Source: an uncultured Eubacteriales bacterium
Lineage (GTDB): Bacteria > Bacillota > Clostridia > Oscillospirales > CAJFTT01
Direction of reading: 5' to 3'
Assembly (NCBI GenBank): GCA_949284545.1
Contig: CASDVX010000099.1
Coordinates: 1-50,097 of the forward strand
Length of the DNA stretch: 50,097 bases
This document shows positions 1 to 50,097 of this stretch, one piece after another. Position 1 is the first letter of the stretch, and every line of letters starts with the position of its first letter. The notes under the pieces were generated by a model. The model was not told the origin of the DNA. It saw only the letters and a list, made by a program, of their open reading frames with translations, and ran no database searches. The translations under genes were made by a program, and so were the position numbers.

Positions 1-22
1 TCACAAAACGCGAAAGATGTCG

Positions 23-51
23 TTGTGTTTTCGATAAAAATCTCCTATGAT
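23..51 (+). promoter_or_regulatory. Putative sigma-A promoter for the TetR cluster
   Basis: TTGTGT-N17-TATGAT, upstream of RBS AAGGGGAG (82-89) and ATG 98. Confidence 0.45.
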
Positions 52-97
52 TACACTGTCAGCCGGCGCTGAAATATCATTAAGGGGAGAAAATATC

Positions 98-457
98 ATG
101 AACACAGACAAAATCTACGCAGAAGCGATTGCAAACGAGTATGCGCCTAAAGAGGCCTCAAAGGTGGTTGCCCTGAAAAAGCTGGACATGAAAGCAAAAA
201 GCAAGGCAAATATTTTTGCCTACACTTTCGGCGTCCTCATGGCCCTTGTGCTCGGAACGGGTATGTGTCTTTCCATGAGTGTAATAGGAGACGGGAGCGC
301 TTTCATGGTCGGAGCCGGGATTGCCGTGGGGATTTTAGGCATAGCCGGCGTCAGCGTGAATTATCCGATATATAAAAAGTTGCTGGACGCGGGCAAAAGG
401 AAATATGCGTTTGAGATCATGCAGCTTGCAAAGGAAATAAGCGAATCGGCGGAATGA
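98..457 (+). CDS. Conserved small two-TM membrane protein of unknown function
   Basis: RBS AAGGGGAG before ATG 98; MNTDKIYAEAIANEYAPK...KVVALKKLD N-terminus, then two hydrophobic helices; this type is common next to TetR genes in Firmicutes. Confidence 0.8.
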   Translation: MNTDKIYAEAIANEYAPKEASKVVALKKLDMKAKSKANIFAYTFGVLMALVLGTGMCLSMSVIGDGSAFMVGAGIAVGILGIAGVSVNYPIYKKLLDAGKRKYAFEIMQLAKEISESAE

Positions 458-474
458 TACGGGGAGGGCGGCGT

Positions 475-1074
475 ATGAATAAATCTGAGAGCAAGTACTT
501 TAACACCGCCCTGCGTATGGACAAGGCACTCATAGCTCTGCTGGAGAAAAAGGATCTGGAGTACATCACGGTTAAAGAGATCTGCGAGGAAGCCGGGGTG
601 AACCGGTCCACGTTCTACCTTCATTACGAGACGATCGGTGATCTGGTGAATGAGACAACAGAGATGATCAATGAACGCTTCCTGTCATATTTTCCGCAGA
701 ACGAAAAGAACATTTCGGATGAGCTCGAAGGCCGGCAACTGAGTGAGCTCATTCTGGTTACGAAAGAATATCTGATACCGTACCTCAGGTTTATAAAGGA
801 TAATAAAAGAGTTTACCGCGCGTCGTTCAGAAATCCAAACGATATGCAGGCGCACGCGCGGTACGGGGAACTGAAAAAGCACATACTTAGCCCCATACTT
901 GACAGATTCAGGGTTCCTGTGCCGTATCACCGGTATTACATCGCCTACTATATCGAGGGGATTATCGCCATCGTAAAGGAATGGCTGCGTCGGGACTGTG
1001 AGGATGAGGTCGAAATGATAGCCGATATCATAGAGCAATGCGTAAGACCCGAACCCGGAAAATATGGGGGATAA
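475..1074 (+). CDS. TetR/AcrR family transcriptional regulator
   Basis: HTH ITVKEICEEAGVNRSTFYLHY; RBS GGGGAGG before ATG 475. Confidence 0.93.
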   Translation: MNKSESKYFNTALRMDKALIALLEKKDLEYITVKEICEEAGVNRSTFYLHYETIGDLVNETTEMINERFLSYFPQNEKNISDELEGRQLSELILVTKEYLIPYLRFIKDNKRVYRASFRNPNDMQAHARYGELKKHILSPILDRFRVPVPYHRYYIAYYIEGIIAIVKEWLRRDCEDEVEMIADIIEQCVRPEPGKYGG

Positions 1075-1744
1075 CGGTATGCACGGGAAGGCCATGACGT
1101 TTCTGAGAGAGCGAAGGGACAGCCGGCTTTACGGCATCCTGACAGGTCCTGCGGTTTCATTCGGGGTTACGGCGCTGTTTGCGCTGTATCACGGTTACCT
1201 GGGTCTAAGCCTTACGTCGGTGTGGCACGGCGGCATATGCATATTCTATCTTCTTCTGACGGCAATACGGGGGATCATTTTCCTCACGGAAAAGCTTAAC
1301 CGGACGCGGGGAGAAAAGGAACGGGCCGTCAGCCGCCGCAGGACTTTTTTCATAAGTTCCGCTTTGCTTCTCGCGCTTGATCTGGCGCTGATACTTCCGA
1401 TAGCCATGATGGTCGTTATGGAGAGACCGGTTGACATTGGACTTATCCCGGCAATAGCGATGGCGACCTATACCACCTACAAGGTCACAATTGCGTCCGT
1501 GCGCGTCCGCAGACAGAGACGCAGTCCGGACGGAGATATCCTTATTTCGGAACTGCGGACGGTGAACTTCATTGACGCACTGGTTTCTGTCCTGACCCTA
1601 CAGAACACCTTGATCATGGTAAATCAGGACCAGGCGGGTGAGGACGATATGTTTATCCTGTCCGCCGTTTCCAGCGCGGCCATATATGCCGTGATCGTGT
1701 TCGTGACGGTTTATATGATGGTAAAAGGTTCAAAAAGGGCATGA
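1064..1744 (+). CDS. Multi-pass membrane protein of unknown function (start may be 1079)
   Basis: About 6 hydrophobic segments; overlaps or abuts the TetR stop, suggesting an operon. Confidence 0.75.
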   Translation: MGDNGMHGKAMTFLRERRDSRLYGILTGPAVSFGVTALFALYHGYLGLSLTSVWHGGICIFYLLLTAIRGIIFLTEKLNRTRGEKERAVSRRRTFFISSALLLALDLALILPIAMMVVMERPVDIGLIPAIAMATYTTYKVTIASVRVRRQRRSPDGDILISELRTVNFIDALVSVLTLQNTLIMVNQDQAGEDDMFILSAVSSAAIYAVIVFVTVYMMVKGSKRA

Positions 1745-1909
1745 AAATCTAAAAATTTCCGCGGTCCGAATTCAAACAGAACGAAGCAGCGGCGTAAGGT
1801 TTAACGCTGCCGCCTGCATGCCTGCAGCGCGACTTTCCTGTATCTGCATCTGCATATCGACGCACTCGTCATTTGCCATGCCTGTTTGCATGAAGTTTTA
1901 ACAGGCAGT

Positions 1910-1937
1910 GACCGCCAGAACGGGTACGTCATAAAAT
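1910..1937 (+). promoter_or_regulatory. Putative sigma-K-like (mother-cell) promoter of the vWA gene
   Basis: GACC-N16-CATAAAAT fits the AC-N16/17-CATAnnnT pattern. Confidence 0.4.
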
Positions 1938-1986
1938 GAAGAGGGACAAAGTCCCTCTGATTTTTGTTTTTAGGAGGTAACACGCA

Positions 1987-3369
1987 ATGGGTGTTACAAG
2001 TTCAAATAAGCAGATAAGCGCCGACCGCATAGACTGCGACGGAACGCTTAAAGTTACTCTCGCGCTTTCCGCGTCCCCGGATATTCTCACCAATCCTACC
2101 GATATAGTTTTGGTGCTGGACCGTTCGGGCAGTATGACGGGAAGCCCGCTTGCCAACATGAAAGCGGGGGCAAAAACATTCATCGATATCATATCCGAGA
2201 GCACGGGCGGTTCTCAGGACGGGATGATTGGCTCCGGGAGCCGTATAGGGATAGCCAGCTTTGCCGACACCGCCACGGCGAACACACAGCTCATCACCTC
2301 GGTGGACGCGCTCAAGAGCGCGGTGGACAGCCTGACGGCGGGCGGATCAACGAACCACGCGGATGCATTTTCCACGGCAGCGCAGCTCTTTGACCCGTTT
2401 TCCGCAAACGCCAGGGTTATAGTCATGTTTACCGACGGTAAGACCACAACGGGCATGCCCCCTTCGCCCGTGGCGGCGTCAATAAGGGCGACAGGCGTGA
2501 TAATATACTGCATCGGCCTGATAGGGTCAGACGGCATAGACGTCAATGTCCTTAACGACTGGGCAACTGACCCGGATGCTTCCCATGTGGCCGTGACTCC
2601 CGACGATGCCGATCTGGAAGAGCTGTTCAAGGAATTGGCTGCCAATATATCCAAAACGGGAGCTACCGATATAGTCATTGACGAAGTGGTAAACCCCGAC
2701 TTTGTGATAACCAGTATGGATATGCCCACAAAGGGCAATGCCACGGTTTTGGATACAAACACTATCCAGTGGAAGATAGATGAGCTGGGCGTGACCGCTA
2801 ACGAAGGTGCGTCGCTGGAATTCTATATCAGGCACATCGCAGGAGATTCAGGCGAAAAGCTGGTCAATCAGAGCATCACTTACTCCGATAACGAGGGCAA
2901 CACGGTCATATTCCCCAAGCCCACGGTCACGGTGGACTGCGATATTGTGGTAAACCCGGAACCGTGCCCGACCCCCGTGGACCTGACCGTGTCGGGGTGC
3001 AACGACTCCGCGTTGGTAGACTTAGGGGACACCTACCTTGAGTCCCAGGGGCGCATACTCCAGCTTGACGTGACCGTCAAAAATGTCTGCCCCGGAAAAC
3101 GCGTCGCACTCGCCGTGATACTCACGGAGGTGGACGAAAACGGGATGGAGTATCAGCGCGGCATGAAGGCCTTCACCATTCCGGCGCACGATTATGACGG
3201 CTGCCGCGACGTGCTGGTAAAATGCATCAAGTTTGTGCTTCCCGAGGATCTGGACGTATCCGGAAGTTCCACGGCCATGTGCAACGAAAGGAACTTCAGG
3301 GCGCGGGTGATTGCCCATAATATCGACACGGATTACAGGTGCTGCGAATCGGTGACCGTATCCCTGTGA
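1987..3369 (+). CDS. vWA (von Willebrand A) domain protein with beta-sandwich and Cys-rich C-terminal domains
   Basis: MIDAS motif VLDRSGSM, T in GGSTNH, D in MFTDG; RBS AGGAGGT; no signal peptide. Confidence 0.9.
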   Translation: MGVTSSNKQISADRIDCDGTLKVTLALSASPDILTNPTDIVLVLDRSGSMTGSPLANMKAGAKTFIDIISESTGGSQDGMIGSGSRIGIASFADTATANTQLITSVDALKSAVDSLTAGGSTNHADAFSTAAQLFDPFSANARVIVMFTDGKTTTGMPPSPVAASIRATGVIIYCIGLIGSDGIDVNVLNDWATDPDASHVAVTPDDADLEELFKELAANISKTGATDIVIDEVVNPDFVITSMDMPTKGNATVLDTNTIQWKIDELGVTANEGASLEFYIRHIAGDSGEKLVNQSITYSDNEGNTVIFPKPTVTVDCDIVVNPEPCPTPVDLTVSGCNDSALVDLGDTYLESQGRILQLDVTVKNVCPGKRVALAVILTEVDENGMEYQRGMKAFTIPAHDYDGCRDVLVKCIKFVLPEDLDVSGSSTAMCNERNFRARVIAHNIDTDYRCCESVTVSL

Positions 3370-3380
3370 CGGTGTAAAAC

Positions 3381-3412
3381 GAAAGCCGGCTTTAAGCCGG
3401 CTTTCATTTTTT
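3381..3412. terminator. Bidirectional rho-independent terminator
   Basis: GAAAGCCGGC-TTTAA-GCCGGCTTTC with A and T runs on either side, between convergent genes. Confidence 0.85.
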
Positions 3413-3451
3413 AATCCCGCCGGCAGAACGCCGAAAATCTTTCGGTGCACC

Positions 3452-4303
3452 TCAGTACGGGTATTCATATTCGAAGGAAGCCCTTGACGTGTCAAACGAA
3501 AAAAGCGTGTGGGTGCCCTGCCGGAACCGGAAGGAGGCACGGCAGGAGGCGCTTTCCCGGATCGTGCGGCTCATCGCCCCGTTCTCAGGTGCGAGAAGCG
3601 CGCGCTCCCGCCTTTCGAGCAGCCTTGCCGTCAAAACCGCGCCGCCCTGACGTATGACTATTTCGCCGTTTTTAATTTTTACGGCCCTCCCTCCCAGATA
3701 AGTCGCCAACCGGTATTCCTTTCCCCGCCACATGACCACCGCTATAACTCCGGTGAAACGGAGAAGCCCCACGGGTATGTCCGCAACGCTGAGCATGACC
3801 GACCCGTCGCCAAAATTGCACTGCGCCCACGCGTACTCTTTCGGGAAGGAACGTCCCCGGTCACCTTCTATATAGCCTACTCCGTCGTCGAAACGGTAAT
3901 CGGTTCCGTTTATCCTCACATTCCCGGTAACCGTATGTTCCATGCTCAAAACGCTGTGCCTGCATTCCATAAACGGGAGAAAGCGGAAAGGCCCCATGAT
4001 GTCGTACCGTATAGGGGAAAGCTTCCCGAACCTGACACAACCCTTCGCACGGCAGCCTGGTGCGTTTAGATCCAGGCTCATCCCGCTTTTGCCGAAACGG
4101 TTGCCGTTTACGCATATGTTAAATCCGTCTTTTGCCTCGCTGAAATCTTCAAAGGGGAACCCGGCGTTCCATGCTTCGTCGTCTGAAATAAGCTGTACGG
4201 AACACGATTTTTTTCCGCCGGAAATGTGTACCGACGGGATAACCGCCAACGTCCGGCGGTCCGACTGACACTTGAAGTACCACCCGCAGAAATAATCCTT
4301 CAT
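3452..4303 (-). CDS. Tocopherol cyclase family protein
   Basis: YFCGWYFKCQ, YDIMGPFRFLPFMECRH, GYIEGDRGRSFP..YAW motifs; ATG at 4303 after AAGGGG. Confidence 0.8.
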   Translation of the reverse strand: MKDYFCGWYFKCQSDRRTLAVIPSVHISGGKKSCSVQLISDDEAWNAGFPFEDFSEAKDGFNICVNGNRFGKSGMSLDLNAPGCRAKGCVRFGKLSPIRYDIMGPFRFLPFMECRHSVLSMEHTVTGNVRINGTDYRFDDGVGYIEGDRGRSFPKEYAWAQCNFGDGSVMLSVADIPVGLLRFTGVIAVVMWRGKEYRLATYLGGRAVKIKNGEIVIRQGGAVLTARLLERRERALLAPENGAMSRTIRESASCRASFRFRQGTHTLFSFDTSRASFEYEYPY

Positions 4304-4411
4304 ACCGTTAAAGTGCCCCTTTTTTGACAAATCTGAGGTTTATTTTCTGCTTATGCGGCGGGAATATTCGCAAAAAACTCCATGCCTGCGTCGGCAAATT
4401 TGATTTTACCG

Positions 4412-4440
4412 GAATACCTGCGCGAGTATGAAGGATAATA
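4412..4440 (+). promoter_or_regulatory. Putative forespore (sigma-G/F-like) promoter
   Basis: GAATA-N17-GATAATA upstream of the YhfW-like gene; same -10 string as at 16998-17004. Confidence 0.35.
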
Positions 4441-4473
4441 TTCGTAAGCCAAACGTTTTTTGGAGGTACGGAG

Positions 4474-5771
4474 ATGGAATCATTATGGTCGCAGACATGG
4501 AAGAAACCGCAGTTTGAAAGCCTGTCCGGCAAAATAAAAACGGACGTGCTGATAATAGGCGGAGGGATGGCCGGTATTTTATGCGCGTACATGCTTCACC
4601 GCAGGGGAGTGCCGTATGTGCTGGCGGAAGCTCGATCCGTGTGCGGTGGCATAACCGGCAACACCACCGCAAAGATAACCTCGCAGCACGGGCTAATTTA
4701 CGATAAGCTCATCCGTGAATTCGGCGAAGAAAAAGCCCGTCTGTATTTTGAAGCCAACGAAAAGGCGCTGTCTGCTTACCGCGGCTGTGCGGCGGCATGG
4801 ATTGCGATTTTGAGGAAAAGGATTCCTATGTTTATTCCATTGATGACCGCGGGAAGATAGAGAAAGAGATAACGGCGCTGGAAAGACTGGGTGGGCGGCC
4901 GCAGTTTGCCGCCCGGATCCCGCTTCCGTTCCCGGTTGCCGGCGCGGTGAAATACCCCGGTCAGGCGCAGTTCCACCCTCTGAAATTCATATCCTCCGTA
5001 TCTGAAGGACTGAATATTTACGAGAATACCGCAGTAAGGGAGCTTGCGCCGAAAAGAGCGGTGACCGAACGCGGGGAGATCGCTGCGGAACATATCGTAG
5101 TTGCCACGCATTTCCCGATTTTAAACAAACACGGCGGGTATTTTATAAAAATGTATCAGCGGCGGTCTTACGTACTTGCCCTCGAAAACGCGCCGAACGT
5201 GGAAGGGATGTATATAGACGAAGCGACCGACGGGCTGTCATTTCGCAATTACCGGGACCTTCTTCTCTTGGGCGGGGGAGGACACCGCACAGGGAAAGAA
5301 GGGGGGAACTGGAACGAACTGCGGGGCTTTGCGCGTAAATACTACCCGGATGCAGCGGAGAAATACCGCTGGGCCTCGCAGGACTGCATGACCCTCGACG
5401 GAGTCCCATATATAGGGGCTTATTCCTCCGGCACGTCTAATTTGTACGTTGCCACGGGGTTCAACAAGTGGGGGATGACATCTTCCATGGTCGCCGCATC
5501 GGTTTTGTGCGATATGATTACCGGTAAGAAAAACCAGTACGCGGAGCTTTTTTCGCCGTCAAGGACGGTGCTCCGCCCGCAGCTTGCCGCAAACGCTTTT
5601 GAATCGGTCATCAGTCTGCTCACACCGTCGACAAAACGCTGCCCGCACCTGGGCTGCGCGCTGAAATGGAATCCGGCGGAACATACATGGGACTGCCCCT
5701 GCCACGGCTCAAGATTCACGGAAGCGGGCGGACTGATCGATAATCCCGCCACGGGAGATCTGAAAAAGTAG
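4474..5771 (+). pseudogene. YhfW-like FAD-dependent oxidoreductase with C-terminal Rieske [2Fe-2S] domain, split by a 1-nt frameshift near 4783
   Basis: ORF 4474..4860 has GGGMAG and TGNTTAKIT; ORF 4797..5771 has ATGFNKWGMT and Rieske CPHLGC...WDCPCHGSRF; adding one base at TAC CGC _GG CTG joins them. Could be a real lesion or a sequencing error. Confidence 0.85.
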
Positions 5772-6052
5772 CGCGGGCTGCCGCGCCGCCGCAGTTGTAC
5801 GCCACACTCCCTTATGGCGCAGATGCCAAAATTCACATAGCGCCACAGATAGCGCACATAGCGCCGCCAGTTTCCGCGTCAATTCCCGTTTCGTTCCCGC
5901 CGGTTACTGCGTTCATGCCGGCTGCTCCCCCGCGCCGGCTAGTGTAACGCATGTCATGTATGCCTGCGCGCTTCCCGTGCCGACGCGTACGTGGCAACGC
6001 CTATACCACCGCCTCTGCAGCCTCCCGTGTTTGTGCTTATCCTCACCGCTGT

Positions 6053-6080
6053 AACGCTTCGGGGACCCGTAGCATACACT
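6053..6080 (+). promoter_or_regulatory. Putative sigma-K/E-like promoter of the cupin gene
   Basis: AACG-N16-CATACACT upstream of RBS AAGGAGGAG. Confidence 0.4.
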
Positions 6081-6112
6081 GTTAGCGAGGCTTTCCTAAG
6101 GAGGAGTGAAAA

Positions 6113-6556
6113 ATGAGACAAAACAGACGCGGCGGCTGCCGACAGCCCATAAGGGACTGCGGCCCCCAGCCGTTTGTTGCCAACATCGATTGTCTGGCAA
6201 AAATGAATACCAATTACCGCACGGCTCTTTGGACAGGGGAACATCTCCAGGTGACGCTGATGAGCATCCCCGCGGGCGGGGATATCGGCCTAGAAATGCA
6301 CGATGACGTAGACCAGTTCATACGCATTGAAAGCGGGTACGCTCTGGTGCAGATGGGCAGATGCTGCGACGCTTTCGACAGCTGTCAGAGAGTAAACGGC
6401 GAATACGCGGTATTCATCCCGGCCGGAACATGGCACAATATCACAAATATCGGACGTACGCCGCTCAGGCTGTATTCCGTCTATGCGCCGCCCCAGCATC
6501 CTTTCGGCACCGTTCACAGGACCAAAAGGGACGCGGAGTGCGCGGAGAACCGGTAA
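6113..6556 (+). CDS. Cupin domain protein (YrkC-like)
   Basis: YRTALWTGEHLQVTLMSI, IGLEMHDDVDQFIRIE, IPAGTWHNITN, LYSVYAPPQHPFGTVH. Confidence 0.9.
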   Translation: MRQNRRGGCRQPIRDCGPQPFVANIDCLAKMNTNYRTALWTGEHLQVTLMSIPAGGDIGLEMHDDVDQFIRIESGYALVQMGRCCDAFDSCQRVNGEYAVFIPAGTWHNITNIGRTPLRLYSVYAPPQHPFGTVHRTKRDAECAENR

Positions 6557-6587
6557 CGATTTCGCCTCGGCGTTTAATATATACAGA

Positions 6588-6628
6588 CAGCGCGGGGGAC
6601 CTCAGGAAGGGTCCCCCGCGCTGCTTTT
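6588..6628 (+). terminator. Rho-independent terminator
   Basis: 14-bp perfect stem CAGCGCGGGGGACC/GGTCCCCCGCGCTG followed by CTTTT. Confidence 0.85.
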
Positions 6629-6949
6629 CGGGAACTTGTCAAACGCGCCGCCCCGACGCCCGACGCTCCACCGCGTTTTTAACGCCTGCGTGACGCCCGC
6701 TATTTTTTCCACGCCGCCGCACCCGCTCCCGACGTTCCCGTGCTGCCTCCGCGCGCCCGTATTCCCCGCTGTTGTCCGGCTGCCTGCTGTTCAGATACCG
6801 GGATTTTTCCGCTTTTCGCATTGCCTTCCTGAATTAACCTTATTGAGTTAACAATAAATCGGATACCGACCGTTTCCGACTTAAAAGAGGTAATCCTTTA
6901 ACCTCAAAACGGGTAATCTAATCACAAAAGGACGGATCGGGGAGATAAA

Positions 6950-7192
6950 ATGAACGTAGGCAATGCGGTAAGAGAAAGGTTATTGGAGCTGTGTTCCGGC
7001 AGGAATATAACGGTCAACCGCCTTGCGACCATGAGCGGGGTGACGCAGTCCACGCTCACCAACATAATGAGCGGACGCAGCAACGGCACTACGGTTTCCG
7101 CTATAGAGGAGCTGCGCGACGGCCCTGATATTACCATAACGGAGTTTTTCACATCGGAATTGTTTGAAAATCCTGAGCAGGAGATACATTAA
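6950..7192 (+). CDS. XRE/Cro-C1 family HTH regulator (possibly decaying)
   Basis: ITVNRLATMSGVTQSTLTNIMSG HTH and EFF..ELF.N.EQEI C-terminus; RBS GGGGAG. Confidence 0.8.
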   Translation: MNVGNAVRERLLELCSGRNITVNRLATMSGVTQSTLTNIMSGRSNGTTVSAIEELRDGPDITITEFFTSELFENPEQEIH

Positions 7193-7450
7193 GCGGACGT
7201 CCGCGCGGTGTCCCTTTGCATTATGGGTCTTTGTCGCCTTACCGGCGCCCGCTGTCTTGTCACGGCTGCCGTTTTGCCGCGTCCTCGCCCGCCGGGACGT
7301 GCCGGTTATAACTCGAAAAAATATGTAGCGGTCTGGGGACGAACCTGCGGGAATTTTTCCACGGGAGTATTTTTATCAATACCCGCAGGTAAAAGCCGCA
7401 AATTTTTAGAATTTCGCTTTTCCCGCATGGGCGGGAGATTTCGGCTGATC

Positions 7451-7490
7451 AAAAATAAAGGAGGATGCCACGCAGGCGTCCTCCTTTTTA
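7451..7490. terminator. Bidirectional terminator ending the his operon
   Basis: AAAGGAGGATGCC-ACGCA-GGCGTCCTCCTTT with A and T tails, about 35 nt past the hisK stop. Confidence 0.85.
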
Positions 7491-7523
7491 TCCTGACTGT
7501 TCATCACACCGGTCCCGGACGAT

Positions 7524-8327
7524 TCATCCTTTTTTGTAAAACGGCAGAGAGCGAAGAGACAGGACCTTTACTCCCATGTCCCGGACAAAGGGTTCCCATA
7601 TGCCGAACTGAAAACACAGTGTGTCCGCGCTGTGGCTGTCGCCGGACATTATAACCCCACCGCCGTGAGCGGATATCAGCCTCAGCACATCCGTGCAGGG
7701 GTATGGGACGCTGCGGTATCCCCGGGCTATGGCTCCCGTGTTTACCTCGAATGGCTTGCCCGTTTTCAGCAGACTGATCGCCGCCGCGTCCCTTGATTTC
7801 ACGTACCTTTCGTCCGTCTCGTCAAAAAGTCTCCCGTTTTCGTTGAACTTGGTTATAAGGTCGAAATGTCCTACGATGTCCGCTCCGGTTTCCTCGACGA
7901 CCCGCGACACGGCCGAAAAATATTCTACGGCAAGAGCGCACATATCCCCGCCGAAAAATCTGTCCGCCGCGTCCAGAAGTATTTCCGGGCTGTCGTCTAC
8001 CGGGACATATTCCCCGTCCAGGCGAAGGTAATGCACCGAACCTATTACGTAGTCGAAACCCTCGGCGCGTCCCGAGTACAGGTCCTGCTCTATGCCGCAG
8101 AACACACGTATCCTGCCGCGGTACTTTTCCCTGAGCATGGATATTTCCCTGCGGTATTCCTCGGTTTTGCCGGCGCCCAGACAGTAACGGGTGTCAAAGG
8201 GCGTGTGGCTGTGGGCGGAAAAGCCTATGGCGTCCAGGCCTCCGTCTATCGCCGCAAGGATCATTTCTTCCGGCGTGTCCGCCCCGTCGCAGTACCTTGT
8301 GTGTACGTGAAGATCGTAAAGGCTCAT
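7524..8327 (-). CDS. hisK: Histidinol-phosphatase, PHP family (HisJ/HisK)
   Basis: DLHVHTRYCDG, GFSAH, GSVH, GHFD, EVNTG, GDSH motifs; last gene of the his operon. Confidence 0.9.
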   Translation of the reverse strand: MSLYDLHVHTRYCDGADTPEEMILAAIDGGLDAIGFSAHSHTPFDTRYCLGAGKTEEYRREISMLREKYRGRIRVFCGIEQDLYSGRAEGFDYVIGSVHYLRLDGEYVPVDDSPEILLDAADRFFGGDMCALAVEYFSAVSRVVEETGADIVGHFDLITKFNENGRLFDETDERYVKSRDAAAISLLKTGKPFEVNTGAIARGYRSVPYPCTDVLRLISAHGGGVIMSGDSHSADTLCFQFGIWEPFVRDMGVKVLSLRSLPFYKKG

Positions 8328-8974
8328 TGCGTCATTTTCTCCTGCTTTACCTTGTGGTCTATGACGTGGCGGGAGGAAAGCTCCCTGTGGATATCCTCAA
8401 GGGATATTCCCGCCTCTATCATCAGCACCAGAAGATGATATACCAGGTCGGAGATCTCGTATACGGTCTCCTTTTTGTCCTGCGCCTTGGCGGCTATTAT
8501 CACTTCGGTGCATTCCTCGCCCACCTTTTTGAGTATCTTATCAAGCCCCTTGCCGAAAAGATACGAGGTATACGAACCCTCCTTCATGTCGGTCTTTCTC
8601 CCGCGTATAAGCTCCATGAGCATGCCCAGGGAAAAATCCTGCTCGTTCTCGTTCTGCCATACGGGATACTCGAAGCACGAATCTGTGCCGAGATGGCAGG
8701 CGGGACCGTCGGGTATCACCGATATGAGAAGCGCGTCCTTGTCGCAGTCTGCGGTCACGGAAACTATGTGCTGATAGTTTCCGCTGGTCTCGCCCTTGAG
8801 CCACAGTTCCTGCCTTTTGCGGCTGAAAAAGCAGGTCAGCCCTTTTTTGAGTGATATCTCAAGGCTTTCCCGGTTCATGTAGGCCAGGGTGAGCACGCGT
8901 TTTGTGACGGAATCGGTAACTATGGCGGGTATCAGCCCGTTTCCGTCAAATTTCAGCTCGTCGATGTTTATCAT
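8324..8974 (-). CDS. hisIE: Bifunctional phosphoribosyl-AMP cyclohydrolase / phosphoribosyl-ATP pyrophosphohydrolase
   Basis: LWLKGETSGN, DCDKDA, GPACHLGTDSCF, ILKKVGEEC. Confidence 0.97.
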   Translation of the reverse strand: MINIDELKFDGNGLIPAIVTDSVTKRVLTLAYMNRESLEISLKKGLTCFFSRKRQELWLKGETSGNYQHIVSVTADCDKDALLISVIPDGPACHLGTDSCFEYPVWQNENEQDFSLGMLMELIRGRKTDMKEGSYTSYLFGKGLDKILKKVGEECTEVIIAAKAQDKKETVYEISDLVYHLLVLMIEAGISLEDIHRELSSRHVIDHKVKQEKMTQ

Positions 8975-9291
8975 ATTATCATATCCTTTCAGGGACGGCC
9001 GCAAGGCCGTGCCGATTACGGTATTACGTACAAAAAACGGCGGTCAGCGGGCGACAATGAGAATGCGCCCCGAACGCGAACCCGCACGGGGAGGATGCGC
9101 CGCCCGGTTTTTGCATACCGGAACAGAGAAGCCTGCGTGACCTGCGGACTACGCAGCTTTGCCGGAGATCGTGCGCACATCTTTACTCTTCCTCGCGGGG
9201 GATTGTACTCAAATCCTCACCCAGCCCCGACGGGGCACCGTGCGGCGCTCCTTACCCCGCGCTGTACACGGCTGCCGCACCGCGTTATCCT

Positions 9292-10050
9292 TTATATTCT
9301 CGCGGGTATCCCGGCGGCGGCCATGTCCCGCTTCAGTTCCTTTATGCTCACTTCTCCGAAGTGGAAAACCGACGCGGCGAGACCTGCGTCCACCCAGGGT
9401 AGAGTCTTAAAGAGCCGGATGAAATCCTCCGCGCATCCCGCCCCTCCCGAGGCTATCACCGGGACGGGCAGGGAAGAGCAGAGCGCGTCCAGCATTTGTG
9501 TGTCGAAACCGCCCTTGACCCCGTCGGTGTCTATGGAATTGAGCACCACTTCTCCCGCGCCGCTGTCCACGCAGCGCTTTATCCATTCCGCCGCGTCCAG
9601 ACCCGTGTCCACCCGGCCGCCGTTTGCAAATACCCGGAAACCGCCGCCCGCGCGCTTGACGTCCGCAGAGATCACCACGCACTGGCTGCCGTACCGCTTT
9701 GCCGCCTCGTATATAAGAGACGGGTTGCGTATCGCCCCGGAATTCACGCTCACCTTATCCGCGCCGCATTTCAGCACCCGGTCGAAATCCTCCAGACTGC
9801 TTATCCCGCCGCCCACGGTCAGGGGAATAAACACCTTTGACGCTGTCCGGCAAAGTATGTCGGTGAAAAGCTTCCTTCCGTCCGACGAGGCTGTTATGTC
9901 ATAAAAAACAAGCTCGTCGGCGCCGCAGCGGCTGTAAAATTCCGCAAGCTCCACGGGGGAGGATACGTCGTTCAGCCCCTCGAAATTAACGCCCTTAACC
10001 ACCCGCCCGTCCTTTACGTCCAGGCAGGGTATGATCCTTTTGGTTATCAT
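9292..10050 (-). CDS. hisF: Imidazole glycerol phosphate synthase cyclase subunit
   Basis: KRIIPCLDVKDGRVVKGVNF, GADELVFYDITAS, PVIASGGAG. Confidence 0.98.
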   Translation of the reverse strand: MITKRIIPCLDVKDGRVVKGVNFEGLNDVSSPVELAEFYSRCGADELVFYDITASSDGRKLFTDILCRTASKVFIPLTVGGGISSLEDFDRVLKCGADKVSVNSGAIRNPSLIYEAAKRYGSQCVVISADVKRAGGGFRVFANGGRVDTGLDAAEWIKRCVDSGAGEVVLNSIDTDGVKGGFDTQMLDALCSSLPVPVIASGGAGCAEDFIRLFKTLPWVDAGLAASVFHFGEVSIKELKRDMAAAGIPARI

Positions 10051-10760
10051 TTTGCCACCTCTACAGCTTCCTTAAGGTTTACCGCTCCCGTGTAGTATGC
10101 CTTGCCTATTATCGCGCCGTGTATATTGACGGCGGCAAGCTGTCTCACGTCGTCAATGGAGGATACTCCGCCCGAGGCGATTATATTGGCGGGCAGCTCC
10201 CGGGAAAGGCGTCGGTACAGGGAAACGTTGGGGCCCTGCATCGCCCCGTCTCTTGAAATATCCGTGCATATCAGCGTGCCTATGCCGAGAGCGCACATGC
10301 GCCCGCAGAACTCAAAAGCGTCTATCCCGGAGCTTTCCGTCCAGCCGTTTACGGATATGAGCCCGTCGCGGATGTCCGCGCCCACGGCTATCCTGCTCCC
10401 GTACTCCCTGGCGGCAATGGCGAGAAGCTCCCCGTCCTTTACCGCGGTGGTGCCGAGTATCACCCTGTCCAGCCCGGCGGAAAGATATGCCTCCACCGTG
10501 TCAAGGCTCCGCACGCCGCCTCCCGTCTCGCAGAAAAGACCGCAGCTGTGCTTTATTTCCCGTATCACGTCGAAATTCGGCGTTGAACCGCCCCTCGCGC
10601 CCTCAAGATCCACGATGTGGACGTGTGTTGCCCCGAGGGAAACAAAATCGCGGGCTATGGCGGCGGGGTCGTCCCCGTACACGGTCATTTTGGAATAATC
10701 GCCCTTGTAAAGCCTCACGGCCTTGCCCTCAAACAGGTCTATGGCGGGATAAATATACAT
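10047..10760 (-). CDS. hisA: ProFAR isomerase
   Basis: IYPAIDL..GKAVRLYKGDY, HIVDLEGA, TDISRDG, IIASGGV. Confidence 0.98.
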   Translation of the reverse strand: MYIYPAIDLFEGKAVRLYKGDYSKMTVYGDDPAAIARDFVSLGATHVHIVDLEGARGGSTPNFDVIREIKHSCGLFCETGGGVRSLDTVEAYLSAGLDRVILGTTAVKDGELLAIAAREYGSRIAVGADIRDGLISVNGWTESSGIDAFEFCGRMCALGIGTLICTDISRDGAMQGPNVSLYRRLSRELPANIIASGGVSSIDDVRQLAAVNIHGAIIGKAYYTGAVNLKEAVEVAK

Positions 10761-10764
10761 GATG

Positions 10765-11382
10765 TCACCCTCCCGTGCGGCAGAATGCCCTCAGAATGTT
10801 AAGTCCCGTTTCCCCGCTTTTCTCCGGGTGGAACTGACATCCGAAAACGTTGCCCTTTGCCACGGCGGCCGTGAGAGGGACTCCGTATTCCGCATCGGCG
10901 GCCACATATTCGTCGCATTCAGTTGCGTAATATGAGTGAACGAAGTAAACGAAATCGCCGTCCTTGATAAATTCAAACAGGGGACAGTCGGGCTGGCGGA
11001 ACCGCAGGGAATTCCAGCCGATATGAGGGATCTTGTACCCGGCGGGGATCACGTGGGCGATAGGACGGATCTCTCCGGGTATGAGGCCCAGACCATCGTG
11101 CTCCCCGTACTCGAAGCTCCTGTCAAAAAGAAGCTGCATACCGAGGCATATTCCGAGAAGAGGCTTGCCCAGCGAAGCCTCCTTCTTTACCGCGTCTCCC
11201 AGACCGGACGCGCGCAGCTTTTCCGCTGCGTCTCCGAAAGCGCCCACGCCGGGCAGTACCACGGCGTCGGCCGAGACTATCACGGAGGGATCGGAGGTCA
11301 CGGCGGCCCTGACCCCTATTGCGTCAAACGAGCTTTTGAGGGAGAAAAGATTTCCCACCCCGTAGTCAACCACAGCTATCAT
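10765..11382 (-). CDS. hisH: Imidazole glycerol phosphate synthase glutaminase subunit
   Basis: VDYGVGNL, LPGVGAF, GICLGMQ, QFHPEKS; TGATG overlap with hisB. Confidence 0.98.
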   Translation of the reverse strand: MIAVVDYGVGNLFSLKSSFDAIGVRAAVTSDPSVIVSADAVVLPGVGAFGDAAEKLRASGLGDAVKKEASLGKPLLGICLGMQLLFDRSFEYGEHDGLGLIPGEIRPIAHVIPAGYKIPHIGWNSLRFRQPDCPLFEFIKDGDFVYFVHSYYATECDEYVAADAEYGVPLTAAVAKGNVFGCQFHPEKSGETGLNILRAFCRTGG

Positions 11383-11969
11383 CACAGCACTCCCTTTGTG
11401 GACGGCACCCTGCCCAGATACGCGGGATCCGTCTCCGCGGCGTCCCGCAGACACCGGGCGGCGGCCTTGAATACGCATTCGGCTATGTGATGGGAATTTT
11501 CTCCGGAGAGCTGCCTCACGTGGAGCGTAACGGCGGAAGCCCTGACAAAGGCCAGCCAGAATTCCTTTACAAGCTCCGAATCAAAATTCCCTATTTTCTG
11601 CGCCGGTATCGAAACGTCCCAACTTAGCACCGACCGGCCCGACAGGTCTGCGGCGCAGAGCACGAGAGCCTCGTCCATGGGGATGACGGAATGACCGTAC
11701 CTGCGTATTCCCGATTTGTCGCCCAGCGAAGAGCAAAAGGCCTGCCCGAGACATATTCCTATATCCTCCGCCGTGTGGTGAAAATCCACGTTCGTATCTC
11801 CGCTGCACGACAGGTTCAGGTCAAAGCAGCCGTGGGCGGAAAACAGGGTGAGCATATGGTCAAGAAACCCGCAGCCTGTGTTTATATCGCTTTTTCCGCT
11901 CCCGTCCAAAACAAGGGAAAGGGTTATGTCCGTTTCGGCGGTTTTGCGCCTTATATCCGAGCTTCTCAT
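11382..11969 (-). CDS. hisB: Imidazoleglycerol-phosphate dehydratase
   Basis: RKTAETDI, FLDHML, DFHHTAED, PMDEAL, NSHHIAE, PSTKGVL. Confidence 0.98.
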   Translation of the reverse strand: MRSSDIRRKTAETDITLSLVLDGSGKSDINTGCGFLDHMLTLFSAHGCFDLNLSCSGDTNVDFHHTAEDIGICLGQAFCSSLGDKSGIRRYGHSVIPMDEALVLCAADLSGRSVLSWDVSIPAQKIGNFDSELVKEFWLAFVRASAVTLHVRQLSGENSHHIAECVFKAAARCLRDAAETDPAYLGRVPSTKGVL

Positions 11970-12381
11970 ATTTTTTCTTCCTTTCTCGTGGTTGGTTCTT
12001 GTATAGTGACATGTGCTTTTTAAAAATCGAATCCGCCGCCTGCGTCCCCGCCTCAGGCCGCCGCCTGCAAATCACTGCAGCGCCGCTTCTATTTGCCGCC
12101 GGCCGCCTCTCCTTCAGCGTTTCGCAAACCCCTCACAAAGCCGGCATGCGCGCCGTCTCTCGTCCTGCGTTTCGCGCCCACGGGCTGCCGTGCAGTATCT
12201 AACCGGCCGGACGTTTTTTGCGTGACCCTGACAAATTTGCCGCCCGCGGGACGTAACTTCGCTGCAAGCCCCGTTTTTTGGATCCTACCGCCAGCGCCCG
12301 AGGGAAATACCACGGTCCCTCATTTGGCGCGGGAATGCCGTGTGACGCCGTAGGTTCCGCATTGAACCGGCTGACGCGCGG

Positions 12382-13443
12382 TCATATGCTTTCGAGTATT
12401 TCCCGTATCGCGCCCACGAGAGCCGCCATCTGCTCTTCGCTGCCCACCGTGATGCGGTCGTAATCCTCTATCCTCGGAAGGGAGAAGTGCCGCACGAGTA
12501 TCCGGCGTTTCCTGAGCTCAAGGCAAAGTTCCCCGCCGCCTATTTTCGGGTGCCGTGCAAAAATGAAGTTAGTCATCGAGTCGGTGAGTTCAAAGCCCAT
12601 CCCTTTAAGCTGCTCCGACACGGCGCGGCGGGTGTCCGCTATCTTACGGCAGTTAAGACGGGTATATTCCCCGTCCTCCAGCACGCCTATGCCCGCAGCC
12701 ATGGTCATGCGGTTGATGTTATACGGGTTAGTGGAATATTTCACGGTTTTAAGGTCGTTTATCAGCTCCGGGCACGCCGCCCCGAACCCTAGCCTTGCCC
12801 CCGCCATGGAGCGGGATTTTGAGAACGTCTGTGTCACAAGGAGGTTGGGGTATCTGCGTATAAGAGGCACGCAGCTGCGCGCGCCGAAATCCACATAAGC
12901 TTCGTCGATGACCACCACGTTGTCGGGATTGTTCGCGACTATCGCTTCCACGCTTTCCGCGGACAGAGCGAGACCGGTGGGAGCGTTGGGATTGGCTATG
13001 AAGACCGTGCCGCCGCACCCGAAGTAGTCCTCCGGCGCAAGGGTGAAATCCTCACGGAGCGGTATTTCCCTGAATGGCACCCCGTTGAGTCCTGCAAAAA
13101 CCGGATAAAACCCGTAGGTGATATCGGGAAACACCGCCGGCACACTGTCGCTGCAAAAAGCCTTGAAGGCGAAATCAAGTATTTCGTCGGAGCCGTTGGT
13201 CATAAGGACACAGTCGCTGCCGACGCCGCACATTTCCGCGGTTTTCCGCGTAAGCTCCGCACATTCCGGATCCGGGTACAGCTCCAGTTTTTCTGCTGCC
13301 AGTGCGGCTGCCCTGACAGCTTTGGGCGACGGCGGGAACGGCGATTCGTTGGTGTTGAGCTTTATATACCCGTCCCCGGGCGGCTGTTCACCCGGCTGAT
13401 ACGGAGTGAGGCAGCGAAGCCGCTGACTTAAAAACCTGCTCAT
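12382..13443 (-). CDS. hisC: Histidinol-phosphate aminotransferase
   Basis: KLNTNESP, NGSDE, ANPNAPTG, DEAYVDF, TFSKSRSMAGARLG. Confidence 0.97.
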   Translation of the reverse strand: MSRFLSQRLRCLTPYQPGEQPPGDGYIKLNTNESPFPPSPKAVRAAALAAEKLELYPDPECAELTRKTAEMCGVGSDCVLMTNGSDEILDFAFKAFCSDSVPAVFPDITYGFYPVFAGLNGVPFREIPLREDFTLAPEDYFGCGGTVFIANPNAPTGLALSAESVEAIVANNPDNVVVIDEAYVDFGARSCVPLIRRYPNLLVTQTFSKSRSMAGARLGFGAACPELINDLKTVKYSTNPYNINRMTMAAGIGVLEDGEYTRLNCRKIADTRRAVSEQLKGMGFELTDSMTNFIFARHPKIGGGELCLELRKRRILVRHFSLPRIEDYDRITVGSEEQMAALVGAIREILESI

Positions 13444-14723
13444 TTCTTCTCACCCTCGGTCCTTATCAGCGCGCTTTCAGCGTGCGCGGTGAGTCCCTCC
13501 GTACGTGCGAAGAACGCCACATCCTCCGCAACGGCGCCGAAAGCCTCCGCAGAATAATAGGTGTACTGTATCTTTTTTACGAAATCATCCACCGACAGGG
13601 GACTGGAAAATCTTGCGGTGCCGCCTGTGGGAAGGGTGTGGTTCGGACCGGCGAAATAATCGCCCAGAGCCTCGGGACAGTTCCTGCCCAGAAACACCGA
13701 TCCGGCGTTCTCTATCCCGTCGAGGATGTCAAAGGGACTGTCCACGCACAGTTCGAGATGTTCCGGAGCAAGCTCATTGGATATTTCCACTGCCTCGGAC
13801 AGGCTGCCCGTTATGATTATTTTCCCGTTGGTGTCTATGGAAGCTCTTGCGATATCCTTCCTTTCGAGAAGGGGGATCTGGCGTTCAAGCTCGTCTCTCA
13901 CCGCGTATGCAAGCTCCTCCGAGTCAGTCACCAGGACAGCGCTTGCCAGCCTGTCGTGCTCGGCCTGGGACAGCAGGTCCGCCGCAGCGTGAGACGGCGG
14001 CGTGTTTTTATCCGCGATTATAAGTATCTCGCTGGGACCTGCTATCATGTCTATGGACACTGCTCCGAATACCTGCCGTTTCGCCTCGGCGACATACGCG
14101 TTGCCCGGACCGACTATCTTGTCCGCACGAGGTATGGTTTCGGTGCCGTACGCCATGGCGGCCACAGCCTGAGCACCGCCTACGGCGAAGACCCTGTCCA
14201 CGCCGGCCACATATGCGGCGGCGAGGATGGCGGGATTGACCTTTCCGTCCTTGCCCGGAGGAGTGGTCATTATTATTTCCCCGCATCCGGCAATTTTCGC
14301 AGGTATGGCATTCATGAGCACGCTGGACGGGTACGCCGCGGTGCCGCCGGGGATGTAAAGACCGGCCCTGTGTATCGGAACGACTTTCTGCCCCGTCACA
14401 ACACCCTTTTTGTTATTGAGTATAAACCCGCTCCTCACCTGGTTTACGTGAAAGGCGCGGATGTTTTCCGCCGCCCTCTCGAGCACGCCCCTGAATTCCG
14501 GGTCGGCCCCGTCGGCCGCGGCCTTTATCTCCGCCGCAGGCACTTCGAGGCTGCTCAGCTTTACCCCGTCGAATTTCTCGCAGTATTCCATAAGGGCCGC
14601 ATCGCCCCGCGCGCGCACGTCGCTTATTATGGAGGACACCGTGTCCTCAAGGCCGGTTATCCGTTCCCCGCGCGCCAGGATGCTGCTCACGGGAGTGTCG
14701 CACAGTTTCATTATCTTTATCAT
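13440..14723 (-). CDS. hisD: Histidinol dehydrogenase
   Basis: YIPGGTAAYPSS, GGAQAVAA, GPGNAYV, AGPSE, APEHLE, GPNHTLPT; RBS GGAGGA before ATG 14723. Confidence 0.98.
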   Translation of the reverse strand: MIKIMKLCDTPVSSILARGERITGLEDTVSSIISDVRARGDAALMEYCEKFDGVKLSSLEVPAAEIKAAADGADPEFRGVLERAAENIRAFHVNQVRSGFILNNKKGVVTGQKVVPIHRAGLYIPGGTAAYPSSVLMNAIPAKIAGCGEIIMTTPPGKDGKVNPAILAAAYVAGVDRVFAVGGAQAVAAMAYGTETIPRADKIVGPGNAYVAEAKRQVFGAVSIDMIAGPSEILIIADKNTPPSHAAADLLSQAEHDRLASAVLVTDSEELAYAVRDELERQIPLLERKDIARASIDTNGKIIITGSLSEAVEISNELAPEHLELCVDSPFDILDGIENAGSVFLGRNCPEALGDYFAGPNHTLPTGGTARFSSPLSVDDFVKKIQYTYYSAEAFGAVAEDVAFFARTEGLTAHAESALIRTEGEKK

Positions 14724-14754
14724 AAGGCATCGTTCCTCCGAAAGAAATACGTAT

Positions 14755-15393
14755 TCATATGATACCTGTGAGCTGCGAGGAAAGTCCGTCAAAAAGAGCG
14801 GATATCCTGTCGCCCTTAAACATAAAGCCCGCTTTGTTTGCAATGAGCCTCGCGCTTATGGGGAATATCTCCTCATATACCTCAAGGTCATTTTCCCTCA
14901 GTGTGGTTCCCGTCTCCACTATGTCCACTATCACGTCCGAAAGCCCGAGTATGGGTGCTATCTCTATGGAACCGTTGAGATGTATTATGTCGATATCGCG
15001 CCCGCGGGAAGCATAGTACCTCTTTGCCGTGTTCGCAAATTTTGTGGCGACACGCAGGGTACGCAGACGGTCGTCCCTGAACCCTTTTTTGGCGGCGACG
15101 GCCATACGGCACCTGCCGAGCCCCAGATCCAGAAGCTCGTACACATCGGGCTCGTATTCGGCGAGTATGTCCTTGCCGGCGACACCCACGTCGGCGGCGC
15201 CTCGTTCCACGTATATGGCCACGTCGGACGGCTTCACCCAGAAGTAGCGCACGCCGGCGGCCGGGTTTTCAAATATCAGCTTACGGCTGCTTTCAAGCAC
15301 CGAGGGACATGGAAAACCCGCGCTCTCGAACATGCCGTATACCTTTTCGCCAAGCCTCCCTTTGGGCAGGGCGATGTTAAGCATATCTTCCAT
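14755..15393 (-). CDS. hisG: ATP phosphoribosyltransferase, short form
   Basis: IALPKGRL, RVATKF, GSIEIAP..GLSDVIVDIVETGTTLREN; 212 aa, HisZ-dependent type. Confidence 0.97.
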   Translation of the reverse strand: MEDMLNIALPKGRLGEKVYGMFESAGFPCPSVLESSRKLIFENPAAGVRYFWVKPSDVAIYVERGAADVGVAGKDILAEYEPDVYELLDLGLGRCRMAVAAKKGFRDDRLRTLRVATKFANTAKRYYASRGRDIDIIHLNGSIEIAPILGLSDVIVDIVETGTTLRENDLEVYEEIFPISARLIANKAGFMFKGDRISALFDGLSSQLTGII

Positions 15394-15395
15394 TG

Positions 15396-16499
15396 TCAGG
15401 TACCTCCGTCCATCTTTACGAGTTTGCCGTATCTCAAACCCTCGGGCAGCTGCCTGAGGGCCAGCACGCGGCTGCCGTCAGCCGACAGCTCCTCGGCCTT
15501 CTTCCTCACCGCAGCCGGATCACAGTCGCATCCGTATAAAAGGACCACGTCCGCGTCGTATGCAACGGAATCGGCGCCCAGGTACATCAGCTCATCCAGA
15601 TACACGGCGAACCCCACTGCCCTTGAGGAACGGTTCATTTTTACCATCAGCCTGTCATACTGTCCCCCCGACAGAATGCCGGCGGGTATGCCGGGCACGT
15701 ACCCCTTGAACACCACTCCGTTATAATATCCTATATCGTTGACCACGGAGAAATCCACGCGTATCATATCCGCAAAACCGGCGCGTTTCAGGGCGCCGAG
15801 CAGCGCCTCCAGCTGATAAACGGATTCACCCAGAACCCCACCGTCAGACAGCGCTTTTATCTCGTCCGGAATCGACGCCCCGCTGCCGGTCACGGAAACA
15901 AGACTCAGCATCGCGCGCAGGCCGTCACCGTCCGCGCCGCAGTCACGGCATATTCTTGCGAGCTCATGGGAATTTTTTTCGCCCACGCAGCGAAGCACGC
16001 CGGGACGTTCGTTTTCCGGTATGCCGCAGGCGTCCATAACGCCGGACAGTATCCCGAGATGGGATATGCTCAGTATCCCTCCGGACGAGACCGTGCGCAG
16101 GCTCTCCGCCGCAAGGGAGAGGACCTCGAAAAGGCAGTAGCTGTCCGTGTCCCCTATGCATTCCACGCCGACCTGAGTTATTTCACGGAAATCCCTCGTT
16201 CCCTTAAATACCCGGTATACGTTCTCATTATAATACACTTTCTGCACTTTTCCGGGCTCGTCGCGCCCGTTTTTCACTATGGAAAGCGTCACGTCCGGCT
16301 TTAACGCCATCAGCTTTCCGTCTGTGTCGGTGAAAGTTATTATATTGTCAGAGATGAGGAAATCCCTGTTGCGCGCGTAAAGCTCGTATTCCTCGAATTT
16401 GCTCATCCTGTAACGGGAATAACCGCTGAGCTCGTAAAGGGCGCTGAGCCTTGATATCATGGATTCCCCGGAGTTTTGCGTGGCGTAAACGGAATTCAT
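15396..16499 (-). CDS. hisZ: ATP phosphoribosyltransferase regulatory subunit
   Basis: LKPDVTLSI, YYNENVYR, QVGVECIG, YYNGVVF, SGGQYD; immediately upstream of short hisG. Confidence 0.93.
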   Translation of the reverse strand: MNSVYATQNSGESMISRLSALYELSGYSRYRMSKFEEYELYARNRDFLISDNIITFTDTDGKLMALKPDVTLSIVKNGRDEPGKVQKVYYNENVYRVFKGTRDFREITQVGVECIGDTDSYCLFEVLSLAAESLRTVSSGGILSISHLGILSGVMDACGIPENERPGVLRCVGEKNSHELARICRDCGADGDGLRAMLSLVSVTGSGASIPDEIKALSDGGVLGESVYQLEALLGALKRAGFADMIRVDFSVVNDIGYYNGVVFKGYVPGIPAGILSGGQYDRLMVKMNRSSRAVGFAVYLDELMYLGADSVAYDADVVLLYGCDCDPAAVRKKAEELSADGSRVLALRQLPEGLRYGKLVKMDGGT

Positions 16500-16828
16500 T
16501 TCGCACTTCCTTCCCCGCCGTCCGAAGATTCGACCGGCGCTTCTCTCTTTTTAAGCCTGTCTATGGCCGTGCGGTACCCTCCGCTCCCGTAATGCAGACA
16601 CCGGCTAACACGGCTTATGGTGGCGGTGCTCACGTTGACGTCCCGGGAAACCGCCTGATAGTTGGCGCCCTGATCCAGCAGCACCGCGACTTCCAGCCGC
16701 TGAGTCATGTCCTGTATTTCCTTTATGGTGCATATATCCTGAAAAAAGTCATAGCACTCGTCAATAGTTTTAAGGTTCAGAATAGCCCTGAAAAGCCTGT
16801 CTACGGCCTGCGAACGTATACCCGGCAT
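16496..16828 (-). CDS. yerC: TrpR-like YerC/YecD family regulator (histidine repressor HisR)
   Basis: ECYDFFQDICTIKEI..QRLEVA..VSTATISRVSRCLHYGSGGY; first gene of the his operon. Confidence 0.92.
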   Translation of the reverse strand: MPGIRSQAVDRLFRAILNLKTIDECYDFFQDICTIKEIQDMTQRLEVAVLLDQGANYQAVSRDVNVSTATISRVSRCLHYGSGGYRTAIDRLKKREAPVESSDGGEGSAK

Positions 16829-16862
16829 TGATTATACACCTCCGAAATTTTAGAACATTATT

Positions 16863-16891
16863 ATGTTATCACTTTATTACAGTAAAGTCAA
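16863..16891 (-). promoter_or_regulatory. Sigma-A promoter of the his operon containing a palindromic HisR/YerC operator (16870-16889)
   Basis: Minus strand TTGACT-N17-(TG)TAACAT; palindrome CACTTTA-TTACAG-TAAAGTC covers the spacer and overlaps the -35. Confidence 0.8.
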
Positions 16892-16974
16892 CGGTCGAAG
16901 ATGTTTATTTTTTGTAAAGAAATTTTGTGAAAAACGTGTGTTGTACGCCGATTAAAATATTGTGGCGTATATCG

Positions 16975-17004
16975 GGATAAACTGACCTTTTGCAGCCGAT
17001 AATA
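16975..17004 (+). promoter_or_regulatory. Putative sigma-G-like promoter of the spore pair
   Basis: GGATA-N18-GATAATA. Confidence 0.35.
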
Positions 17005-17056
17005 GTTGAAGGGAGCACGCTGCTCCGAAAAATGATGAAAGAAAGGGACGGTAAAT

Positions 17057-17233
17057 ATGTCACCGAAGGAACTACTCTATATCGAGGACGCTCTCGGACA
17101 TGAGCAGCAGATGAAAAAATCGTGCTGCGACTTTGCCTCTCAGCTCCAGGACGCGGAGCTGAAGAATTTTGTACAGGGCCTTTGCGGCCGCCACCAGAAG
17201 ACTTTTGACGGGTTTTTCGGTTTGCTGGGATGA
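17057..17233 (+). CDS. Small 58-aa spore-coat-associated protein (absent from the ORF track)
   Basis: RBS GAAAGGGA; MSPKELLYIEDALGHEQQMKKSCCDFASQLQDAELKNFVQGLCGRHQKTFDGFFGLLG*; directly precedes the CotF-like gene. Confidence 0.8.
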   Translation: MSPKELLYIEDALGHEQQMKKSCCDFASQLQDAELKNFVQGLCGRHQKTFDGFFGLLG

Positions 17234-17272
17234 CCTGCTGCCGGAGCAATAACAGAGGAAAGGAAGAATAAA

Positions 17273-17518
17273 ATGGACGACAGAACAATAATGGACAATA
17301 TCCTGTCGGCGACCAAGGGCGCCTGCGACCTGATGATGCACGGGGCTATCGAATCGTCGACGCCGGAGGTACACGGTAAATTCAAGCAGGCTTTTGATGA
17401 GACGCTCTGTATGCAGAATGAAATATATTCCGTTATGGCCCAAAAGGGATGGTACCCCGCACAGCAGGCGGAGCAGCAGAAAATAGACGCGGCGAAGCGC
17501 AAGTTTTCGGCGCAGTAA
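17273..17518 (+). CDS. Coat F domain spore protein
   Basis: MDDRTIMDNILS..K..CDLMMHGAIESSTPEV...QNEIYSVMAQKGWYP; RBS GAAAGGA. Confidence 0.85.
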   Translation: MDDRTIMDNILSATKGACDLMMHGAIESSTPEVHGKFKQAFDETLCMQNEIYSVMAQKGWYPAQQAEQQKIDAAKRKFSAQ

Positions 17519-17524
17519 AGCAGG

Positions 17525-17553
17525 TTCCCCGCAAAAAAGCGGGGAATTTTCTT
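17525..17553 (+). terminator. Rho-independent terminator
   Basis: TTCCCCGC-AAAAAA-GCGGGGAA followed by TTTTCTT. Confidence 0.85.
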
Positions 17554-17733
17554 ATTCCGGGGGCGAACGGCTTTGCCCGTACGGGGCAGGCGGCGTTCCC
17601 GACGGGGGGCCGTGAAAGAGGACGCACACGAACCGGCAGCCGCCGCAGGGAAGCGTCCGGACCGTGCGCGGCGTCGGCCGCCGTCACACCTCCCGGCGTA
17701 AGTGTCCGAAATGTGAAAAACTCGTCAAAACCC

Positions 17734-17762
17734 TTGTGTGCGAAGGAAGTGTGTAGTATAAT
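17734..17762 (+). promoter_or_regulatory. Putative sigma-A promoter of the desulfurase-thiI operon
   Basis: TTGTGT-N17-TATAAT. Confidence 0.6.
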
Positions 17763-17797
17763 AAAGCGGATATTGCAAATTTAACGGGGAATGGCAA

Positions 17798-18931
17798 ATG
17801 ATATATTTTGACAACAGCTCTACCACGGCGCCGTCTCAGGCGGCCATAGACGCCGTAAAGGGCATGCTTGTAAATTTTGGTAACCCGTCGTCACTCCACA
17901 GGCTCGGGGCGGCGGCCCAGACGGAGATGGACGAGGCCCGCGAGGCCGTGGCCGGCGCGGTGGGGGCCTCCCCGTCGGAGATATTTTTCACAAGCGGGGG
18001 CACGGAGGCAAACAACACCGCGATAACCGGAGGCGCGGCGGCGCGCCGGCGCAGGGGAAACAAGATAGTGATCACGGCCGTGGAGCATGATTCCGTGCTG
18101 ATGCCCGCCAAAAACTTGGAATCCGCCGGGTTTCGCGTGGAGACCGTCGCGCCCGGACAGGACGGGACGATTGATCCGTCGGCTTTTGAACGGGCGGTGG
18201 ACGGGGACACCGTGCTTGTATCCTGTATGATGGTGAATAACGAGACGGGAGCCGTTTTCCCCGTGGAAAAGCTCAGAGACATAGTCGTCAGGGCGGGCGC
18301 ACCGGCGCTGATACACGTGGACGCGGTGCAGGCGCTGGGCAAGCTGAGAATATCGGTACAGGATATCGGATGCGATATGATGACGCTTTCCGCCCATAAG
18401 ATACACGGCATAAAGGGCTGCGGGGCATTGTACGTAAAAAAAGGAGTGACGGTGCGTCCCTTCATGCTGGGCGGAGGTCAGGAAAGGGGCTTCAGAGCCG
18501 GCACCGAGGCCACGGCGGCCATAGCCGCGTTCGGAGCCGCGTGCAGGGAACTCAATCCGGCGGAGGACGCGGCAAAAATGCTGGAGGTCAAGGAAGAGCT
18601 CCTGCGCGGGCTTGCCGGGATACCTCAGGTAATAGTGAATTCGCCCGGGCTGTCGGCGCCGCACATAATAAACTTTTCCGTGCCGGGTTACCGCAGCGAG
18701 ACGCTGCTCCACGCCTTTGAGGCCCGGGACATATACGTATCGTCCGGGTCGGCGTGCAAAAAAGGGGCGCTGAGCCACGTGCTCATTGCACAGGGCCTTT
18801 CGAGGGAACGGGCGGACAGCGCGGTGAGAGTCAGCCTCTGCAGGGACAACACGCCGGATGAGGCGGCGCGCTTCATCGCCGCTCTTAAGGAGATAATATC
18901 GACGGTGGCGCATGTGAGGGCGAGGTCCTGA
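17798..18931 (+). CDS. Cysteine desulfurase (NifZ/IscS-like, ThiI partner)
   Basis: IYFDNSSTT, FTSGGTEANN, VNNETG, HVDAVQ, SAHKIHG (PLP Lys), SSGSAC (catalytic Cys). Confidence 0.95.
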   Translation: MIYFDNSSTTAPSQAAIDAVKGMLVNFGNPSSLHRLGAAAQTEMDEAREAVAGAVGASPSEIFFTSGGTEANNTAITGGAAARRRRGNKIVITAVEHDSVLMPAKNLESAGFRVETVAPGQDGTIDPSAFERAVDGDTVLVSCMMVNNETGAVFPVEKLRDIVVRAGAPALIHVDAVQALGKLRISVQDIGCDMMTLSAHKIHGIKGCGALYVKKGVTVRPFMLGGGQERGFRAGTEATAAIAAFGAACRELNPAEDAAKMLEVKEELLRGLAGIPQVIVNSPGLSAPHIINFSVPGYRSETLLHAFEARDIYVSSGSACKKGALSHVLIAQGLSRERADSAVRVSLCRDNTPDEAARFIAALKEIISTVAHVRARS

Positions 18932-18972
18932 AGGCGCTTTGCGGAACACAGCACATAGGAAAGAGCGAGGAT

Positions 18973-20151
18973 ATGAAAGAAGTAATACTGATAAAAAACG
19001 GCGAGCTCGCATTGAAGGGCCTCAACCGGAGCACCTTTGAAAACATGATGATGACGGATATACGCCGGCGAATAGAAAAATGCGGAAAATTTTCCGTTAC
19101 TTCGTCCCAGTCCACCGTGACGGTGTCTCCGGAAGACGGGTCGGCGGACATACGCTCGGCTTATGAGAACATCATGAGGGTTTTCGGTATAGCCGCGGTT
19201 TGTCGCTGCGCGGTGTGCGAAAAGGACATGGACAGCATATGCCGCACCGCTGAGGAATATTTGAAAGACAGGCTGACGAGGGCCGAAACATTCAAGGTGG
19301 AAGCCAAACGGGCGGACAAAAGGTTCCCGTTGAAGTCTCCGCAGATATGCGAAAACGCGGGAGAATACATACTGAACGCTTTCCCGGGCATAAGGGTGGA
19401 CGTGCATAATCCGGATGTTACAGTACACGTTGAGATAAGAGAAAGGGAAGCGTACATACACGCGGGCCTGGAGCCGGGCGCAGGAGGTATGCCGGCAGGC
19501 TCCAACGGCAGGGCGCTGTTGCTGCTGTCCGGCGGGATAGACTCGCCCGTAGCAGGGTGGATGATGGCAAAGCGCGGCGTAAGCATAACCGCCGTTCATT
19601 TCATGAGCCCGCCGTACACCGGCGAAAGGGCAAAGATGAAGGTCGAGAGTCTTTGCCGCAAGCTTGCCGGCTTCTGCGGCAGAGTGAGACTGTACGAGGT
19701 GGGTTTTACGGAGATACAGGAAAGGCTGCGCGACAGCTGTCCGGAGGAGATATTCACCGTGCTCATGAGAAGGCTCATGATGAAAGTTGCGTCGCAGATA
19801 GCAGAAAAGGCGCACTGCAAGGCGCTGATAACCGGCGAGAGCATAGGTCAGGTGGCCAGTCAGACCATGGACGCGCTGGTGTGTACGGACGCGGCGGTCT
19901 CCATGCCGGTTTTCAGACCGCTGATAGGTATGGACAAGGAAGAGATAGTGCGCATAGCCAGAAAGATAGATACTTTTGACACATCAATTCTCCCGTATGA
20001 GGATTGTTGCACGGTGTTCACGCCGAAGCATCCGAAGACCCGCCCCGTGCTTGCCGACGTTATAAGAGCCGAGGAAGAGGCGGGGGACTGGGCGCAGATG
20101 ATAATAGACGCGGCGGACGGAGCGGCCGTAGCGGAATACAGCTGCTTCTGA
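18973..20151 (+). CDS. thiI: tRNA 4-thiouridine synthase
   Basis: GELALKGLNR, THUMP region, PP-loop LLSGGIDSPVA, TGESIGQVASQT, PYEDCC. Confidence 0.97.
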   Translation: MKEVILIKNGELALKGLNRSTFENMMMTDIRRRIEKCGKFSVTSSQSTVTVSPEDGSADIRSAYENIMRVFGIAAVCRCAVCEKDMDSICRTAEEYLKDRLTRAETFKVEAKRADKRFPLKSPQICENAGEYILNAFPGIRVDVHNPDVTVHVEIREREAYIHAGLEPGAGGMPAGSNGRALLLLSGGIDSPVAGWMMAKRGVSITAVHFMSPPYTGERAKMKVESLCRKLAGFCGRVRLYEVGFTEIQERLRDSCPEEIFTVLMRRLMMKVASQIAEKAHCKALITGESIGQVASQTMDALVCTDAAVSMPVFRPLIGMDKEEIVRIARKIDTFDTSILPYEDCCTVFTPKHPKTRPVLADVIRAEEEAGDWAQMIIDAADGAAVAEYSCF

Positions 20152-20200
20152 TGTGCATGCGGAGCCGTGAGGCCTGAGACTGGAAAGGAGTGTTCGGCAG

Positions 20201-22924
20201 ATGTCGGTAGAATATACCATGAATATCGGACTTTTCGGAGTGCCGGGAGACGAAGCCCTGCTCACCGCGAAGGGAGACGGGCAGGACGGCGCCGATATCC
20301 GGGCGGAATCGGGCGAGATGGTGACCTCCGTGACCGTCACGGCCGAAGCGGAGACGGAAGATGAAGCCAAGCGGATATGCGGCGCGGCGGCGGACCGTCT
20401 TGAGGCTGCATACGGGCAGAAGGTGTTTACCAGGGAGTACGGGACGTTGTGGAACACGGCGGTGTCCGAATGCCTGAAAAACGGCTCGACTTTCGCTCTG
20501 GCGGAATCCTGCACCGGCGGACTTATATCGAAAATGGTGACCGATGTCCCGGGAGCGAGCGGCGCGTTCAAATTGGGGGTGGTGGCTTATCACCCGGAGG
20601 CCAAGCGGGACGTGCTGGGAGTGCATGAGGAAACGCTTGAGAAAAAAGGCGTTGTAAGCGCTGAGACCGCGGCGGAAATGGCCGAGGGAGTGAGGATGCG
20701 CGCAGGCAGCTCGCTGGGCATCGGAGTGACGGGCTTTGCAGGCCCGGGCGGCGGAGAGAAGAATGAGCAGGGAAAGGTTTTTATAAGCCTCAGCGACGGC
20801 AATACCGCGTATACTCGCCGTATCGACTTGCCGGGCGCATCCAGGGGCGCGGTCAGGCGCACGGCGACCCTCAACGCGCTTGACATGATAAGGCTTTACG
20901 CTCAGGGGCACCGGGAAGGGATAGGAACCCCGGTACAGGCCCCGTCCGTTGCGGGCGTCGTGGCAGGTAAAGCCGCATCCAAAAAAAAGCCGCCTCTTTA
21001 CAAACGTTTTATCGGCTTTTTCACGGAGTTCCCCAAAGACCCGGCGAAGGAAAAAATAAGGAAGCTCGTGTTGTGCGCTGCCATTGCCGTGATGTGCTAC
21101 GCGGGCTTTCAGCTGGCAAGCGGAGCGTATTTTTACCTGGCAAACAGCATGACCGAGGGGCACATAAGCAACCTTATAAATCAGGGTAACGACCTTACCG
21201 ATGACGAGAGAAACGATCTGATCGGCGAACTCGAGGGCGAGGGTGTGGACGTGCCCGACGAGATACAGAATTGGGCGCTGCTGCTTCTTAAAAACAACCC
21301 CGACCTTGTGGGGAGGGTACAGATAACCACATCCGACGGCAGCAAGCTTATAGATCAGGTTGTGGTTCAGGGAAGCGACAATGAGGAGTACCTCAAAAAA
21401 GACTTTTTCGGCAACTACAACACCATGGGATGCGTGTTCATGGATTCCAGATGCGATCCTGCCGGCGAAAGTATGAACACAATAATCTACGGCCATTCCA
21501 CAAAACGGGTGGATAAGATATTTAATGGGCTTCAGCAGTACAAGAGTCTTGATTTCCTCAACGAAAATCCGCTTATAACCTACAGCACTCTCACGGAGGA
21601 AAGTGTTTACAAGATATTTGCGGTTATGATAATAAATACCAACGAGGCTCAGGGGGAGACTTTTTCCGGGTGCTATTACACCGGCACGTCTGTTTTTTCC
21701 AATATGGAAGCCATACGGGACCGTTCCATGTACGACACGACCGTTACGGTCAACGCGGCCGACAAGATACTCACCCTGTCAACCTGCACCTTTGAGATGG
21801 ACGATCTGAGACTTGTGGTCATGGCCAGGAAGCTGCGGGAGGGCGAAAGCCTTGAGGTGGAGCCGGCGTCGAACAACCCGGATACCGTATACTTTGACGC
21901 ATGGTATAAGGAATACGATATCGATGGGCCTACGACTTCCGGCGGTACATCGTCCGAAGGTACAACTTCCGGCGGCGCGTCGTCCGGCGAGGTATCTTCC
22001 GGAGAAGAAGGAAGATTTGATCTGTTTGATATGTCCATATCCTGCAAGGCCGCCTCGTCTTCAGGCAACAGGACCAGCATTAAGGTGTACGTGCCGTATA
22101 TAACCGACTTTGATTTTGACTGCACCGTAGGCATAGCGGAAAAGCCGGAGAACGGCAGCATAAGCGTGCTTTCATCGGACAACACGGTGACATACAGTCC
22201 GAAAGTCGGTTTCTCCGGCGTGGATACGTTCGTGCTGTCCTTAAACGACAGCAGCGGCTTCAGATACGACACAGCCACGGTGACTGTATATGTGGGCGTG
22301 GAACAGCAGACGGGGGTTATCCTCAACAAGGAAAGCATAAGCCTGTCAGTGTCCGCAGGAGCCACCGGCACGTGCCAGATATCTGCGTCGTCCGTGTCGG
22401 GCGGGGACCTGCAATATATACTTGTGGAGGGCGAAGGACTTTATTCCGGTACAGCATCCGTGGACGAAACCGGTAAAGTAACGTATACATCCACGTCAGA
22501 CGAGCGGTGGGCGGATACGGTAAAGGTAGCCATAGTTGACGAAACCGGTTCCGCGAGGGTGGCGGTGATAAACGTAAACAGCGGCCGTCCGTTTGAAACC
22601 GACCAGCACCCGGAAACCAGCAGACCGGACGCATCCGAGCCGGAAGATGAACCTGCGTCGTCCACGGTTTCCGGCAGCGGGACGTCTTCAGGCTCACAGA
22701 CTGTCGTTTCCGATGTCACACCTGAAGGCACGTCGTCGGAAACAGAGACCGATCCCGATGAGACCTCCTCCGGTACGGAGTCCGGCGGCGAAACATCCGT
22801 TACCGTCTCCGAAGATCAGCCGGAGATAACGTCGTCGGTGTCGTCTTCGGATCAGGCGCCGGAGGATACGTCCTCCTATCAAAGCACGGAGCCCGGCGCG
22901 TCACAGGCGTCGTCAGTTTCGTGA
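20201..22924 (+). CDS. Fusion protein: CinA/PncC (NMN deamidase-like) domain, TM helix, class B sortase, two Ig/cadherin-like repeats, acidic Ser/Thr tail
   Basis: AESCTGG, YHPEAK, GVTGFAGPGGG (CinA C-terminal domain); TM LVLCAAIAVMCYAGF; sortase B NTIIYGH, LTLSTC, RLVVMAR; VTYSPKVGFSGVDTF (cadherin-like). Confidence 0.88.
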   Translation: MSVEYTMNIGLFGVPGDEALLTAKGDGQDGADIRAESGEMVTSVTVTAEAETEDEAKRICGAAADRLEAAYGQKVFTREYGTLWNTAVSECLKNGSTFALAESCTGGLISKMVTDVPGASGAFKLGVVAYHPEAKRDVLGVHEETLEKKGVVSAETAAEMAEGVRMRAGSSLGIGVTGFAGPGGGEKNEQGKVFISLSDGNTAYTRRIDLPGASRGAVRRTATLNALDMIRLYAQGHREGIGTPVQAPSVAGVVAGKAASKKKPPLYKRFIGFFTEFPKDPAKEKIRKLVLCAAIAVMCYAGFQLASGAYFYLANSMTEGHISNLINQGNDLTDDERNDLIGELEGEGVDVPDEIQNWALLLLKNNPDLVGRVQITTSDGSKLIDQVVVQGSDNEEYLKKDFFGNYNTMGCVFMDSRCDPAGESMNTIIYGHSTKRVDKIFNGLQQYKSLDFLNENPLITYSTLTEESVYKIFAVMIINTNEAQGETFSGCYYTGTSVFSNMEAIRDRSMYDTTVTVNAADKILTLSTCTFEMDDLRLVVMARKLREGESLEVEPASNNPDTVYFDAWYKEYDIDGPTTSGGTSSEGTTSGGASSGEVSSGEEGRFDLFDMSISCKAASSSGNRTSIKVYVPYITDFDFDCTVGIAEKPENGSISVLSSDNTVTYSPKVGFSGVDTFVLSLNDSSGFRYDTATVTVYVGVEQQTGVILNKESISLSVSAGATGTCQISASSVSGGDLQYILVEGEGLYSGTASVDETGKVTYTSTSDERWADTVKVAIVDETGSARVAVINVNSGRPFETDQHPETSRPDASEPEDEPASSTVSGSGTSSGSQTVVSDVTPEGTSSETETDPDETSSGTESGGETSVTVSEDQPEITSSVSSSDQAPEDTSSYQSTEPGASQASSVS

Positions 22925-23027
22925 AACCGGGTTTACCAAACGAACCCGCGCGGCTTTTGCATGGGGTCAGCCGAAAACAGACCCCGGGGAGTTGTGGCTT
23001 TTTAAAGAGAAAGGAAATGATGTAAAT

Positions 23028-25169
23028 ATGGCGTCACCCGGACATGGCGTGAGAGCGTTGAGCGCGTGTCTGGCAGCGGCGGTCATGGTAACCGTGACCG
23101 CGTCGTGCAGCCTTAACGCGGGAGGGATATTCGCCGGGATATTCGGCGTGGATACCGGAAGTTCACAGGACGGGGAGGATTTTGTGCAGGGTTCGCACAA
23201 TTCCTCGGAGCAGTCTGTCCAGATACCGGACGACGCGGTGGGGCTTGACAGCGACCTGTCGTCTCAGGAGGATATATCGGACCCGTCGGTGCCGCTGAAC
23301 GATGTGGAATTCAAATACGACAAGGCGTACATAGAACTCGGCGCGGCGACGCGTTTAAGATATACTCCCGTGCCTATAGACGGGAACACGTCGGATCTCA
23401 AATGGGTATCATCGGCTCCTGAGATCATATCCGTGTCTAACCGCGGCAAAATAACCGCCAACTCCGGAGGAGTGGCTACCATAACGGTGTATTCCGAAAC
23501 CTATGAAGTCATGAGCACATGCCTTATCTACGTAAGGGGCGAGGCTGAAGAACCCAATGAGTCCATAGAGGGTGAGGACGGCGAAAGCGGACTGATTGCT
23601 CCGCCGTCCGGCGACGGGGAAACAGTGCCTCCCGACGGTTCAGGCGGGACAAGCTCAGGCGGAACCAGCTCAGGCGGGACAAGCTCAAGCGGAACCAGCT
23701 CGGGTGGGACAAGCTCGGGCGGAACCAGCTCGGGCGGAACCAGCTCGGGCGGGACAAGCTCGGGCGGGACAAGCTCAAGCGGAACAAGCTCAGGCGGGAC
23801 AAGCTCGGGTGGAACCAGCTCAGGCGGGACAAGCTCAGGTGGAACCAGCTCGGGTGGAACCAGCTCAGGTGGTACAAGCTCGGGCGGAACCAGCTCAGGC
23901 GGAACCAGCTCAGGTGGAACCAGCTCAGGCGGGACAAGCTCGGGCGGAACCAGCTCAGGCGGGACAAGCTCAAGCGGAACCAGCTCGGGCGGAACCGGCT
24001 CAGGCGGAGTGAGCTCGGGAATAGTGGACAGCAACGATGAGGACGACGATTACGATTTTGATAATACAAAGCTGCTAAACAGCCTGATAAGGGTAAAACA
24101 GCCGGACGGCACGTTTGTGGTATCCAGCATACTTGAATTTGTGGCATTTCACACAGGCCGCGAGATCAGCAGTCAGTTCAGCGACGAGGCCATACGCGCC
24201 CAGGCGGTGACGGTGTACACATACTATATCTGCTATAATATGATAAACGGCGCCACGTACGCAACAAGCGAACACAGGGAACTGCCCATCGACCCGGAAA
24301 CCGGCAGAGTGGTGTTTGACTCGGTGTACAATAAGTTCCCGCAGCGTGACGGCAGCTTTGACAGGCTCATGAGCCTGTGCGCGTCGGTAATAGGACAGAC
24401 GGTGCTTTACAACAATAAACCCATATGCGCGGTGTTTTCCGCGATGAACAGGGGAGCGTCCCAGTGCAACTCGCCCTATTGGAGCAGCTACGTGTACCCA
24501 TATCTGATAAGAGTGGACAGCCCGTGGGACAAGGACGCGCCGGATTACGAGACGACAAAGACTCTGTCGAAAGCCGATGTGCAGCGTATACTGACGGGAA
24601 TATCCCCGTCGCTGGTGCTGCCCACGGACCCGTCGGAGTGGTTTGACGAGATAGAGAGGGATGTGCCGGACGAGGGTTACGTGCTGTATGTTACCATAGG
24701 CGAAAGCTCAATCAAGGGCAGTACGCTCCGCAGCAAGCTGGGGCTTCGTTCCAACTGCTTCTTCGTTGAGTACGACGAGGATACGGAAATGTTCACGTTC
24801 ACTGTTCACGGCTACGGCCACGGGATAGGGATGAGCCAGTGGGGAGCCCAGGGAATGGCGGAAGAAGGATATACGTACGTTACCATACTGCGCCACTACT
24901 ATCAGGGCACTTATGTGGGTTACTATGAACCGTACCTTTATTCAGGCAGCATCGAAGAAAATATAGCGTCTTCAGCGCCTTCCGAGAGCGGCACGGAGTC
25001 CCGCGGTGAAGAGTCACAGGAGGCGACCGATCCTCAGGAGAGCACAGCATATTCCGACAGCGGAATTCAGGTGTCGGGCGAAAACGCATCAGAAAGAGAA
25101 AAGAACACATTGTCCGGAGTTCAGGAGGATGTTACCGCGGACGGTGTGACCCGCGAGCCGGACGAATGA
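23028..25169 (+). CDS. SpoIID/LytB-domain lipoprotein with an Ig-like domain and an (SGGTS)n linker
   Basis: Lipobox-like VTASC; Ig-like LKWVSSAPEIISVSNRGKITA; SpoIID motifs EAIRAQAV..YTY and GYGHGIGMSQWGAQGMA..GY.Y..ILRHYY. Confidence 0.88.
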   Translation: MASPGHGVRALSACLAAAVMVTVTASCSLNAGGIFAGIFGVDTGSSQDGEDFVQGSHNSSEQSVQIPDDAVGLDSDLSSQEDISDPSVPLNDVEFKYDKAYIELGAATRLRYTPVPIDGNTSDLKWVSSAPEIISVSNRGKITANSGGVATITVYSETYEVMSTCLIYVRGEAEEPNESIEGEDGESGLIAPPSGDGETVPPDGSGGTSSGGTSSGGTSSSGTSSGGTSSGGTSSGGTSSGGTSSGGTSSSGTSSGGTSSGGTSSGGTSSGGTSSGGTSSGGTSSGGTSSGGTSSGGTSSGGTSSGGTSSGGTSSSGTSSGGTGSGGVSSGIVDSNDEDDDYDFDNTKLLNSLIRVKQPDGTFVVSSILEFVAFHTGREISSQFSDEAIRAQAVTVYTYYICYNMINGATYATSEHRELPIDPETGRVVFDSVYNKFPQRDGSFDRLMSLCASVIGQTVLYNNKPICAVFSAMNRGASQCNSPYWSSYVYPYLIRVDSPWDKDAPDYETTKTLSKADVQRILTGISPSLVLPTDPSEWFDEIERDVPDEGYVLYVTIGESSIKGSTLRSKLGLRSNCFFVEYDEDTEMFTFTVHGYGHGIGMSQWGAQGMAEEGYTYVTILRHYYQGTYVGYYEPYLYSGSIEENIASSAPSESGTESRGEESQEATDPQESTAYSDSGIQVSGENASEREKNTLSGVQEDVTADGVTREPDE
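23640..24014 (+). repeat. Intragenic 15-bp tandem repeat, about 25 copies, encoding (S-G/S-G-T-S)n
   Basis: Units such as TCAGGCGGGACAAGC and TCGGGCGGAACCAGC; 24 units at 23640-23999 plus one degenerate SGGVS unit. Confidence 0.97.
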
Positions 25170-25197
25170 CGCGGGAGATTTGGAGGTCAGTGTTCCG

Positions 25198-26226
25198 ATG
25201 ACGGACGGAAAGATCCTGATTTTAGGGATTGAGAGCTCCTGCGACGATACCGCGGCGGCGGTCGTTGCCGACGGCAGGGAGATACTGTCGTCGGCGGCGT
25301 CGTCTCAGACGGAGCTTCATGAAAAATATGGCGGGGTGGTGCCGGAGATAGCATCCAGACGGCACGCAGAAACCATTGACGCAGTGGTGAAGGATGCGCT
25401 GGACAAGGCCGGTAAGGATATTTCACAGCTGGACGCGATCGCCGTCACGGCAGCCCCCGGCCTTATAGGTTCGCTGTTGGTGGGGGTAAGCTATGCCAAA
25501 GGAATGGCATATGTTTCCGGGAAACCGCTGGTACCGGTACACCACATACGCTCTCACATAGCGTCCAACTATCCCGCGCACCCGGATCTCGAGCCGCCGT
25601 TTTTGTGCCTTGTGGCCTCCGGGGGTCACAGCCACATAGTGCTGGTGAAAGGCTATACCGATTTTGAGGTGATAGGGCGCACCCGGGACGACGCAGCCGG
25701 AGAATGCTTTGACAAAACCGCGAGGGTGCTGGGATATCCGTACCCGGGGGGAATATATATAGACAGGGCGGCATCCCGCGGGAACCCGCACGCATTTGAG
25801 TTTCCAAAATGCAGGATAGAGGGGGCGCCGCTGGATTTTTCATTTTCAGGCCTCAAAACTGCCGTGATAAACACGGTGCACCGCCTGAAACAGGCGGGAT
25901 CTCCTATACCTGCGGAAGACATAGCCGCGTGCGTGCAGCACACTATAGCGGACACGCTCACAAGCCATCTTGAGACCGCGGCGGAGATGTGCGGATGTGT
26001 GAAAATAGCTATTGCAGGGGGAGTGGCCGCCAACAGCGGGCTGAGACAGTACGCCGGTAAAATGTGCGAAAAGCACGGATACAGGCTGTTTTTGCCGCCC
26101 GTGTCCCTATGCGGGGACAACGGGGCAATGGTCGCCTCTCAGGGTTTTTACGAGTTTGAGGCGGGGGTGCGGGCAGGGCTTGATCTCAACGCGCGCGCTA
26201 CTATGGAGATATCGGACGCGTTCTGA
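25198..26226 (+). CDS. tsaD: tRNA N6-adenosine threonylcarbamoyltransferase
   Basis: ILGIESSCDDT, GGVVPEIASRRH, HHIRSH, SGGHS, TRDDAAGECFDK, CGDNGAMV. Confidence 0.97.
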   Translation: MTDGKILILGIESSCDDTAAAVVADGREILSSAASSQTELHEKYGGVVPEIASRRHAETIDAVVKDALDKAGKDISQLDAIAVTAAPGLIGSLLVGVSYAKGMAYVSGKPLVPVHHIRSHIASNYPAHPDLEPPFLCLVASGGHSHIVLVKGYTDFEVIGRTRDDAAGECFDKTARVLGYPYPGGIYIDRAASRGNPHAFEFPKCRIEGAPLDFSFSGLKTAVINTVHRLKQAGSPIPAEDIAACVQHTIADTLTSHLETAAEMCGCVKIAIAGGVAANSGLRQYAGKMCEKHGYRLFLPPVSLCGDNGAMVASQGFYEFEAGVRAGLDLNARATMEISDAF

Positions 26227-26266
26227 TACCTGCGGGGAAATGCGGCGCACAGAGGAGAAAAGAAAT

Positions 26267-26719
26267 ATGCGGATAATGGCTGTTGACTACGGAGCCGTAC
26301 GCACGGGGATTGCCGTGTGCGACGAGGCGGAGATGCTGGCGTCTCCCGTGGAGGTTATAACCGAGTACCATGAAGAGAAGCTTTGCGGCCGCATAGCAGA
26401 GGAGGCAAAAAAGCTCCGGGCGGCGCATATAGTCATGGGACTGCCGAAAAATATGGACGGGAGCGAAGGAGAGAGCGCGGCGAAGGTCAGGAGGCTTGCG
26501 GACAAGGTCCGGACCGAGACAGTCCTGGAGGTCAGCCTGTGGGACGAACGCCGCACCACCGTGGAAGCTCATGGTATACTGTCCGCAAACGATGTCCGCG
26601 GCGGAAAGAGGAAGAAAGTCGTGGACAGCGTGGCAGCGGCGGTCATTCTCGAGGGCTTTTTGATGAGCCGGAGAAATAAACGGTCGGCTGAAAACGCCGG
26701 TAAGGAGAAAAATTTATGA
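26267..26719 (+). CDS. ruvX: YqgF/RuvX family nuclease
   Basis: MRIMAVDYGAVRTGIA, GLPKNMDG, WDERRTT, VDSVAAAVIL. Confidence 0.95.
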   Translation: MRIMAVDYGAVRTGIAVCDEAEMLASPVEVITEYHEEKLCGRIAEEAKKLRAAHIVMGLPKNMDGSEGESAAKVRRLADKVRTETVLEVSLWDERRTTVEAHGILSANDVRGGKRKKVVDSVAAAVILEGFLMSRRNKRSAENAGKEKNL

Positions 26720-27600
26720 TAAAATTGCTCAGAAGGATAATTCCTGCCTTTGACAATCTGCTGGAATCGTTTCTGGGATCCTTTGCGGATACGGTGATGG
26801 TGGTTATAGACATCGCCATTATCTACCTGTTTGTACGCATAGCCATACCCGTCATAAAAAGGATAGTTTCAGGCTCTGTCAAAAGAAAGGCGGAGAAGAC
26901 CGGGAACGCGTCCAGGTACGCGACAATAGGCAAGCTTCTCGACCATGCCGTGACGGCACTTGTATGGTACGTAGGAATCGTAGCGGTACTCAGCGAGCTT
27001 GAGCTTACTACCACAGCCATGAGCATGCTCGCCACCGCAGGAATAGGCGGTGTGGCGGTAGGTATAGGAGCTCAGAGCTTCATACAGGACGTGATTAACG
27101 GAGGATTCATCCTGATAGAGCAGCAGATAGCGGTGGGGGACTATGTGCGCATGGCCGGAGTGGACGGCACGGTAGAGGACATCAATATGCGGACCACTCG
27201 TCTGAGGGCGTTTTCGGGCGAGCTGCATATAATACCAAACAGCTCCGTGACGGTGCTGACAAATTATTCGAGGGGGACCAACCGAGCGCTTATAGACGTA
27301 CCCATGCCGTACGACGAGGATCCACGCCGGGTCTGCGACATATTAAGCAAGGCCATGGAGGAATATTACGAGGAGCACGGGGAACTGCTGGATAAGGCGC
27401 CGGAGGTCATAGGGATAACCGAATACGCCGGGTCGGCGATAATGATAAGAATAGTCGCGTTCTGCAAAAATCTCGGCCACTGGGAGACCGAGCGCGGAAT
27501 GCGCGCCGCGGTACTCGACGCATTCTCAAAGAACGGCATATCCATACCTTACGACACCGTAGTGGTCATGGCTCACGATGGAGGGAAAACCGATGAATAA
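26716..27600 (+). CDS. mscS: Small-conductance mechanosensitive channel family protein
   Basis: GIGGVAVGIGAQSFIQDVINGGFILIE..VGDYV, GTVEDINMRTT, IPNS. Confidence 0.92.
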   Translation: MIKLLRRIIPAFDNLLESFLGSFADTVMVVIDIAIIYLFVRIAIPVIKRIVSGSVKRKAEKTGNASRYATIGKLLDHAVTALVWYVGIVAVLSELELTTTAMSMLATAGIGGVAVGIGAQSFIQDVINGGFILIEQQIAVGDYVRMAGVDGTVEDINMRTTRLRAFSGELHIIPNSSVTVLTNYSRGTNRALIDVPMPYDEDPRRVCDILSKAMEEYYEEHGELLDKAPEVIGITEYAGSAIMIRIVAFCKNLGHWETERGMRAAVLDAFSKNGISIPYDTVVVMAHDGGKTDE

Positions 27601-28321
27601 GCGTGATTTTGCACCGGCCGTAAGGCGCATATGCGCGTTTATCACGGCCTGCGCGGTTATACTTACGGCTTCCTGCGGGGATAAGGTGCGTGTTACCGAC
27701 ACCGACCAGCTCGCGCCGCCGGAAATAGGAGAGACAATAGCCGTGATGCATACGTCCCGGGGGGACATATATTTCAGACTTTTCCCCGAGGACGCGCCGA
27801 AGGCGGTGGATAATTTCACCTCTCTTGCTGAGGACGGGAAATATGACGGAGTGAGCATATTCCGGTCGGAAAGAAATTACCTTTTGCAGTCCGGAGACTA
27901 CGAAAACAACGACGGCACCGGAGGAAAGAGCAAGTGGGGCAAGGGTTTCGGTGTTGAGATAAGCAGCAGCCTCCACAATATCCGCGGAGCCCTGGGCATG
28001 GCAAGATCCAGCGACCGCAACGGCCAGGGATCACAGTTTTACGTGGTGACCAGAGGATACGTGTCCGTATCGTATACGGAGCAGCTTAAGGATACCGACC
28101 CGGACCTTGCGAAGAAATACGAGGTAAACGGCGGCATTCCAGAGCTTGACGGAGACTACACCGTTTTCGGACAGGTTTTCGCCGGGTTTGCGGTGCTGGA
28201 CGCGCTCAACAGCGTGGAGACGGACGACGACGATAAACCCGTATCGCCCATATATATCCTCAGCGTGGAAATCACGCAGTATTCCGAAGATATGCCGTCT
28301 CCGGAAACTCCTGCGGGCTGA
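27593..28321 (+). CDS. Cyclophilin-type peptidyl-prolyl isomerase, lipoprotein
   Basis: Lipobox LTASC; LFPEDAPKAVDNF, QSGD..GTGG, RGALGMA, GSQFY, LDGDYTVFGQV. Confidence 0.9.
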   Translation: MNKRDFAPAVRRICAFITACAVILTASCGDKVRVTDTDQLAPPEIGETIAVMHTSRGDIYFRLFPEDAPKAVDNFTSLAEDGKYDGVSIFRSERNYLLQSGDYENNDGTGGKSKWGKGFGVEISSSLHNIRGALGMARSSDRNGQGSQFYVVTRGYVSVSYTEQLKDTDPDLAKKYEVNGGIPELDGDYTVFGQVFAGFAVLDALNSVETDDDDKPVSPIYILSVEITQYSEDMPSPETPAG

Positions 28322-28364
28322 TTCTGCACCTACGGGAGAAAGGTCAATCACAGGAGGGGGACCT

Positions 28365-28997
28365 ATGGACATATTGAAGCTTATAGATTCCGTTACCCAC
28401 GGAAGGAACGGGAAGGGCCGGGACGCGGAAACGTGGCTCATAGCCTGTCTCGGCAACCCGGGCAGAGAATACGACGGAACAAGACATAACGCAGGATTTT
28501 CCGCGGCGGATGTTATAGCTGAGGAAAACGGGTGCCGTTTCAGGACGTCAAGGGGGTCGCTTGAATCGGTTTTCTTTCTTGACGGGAAAAGGATTGTGCT
28601 CATTAAGCCGCAGACATACATGAACCGCAGCGGCGAGGCGGTTGCGGCGGCCGCGAAGTTTTACGGGATAGTCCCGGAGCATATAATAGTGATATATGAC
28701 GATATTAATCTTGAGCCGGGTGTCCTGAGAATAAGAAGATCGGGAAGCGCCGGGGGCCATAACGGCATGAAGAGCATCATAAGCTGCGTGGGCACGGACG
28801 GATTTCCGCGTATACGCATAGGGGTGGGAGCCAAGCCGGACGCCGGGGCCGACCTTGCCGCCCATGTGCTGGGAAGGCCGGGGAGCGAGGACAGGGAAAA
28901 GATATCCGGAGCCGTCAGACGTGCCGCAAAAGCCTTCCCCATGGTCATGGCCGGCAAGATTGACGAGGCGCAATCTCTTTACTGCAGGGAGAAATGA
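28365..28997 (+). CDS. pth: Peptidyl-tRNA hydrolase
   Basis: LGNPGREYDGTRHNAGF, KPQTYMNRSG, GSAGGHNG, RIRIGVG; RBS AGGAGG. Confidence 0.96.
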   Translation: MDILKLIDSVTHGRNGKGRDAETWLIACLGNPGREYDGTRHNAGFSAADVIAEENGCRFRTSRGSLESVFFLDGKRIVLIKPQTYMNRSGEAVAAAAKFYGIVPEHIIVIYDDINLEPGVLRIRRSGSAGGHNGMKSIISCVGTDGFPRIRIGVGAKPDAGADLAAHVLGRPGSEDREKISGAVRRAAKAFPMVMAGKIDEAQSLYCREK

Positions 28998-31900
28998 ATA
29001 TGGCGATCCTTAAAGGAGTCCTCGAGAGTATCGGGGAATTTGCATCGGTAACCGGAAGCGCGGGGGGAGGTGCCCGAGCGCTTGCCGGTCTTTGTGCTGC
29101 CGCAAAAGCCCATGTTGCGTCTGCAATAGCCGCAAAAGAGGGCAGAACCGCTCTTGTGATAGTGCCTGACGAGACGACCGCAGCCGATATGGCGGAGGAC
29201 ATGAGCTTTTTCTGCGGGGGCGGCTGCGAGATATTCCCTTATAGGGACATTAATTTTTTTGAAGCACAGGCCACTTCCCGCGATACGGAGGCCCAGCGTC
29301 TTCGGGTGATGGGTATGCTCCGCCGCAGGGAAATAAACGCGGTTATAGCCACGCCTGACGCGGCCATGAGCTTTCTCGTTCCCCCCGACGTTTTCGACGC
29401 CGGGGGCTTTGCACTGTATGAAGGCAGGGAATACAATTTGGATGCGCTCTGTGCAGCTCTTGCGTCTGCCGGTTACACGCGGACCGACAGAGTAGAAGGG
29501 GCGGGACAGTTTTCCAGACGGGGAGACCTGCTTGACTTTTTTGTGCCGGGGTTTGAAGACCCGGTGAGAGTTGAGTTCTGGGGCGACGAGATAGACAGCA
29601 TCTCACGTTTTGACAGGGATTCTCAGCGCCGGGGAGACAGGTTGGGTTCTGTCCTTGTTACTCCCGCGCGAGAGATGCCCTGCGACGAAGCCTTGGGGAA
29701 AACTGTCTCGGAACTTGCGGCCGGTCTCACGGCGGATTCACCGTTAAAATACAGGATAACAGAGGACGCAGGAAGAATACTCGACGGCATGTCGCTGCCG
29801 TGGGCGGAAAAGTATCTCACCCTGCGTTACGGCGAACACAGAATAACGGAATACGCGGATTTTTCCGTGTTTATATGCGAGTACCACGCGGTCAAAAAAA
29901 GAGCCGAGACCTTCAGCGACAGGCTCAGCGAAGACATGAAGCTTCTCGCTGAGCGCGGGATGCTGATACCCGGCGTCAGGTATTGCCAGGACCCGGAGGA
30001 ATTTATGGCGAAAACCGAGGAGAACGCGTTTCTTCTGGATGAGTTTCCACGTACGTCCTATCCCGTAAAGCTCAGCGCCTACGCCGAGATCCCCGTTTTA
30101 CCCATAGGCCTGTGGAAAGGCGGGGTAGGAGACCTTGCGGACAGGATATCGGGGGTTAAGGAAAGCGGTAGCGCGGTGATCCTCGCGGGCACGGCGAAAG
30201 CCGCAAAAAACCTCGCGGGAGACCTTACTGCCGCGGGACTTACCGCAGTGAGCGGCAAGCTTCCGGATACGCCGGCGGAAAAAACGGTATACGTGACGGC
30301 CGGAAGACTGTCCTGCGGCATGGAATATACCTCCGCAAAAGTGACGGTGATAAGCTTTCAGCGCCCCGACGAGAAACCGCGCAGACGCAGGGGCGCGGCC
30401 TCGGGAGAAAAGATATCCTCTCTTACCGACGTATCCCCGGGAGACGCGGTGGTCCACGCCGTCCACGGTGTGGGTATATACGAGGGCATAGGTAAAATGG
30501 AAGTGCAGGGAGTGGTGAAGGATTACCTGCGCATCCGCTATTCCGGCGGAGATATGCTGTACGTGCCCGTGACCCAGATGGATATGGTGGGCAGATATAT
30601 CGGAAACGAAGAGACGGTAAAACTTTCTAAAATGGGCGGGACCGACTGGAACAGGACAAAAGCCAGGGTCAGATCCGCCGTAAAGGACATGGCGAAGGAG
30701 CTTATAGACCTCTACTCCCGCCGCATGTCGAAAAAAGGGTACGCCTTTTCGCCGGACGGGGAGTGGCAGCATGATTTTGAAGCGCATTTTGAGTATACCG
30801 AGACCGAGGACCAGCTTTCAGCTGCCGCGGACATAAAAAAGGATATGGAACGCCCCGTTCCCATGGACAGACTGCTCTGCGGCGATGTGGGGTTTGGCAA
30901 AACGGAGGTTGCGCTGAGAGCGGCGTTCAAATGCGTGGCGGACGGTAAGCAGTGCGCAATACTCGTGCCAACCACCCTGCTTGCATGGCAGCATTATCAG
31001 AGCATAATGCACAGGATGGAGGGGTTCCCCGTGAAGGTGGGGCTTTTGTGCCGCTTCAGGTCTAAAAAACAGCAGGAGGATACCCTCAGGGACCTTGCCG
31101 CCGGAAGACTGGATATAGCCGTAGGTACCCACAGGCTCGTGCAGAAGGACGTGAGGTTTCACGATTTGGGGCTGATGATAATAGATGAGGAACAGCGTTT
31201 CGGCGTGGCTCAGAAAGAATTTCTGAAAAACCGTTACGACACTGTGGACTGCCTCAGCCTTTCGGCCACGCCCATACCGCGAACGCTTAATATGGCTTTG
31301 TCGGGCATAAGGGATATGTCATGTATCGAGGAGGCTCCCGCCGGGAGGCAGCCGGTGCAGACCTATGTGGCGGAATACGACGACGGCGTGGCAGCCGAGA
31401 TGATACGACGCGAGCTGCGAAGGGGAGGGCAGGTGTACTATCTCCATAATAACACCGAGACCATAGACCGGGCGGCGAACAGGATACAGAAGCTCGTCCC
31501 GGAAGCGTCCGTGGCGGTGGCCCACGGGAAAATGAGCGAAGCCGAACTCAACAGAGTTTGGGAAGACCTGCTGGACAGAAAGATAGATGTGCTCGTCTGC
31601 ACCACGATAATCGAGACGGGGGTGGACGTGCCCAACGTGAATACGCTGATAATTGAGAACGCCGACCGCATGGGTCTGAGTCAGCTGCACCAGATACGGG
31701 GCAGAGTGGGAAGAAGCTACCGCACCGCCTACGCTTACTTCACGTTTGCCCGTGGGAAGGCAGTCAGCGATATCGCCGCAAAGCGTCTCGACGCCATAAG
31801 AGAATATACGGAATTCGGGAGCGGGTTCAAGGTTGCGATGAGAGACCTGGAGATACGCGGGGCCGGTAACGTGCTGGGAGGAGAGCAGCACGGACATATG

Positions 31901-32437
31901 GATTCCGTGGGATACGATATGTACGTGAAGCTTCTGAGCGAAGCGGTTTCGGAGGAGATGGGCAAACCTGCCGCCGAGGAGAAGGAGTGCACCGTGGACA
32001 TCCCCGTCACGGCGCATATACCGGAAAGCTATATCTCCCAGAGCCAGCGAATAGAGGCCTACCGCCGGATAGCCGCCGTGAGGACCGAGGAAGATGCGGC
32101 GGACGTGACGGATGAGTTGATAGACAGGTACGGAGAGCCGCCCAAAGCGGTTTCCGCTCTCATACGGGTCGCGCTTTGCCGCAGCAGGGCAAAGACGCTG
32201 GGGATAACCGACATTGTGGAGAAAAACGGTATGCTCCTGTTTTACCCGTCGGTTCCGTCGGCGGAGCTGGTATCCGGGCTTGCGTCAAGGTTTGGCTCGA
32301 GCCTGAGGGTGAACGCGGGAGCGAAGCCGTACTACGGCATAAAGTACAAAGGAGACATTCTTTCAGCGGCGGAAAACTTTCTTGCAGTCGCCGAGGAGAT
32401 AACCGCCGGTGCCGCAAACCGGGAGGAAGCCAGGTGA
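28994..32437 (+). CDS. mfd: Transcription-repair coupling factor
   Basis: CarD/RID region VVHAVHGVG; GDVGFGKTEVA, DEEQRFG, SATPIPRT, QLHQIRGRVGR, RDLEIRGAGN; conserved pth-mfd order. Confidence 0.98.
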   Translation: MNMAILKGVLESIGEFASVTGSAGGGARALAGLCAAAKAHVASAIAAKEGRTALVIVPDETTAADMAEDMSFFCGGGCEIFPYRDINFFEAQATSRDTEAQRLRVMGMLRRREINAVIATPDAAMSFLVPPDVFDAGGFALYEGREYNLDALCAALASAGYTRTDRVEGAGQFSRRGDLLDFFVPGFEDPVRVEFWGDEIDSISRFDRDSQRRGDRLGSVLVTPAREMPCDEALGKTVSELAAGLTADSPLKYRITEDAGRILDGMSLPWAEKYLTLRYGEHRITEYADFSVFICEYHAVKKRAETFSDRLSEDMKLLAERGMLIPGVRYCQDPEEFMAKTEENAFLLDEFPRTSYPVKLSAYAEIPVLPIGLWKGGVGDLADRISGVKESGSAVILAGTAKAAKNLAGDLTAAGLTAVSGKLPDTPAEKTVYVTAGRLSCGMEYTSAKVTVISFQRPDEKPRRRRGAASGEKISSLTDVSPGDAVVHAVHGVGIYEGIGKMEVQGVVKDYLRIRYSGGDMLYVPVTQMDMVGRYIGNEETVKLSKMGGTDWNRTKARVRSAVKDMAKELIDLYSRRMSKKGYAFSPDGEWQHDFEAHFEYTETEDQLSAAADIKKDMERPVPMDRLLCGDVGFGKTEVALRAAFKCVADGKQCAILVPTTLLAWQHYQSIMHRMEGFPVKVGLLCRFRSKKQQEDTLRDLAAGRLDIAVGTHRLVQKDVRFHDLGLMIIDEEQRFGVAQKEFLKNRYDTVDCLSLSATPIPRTLNMALSGIRDMSCIEEAPAGRQPVQTYVAEYDDGVAAEMIRRELRRGGQVYYLHNNTETIDRAANRIQKLVPEASVAVAHGKMSEAELNRVWEDLLDRKIDVLVCTTIIETGVDVPNVNTLIIENADRMGLSQLHQIRGRVGRSYRTAYAYFTFARGKAVSDIAAKRLDAIREYTEFGSGFKVAMRDLEIRGAGNVLGGEQHGHMDSVGYDMYVKLLSEAVSEEMGKPAAEEKECTVDIPVTAHIPESYISQSQRIEAYRRIAAVRTEEDAADVTDELIDRYGEPPKAVSALIRVALCRSRAKTLGITDIVEKNGMLLFYPSVPSAELVSGLASRFGSSLRVNAGAKPYYGIKYKGDILSAAENFLAVAEEITAGAANREEAR

Positions 32438-32501
32438 CCGGAGAAACGCCGGATGAAAACCGCGCGGCAGCGAAGGCGGGAGCCTGTAAGGGAAAATTCC
32501 G

Positions 32502-32530
32502 TTGACCTTACAGCGGCAAAATGGTATAAT
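32502..32530 (+). promoter_or_regulatory. Near-consensus sigma-A promoter of the apbE-rnf operon
   Basis: TTGACC-N17-TATAAT with extended -10 TG. Confidence 0.8.
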
Positions 32531-32564
32531 CACAGGAAAGGCAGCGGACCGGGGGTGGATTTGC

Positions 32565-33623
32565 GTGAGCCGCAGTAAGCTCCGTTTGACGGTGAAACGC
32601 CTGTGGGCGTCGGCGCTTGCCGCCGTTATTGCGGCGGCATCCTTTTCGTCCTGTGAAGGGGCGGGCGGCGCGCAGAAGCGGACGGTTTTCGCCATGGACA
32701 CACTCTTTGAACAAACGGTGTGGGGAGCGTCTGAAGACCTTTTTACAAAAACGGCGGGACTGCTGTCACAGCTGGAAACCGTTTATTCCCACACGGACCC
32801 GGACAGCGAGCTTTATTTGCTGAACGAAGCCGGGAACGGGAAGATAAGCGATGACCTGAAGAGGCTCCTGGATATCGCCGCAGAGGTGTATGAAGCATCG
32901 GACGGCGCGTTTGACCCGGGACTCGGACTTGTGACGCAGCTTTGGGAGCGTTCGGAGGGGGCTGTACCTCCCGGGGATGACATTACGGCCGCACTGGCCG
33001 CCTCTGGTTACGGAAAGGTGTCATTTGAAAACGGAGAAATTCACTTAAACGGGGTCAGGCTGAATCTGGGCGGTATAGCTAAGGGCGCGGCCGCCGGACA
33101 GCTGCTGTACGAATGCATATGTTCCGAAGCCTCAGGAGGGATAATTTCATGTTCGTCATCCATCGGCCTGACGGGGACCAAGCCTGACAAAAGCAAATTC
33201 AAAATAGGCGTGAGGGACCCTGACGGGGACGGTAACGAATATATAGCCACGCTCGAGCTGTCGGACTGCATACTTTCCACCTCGGGCGATTACGAAAGGT
33301 ACTTTATCTCACAGGATAACGTGAGATATCATCATATAATTGACCCCGCTACGGGGTACCCGGCGCAAAGCGGACTTCGCAGCGTCACGGTGGTATCTTC
33401 GGGCGTATCTGGGGACGACGACCTGTTTTACACGGGAGCGGTGACAGACGCCCTTTCCACGGCCGTGTTTGTCATGGGCCTCGGTGAGCCGTCGCTGAAA
33501 CTTCTCGAGGATTTTTCCATGGAAGCCGTGTTTGTCTTTGACGGCGAAATATATGCGACCGACGGGCTGGAAGACAGCATAATCCTTACAGACGGCGGAT
33601 ACAGTCTTAAAACGGCGGAGTGA
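32565..33623 (+). CDS. apbE: FAD:protein FMN transferase, lipoprotein
   Basis: FAMDT, SDGAFDP, LNLGGIAKG, STSGDYER, YHHIIDPATGYP, DALSTA; lipobox-like FSSC; GTG start inferred. Confidence 0.93.
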   Translation: MSRSKLRLTVKRLWASALAAVIAAASFSSCEGAGGAQKRTVFAMDTLFEQTVWGASEDLFTKTAGLLSQLETVYSHTDPDSELYLLNEAGNGKISDDLKRLLDIAAEVYEASDGAFDPGLGLVTQLWERSEGAVPPGDDITAALAASGYGKVSFENGEIHLNGVRLNLGGIAKGAAAGQLLYECICSEASGGIISCSSSIGLTGTKPDKSKFKIGVRDPDGDGNEYIATLELSDCILSTSGDYERYFISQDNVRYHHIIDPATGYPAQSGLRSVTVVSSGVSGDDDLFYTGAVTDALSTAVFVMGLGEPSLKLLEDFSMEAVFVFDGEIYATDGLEDSIILTDGGYSLKTAE

Positions 33624-33629
33624 TACGAG

Positions 33630-34010
33630 GTGAAACGGAGACTTGTGACCGTGACGGACGTGGTGCTGGTCCTTGCGGTGGCCGTCGCGGCGATTGCGGC
33701 GGCAGCCGCGGCGGCGTCCGGAGGTGACGGCCTTTTTGCGGAAGTGACCTGGGAGGACCGGAGCAGGGTGATCGACCTCATGGCCGTTGACGAGGAATAC
33801 GATATGGAGATAGTCTCCTGCGGGATAAGGGTGGTTTTGACGGTAGACAGAGGAAGCATCAGGGTAAAGAGCAGCGAATGTCCCGACGGGGTGTGCGTGT
33901 CGGCGGGAGAGCTGACCAGACCGGGGCAGTGTGCGGTTTGTATGCCGGCGAGACTTACGGTTCGCCTGTACGGCAGCGCAGCGGGAAGCGAGGTCGACGC
34001 AGTGCTGTGA
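33630..34010 (+). CDS. NusG domain II-containing membrane-anchored protein
   Basis: N-terminal TM; SECPDGVCV..G.L..PG..AVCMPARL motif. Confidence 0.88.
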   Translation: MKRRLVTVTDVVLVLAVAVAAIAAAAAAASGGDGLFAEVTWEDRSRVIDLMAVDEEYDMEIVSCGIRVVLTVDRGSIRVKSSECPDGVCVSAGELTRPGQCAVCMPARLTVRLYGSAAGSEVDAVL

Positions 34011-34621
34011 AAAAAACAAGTATCGTAACGCTTACGGGGCTGCTGTCCGCAGCGGCGATAGTGCTGTCCGCATTGGAATCTGCCATACCCACGGAAGGAC
34101 TGCTTCCCCCGGGAGTAAAGCTGGGACTTTCCAATATAGCCACCATGTTCGCCGCGTTTTCAATGGGATTGCCGTCAGCGGCGGCAATAGCCGCTGTCAA
34201 GGGCGTATTTGCCCTTTTGACCCGCGGAGGCATGGCGTGCCTGCTGTCCCTGTGCGGAGGATGTCTGTCGGCTCTTGCAGTGAGCCTGCTCGCACGGGCG
34301 GATAGAAAGGGCAGGCTGGGATTTACGGGGATAAGCATCCTCGGGGCTCTCAGCCATAACGCCGGCCAACTCGTGGCGGTGATGCTCATCACGTCTCCCG
34401 CGGCAGCGGCGTACGGACCCGTGCTTGCGGTGTCGGCAGTGGTCTCGGGCACCGTGACGGGGGTTTTGCTCAAGGCCGTGTGGCCGTATATGAAGAGAAT
34501 CGAGACGGGAATACGAACCGCGGCGAGACGGAAAACGGGTCCCGCCCACATTGATAAGGGGGAAAAACATGATCGAAAAGCCGGAGAAAGCCGGACGCGT
34601 CCGGGGAGGAGTGAGACTTGA
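34007..34621 (+). CDS. Gx transporter family (ECF S-component-like) membrane protein
   Basis: LE..IP....PPGVKLGLSNI, GISILGALSHNAGQL; GTG overlaps the upstream stop. Confidence 0.88.
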   Translation: MKKTSIVTLTGLLSAAAIVLSALESAIPTEGLLPPGVKLGLSNIATMFAAFSMGLPSAAAIAAVKGVFALLTRGGMACLLSLCGGCLSALAVSLLARADRKGRLGFTGISILGALSHNAGQLVAVMLITSPAAAAYGPVLAVSAVVSGTVTGVLLKAVWPYMKRIETGIRTAARRKTGPAHIDKGEKHDRKAGESRTRPGRSET

Positions 34622-35918
34622 ACACCGCAAAAATACCTGCTTCACAAAGACGTCCGTTATGCCGCCGCCGGCGGCCGTGACCATCCCTATGAAGCAGCAC
34701 ATAGGTTCGCCCTGTACACCGGCGGTGAAAAAGGGAGACCGCGTAAAGGTGGGAACGCTTGTGGGCGTGTCCGCCGGGACGGTGTGTTCACCGATCTATT
34801 CATCCGTTTCCGGCACGGTTGCGGGTATAACGGAAACGCGCTGCCCGGACGGGACCCGGGTCACCGCGGTCAAAATAGAATCGGACGGGCTTATGGAGGC
34901 GGAGAAAACGTCGCCGCCTGAAATAACCGGCCCGGAGGACTTCATCGAAGCGGTTAAGCGCAGCGGCCTGGTGGGGCTGGGCGGCGCAGGCTTTCCGTCC
35001 CACATCAAACTCACACCGGTGAAGGGAAAACCCATCGACACGCTCATAGTCAACTGCGCGGAATGCGAGCCGTATATCACGGCGGATCACAGGGAATGCA
35101 TAGAGGACAGCTGGGACGTATTCAACGGAATTTATACGGTGAAAAAATTTGTGGGAGCGAAAAATGCATATATAGCCGTGGAAAACAATAAGCCGGATGT
35201 GATAAAGGTCCTTTTGCAGATAGCGTCGGACGCTTCCCGCGACCCTGAAAACAGGGTCCGCGTGACGGAGCTTAAGTCGGTGTACCCCCAGGGGGCGGAG
35301 AAGATGCTGGTCAAAGCCGTAACGGGCAGAAAGATACCGCTGGGCGGGCTCCCGTCGGACGTGGGAGTGCTGGTCATGAACGTGACCACTGTAGCTTTCA
35401 TAAGCAGGTACCTGAAGACCGGCGAGCCTCTCACGTCCCGCCGGGTCACGGTGGACGGAGGCGCAGTGGAGCGTCCGCAGAACGTCATGGTGCCTATAGG
35501 GACATCGGTGGAGGATGTTCTCAGGTTTACAGGTCTCAGATCAGAACCTGTCAAGATCATCATGGGCGGCCCCATGATGGGAACAGCCCTGCCGGATGCG
35601 TCTTTTCCCGTTACAAAGACCACAAACGCGATACTTGCGTTTAATGAGGAGGAAGCAAAAAAGACGCGCACGACGGCGTGTATACACTGCGGGAAATGCG
35701 TAAAAAACTGCCCGATGGGTCTTATGCCGCTGTACCTTGCCCAGGCGTCCGACGCCGGAGATGTGAAGGAACTTGAACGGCTTTCGGTAAACGCATGTAT
35801 GGAATGCGGCACCTGCGTGTACAATTGCCCGGCGGGAAGGCATCTCGTTCAGGCGATAAGGGTGGGCAAACGCCTGCTCAGGGAAGAAAAGGCAAAAAAG
35901 GGGGAGACGGCAAAATGA
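34569..35918 (+). CDS. rnfC: Rnf electron transport complex subunit C
   Basis: PMKQHIG, VGLGGAGFP, NCAECEPYITAD, YPQGAEK, GGPMMG, two CxxCxxCxxxCP clusters. Confidence 0.96.
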   Translation: MIEKPEKAGRVRGGVRLEHRKNTCFTKTSVMPPPAAVTIPMKQHIGSPCTPAVKKGDRVKVGTLVGVSAGTVCSPIYSSVSGTVAGITETRCPDGTRVTAVKIESDGLMEAEKTSPPEITGPEDFIEAVKRSGLVGLGGAGFPSHIKLTPVKGKPIDTLIVNCAECEPYITADHRECIEDSWDVFNGIYTVKKFVGAKNAYIAVENNKPDVIKVLLQIASDASRDPENRVRVTELKSVYPQGAEKMLVKAVTGRKIPLGGLPSDVGVLVMNVTTVAFISRYLKTGEPLTSRRVTVDGGAVERPQNVMVPIGTSVEDVLRFTGLRSEPVKIIMGGPMMGTALPDASFPVTKTTNAILAFNEEEAKKTRTTACIHCGKCVKNCPMGLMPLYLAQASDAGDVKELERLSVNACMECGTCVYNCPAGRHLVQAIRVGKRLLREEKAKKGETAK

Positions 35919-36850
35919 GTATGCTGAAAGTGTCGAGCTCTCCCAATCAGGTATCCGGAGTAACTACCCGCCGGATAATGCTGACGGTTATCGCGGCGCT
36001 GTGCCCGTCACTTATAGCGGCGGCGGTGCTTTTCGGATATCGCGCCGTGATACTGACCGGCGTTACCGTGTTTTCCTGCGTGGCGTTTGAATTTCTTTTC
36101 AGGAAACTGCTGCACAGGGAAAACACCGTGGGTGATTTGTCCGCAGTGGTCACGGGGCTGCTTCTCGCCTTCAACCTGCCGTCAACGCTGCCTTACTGGA
36201 TGGCGGTGATAGGCGCTTTTGCGGCCATAGTGGTAACCAAGGAGTTTTTCGGCGGTATAGGTCAGAATTTCGCAAACCCCGCCATAGTGGGAAGAATAGT
36301 GCTTATGCTGTCCTTTACCACCGCCATGACGAACTTCGCGGAGCCGTTTTCCGCCGGAGCTGACGCGGTGGCCTCGGCTACGCCGCTTGCGGCAGAGGAG
36401 GGCACATATTCTCTGACAGAGCTTTTCCTGGGCCTTCACGGAGGCACCATGGGGGAGGTGTGTTCCGCGGCGATACTTTTGGGAGGGATAATCCTCGCGG
36501 CCACAGGGACCATAGCCGTGTCCATACCCATTTCCTACATAGGCTCTTATTTTCTCCTGTCGCTGGTCGCCGGACAGGACGCGGTTTACATGACGCTTTC
36601 CGGCGGGCTGCTTCTGGGCGCCGTATTTATGGCTACGGATTACGTTACCAGCCCGGTGACGCTTAAAGGAAGAATAATATTCGGTATCGGGTGCGGTGTG
36701 CTGACGTTCGTCATACGCACTTTCGGAGCAATGTCCGAGGGCGTGTCCTTTGCCATACTCATAATGAATCTTCTTGTTCCGCTGATAGAAAGGTATACCC
36801 GTACAAAGCCATTCGGCTCGGGAACGGTGAGGGAGGTGCGGGCAGGATGA
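35915..36850 (+). CDS. rnfD: Rnf subunit D
   Basis: DLSAVVTG, FGGIGQNFANPA, SATPL (FMN site), FMATDYVTSP. Confidence 0.96.
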   Translation: MSMLKVSSSPNQVSGVTTRRIMLTVIAALCPSLIAAAVLFGYRAVILTGVTVFSCVAFEFLFRKLLHRENTVGDLSAVVTGLLLAFNLPSTLPYWMAVIGAFAAIVVTKEFFGGIGQNFANPAIVGRIVLMLSFTTAMTNFAEPFSAGADAVASATPLAAEEGTYSLTELFLGLHGGTMGEVCSAAILLGGIILAATGTIAVSIPISYIGSYFLLSLVAGQDAVYMTLSGGLLLGAVFMATDYVTSPVTLKGRIIFGIGCGVLTFVIRTFGAMSEGVSFAILIMNLLVPLIERYTRTKPFGSGTVREVRAG

Positions 36851-37407
36851 AAAAGAATCTTACGCCGGTTATGGTTCTGTTTGCGGTGTGCGTGGCAGTC
36901 ACGGCGGTGGTTGCCTTCGCGGATTTTCTCACAGCGGACAAAATAGAGGAAAATGCCCGTGAAAGCGAGACGCAGACCATGCGCGAGCTCATGCCCGAAG
37001 CGTCGAATTTCACCGAGGCCTCCACGTCTGCGGACAAAACATACATAGGCCTTGACGATTCCGGTAAGACCGTTGGGTACGTATTTGTGACCACCGGCAC
37101 GGGGGGATATGCGGGTGACGTGGTTGTCATGACCGCGATAGACGCCGACGGGATCGTGACTGGGCTTCAGATAATCGAGGATGAGGAGACTCAGGGCCTG
37201 GGGAAAAACGCCCACAACGAGGAATACAGGGAACAGTATGTGGGAAAGGACACGGACGCTTATACCGTGGTAAAAGGGGAACCGTCTGCCGAAGGCGAGA
37301 TACAGGCTCTCGCCGGAGCTACAAAGACCAGCCGCGCCGTGACCGAGGCTGTGAATCTTGCAAAAGCGGCGGCAAAAGAGCTTTCGGGAGGTAATCCTGA
37401 TGATTAA
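36847..37407 (+). CDS. rnfG: Rnf subunit G (FMN-binding)
   Basis: N-terminal TM, GYAG, ETQGLG, AGATKTS flavinylation motif. Confidence 0.93.
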   Translation: MKKNLTPVMVLFAVCVAVTAVVAFADFLTADKIEENARESETQTMRELMPEASNFTEASTSADKTYIGLDDSGKTVGYVFVTTGTGGYAGDVVVMTAIDADGIVTGLQIIEDEETQGLGKNAHNEEYREQYVGKDTDAYTVVKGEPSAEGEIQALAGATKTSRAVTEAVNLAKAAAKELSGGNPDD

Positions 37408-38071
37408 AACATTCACAAACGGAATACTCAGGGAAAATCCCACGCTGCGCCTTGTGCTGGGCACATGCCCGACCCTTGCCATAACCACCGCGGCGTTAAA
37501 CGGGGTGGGTATGGGGATCGCCGCAACGCTGGTGTTGGTGTGCTCAAATGCAGCTATATCGCTGCTCAGAAAGGTCATACCGGAGCAGGTCAGGATACCT
37601 GCTTATATTACCATAATCGCCGGATTTGTCACGGTGGTCCAGATGCTTGTAAAGGCTTACGCCCAGTCCATAGACGAGACTCTCGGCATATACCTTCCGC
37701 TGATAGTGGTAAACTGCATAATCCTCGGCCGCGCGGAGATGTTCGCGTCCAAGAACCCTGTGCTGCCTTCCGTACTTGACGGGCTCGGAATGGGGATAGG
37801 CTTCACCGCCGCGCTTGTGACCATGGGAGCAATACGGGAGCTGATAGGGGCAGGCACCCTGTTCGGCATAACCGTGACGGCAGGATCAATAGAACCCATG
37901 GTCCTGTTCATACTTCCGCCGGGAGGCTTTTTCGTTTTCGGAATGCTCATAGCATTGGCAAATAAGCTGTCAGGCGGCGGGAACAAGAAGGAATTCGGGT
38001 GCATGGGCTGCGCGGGCTGCCCGTCTGCAAAGACCTGTTCCGAAGCGAACGGAGGCGGCGGAAATGAGTAA
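37400..38071 (+). CDS. rnfE: Rnf subunit E
   Basis: ENP..LVLGTCPTLA, VRIP, PLIVVNCIILGRAE, LPPGGF. Confidence 0.96.
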   Translation: MIKTFTNGILRENPTLRLVLGTCPTLAITTAALNGVGMGIAATLVLVCSNAAISLLRKVIPEQVRIPAYITIIAGFVTVVQMLVKAYAQSIDETLGIYLPLIVVNCIILGRAEMFASKNPVLPSVLDGLGMGIGFTAALVTMGAIRELIGAGTLFGITVTAGSIEPMVLFILPPGGFFVFGMLIALANKLSGGGNKKEFGCMGCAGCPSAKTCSEANGGGGNE

Positions 38072-38645
38072 CATACTTGCGATCCTCGTGTCCGCCATAT
38101 TGTCGGACAATTATGTCCTTGCCAAATTTCTCGGCATATGCCCGTTTCTCGGTGTGTCGAAGAAACTGGATTCGGCAGTAGGCATGAGCGTGGCGGTGAC
38201 GTTTGTCATGCTCATAGCCACCGCGGCCACATGGCCGATACAAATGTATCTTTTAAATCCCAACGGGCTGGATTATCTTCAGACAATAGTGTTTATTCTC
38301 GTGATAGCGAGCCTTGTGCAGCTTGTGGAAACATTTCTCAAAAAATTCATTCCGCCGCTTCACAAGGCGCTTGGAATATATCTGCCGCTCATCACCACCA
38401 ACTGCGCGGTTCTTGGCGTGGCGATACTGAACGTAGAAGAGTACCCGGATAATTTTCTTGCAGCACTGGTGAACTCGCTGGGTGCGGGAATGGGATTTTT
38501 GCTGGCCATGGTGATTTTTGCCGGTATAAGGTCAAAAGTGGAGAGAGCAAACGTCCCGGATTTTCTTAAGGGACTTCCCGTAACACTTGTGTCGGCAGCG
38601 ATAACGTCCCTGGCGTTCATGGGGTTCCAGGGTATGGGGGGCTGA
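38064..38645 (+). CDS. rnfA: Rnf subunit A
   Basis: FLGICPFLGVS, LGIYLPLITTNCAVLG. Confidence 0.97.
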   Translation: MSNILAILVSAILSDNYVLAKFLGICPFLGVSKKLDSAVGMSVAVTFVMLIATAATWPIQMYLLNPNGLDYLQTIVFILVIASLVQLVETFLKKFIPPLHKALGIYLPLITTNCAVLGVAILNVEEYPDNFLAALVNSLGAGMGFLLAMVIFAGIRSKVERANVPDFLKGLPVTLVSAAITSLAFMGFQGMGG

Positions 38646-38669
38646 CCTTTCGGATAAGGAGAGGAAGAA

Positions 38670-39464
38670 ATGAAGGAGATAATCATTGCCGTCGTTTTGG
38701 TCGGGGGAATAGGCCTTGCGGCGGGAATAGTTCTGGCGCTGGCGGGGCATTTTTTCGCCGTAAAAACAGACGAGACCGTGAAAAAGCTTCGTGAAGCCCT
38801 TCCCGGCGCAAACTGCGGAGGATGCGGATACTCAGGCTGCGACGGGTACGCGCAGGCGGTAAAAGAGGGAGCGTCCTGCTCTCTGTGCGGCCCCGGAGGA
38901 GCGGAAACGGCGGAGAAACTTGCTGAAATAATGGGCGTGAAAGCCGAGAAATGCGAGAAAAGAGCGGCCGTGGTCATGTGCAGGGGTACCTCGGAAGTGA
39001 CTCATACACGCTTTCAGTATGAGGGTATAAACAGCTGCCGTGCCGCCGCATCTCTGGCGGGAGGAAGCGGGAGCTGTTCATACGGGTGCCTTGGGTACGG
39101 AGACTGCGTAAGAGTCTGCGACAGCGGAGGCATACGGGTGGTGGACAAAGTGGCGCGGGTGGATACGTCTCTGTGTATCGCGTGCGGCAAATGCGTGAGC
39201 GCCTGTCCCCGCCGTCTTATAAGCCTGCTGCCGGTGAATGCCGCCGTTCCCATGTGCATGAGCTGCGACAGCGGGGCGGACACGAGGAAGGCCTGCAAAA
39301 ACGGGTGTATCGGATGCATGAAATGTGTTAAAATATGCCCTGAGAGCGCCGTCAAGGTGGAAAACTTCCACGCGGTGATCGACCATGATAAATGCGTGCG
39401 TTGCGGGCTGTGCGCCGAGGCGTGCCCGCTGGGAGTGATATACATACGCGGGGCGAGGACGTGA
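38670..39464 (+). CDS. rnfB: Rnf subunit B (polyferredoxin)
   Basis: LPGANCGGCGYSGC and multiple CxxCxxCxxxCP motifs. Confidence 0.95.
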   Translation: MKEIIIAVVLVGGIGLAAGIVLALAGHFFAVKTDETVKKLREALPGANCGGCGYSGCDGYAQAVKEGASCSLCGPGGAETAEKLAEIMGVKAEKCEKRAAVVMCRGTSEVTHTRFQYEGINSCRAAASLAGGSGSCSYGCLGYGDCVRVCDSGGIRVVDKVARVDTSLCIACGKCVSACPRRLISLLPVNAAVPMCMSCDSGADTRKACKNGCIGCMKCVKICPESAVKVENFHAVIDHDKCVRCGLCAEACPLGVIYIRGART

Positions 39465-39535
39465 GATGTGGGCGCCGGCACAGAACGCCGGTTTCAGGCC
39501 CGTAAACGTTCCGACGTAAAGGGAGAGGTGTAAAG

Positions 39536-40381
39536 GTGTCCGAAGTCTCAGACGTGAAAAGCCTGCCGGAGGAAACGGGCGAAAGGAAGAAAAGACGTTT
39601 CCCCGCAGCGGTTATAATAAAGGCGGCGGCGATACTCATCATCGTTCTGTCGCTCCTGTACATGCTGCTGGTCTTTCTGACCCACGGTGATGACGATTCC
39701 TCAAACCCGTACAAGGTGGACTGGATAAGGGGCATCACGCTGGACGGAGGGTGGTGTGAAGACGCCGCGTCACAGGGGACGGAGGAAGCGATAAGGCTCG
39801 CGGCGGAAAACGGCGGCGTCAACCTGCTTCTGCGCGTGACCGCCGACGGGAACGGGGAAATCGTCCTCAACTATGAAAACGGCTGTAGTCTGGCTCAGGC
39901 CCTTGATATAACCACCGGCGGGGAATGCTCCGTGATAATACAGATAGACGGCGGCGGCGGAGCGGCGGCGGAAGCCCTGTGCGAATTTCTCACCTTACAG
40001 GGCTACGAGGGAAACCTGGCGGTGCAGTCGGCGGACATGGATGCGCTTGCGTGGCTCATGGAGAACCGTCCCAACGTTATACGCGGACTTGTGACAGGCG
40101 GGGATCAGACTGGTTCAGGCGGGTTTGAGGGCTTTCTCGCCGGCAGTATGCTGCTGAACTACAGATGCCGGCCGCATTACGTGGTTTACGACGCGGGCAG
40201 CCTTCCCAACATATCGGCGTCGTATATACGCGGACAGATGTACGTTCTTGCGGCGGGCGCGGAGGACGCGGAGCGCATAGCCGAACTTGACGGCAGCGCG
40301 GACGGGTTCCTGATAGACAGCTGGGCGATAGACATGGGCATCGGGACCGATAACGGGACGGATACGGGGGAAAAAGAGTGA
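39536..40381 (+). CDS. Membrane-anchored, degenerate glycerophosphodiester phosphodiesterase-like protein
   Basis: Single N-terminal TM; GDPD-like segments LAVQS.D..ALAWL..NRPNVIRGL and LLNYRCRPHYVVY, but no HRG or ExD catalytic motifs. Confidence 0.55.
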   Translation: MSEVSDVKSLPEETGERKKRRFPAAVIIKAAAILIIVLSLLYMLLVFLTHGDDDSSNPYKVDWIRGITLDGGWCEDAASQGTEEAIRLAAENGGVNLLLRVTADGNGEIVLNYENGCSLAQALDITTGGECSVIIQIDGGGGAAAEALCEFLTLQGYEGNLAVQSADMDALAWLMENRPNVIRGLVTGGDQTGSGGFEGFLAGSMLLNYRCRPHYVVYDAGSLPNISASYIRGQMYVLAAGAEDAERIAELDGSADGFLIDSWAIDMGIGTDNGTDTGEKE

Positions 40382-40426
40382 TATCCGGCGGCGGACGCCG
40401 CCGAAAACAGAAAGGAAGGTAAAAAT

Positions 40427-41404
40427 ATGTACAAAGCAGCAGACAACAGGTACGGGACGATGAAATACCGCCGCTGCGGCAAAAGCGGCATACATCTGCC
40501 TGAGGTATCCATAGGTATATGGCAGAATTTCGGGTCGGCCTCGGGAAAGTACGAGGACCAGAAGGCGGTTCTGCTCAGAGCCTTTGACCTGGGCATAACC
40601 CATATCGACATGGCCAACAACTACGGCCCTCCCTACGGTTCGGCGGAAGAGACCTTCGGAAGAGTTTACGCCTCCGACCTCAAGCCTTACCGCGACGAGC
40701 TCATCCTGTCCAGCAAAGCCGGATTTGATATGTGGCCCGGCCCGTACGGCAACTGGGGAAGCAAGAAATATCTTATTGCCAGCATAGACCAGTCGCTGAA
40801 ACGCACCGGGCTTGAATATTTCGACATATTCTACCACCACCGCCCGGACGGAGGCACTCCCATAGAGGAGACCTGCGAGGCACTGGAACAGATAGTGAGG
40901 AGCGGTAAGGCTCTGTACGTAGGCATATCGAATTACGGAGCCGACGAAGCGCGCAGGGCAATAGAGGAACTTGAGCGCCGCAACGTCCACTGCCTCATAC
41001 ATCAGCCCAATTACCATATAATGAACCGCTGGATAGAAAACGGGCTTCAGCAGGTGCTTGAGGAGAAAGGCGTGGGAACGATAGCATTCGGACCTCTCGC
41101 GGGCGGGATGCTCACCGGACGTTACTTAAACGGAGCCCCCGCAGGCAGCCGCCGCGCCAGAGACGGATGGGGCGGTCTTTCCGAAGAAGAGCTCAGAAAG
41201 ATCAAAAAGCTTAACGAGATAGCTTTGGAAAGAGGACAGACCCTGGCTCAGATGGCCATAGCGTGGGTCCTCAGAGACGAAAAGGTTACTTCCGCTCTCG
41301 TGGGAGCGTCCAGTGTGGCTCAGATAGAAGAAAACGCCGCCGCGGTGGCCAACACCGAGTTTACAAAGGAAGAGCTGGAGCTTATAGACGCGGCCATAAA
41401 ATAA
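40427..41404 (+). CDS. Aldo/keto reductase (YghZ/Gpr-like)
   Basis: YRRCGKSGIHLP, DMANNYGPPYGSAEE, SSKAG.DMWPGPYG, DIFYHHRPD, GKALYVGISNY. Confidence 0.93.
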   Translation: MYKAADNRYGTMKYRRCGKSGIHLPEVSIGIWQNFGSASGKYEDQKAVLLRAFDLGITHIDMANNYGPPYGSAEETFGRVYASDLKPYRDELILSSKAGFDMWPGPYGNWGSKKYLIASIDQSLKRTGLEYFDIFYHHRPDGGTPIEETCEALEQIVRSGKALYVGISNYGADEARRAIEELERRNVHCLIHQPNYHIMNRWIENGLQQVLEEKGVGTIAFGPLAGGMLTGRYLNGAPAGSRRARDGWGGLSEEELRKIKKLNEIALERGQTLAQMAIAWVLRDEKVTSALVGASSVAQIEENAAAVANTEFTKEELELIDAAIK

Positions 41405-41440
41405 ACAGAGTTGAGTTTACCGTGCCCGTGCAAAAAACAG

Positions 41441-41469
41441 TTGCCATCACTCTGAATATGTGGTAAACT
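41441..41469 (+). promoter_or_regulatory. Sigma-A promoter of ffs (and probably dnaX)
   Basis: TTGCCA-N17-TAAACT with extended TG, 7 nt before the predicted RNA 5' stem. Confidence 0.7.
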
Positions 41470-41476
41470 GATACAA

Positions 41477-41607
41477 GTGCCGCAGCAAGCGGGCGGCAGG
41501 TCCTGTGCGGCAGGGACGGATGAATCATGTCAGGCGGGGAACCGAGCAGCATTAAGTCCGCCACCCTGGGCGCCGCAGGCGTTCCTGCCGTCCGCTGGCT
41601 GCGGCAC
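41477..41607 (+). ncRNA. ffs: Signal recognition particle RNA (small form)
   Basis: Domain IV signature GAATCATGTCAGG-CGG-GGAA-CCG-AGCAGCATTAAG; closing stem GTGCCGCAGC/GCTGCGGCAC; classic position upstream of dnaX. Confidence 0.92.
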
Positions 41608-41671
41608 CGTTTGCACACAGCGAACATAGACGCTGCCCGCCGGGGCGGGTCTTAGGGAAAGGACGGTCAGC

Positions 41672-43321
41672 ATGTACCAGGCGCTTTACCGAAAATACAG
41701 GCCGAGGGTTTTTGAGGACGTGGTGGGTCTCCCGCACGTTACGGACACTCTCAGAACAGAGGTAAAAAACGGAAGGATAGCCCACGCATATCTGTTCACC
41801 GGCTCACGGGGCACAGGGAAAACCACCTGTGCAAGGATACTGGCAAAGGCGATAAACTGTCTTGACCCTAAAGACGGCGATCCCTGCGGATGCTGCGAAG
41901 CCTGCAAAAAAATAGACGGCGGCCTTTCCATGGACGTGACGGAAATAGACGCGGCCAGCAACAACGGAGTGGACAGCATACGCGACCTTCGGGAAGAGGC
42001 GGCCTTCACGCCGGCTGAGCTGAAGGCGCGGGTCTATATAATAGACGAGGTCCATATGCTGAGTCAGGCGGCGTTCAACGCCCTTCTCAAAACCCTGGAG
42101 GAGCCGCCTGAGCACGTGTATTTCATACTTGCCACCACTGAGGTGCAGAAAATCCCGGCGACCATACTTTCAAGATGCCAGCGGTTCGATTTCCACCGCA
42201 TACCCAACGACGCCATATCCGCAAGGCTCAAGTACATCGCCGCCGCAGAAAAAATGGAACTGACGGACGAGGCGGCGGACATGATCGCCCGCATATGCGA
42301 CGGCGGTATGCGCGACGCAGTGTCGCTTCTCGACCAGTGCGGCTCTCAGGGGAAAATAACAGCCGAGGGCGTGGCGCGCTGCGCGGGGCTCGCGTCAAAG
42401 CAGTATCTTATGCAGCTTGCGGAGATGATAGCAAAGCACGATACCGCAGGTGCTATAGGTCTTATAGATTCTCTCTATTCAGACAGCTGCGATATGGAGC
42501 AACTGTGCCGCGAGCTTATACTCACATACAGGGACATGATGATCCTCAGAGTGTCCGGCAACGACGGAAGCGTGAAAGCTGATCCGGCCGCCCTCGGGAA
42601 GACGAAGGAGCTGGCCGCTTTATACACGGTGGAGGAGATCATAGCGGTCCTGGACAGGCTGCAGACCGCCAGGGAAAGGATGAAATATTCTTCGGACAGG
42701 CTTGCGGATATGGAGATAGCCGCGGTGAGACTGTGCGAACCGTCGCTCAACGACGGAGCGTCCGCTCTGGCGGCCAGGATATCAAGGCTTGAAAAAGCCG
42801 TGGCGTCCTTAGGCAGCGGCGGAGCAGTAATGAGGCAAATACCCGATTCTGACACGGCCGAGCCCACAGGCGCGGCGGACAAAAGAGCGGGAAACGTGAA
42901 TATTGACGACACAAAAAAGAGCGCGGCTGTCAGGAAAGAACAGACCTCGGGAGGCCGCGCTGAAAAAAAAGCCCAGGGATCGTCGCCCAAACCCATGCTC
43001 AAGTGGGCGGAAATCATGGCGGAACTTATAAAAATAAACCCGGTGGCAGCCGGATTCATGCAGGGCGCTAAAGCTGTGAGAGACGGGGACAGGATAATCG
43101 TTTCCGGTGTGATAGATTACGTTAAAGACGATTTCGCCAAAGGCGGAGGGATGAAGGAGGCTCTGGAAAAGGCCGCCGCGACCGTATTGGGCGAAAAAGT
43201 CTCAGCCGCAGCGGATACGGGCGGAAAAAATCCCGGCAAGCCGGCAGAGCCGGCCCCGGATCCATTTGAGGATATCCTGTCAAGGGCCAGGGAAGAGGGC
43301 ATACCAATAGAGGAGGAATGA
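41672..43321 (+). CDS. dnaX: DNA polymerase III subunit tau/gamma
   Basis: MYQALYRKYRP, GSRGTGKTT, Zn Cys cluster, EIDAASN, IIDEVHML, SRCQRF, GGMRDA. Confidence 0.98.
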   Translation: MYQALYRKYRPRVFEDVVGLPHVTDTLRTEVKNGRIAHAYLFTGSRGTGKTTCARILAKAINCLDPKDGDPCGCCEACKKIDGGLSMDVTEIDAASNNGVDSIRDLREEAAFTPAELKARVYIIDEVHMLSQAAFNALLKTLEEPPEHVYFILATTEVQKIPATILSRCQRFDFHRIPNDAISARLKYIAAAEKMELTDEAADMIARICDGGMRDAVSLLDQCGSQGKITAEGVARCAGLASKQYLMQLAEMIAKHDTAGAIGLIDSLYSDSCDMEQLCRELILTYRDMMILRVSGNDGSVKADPAALGKTKELAALYTVEEIIAVLDRLQTARERMKYSSDRLADMEIAAVRLCEPSLNDGASALAARISRLEKAVASLGSGGAVMRQIPDSDTAEPTGAADKRAGNVNIDDTKKSAAVRKEQTSGGRAEKKAQGSSPKPMLKWAEIMAELIKINPVAAGFMQGAKAVRDGDRIIVSGVIDYVKDDFAKGGGMKEALEKAAATVLGEKVSAAADTGGKNPGKPAEPAPDPFEDILSRAREEGIPIEEE

Positions 43322-43459
43322 CGCGGGATGCTGCTTCGCATGTGCGACGAAAGGACGAAGACAGCGATTCCGCATAACCGGCGCAGGTACGCGCTTTTTG
43401 CGGATGCGGTATTTTAAGCGGCGCGATGCCGGAGATAGAGCAAATCGCACCCGGAGAGC

Positions 43460-43843
43460 CTAAAAAGCATAAGACAGGGCAGCGCACGGACACTTGTCCG
43501 CGCGCTGCCCTCTGTTTGCGTTGCAGCCGCAGTTACAGTCGCAGCCACAGTCGCAGTCGCAGCCGCAGCCACAGCCGCAGCCACAGCCGCAGCCGCAGTC
43601 GCAGCCACAGCCGCAGTCGCAGCCACAGCCGCAGTTGCAGCCGCGGTCACAGCCACAGTCGCAGTCGCGGTCACAGCCACAGTCGCAGCCGCAGTCGCAG
43701 CCACAGTCGCAGCCGCAGTTGCAGTCGCAGCCGCAGCCGCGGTCACAGTCACAGTCACAGTTGCAGCCGCAGTTACGGTCGCAGCCGCAGTCACAGCCGC
43801 AGCCGCAGTCACAGCTTCTGAAGGAAAACGGTCCTACCCGCAT
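43460..43843 (-). CDS. Possible Cys-rich (Cys-X)n protein, 127 aa
   Basis: ATG 8 nt after the stop of the co-oriented kinase gene; 49 dipeptides, mostly CG/CD/CN; no strong RBS, so coding status is uncertain. Confidence 0.3.
   Translation of the reverse strand: MRVGPFSFRSCDCGCGCDCGCDRNCGCNCDCDCDRGCGCDCNCGCDCGCDCGCDCGCDRDCDCGCDRGCNCGCGCDCGCGCDCGCGCGCGCGCGCDCDCGCDCNCGCNANRGQRADKCPCAALSYAF
43520..43815. repeat. Degenerate hexanucleotide tandem array, about 49 units, consensus RCRGYY on the plus strand
   Basis: Units GCAGCC, GCAGTC, ACAGCC, ACAGTC, GCAGTT, GCGGTC; open in several frames. Confidence 0.95.
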
Positions 43844-43851
43844 ATGAGCGC

Positions 43852-44418
43852 CTATTTGTTCACCTGTTTACCGTTATACATATGGCCGCCCGAGGATAAA
43901 AGCTCCGGAAAATCCGCGTCCGGGGCGTATTCGCGGTCTATCAGGATATATTCGCACCCGTATTCTGCGCACATGCGCAGATTCTTTTTGTTCTCTGCTA
44001 TCATGGCTTCCTGACCGCACAAAAAATCATCCTTCCTGTTCTCGATAACACAGGAGTATCTGACAATATCCTCATAATTGGCCCTGATATAAGATTCAGT
44101 CATCACAAGACACCGAAACCGTATATCACACAGGCAGCTCTCCGGGAAATCCTTCCGCCAGTCAAAGGGTATGTAAAGCCCCTCAATCACAAGATTCTGA
44201 CGATTTTCAATTGCCGTAATGGCGGTTTCGCGTATGATCGGCCACAGGTATTCTCTGAGCTCATCGTCATCTTCCGGAGTGAGAGAGGTGTTTCCGCTGC
44301 GTATAAGCCCCATCTTGAGGTGATCAATTGAAAGGTAGGGTATATGGTATTTTTCAAGAAGCTTTTGCGCAAACAGGGTTTTGCCGACGTGGGATGCTCC
44401 GGCAATCAGAATGACCAT
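43852..44418 (-). CDS. P-loop kinase (adenylate kinase / 2-phosphoglycerate kinase-like)
   Basis: Walker A GASHVGKT, YLSIDHLKMGLIRSG, VIEG; RBS AAGGAGG. Confidence 0.85.
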   Translation of the reverse strand: MVILIAGASHVGKTLFAQKLLEKYHIPYLSIDHLKMGLIRSGNTSLTPEDDDELREYLWPIIRETAITAIENRQNLVIEGLYIPFDWRKDFPESCLCDIRFRCLVMTESYIRANYEDIVRYSCVIENRKDDFLCGQEAMIAENKKNLRMCAEYGCEYILIDREYAPDADFPELLSSGGHMYNGKQVNK

Positions 44419-44564
44419 TTTACATCCTCCTTAAGTTTGCCGCAACGGTTGCTGAATTAACCGTAAATTCCGGTTCCAAGAAAAAACGCCTCAAAGTATT
44501 GCAGGATGCCACGCATATTCTCCATGACGGCGGCTGAAATATCGCCAGTGGCGCCGCATCCGCT

Positions 44565-44620
44565 CACACTGCCCCGCGATCCGCCCACACTGCCCCGCGA
44601 TCCGCCCGCGCCGCCGCATC
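44565..44620. repeat. 21-bp direct repeat (2 copies) plus a degenerate third copy in a C-rich spacer
   Basis: CACACTGCCCCGCGATCCGCC at 44565 and 44586; CGCGCCGCCGCATC at 44607. Confidence 0.8.
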
Positions 44621-44772
44621 TCGCCTGCGCCGCCCTCTGCCTGCACTGCCGCATCTTGGCTGGACCGCCGTATTTCGCCCGAACCGTGACGGCTGTTTAT
44701 TATTTACTCAGGGTTCCAACATGATGACAAACAATTTGAGACGTGGGGTTTGCTGCACGATGAAATGACAGA

Positions 44773-44808
44773 GAAAGAGTCGGCCGCTTAAAGGCAGCCG
44801 ACTCTTTC
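44773..44808 (-). terminator. Terminator hairpin downstream of the solute-binding protein gene
   Basis: GAAAGAGTCGGC-N12-GCCGACTCTTTC; a second, imperfect hairpin at 44844-44874. Confidence 0.7.
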
Positions 44809-44886
44809 GACAGCGTTATGAATGACATCGTAACGGAATACCGATCAGCCCGTTTTAAGCGGTCTGATTTTTTTCGCTGTGCGAAA

Positions 44887-46518
44887 TCAGGAGTTGAGGT
44901 AGCGTTCCCATGCGGAGCGGTAAGTCATTATCTGTTCCTGAAGTCCCATGCTGTTCATATTTTCAACGAACGCATCCCATCTGGTACCGGTCACACCCTG
45001 ACCGTCGGTGATCATTCCGCGAAGCTCGCCGGTCTGGGTCATCCAAAAGTTGCCAAACGTACTCATGAGTTCAGCCTCGGCACTGGTGAAAGCAAGGCTC
45101 GTGCTGCGGATGATGTTGTTCTCGTTGGTAGCCTGAGACCAGGTCTCGATAGCCGCAATAGCTTCGTCGGAATACACGAGGTCAATGAGGACGTCGCGAT
45201 CAGCGTACATGTTGCCGAGATAGAGATACTGGTTCACGCCGTAAAGATATCCGTTAGGATGATTTACGATCTTATCGGTGAAAGTGATGTTACCGTCGCC
45301 GTCGACAGTGTAATCCTCGCCCTCGATACCGTAAGAGGCTCTCATGTAGGATTCCTCGGAGAAGAGCTGGTCTATCCACTTTGCGGCAAGAGCCGGAGAT
45401 TCGTAGCTCTGGCAGATGTAAATGCAGTTTATCTCCCTGTTGCCCACGGGCATATAGTCGTTGCGGATCTTGATCTGATCGCCCTCGTTGAGCACGGGAT
45501 ACGGAGCGGCAACAAGCTCATAGTTGGCATTTACCGCGTCGGTGGATTTAAGGGAAATTATATCCGTCACGCTGCCGCCCCAGGCGCCGACGGAATCACT
45601 GAGCTTATCGGTGCGGGTGATGTTCACGCCGGTGGCCACAAGCCCCTCGGAATACCAGCGCTGCATCATTTCGACGTACTGCCTTGTGCCTTCCTCAGTG
45701 GCGCCGTAGTGAAGAAGTCCGTCCTCTTCATTTATGTACCATTCATAGGACTGACCGTAGCAGGTGATAAATGCATTGTTCACGCAGGTAGGAGCAAGGA
45801 GCATATCGCCGAGCCAGAAGGGATGCTCGACCCCGAGGCTTACCTTGAATGCCGTAAGCGTATTGTACCAGTCGTCTACGGTCACGGGAACGTCCATCTG
45901 AAGCTCATCAAGGAAGTCCTTGCGGATAACGAGACCTTCCTGAGCAGGAGTGTTCTGGTTCCTGTCCTCCACGCCGGTCACCATGGGTATGTACATGATG
46001 TTCTGATACGGGGTGATGGTCAGCTTGTCGATTTCCGCATACTGCTCGCGGAGAGCGTTGAAGTTGGGCATCTGCACCTCTACATACTCGGTGAGCTCAT
46101 AGTAGAGCTCCTCCTCAGAGGCGGAGTCGATGGTGGAGCCCTCAAGGTCGGGGACGAACCAGAAGTGCGACACCATATCGGTGGTGGTTCCGGAGGTGAT
46201 GCGGTTCATCCACTCGTCTCTGAGGTGGGATATGTCAACGACATCCACGGACGGGACCACAAACTCGATGTTGATGTTTGTTTCTTCCTTGAGATGCTTG
46301 AAGAAGGGGTGATCTGCGTACGACTGGTACTCGGGCATATAGGTATTGTCAAAGCAGATCCAGTAACTGATCGTTTCTTCCTTCTCGAGCGGCAGCTGTA
46401 TAGGCTCGTTAGGGTAAACACGCTCTTCGTTGCACGAGGTCAAAAGAGCCATGGCAACGACCAGCATAGCAGCCGCAGCAAATGAAAAAACGCGCGCTAA
46501 GGTTTTCTTGGCTGACAT
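44887..46518 (-). CDS. Extracellular solute-binding lipoprotein (family 1, LplA-like)
   Basis: Lipobox LLTSC; LKEETNINIEF, IRKDFLDELQMDVPVTVDDWYNTLTAFK, YGIEGEDY, WDAFVENM..MGL. Confidence 0.88.
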   Translation of the reverse strand: MSAKKTLARVFSFAAAAMLVVAMALLTSCNEERVYPNEPIQLPLEKEETISYWICFDNTYMPEYQSYADHPFFKHLKEETNINIEFVVPSVDVVDISHLRDEWMNRITSGTTTDMVSHFWFVPDLEGSTIDSASEEELYYELTEYVEVQMPNFNALREQYAEIDKLTITPYQNIMYIPMVTGVEDRNQNTPAQEGLVIRKDFLDELQMDVPVTVDDWYNTLTAFKVSLGVEHPFWLGDMLLAPTCVNNAFITCYGQSYEWYINEEDGLLHYGATEEGTRQYVEMMQRWYSEGLVATGVNITRTDKLSDSVGAWGGSVTDIISLKSTDAVNANYELVAAPYPVLNEGDQIKIRNDYMPVGNREINCIYICQSYESPALAAKWIDQLFSEESYMRASYGIEGEDYTVDGDGNITFTDKIVNHPNGYLYGVNQYLYLGNMYADRDVLIDLVYSDEAIAAIETWSQATNENNIIRSTSLAFTSAEAELMSTFGNFWMTQTGELRGMITDGQGVTGTRWDAFVENMNSMGLQEQIMTYRSAWERYLNS

Positions 46519-46591
46519 AATTTTCCTCCTTGATTAAATTTTCTGCCGAACCTGCAAATTGCAACTCCGGCATTCTATAACTTACGCTGTG

Positions 46592-46620
46592 ATTCTACAA
46601 CCAAAATCAATTTTAGTCAA
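46592..46620 (-). promoter_or_regulatory. Sigma-A promoter of the solute-binding protein gene
   Basis: Minus strand TTGACT-N17-TAGAAT. Confidence 0.7.
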
Positions 46621-46718
46621 CGAGTTTGATTTGATTTTCGCCATTTGGAAATATTTTTCGGCACTATGCTTAAAAAACAGGTAATTCTTTGTGCAAAATA
46701 CCGCATATGCCGGCACTT

Positions 46719-47903
46719 TTACTTGCATTCCATGCCGCCTGAGAGATCCTTTTCGACCTTGATCACGGCAAACCAGGTGGGATCGATGTTCCTGACAGCT
46801 TCTTTAACCAGAAGTTCCACCTCCTCGTCGGAACGGGAATTGGAAAAAGGAACGACGACATCAAAAATAAGATTCGAGTGGGTAGGCCCGGATACCATAC
46901 GGAAATCGTGCATGGAAAGAGACGGATCTATTGCGTGCAGAGCTTCCGCCGTGCGTCTTTTGGCATCGTTGACGGTTTCGTCGTCGGTAACGACGGGATC
47001 CATGTGTATCACGGCCTCGCAGCCCATGGTGCGCCGTATCTCGCCTTCCATTGTATCTATAGCGTCGTGCAGCTCAAAAATATCCTTGTTTCCGGGCACT
47101 TCCACGTGGAGAGAAATCATCATCCTTCCGGGACCGTAATCGTGTATTACCATATCGTGTATGCCCACGGCCTCCGGGTGCGCCGACACTATAGCCTTCA
47201 CCTGGGAGATAAGTTCCGCCGAAGGCGGCTGACCCAGCAGCAGACTTACTGTTTCGCGTATGGAGGAGATGCCGGCGAAAATTATAAGCAGGCTTACCGC
47301 CGCTCCGGCCCAGCCGTCTATGTTTATGTGAAAAACGGCGGAAATTATGAGAGCTGCCAGGACCGCGGAAGTGGCGGCGGCATCGGAGAGACTGTCCGTA
47401 GCCGTCGCACGCATTGCGGCGGAATCTATTTTCTTGCCTATGCGCCTGTTGTAGAAACACATGTAAAGTTTTACGAGGATCGATGCGGCGAGGATCACAA
47501 CAGACAGCACCGAAAAATCCGCACTTCCTCCGTCAATGATCTTTTCAATCGAGGACATCGCAAGCTCAAACCCCATGGTTATTATGGCCACGGAAACTAT
47601 CAGGGCGGATATGTATTCCATACGCCCGTGGCCGAACGGATGTCCGGGGTCCGGCTTTTTTTCACCGAGCCGGAATCCCACAAGGGTGACTATTGAAGAG
47701 CCGGCGTCGGAGAGATTGTTGAAAGCATCGGCGGTCACCGCTATTGAGCCGGTTATGAACCCGGCTGCCGCCTTTCCGCAGAAAAGCAGAAAGTTCAGGC
47801 AGATGCCGATTATACCGCACAGGGTTCCCCATGCGCTGCGGGTGGATGCGTCCCGCACGTTGTCCGGGTCGCGTATGAACTTTTTTGCAAGAAGAGAGAG
47901 CAT
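46719..47903 (-). CDS. Cation diffusion facilitator (CDF) family transporter
   Basis: SIAVTADAFNNLSD, KPDPGHPFGHGRMEY, DSLSD, HDMVIHDYGPG. Confidence 0.93.
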   Translation of the reverse strand: MLSLLAKKFIRDPDNVRDASTRSAWGTLCGIIGICLNFLLFCGKAAAGFITGSIAVTADAFNNLSDAGSSIVTLVGFRLGEKKPDPGHPFGHGRMEYISALIVSVAIITMGFELAMSSIEKIIDGGSADFSVLSVVILAASILVKLYMCFYNRRIGKKIDSAAMRATATDSLSDAAATSAVLAALIISAVFHINIDGWAGAAVSLLIIFAGISSIRETVSLLLGQPPSAELISQVKAIVSAHPEAVGIHDMVIHDYGPGRMMISLHVEVPGNKDIFELHDAIDTMEGEIRRTMGCEAVIHMDPVVTDDETVNDAKRRTAEALHAIDPSLSMHDFRMVSGPTHSNLIFDVVVPFSNSRSDEEVELLVKEAVRNIDPTWFAVIKVEKDLSGGMECK

Positions 47904-48049
47904 TCTCCATCTAACCTTTCCGTCTGAATGGATTCGGGCCGAGTTTATGCCCGCGGCCGTCCTCGGCAAAATCGGCATCCCTCGGCCTGTCGTAAGGCTG
48001 ACGGACCGATACACCCGCCGCGCGGGGCACGGGACTTGCGAACCATACC

Positions 48050-48078
48050 ATTATAAGATAAAAAAACAGAGATTTCAA
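48050..48078 (-). promoter_or_regulatory. Sigma-A promoter of the CDF gene
   Basis: Minus strand TTGAAA-N17-TATAAT. Confidence 0.75.
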
Positions 48079-48125
48079 CAGTCAGTCGACCTGCCGTGCA
48101 GCAATAATTTTTAATAAAATCATGC

Positions 48126-48154
48126 TTCCCATCATGCGCATACTCTGTTATAAT
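48126..48154 (+). promoter_or_regulatory. Extended -10 promoter of MATE-rimM
   Basis: TTCCCA-N17-TATAAT with TG extension; divergent from the CDF promoter. Confidence 0.6.
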
Positions 48155-48216
48155 ATCAAGAAAAGTTTTCGCGCAACGACAAATTCCGCAAGGTCACGGA
48201 AAGGCGATATGACAAA

Positions 48217-49655
48217 ATGGTCAAAAGCATGACGGAGGGCAGCCCGTCGAGACATATACTTAGCTTTACCGCTCCGCTGCTGCCGGGAAATCTCTTCCAG
48301 CAGTTTTATAACATTGCAGATACCGCCATAGTGGGCAAGTTTCTCGGGAAACAGGAGCTTGCTGCCGTGGGGGCGACGGGCAGCCCGATGTTTTTGATGC
48401 TTGGCTTCGTCATGGGGATATGCACCGGGTTCGGCATAGTGGTTTCCGGATATTTCGGTGCCGGGGACGAAAAAGTCTGAGAAGGTCGGTTGTCAACATC
48501 ATATATCTCGCCGGATTTGCGGCGGTGGCGCTGACGGTATTTTCGTCGCTGGCCACAGGCTGGCTGCTTGAGATTATGGGCACCCCGTCGGACATATCTG
48601 ATTTTGCATACGACTATATACACGTAATATTCACCTACGGTATCATATCGTCGATGTTCTACAATGTGCTTGCCAACGTCCTGAGGGCGTTGGGCGACAG
48701 CAAGACTCCGCTGTATTTTCTTATAATAGCGTCGGTATGTAATGTGGTGCTGGACCTCTTTTTTATACTTGTGTGCGGCATGGGAGTTGAGGGAGCGGCG
48801 GTGGCTACCGTCCTTTCCCAGTTTATCTCCGGCGGACTGTGCATCGTATATATGATAAAAAAGTTCCCGATACTGCGCCTCACGCGGGAGGATATGCCCT
48901 TTTCCGGGAGCATGTCGGTACGGCTTGTGGGTCAAGGCCTTCCTATGGCGCTTCAATTTTCCATAACCGCTGTAGGATCGGTCATACTTCAGTCTGCGGT
49001 GAATTCCCTGGGGAGCGACGCGGTTGCGGCGGTGACCGCGGCCAATAAGGTTCAGCTTTTTGTTTCCCAGCCGATGGAATCAATAGGCATAACCATGGCG
49101 ACCTACTGTGGGCAGAACCTGGGCGCAGGGCGCGCCGAAAGGATAAGGCGCGGCGTGCTGAGCGGCTGCGTAATAGAGCTGTGTTACGTCGTCATGGCGT
49201 TTTTCCTCATCTATTTCGGAAGCGGCGCGGCGGTGCTGTTGTTTCTCAAGTCGGACGAGACCGCGGTGATCGCCGATGCGGTGAGATTTCTCCGCACCTG
49301 TGCGTTTTTCTATCCTGTTCTCGGCCTCATATTCGTCCTGCGAAATTCGGTCCAGGGACTCGGATACGGCGTGCCGGCCATGGCGGCGGGACTGTTTGAG
49401 CTTGCGGCGCGCGCCTGCGTTGCGCTGGTGTTCGTGGGGAAATTCGGTTACGCCGCCATATGTTATTCCGGGCCTGCGGCATGGGTGGCGGCGGACGTGC
49501 TTCTGATACCCATGCTTTTCGTCACGCTCAGGCTTGTGAGAAAGCATCTTGATAAGGACCGCAGCCAACAGTCCCCGGCGGCGTACGGGCAGACAGGTGC
49601 AGGCGGCGGAGATATATGCGGTGCGGGAGGAGACGCGTGTGAAGGAATATCTTGA
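48217..49655 (+). pseudogene. MATE family efflux transporter split by a 1-nt frameshift in an A5 run (48470-48474)
   Basis: ORF 48217..48480 has MTEG, GNLFQQFYNIADT.IVG; ORF 48420..49655 has LRALGDSKTPL, GAAVATVLSQ, GQNLGA; one extra A gives GDEKSLRR and joins them. Confidence 0.85.
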
Positions 49656-50097
49656 AATAGGCAGAATAACTTCGCCCCACGGGGTCAGGGGAGAGGTGAA
49701 AACGGAGGTATGGGCGGATTCGCCCGAATCGCTGACCGGGGTGAAGACCGTGTACATGGGTTCGGACGGAAGCGGCCCGGCGGAGGTGGAATGCGTCCGC
49801 CCGCACGGGGGCAGACTTCTGATAAAGCTGAAAGGGGTGGACGATGCGGACGCGGCGAACGCCCTCAGAGGGAAGGTACTTTACGCACACCGGGACAGTA
49901 TCCGCATACCTCCCGGCAGCTGTTTCATAGAGGATATTAAAGAACTGAGGGCCATAGACGCCGATACCGGCAGGGATTACGGAAAAGTCTCGGACGTCAT
50001 ATCCACCGGGGCCAACGACGTATATGTGCTCAGAGACGATACCGGCAGGGAAAGGCTCATACCGGCCATATCCCAGGTGGTGTTGGAAAAGGACTTT
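49639..50097 (+). CDS. rimM: Ribosome maturation factor RimM (runs off the window end)
   Basis: GTG start after GGAGGA; EYLEIGRITSPHGVRGEVK, GVDD..AANALRG, GKVSDVISTGANDVYV, LIPAI. Confidence 0.93.
   Translation, partial: MKEYLEIGRITSPHGVRGEVKTEVWADSPESLTGVKTVYMGSDGSGPAEVECVRPHGGRLLIKLKGVDDADAANALRGKVLYAHRDSIRIPPGSCFIEDIKELRAIDADTGRDYGKVSDVISTGANDVYVLRDDTGRERLIPAISQVVLEKDF

Follow-up and report, generated by a model that had tools for sequence, protein, structure and literature searches.

Sortases are regarded as extracytoplasmic enzymes that stand alone, and CinA/PncC is regarded as a soluble enzyme of NAD salvage. CinA was discovered as a competence-induced protein, and to our knowledge no explanation of its link to competence has been given. 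Among solved sortases, the best match to the sequence described here (E 5.6e-22) is C. difficile SrtB (CD2718; PDB 4UX7, 5GYJ, 6KYC, and 6KYD), which has a class B fold and a His/Cys/Arg triad. The sections of PMC4155245 used here describe it as the one housekeeping sortase that its genome encodes, acting on (S/P)PxTG: it cuts SPKTG, PPKTG, SPSTG, and SPQTG, but not LPETG or NPQTN, and it has a short N-terminal anchor (26 residues were removed) and no cytoplasmic enzyme. The Isd-type SrtB enzymes (S. aureus 1NG5; B. anthracis 2OQW/1RZ2) have the same fold and triad as our protein, but the same sections give them as NPQTN-specific and located beside a haem-uptake substrate. CinA proteins of known structure, AtCinA (2A9S), T. 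thermophilus CinA (TtCinA; 4CT8), and S. mutans CinA (6MR3), are soluble, and TtCinA has three domains, the N-terminal one being a COG1058 ADP-ribose pyrophosphatase (PMC4246079). For AtCinA, the part of PMC5384747 consulted reports that alanine mutants of S31, K63, and R145 are inactive and that the phosphate site borrows S48 from the neighboring subunit, so that the active enzyme is a dimer. The excerpt of PMC4246079 also cites evidence of a CinA-RecA complex, from a paper whose title refers to membrane targeting of RecA.

The locus reported here joins the two kinds of protein in one chain. In the window, a 50,097-nucleotide stretch of DNA from an uncultured Eubacteriales bacterium, an uninterrupted ORF of 907 aa (P0001) runs on the forward strand from an ATG at 20201 to a stop codon at 22922-22924 (20201..22924), with the Shine-Dalgarno-like hexamer AAGGAG 9 nt upstream of the ATG. 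It encodes, in order, the KH and PncC domains of CinA, a single transmembrane (TM) helix, a class B sortase, two Big_9 domains, and an acidic tail. Neither a second CinA or PncC, P0001 being the single CinA match, nor a second sortase was found in the genome; one polypeptide thus carries the only PncC domain and the only sortase domain detected. Because the genome is 93.6% complete and lies in 159 contigs, 'only' here means that no other was found, not that any other is absent.

In a genome so fragmented, one might suspect that cinA and srtB are really two genes run together by a frameshift or a chimeric assembly join, particularly as they are separate in some relatives. However, a 23-kb contig from run X1 spans 20100-23000 with seven substitutions and no gaps relative to the window, and coverage of the CinA-to-TM junction also comes from contigs of other studies (X7, 20794-21242; X9, 20875-21037 and 21078-21398; X5, 21015-21170). 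In the X1, X5, X7, and X9 contigs, whose runs belong to four separate studies, there is no indel or joint at the junction, nor any stop in the stretch (20900-21100) for which the first-pass annotation had sought read support. The truncated-CinA, sortase, and Big_9 combination also occurs in eight proteins (the window's own sequence and seven at 48-51% identity) that, like dozens of full CinA-sortase proteins, come from other assemblies, and the ORFs of ten relatives' genomes, read directly, are fused. We consider an artefact at this junction effectively refuted and give it next to no credence. Separate CinA and sortase genes, one of two observations that the first-pass annotation had named as counting against a true fusion, do exist in relatives; the other, a stop or indel in the window's own contigs, was not seen.

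The cytoplasmic half of P0001 corresponds to CinA without its first domain. Residues 2-80 (20204..20440) form a KH-type middle domain that is complete but diverged: they align with aa 183-262 of a same-family orthologue (G002), in which Pfam CinA_KH matches at 187-258; in P0001 itself CinA_KH had no match at E<=0.1. The domain is modeled confidently by AlphaFold2 (aa 3-74, pLDDT 84-96), and the KH and PncC regions together superpose on S. mutans CinA 6MR3 with a TM-score of 0.86-0.87 by target length over 235-247 columns. What had been described earlier as a remnant of the middle domain is instead, by model and superposition, a whole one. The absence of the N-terminal MoCF domain, also noted earlier, holds: a profile search found PF00994 neither in P0001 nor anywhere in the genome, and residue 2 of P0001 corresponds to residue 183 of G002, the two being colinear thereafter. 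P0001 scores below the cut-offs of the full-length CinA equivalog models NF001813 and TIGR00200 (160.5 versus 379 for NF001813, of which model positions 218-409 alone were matched), and the same-family orthologues G001 and G002 retain MoCF, KH, and CinA domains within fused ORFs of 1097 and 1089 aa. Relative to TtCinA, it is the COG1058 domain that is deleted; relative to all three solved CinA proteins, P0001 differs in being membrane-anchored.

The PncC domain occupies aa 86-231 (20456..20893), with strong matches to PF02464 (E 1.8e-44, 151.5 bits versus a cut-off of 23.5) and the NCBIfam PncC domain TIGR00199 (123.8 versus 68.9 bits). Alignment with 2A9S pairs AtCinA S31, K63, and R145 with S103 (20507-20509), K135 (20603-20605), and R215 (20843-20845), the first two lying in the AESCTGG and YHPEAK motifs already recognized as the catalytic pair. 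All 17 of the most conserved AtCinA positions, as listed in the part of PMC5384747 consulted, are kept (E102, S103, C104, T105, G107, G118, S120, Y130, K135, M160, T177, G178, A180, G181, P182, G191, and R215), among them the Ser/Lys dyad and the Arg that binds phosphate. P0001 would accordingly be expected to deamidate NMN to NaMN, and the genome encodes LigA, NadD, and NadE, a context compatible with that activity. The organism's only detected NMN deamidase would be this cytoplasmic KH-PncC region, probably as a dimer, and it would turn the NMN that NAD-dependent DNA ligase releases into NaMN, for use by NadD and NadE. It could be imagined that the domain instead serves as an amidohydrolase acting on a wall precursor at the inner membrane face: it is tethered to the membrane and linked to wall enzymes, and other chemistry exists within the PncC/CinA family, P0001 matching an NCBIfam 2-oxo-tetronate isomerase relative below its cut-off (67.2 versus 201 bits). 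Yet P0001 keeps all the AtCinA residues for binding the phosphate and ribose of NMN as well as those for catalysis, and since this is the sole CinA found in a genome with LigA, NadD, and NadE, the canonical role is needed; we regard a new substrate as very improbable.

Residues 236-288 (20906..21064) comprise a flexible linker followed by the basic juxtamembrane motif KKKPPLYKRFIGFFTEFPKDPAKEKIRK. The linker proper (aa 236-262) is poorly conserved and modeled with low confidence (pLDDT about 54 at aa 251-260 and <50 at aa 256-261), which suggests a flexible tether rather than a rigid conduit for a signal. The motif, of the form K/R-RF..F.P.KGD...IRK, is the native N-terminus of unfused sortases in relatives. 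It leads into the only TM helix (aa 289-309; 21065..21127), a signal-anchor whose hydrophobic core at aa 289-307 has a Kyte-Doolittle value of 1.95, the sole window of P0001 above 1.5. An acidic helical stalk, predicted to be extracytoplasmic, follows (aa 310-360; 21128..21280), the model placing helices at 282-330, 334-346, and 357-365. The stretch ahead of the TM segment is rich in K/R, whereas aa 326-360 contain one K/R against 11 D/E. Hydropathy, charge asymmetry, and the modeled helix at 282-330 all predict an N-in/C-out single-pass protein with the catalytic sortase domain outside, in line with the basic patch, single helix, and topology proposed in the first-pass annotation. C. difficile SrtB has only its short anchor at this point, in contrast to the 288 aa that precede the TM segment in P0001.

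A disordered linker followed by the N-terminal motif of stand-alone sortases could also mean that the ORF yields two proteins, soluble CinA and a stand-alone sortase, by internal initiation or by proteolysis of the linker. However, no in-frame ATG, GTG, or TTG with an SD-like sequence lies 5' of the juxtamembrane motif; the only candidates with SD-like sequences, GTG290 and TTG291, would begin inside the TM segment. The fusion has moreover been kept across 42-51% sequence divergence in many assemblies, and we hold production of two proteins to be highly unlikely.

The class B sortase catalytic domain spans aa 361-549 (21281..21847) and is modeled mostly with pLDDT >90. PF04203 matches aa 384-543 (E 3.2e-12, 46.7 bits versus a cut-off of 26.6), and sortase_srtB TIGR03064 matches aa 361-540 with 118.1 bits (119.8 in a second search), short of its cut-off of 153.75 because the N-terminal anchor part of the model, positions 1-63, is unmatched (matches begin at position 64/65 and run to 235). 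The triad residues H432 (21494-21496), C529 (21785-21787), and R537 (21809-21811) align with those of C. difficile SrtB, including the chains titled S207A (6kyc) and R217A (6kyd), and lie in the IIYGH, LSTC, and RLVVMAR motifs that had been picked out earlier. Among the Foldseek matches listed, all solved sortases are of class B, with TM-scores of 0.68-0.85 by target length (1rz2, 5yfk, 5b23, 4ux7, 2oqw, 2oqz, 4lfd, 1qx6, 1qwz, 1ng5, 5jcv, 6kyc, 6kyd, 5gyj, 3psq, and 4y4q). P0001 differs from C. difficile SrtB in that its catalytic domain is followed by a pair of Ig-like domains and an acidic tail of 100 aa, and in scoring below the TIGR03064 cut-off.

Ten candidate substrates are predicted in the genome, each with a C-terminal PPQTG, IPQTG, SPETG, or PAQTG motif ahead of a hydrophobic segment and a K/R tail; seven of the ten have F5/8 type C matches (E<=0.001), four of them above the Pfam cut-off. 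The PPQTG, IPQTG, and SPETG candidates fit the (S/P)PxTG preference of C. difficile SrtB, and, unlike the Isd-type arrangement, all sit on contigs other than that of P0001 and carry xPQTG-type signals. As the sole sortase detected in the genome, the outer half of P0001 would be the housekeeping sortase, of the C. difficile type, cutting (P/I/S)PQTG-type signals in some ten surface proteins, most of which have discoidin domains, and joining these proteins to peptidoglycan.

Beyond the sortase, a disordered linker rich in S, T, and G (aa 575-603, 21923..22009; pLDDT <50 at aa 580-602) leads to two Ig-like domains. The first, Big_9/cadherin-like (aa 606-698; 22016..22294), has its best Big_9 stretch at aa 635-696, a weak Cadherin_5 match, an all-beta model, and fold matches to cadherin and SraP; the second (aa 706-792; 22316..22576) consists of beta strands throughout that range with pLDDT >89. 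PF17963 (Big_9) matches P0001 in two stretches (E 5.2e-9, 37.3 bits versus a cut-off of 23.6). The chain ends in a disordered acidic S/T-rich tail (aa 800-907, 22598..22921; pLDDT <50 at aa 805-907) in which neither a sorting signal nor a second TM segment was found; aa 771-907 contain 31 S, 18 T, 16 E, and 11 D among 137 residues. The repeats and the tail were both evident on first inspection, and domain matches, model, and composition bear this out. Together, the two Ig-like domains and the tail would reach into the wall.

P0001 lies in a block of genes on the forward strand. Upstream are a nifS/iscS-like gene (17798-18931) and thiI (18973..20151), identified through Pfam, and the order nifS-thiI-cinA-srtB recurs at relatives' loci. 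Downstream, 67 nt past the P0001 stop codon, begins a gene (22992..25169) for a protein with a TM segment, a Big_2 domain, an (SGGTS)n linker, and a SpoIID/LytB domain (TIGR02669, 122 bits versus a cut-off of 83.3). This SpoIID-like gene is fused to CinA-sortase in other lineages and adjacent in families f1 and f9.

The CinA-TM-sortase architecture is already widespread in related uncultured bacteria, though undescribed. Within an order-level sample of 101 genomes, 73 have both cinA and srtB, and in 18 of these cinA lies directly upstream of srtB, fused in ten and adjacent on the same strand in eight; the linked genomes span six families (f1, f4, f9, f10, f14, and f26). The fusion is also found in 92 metagenomic cluster representatives, and 93 of 121 collected homologues combine CinA with a sortase-like domain, with a TM helix between the two in 91. 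NCBI members carry the names 'class B sortase' or 'competence/damage-inducible protein A'. The architecture is therefore not rare (10/101 genomes fused), while our literature searches (CinA with sortase; sortase with nicotinamide mononucleotide deamidase) found, among the papers listed, neither a published CinA-sortase fusion nor a characterized example, in keeping with the first-pass statement that none was known. CinA S103 and K135 are invariant in all 92 fused members; the sortase triad is degenerate in 30 of the 92, one of which (P0039) looks like an alignment slip. A dead sortase fold kept on CinA is hard to reconcile with a purely neutral fusion and hints at a joint role. Four proteins (P0027, P0054, P0084, and P0099) are triple fusions of CinA, sortase fold, and SpoIID, and one (P0038) carries a glucosaminidase instead; such three-in-one proteins suggest a functional module. 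P0001 shares with this family the order of CinA, TM, and sortase fold and a nearby SpoIID-like gene, but differs in its intact triad, in being the sole sortase found in its genome, and in the loss of MoCF. Where triple-fusion members have SpoIID, P0001 has Big_9 repeats, SpoIID being the separate next gene.

These patterns bear on whether the two halves work together, with CinA as the cytoplasmic arm of a wall module made of a sortase fold and a SpoIID-type glycan cutter. Either its NMN/NAD state or its dimerization would then govern how active the outer enzymes are, where they sit, or how they assemble; alternatively, the outer domains would localize CinA. Consistent with this are the recurrent cinA-srtB linkage across six families, the retention of the sortase fold after loss of its triad beside an invariant CinA site, the triple fusions, and a spoIID-like gene within 6 kb downstream in 7 of the 18 linked genomes (the window and six of 17 relatives). 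The PncC active site, moreover, spans the dimer interface, which could provide a dimerization switch. On the other hand, the CinA-TM linker is flexible and poorly conserved, 84-380 aa separating the CinA and sortase matches across the family, and one TM helix transmits an allosteric signal only weakly. Neighbors in this block also fuse without obvious shared function, as in the ThiI-CinA fusion P0101, 55 of the 73 genomes keep cinA and srtB apart, and nothing experimental in the literature searched points to coupling. We consider functional coupling possible but rather unlikely, and the earlier suggestion that pyridine-nucleotide status is coupled to wall anchoring is unsupported. A bolder form seems more doubtful still: within a conserved trans-envelope machine of gut Clostridia, cytoplasmic CinA, dimer-forming and handling NMN/NAD, would either link an outer sortase fold and SpoIID-type cutter to DNA-ligase or NAD turnover or serve as the scaffold on which they assemble. 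The sortase fold would be catalytic here and inactive in roughly one-third of members, and the setting might be, for example, replication, repair, or sporulation.

We therefore favor, as the rather probable explanation, a genuine bifunctional single-pass membrane protein with two likely independent modules, born by loss of the cinA stop codon. At five relatives' loci, cinA and srtB are separated by one in-frame stop and 16-22 nt containing an RBS and an ATG, and P0001 may have arisen from a tightly spaced pair of this kind within the nifS-thiI-cinA-srtB block. The fusion would be topologically harmless, since the N-terminus of the sortase is in the cytoplasm to begin with. The best sortase-domain tree has four fusion/fission changes, of which well-supported branches force only one; fusion rather than fission would be the direction here, with the MoCF/COG1058 domain lost later in the P0001 lineage. 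The fusion would give CinA a membrane tether and both enzymes equal stoichiometry, with the sortase probably displayed as a dimer. Among the possibilities first raised for this protein, a simple tethering of CinA to the membrane is the most economical.

For this uncultured host, the xPQTG set provides a ready list of predicted surface proteins, most of them with discoidin domains. The distribution also carries a warning for annotation: in such genomes, a protein labeled 'class B sortase' or 'CinA' is often both. The trans-envelope arrangement, if true, would connect CinA directly to the cell envelope. A functional linkage would represent an unstudied tie between NAD/nucleotide turnover and wall protein anchoring or remodeling in abundant gut Clostridia; if the linkage is instead a permissive operon fusion, it would offer a clean natural case of a cytoplasmic enzyme added N-terminally to a type II membrane protein.

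The gene at positions 20201-22924 (+ strand) is a single open frame of 907 codons with an AAGGAG hexamer 9 nt upstream of its ATG. In the encoded protein, P0001, Pfam places a CinA domain (PF02464) at aa 86-231 (E = 1.8e-44), a sortase domain (PF04203) at aa 384-543 (E = 3.2e-12) and Big_9 on two stretches. Among the NCBIfam models, PncC_domain scored above its cut-off, positions 218-409 alone of the full-length CinA model were matched, the sortase_srtB model aligned with aa 361-540 at 118 bits, below its cut-off of 153.75, and there was a weak match to a tandem-95 repeat. The sole 19-residue window with a Kyte-Doolittle hydropathy above 1.5 is aa 289-307; it is preceded by a K/R-rich stretch and followed at aa 326-360 by a segment with 11 D/E versus 1 K/R, the charge pattern that an N-in/C-out signal-anchor should have.

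An AlphaFold2 model based on a 44-row family alignment (A1; mean pLDDT 84.6) consists of a KH-type alpha/beta domain (aa 3-74), the PncC domain (aa 83-234), a low-confidence stretch (aa 256-261), a long helix that includes the transmembrane (TM) segment (aa 282-330), two short helices (aa 334-346 and 357-365), the sortase barrel (aa 369-544), a disordered S/T/G linker (aa 580-602), two beta-sandwich domains (aa 606-698 and 706-792) and a disordered tail (aa 805-907). When compared with the PDB using Foldseek, S. mutans CinA (6MR3) superposes on the N-terminal 235-247 residues with a TM-score of 0.86-0.87 by target length. For the sortase part, class B was the only sortase class among the matches listed, with representatives from B. 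anthracis, C. perfringens, C. difficile, S. aureus, L. monocytogenes, S. pyogenes and S. pneumoniae, and the C-terminal repeats resemble cadherin- and SraP-type tandem Ig domains, again among the matches listed. Pfam, NCBIfam, hydropathy and charge, the predicted fold and Foldseek thus all agree with the first-pass annotation, which had described CinA joined through one TM helix to a class B sortase with an Ig tail; what it had taken for a middle-domain remnant is instead, in the AlphaFold2 model, the whole KH domain at aa 3-74. The MoCF/COG1058 domain is missing, as the alignment with the orthologue from genome G002 begins at residue 183 of the latter, and PF00994 had no match anywhere in the window's own genome, the same search being positive in 13 of 14 control genomes.

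That the join might be an assembly artefact is ruled out by gap-free contigs, by the same layout in independent assemblies and by the fused ORFs of relatives. In sequencing run X1, one 23-kb contig spans 20100-23000 without a gap and with seven substitutions, and three runs belonging to other studies have contigs across the CinA-to-TM junction (X7, 20794-21242; X9, 20875-21037 and 21078-21398; X5, 21015-21170). No insertions, deletions or joints are listed in the contigs of these four runs across the gene or the junction, and six of the 10 substitutions listed are synonymous; the region 20900-21100, for which read support had been sought in the first-pass annotation, is crossed by these contigs without an indel. 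The layout of truncated CinA, sortase and Big_9 recurs in at least seven other cluster representatives at 48-51% identity, and in the other two genomes of the same family the ORFs are likewise fused (1089 and 1097 aa). For practical purposes an artefact is excluded and the CinA-sortase join is real. Candidates for an internal start before the sortase part were also scanned, and none was convincing.

Both catalytic sites appear complete. PMC5384747 gives the 17 most-conserved positions of AtCinA, reports S31A, K63A and R145A as inactive and has the NMN phosphate bound by S48 of the adjacent subunit. In a HMMER alignment with 2A9S, all 17 of the positions given there are identical in P0001 (E102, S103, C104, T105, G107, G118, S120, Y130, K135, M160, T177, G178, A180, G181, P182, G191 and R215). 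On the sortase side, the catalytic residues of C. difficile SrtB are matched by H432, C529 and R537 in alignments whose chains include 6kyc and 6kyd, titled S207A and R217A mutants, respectively.

In the window's own genome (1.69 Mb in 159 contigs, 93.6% complete), CinA and sortase each gave one match, both within this gene; the search for a second cinA/pncC, proposed in the first-pass annotation, thus found none. NadD, NadE and the NAD-dependent ligase LigA were all found, so that with this sole CinA match the cycle from LigA through NMN, (PncC), NaMN and NadD to NadE closes only through P0001. A scan for terminal sorting signals (xPxTG or PAQTG, then a hydrophobic segment and a K/R tail) took in every frame of 100 codons or more; 11 passed and 10 were kept as candidate substrates, with the motifs PPQTG (6), IPQTG (2), SPETG (1) and PAQTG (1). 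The frame dropped, on contig C91, has its IPNTG within what appear to be the final helices of a polytopic membrane protein, one that seems to resemble SEDS/FtsW-type proteins. Seven of the ten candidates match the F5/8 type C (discoidin) domain at E <= 0.001, and in four of these the score exceeds the Pfam cut-off; one has a Listeria-Bacteroides repeat, and several have N-termini that, judged by eye, are signal-peptide-like. We also note three PPQTG-ending discoidin proteins within 5 kb on contig C69 (11238-15939), a trio that resembles a cluster of probable sortase substrates. According to PMC4155245, the lone class B sortase of C. difficile cleaves SPKTG, PPKTG, SPSTG and SPQTG and leaves LPETG and NPQTN uncut, and the paper proposes a housekeeping role for it. 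The organism studied here likewise has a single class B sortase found and xPxTG-type candidate signals, and by analogy the sortase half looks like an ordinary working enzyme. The best reading of P0001 is that it serves the organism as housekeeping class B sortase and bears at its cytoplasmic N-terminus an NMN deamidase of the PncC type, the only one found.

A protein database search with P0001 returned 145 matches, of which the best 120 were taken, and 121 proteins were compared by BLASTP with the window's domains. Among these matches, CinA and a sortase-like domain occur together in 93 of the 121 proteins, with a hydrophobic helix between both domains in 91 of the 93; a few, from Clostridia/Oscillospiraceae MAGs, are named 'class B sortase' or 'competence/damage-inducible protein A'. 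The first-pass annotation knew of no characterised protein of this kind, and indeed the CinA-TM-sortase architecture is uncharacterised in the literature we searched, yet it is widespread in databases. Among 101 sampled genomes of the order, CinA is present in 96, an SrtB-type sortase (E <= 1e-10) in 78 and both in 73; cinA lies directly upstream of srtB on the same strand in 18, and 10 have one fused ORF. A genome was scored as fused only once its ORF had been read, since open-frame length alone cannot call a fusion: at one locus (positions 904-3531 of L020, on contig C4 of G233) an apparent shared frame of 876 aa was rejected because three stops (TGA, TAA and TAA) lie between the genes. A class-wide search with the full-length protein (E <= 1e-55) scored 300 genomes (G404 left out) and matched none but the window's own, a result that is a floor and does not imply confinement to the order, as this threshold missed the fused genome G015 in the same sample.

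The linked genomes fall into six families (f1, f4, f9, f10, f14 and f26), and the order nifS-thiI-cinA-srtB is common to the relatives' loci, some of which add a second sortase and some a spoIID-like gene. The second srtB-like gene follows the first in f9 (G232, G297 and G084) and f4 (G034, G059, G005 and G080), and in f9 cinA is short, encoding PncC alone (171-179 aa). At five loci cinA and srtB are in the same frame, split by a single stop plus 16-22 nt with an RBS and an ATG, and the stand-alone sortases at the split loci have as their N-terminus the very motif, K/R-RF..F.P.KGD...IRK, that lies as a basic juxtamembrane stretch in the fused protein. The most economical history would be that cinA lost its stop codon in such a tightly spaced pair, giving a fusion that is tolerated because the sortase N-terminus was already cytoplasmic. 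Families f10 and f14 each hold fused as well as split forms. The best sortase-domain tree (19 rows, 12 fused and 7 split, built by a quick method and with G015 on a long branch) has four state changes, of which well-supported branches force only one, and 36 of 500 label shuffles equalled it; it cannot give the number of events, and we do not claim repeated independent fusion.

Among the matches listed, S103, K135, E102, T105, G107, Y130, G178, A180 and G181 of the CinA domain are invariant in 92 fused proteins. The sortase triad is intact in 62 of these; the other 30 (including P0039, probably an alignment slip) no longer have at least one of His, Cys and Arg but keep the surrounding motif context, as in IIYGN and LLVTQ. 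By sequence, then, about a third of the fusions among the matches listed form a pseudo-sortase subfamily. Triad-less members include P0045-P0052, P0054, P0056, P0057, P0062, P0071 and P0082-P0091, and the fused gene of G015 also lacks the triad. Four members are CinA-TM-sortase-SpoIID triple fusions, with the triad intact in P0027 and dead in P0054, P0084 and P0099, and P0038 is CinA-TM-sortase-glucosaminidase.

These triple fusions link the fused gene with its own neighbour, which begins 67 nt past the stop (22992-25169) and encodes a TM segment, Big_2, an (SGGTS)n linker from a 15-nt tandem array of 24.6 copies (23640-24008), a SpoIID/LytB domain and an acidic tail. A spoIID-like gene lies downstream in all three f1 genomes, the window's included, and in four of f9. 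Contig C16 encodes another SpoIID, of more canonical sequence (81.8 versus 23.5 bits for the window copy), and given a Spo0A C-terminal domain on contig C33 (9141-9452, 157.5 bits) the organism probably forms spores, a point relevant to the SpoIID-like neighbour. In a promoter and terminator scan of 16500-27800, hits did not exceed those in shuffles (7 versus 6.7 and 15 versus 10.7). One strong terminator-like hairpin (11 pairs and a T-run) lies directly upstream of nifS at 17522-17549, and the same scan found no site of similar strength between nifS and tsaD. The sequence would be compatible with a single long transcription unit running between 17798 and roughly 26700, and among the 20 sequencing runs listed no RNA run held the organism; we claim nothing about operon structure past the short intergenic gaps.

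How the two halves relate can be weighed against these observations. Between CinA and the TM helix lies a flexible linker whose sequence is poorly conserved and whose length varies greatly, and of the 73 genomes that have both genes 55 carry cinA and srtB apart; both findings argue against a signalling role. So does the existence of P0101, a 575-aa protein in which ThiI (THUMP, ThiI and PP-loop) is joined to a CinA domain, as it shows that the upstream neighbour in the nifS-thiI-cinA-srtB block can fuse with cinA too. The likeliest reading, held with moderate confidence, is that the halves work independently, CinA probably tethering the protein to the membrane and providing for dimerisation. 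That CinA, the sortase fold and SpoIID form a genuine functional module is to us rather unlikely, although it would fit CinA residues that stay invariant in the 92 fused proteins listed though 30 have lost the sortase triad, the triple fusions with SpoIID or glucosaminidase and the SpoIID-like gene next door. Co-folding of the sortase and Ig part of P0001 (aa 340-800, alignment A1) with the neighbour's SpoIID domain (aa 375-650, alignment A2) scored 0.01 against a mark of 0.32, which speaks neither for nor against binding. Such a CinA-sortase-SpoIID module, if true, would make the fusion family important.
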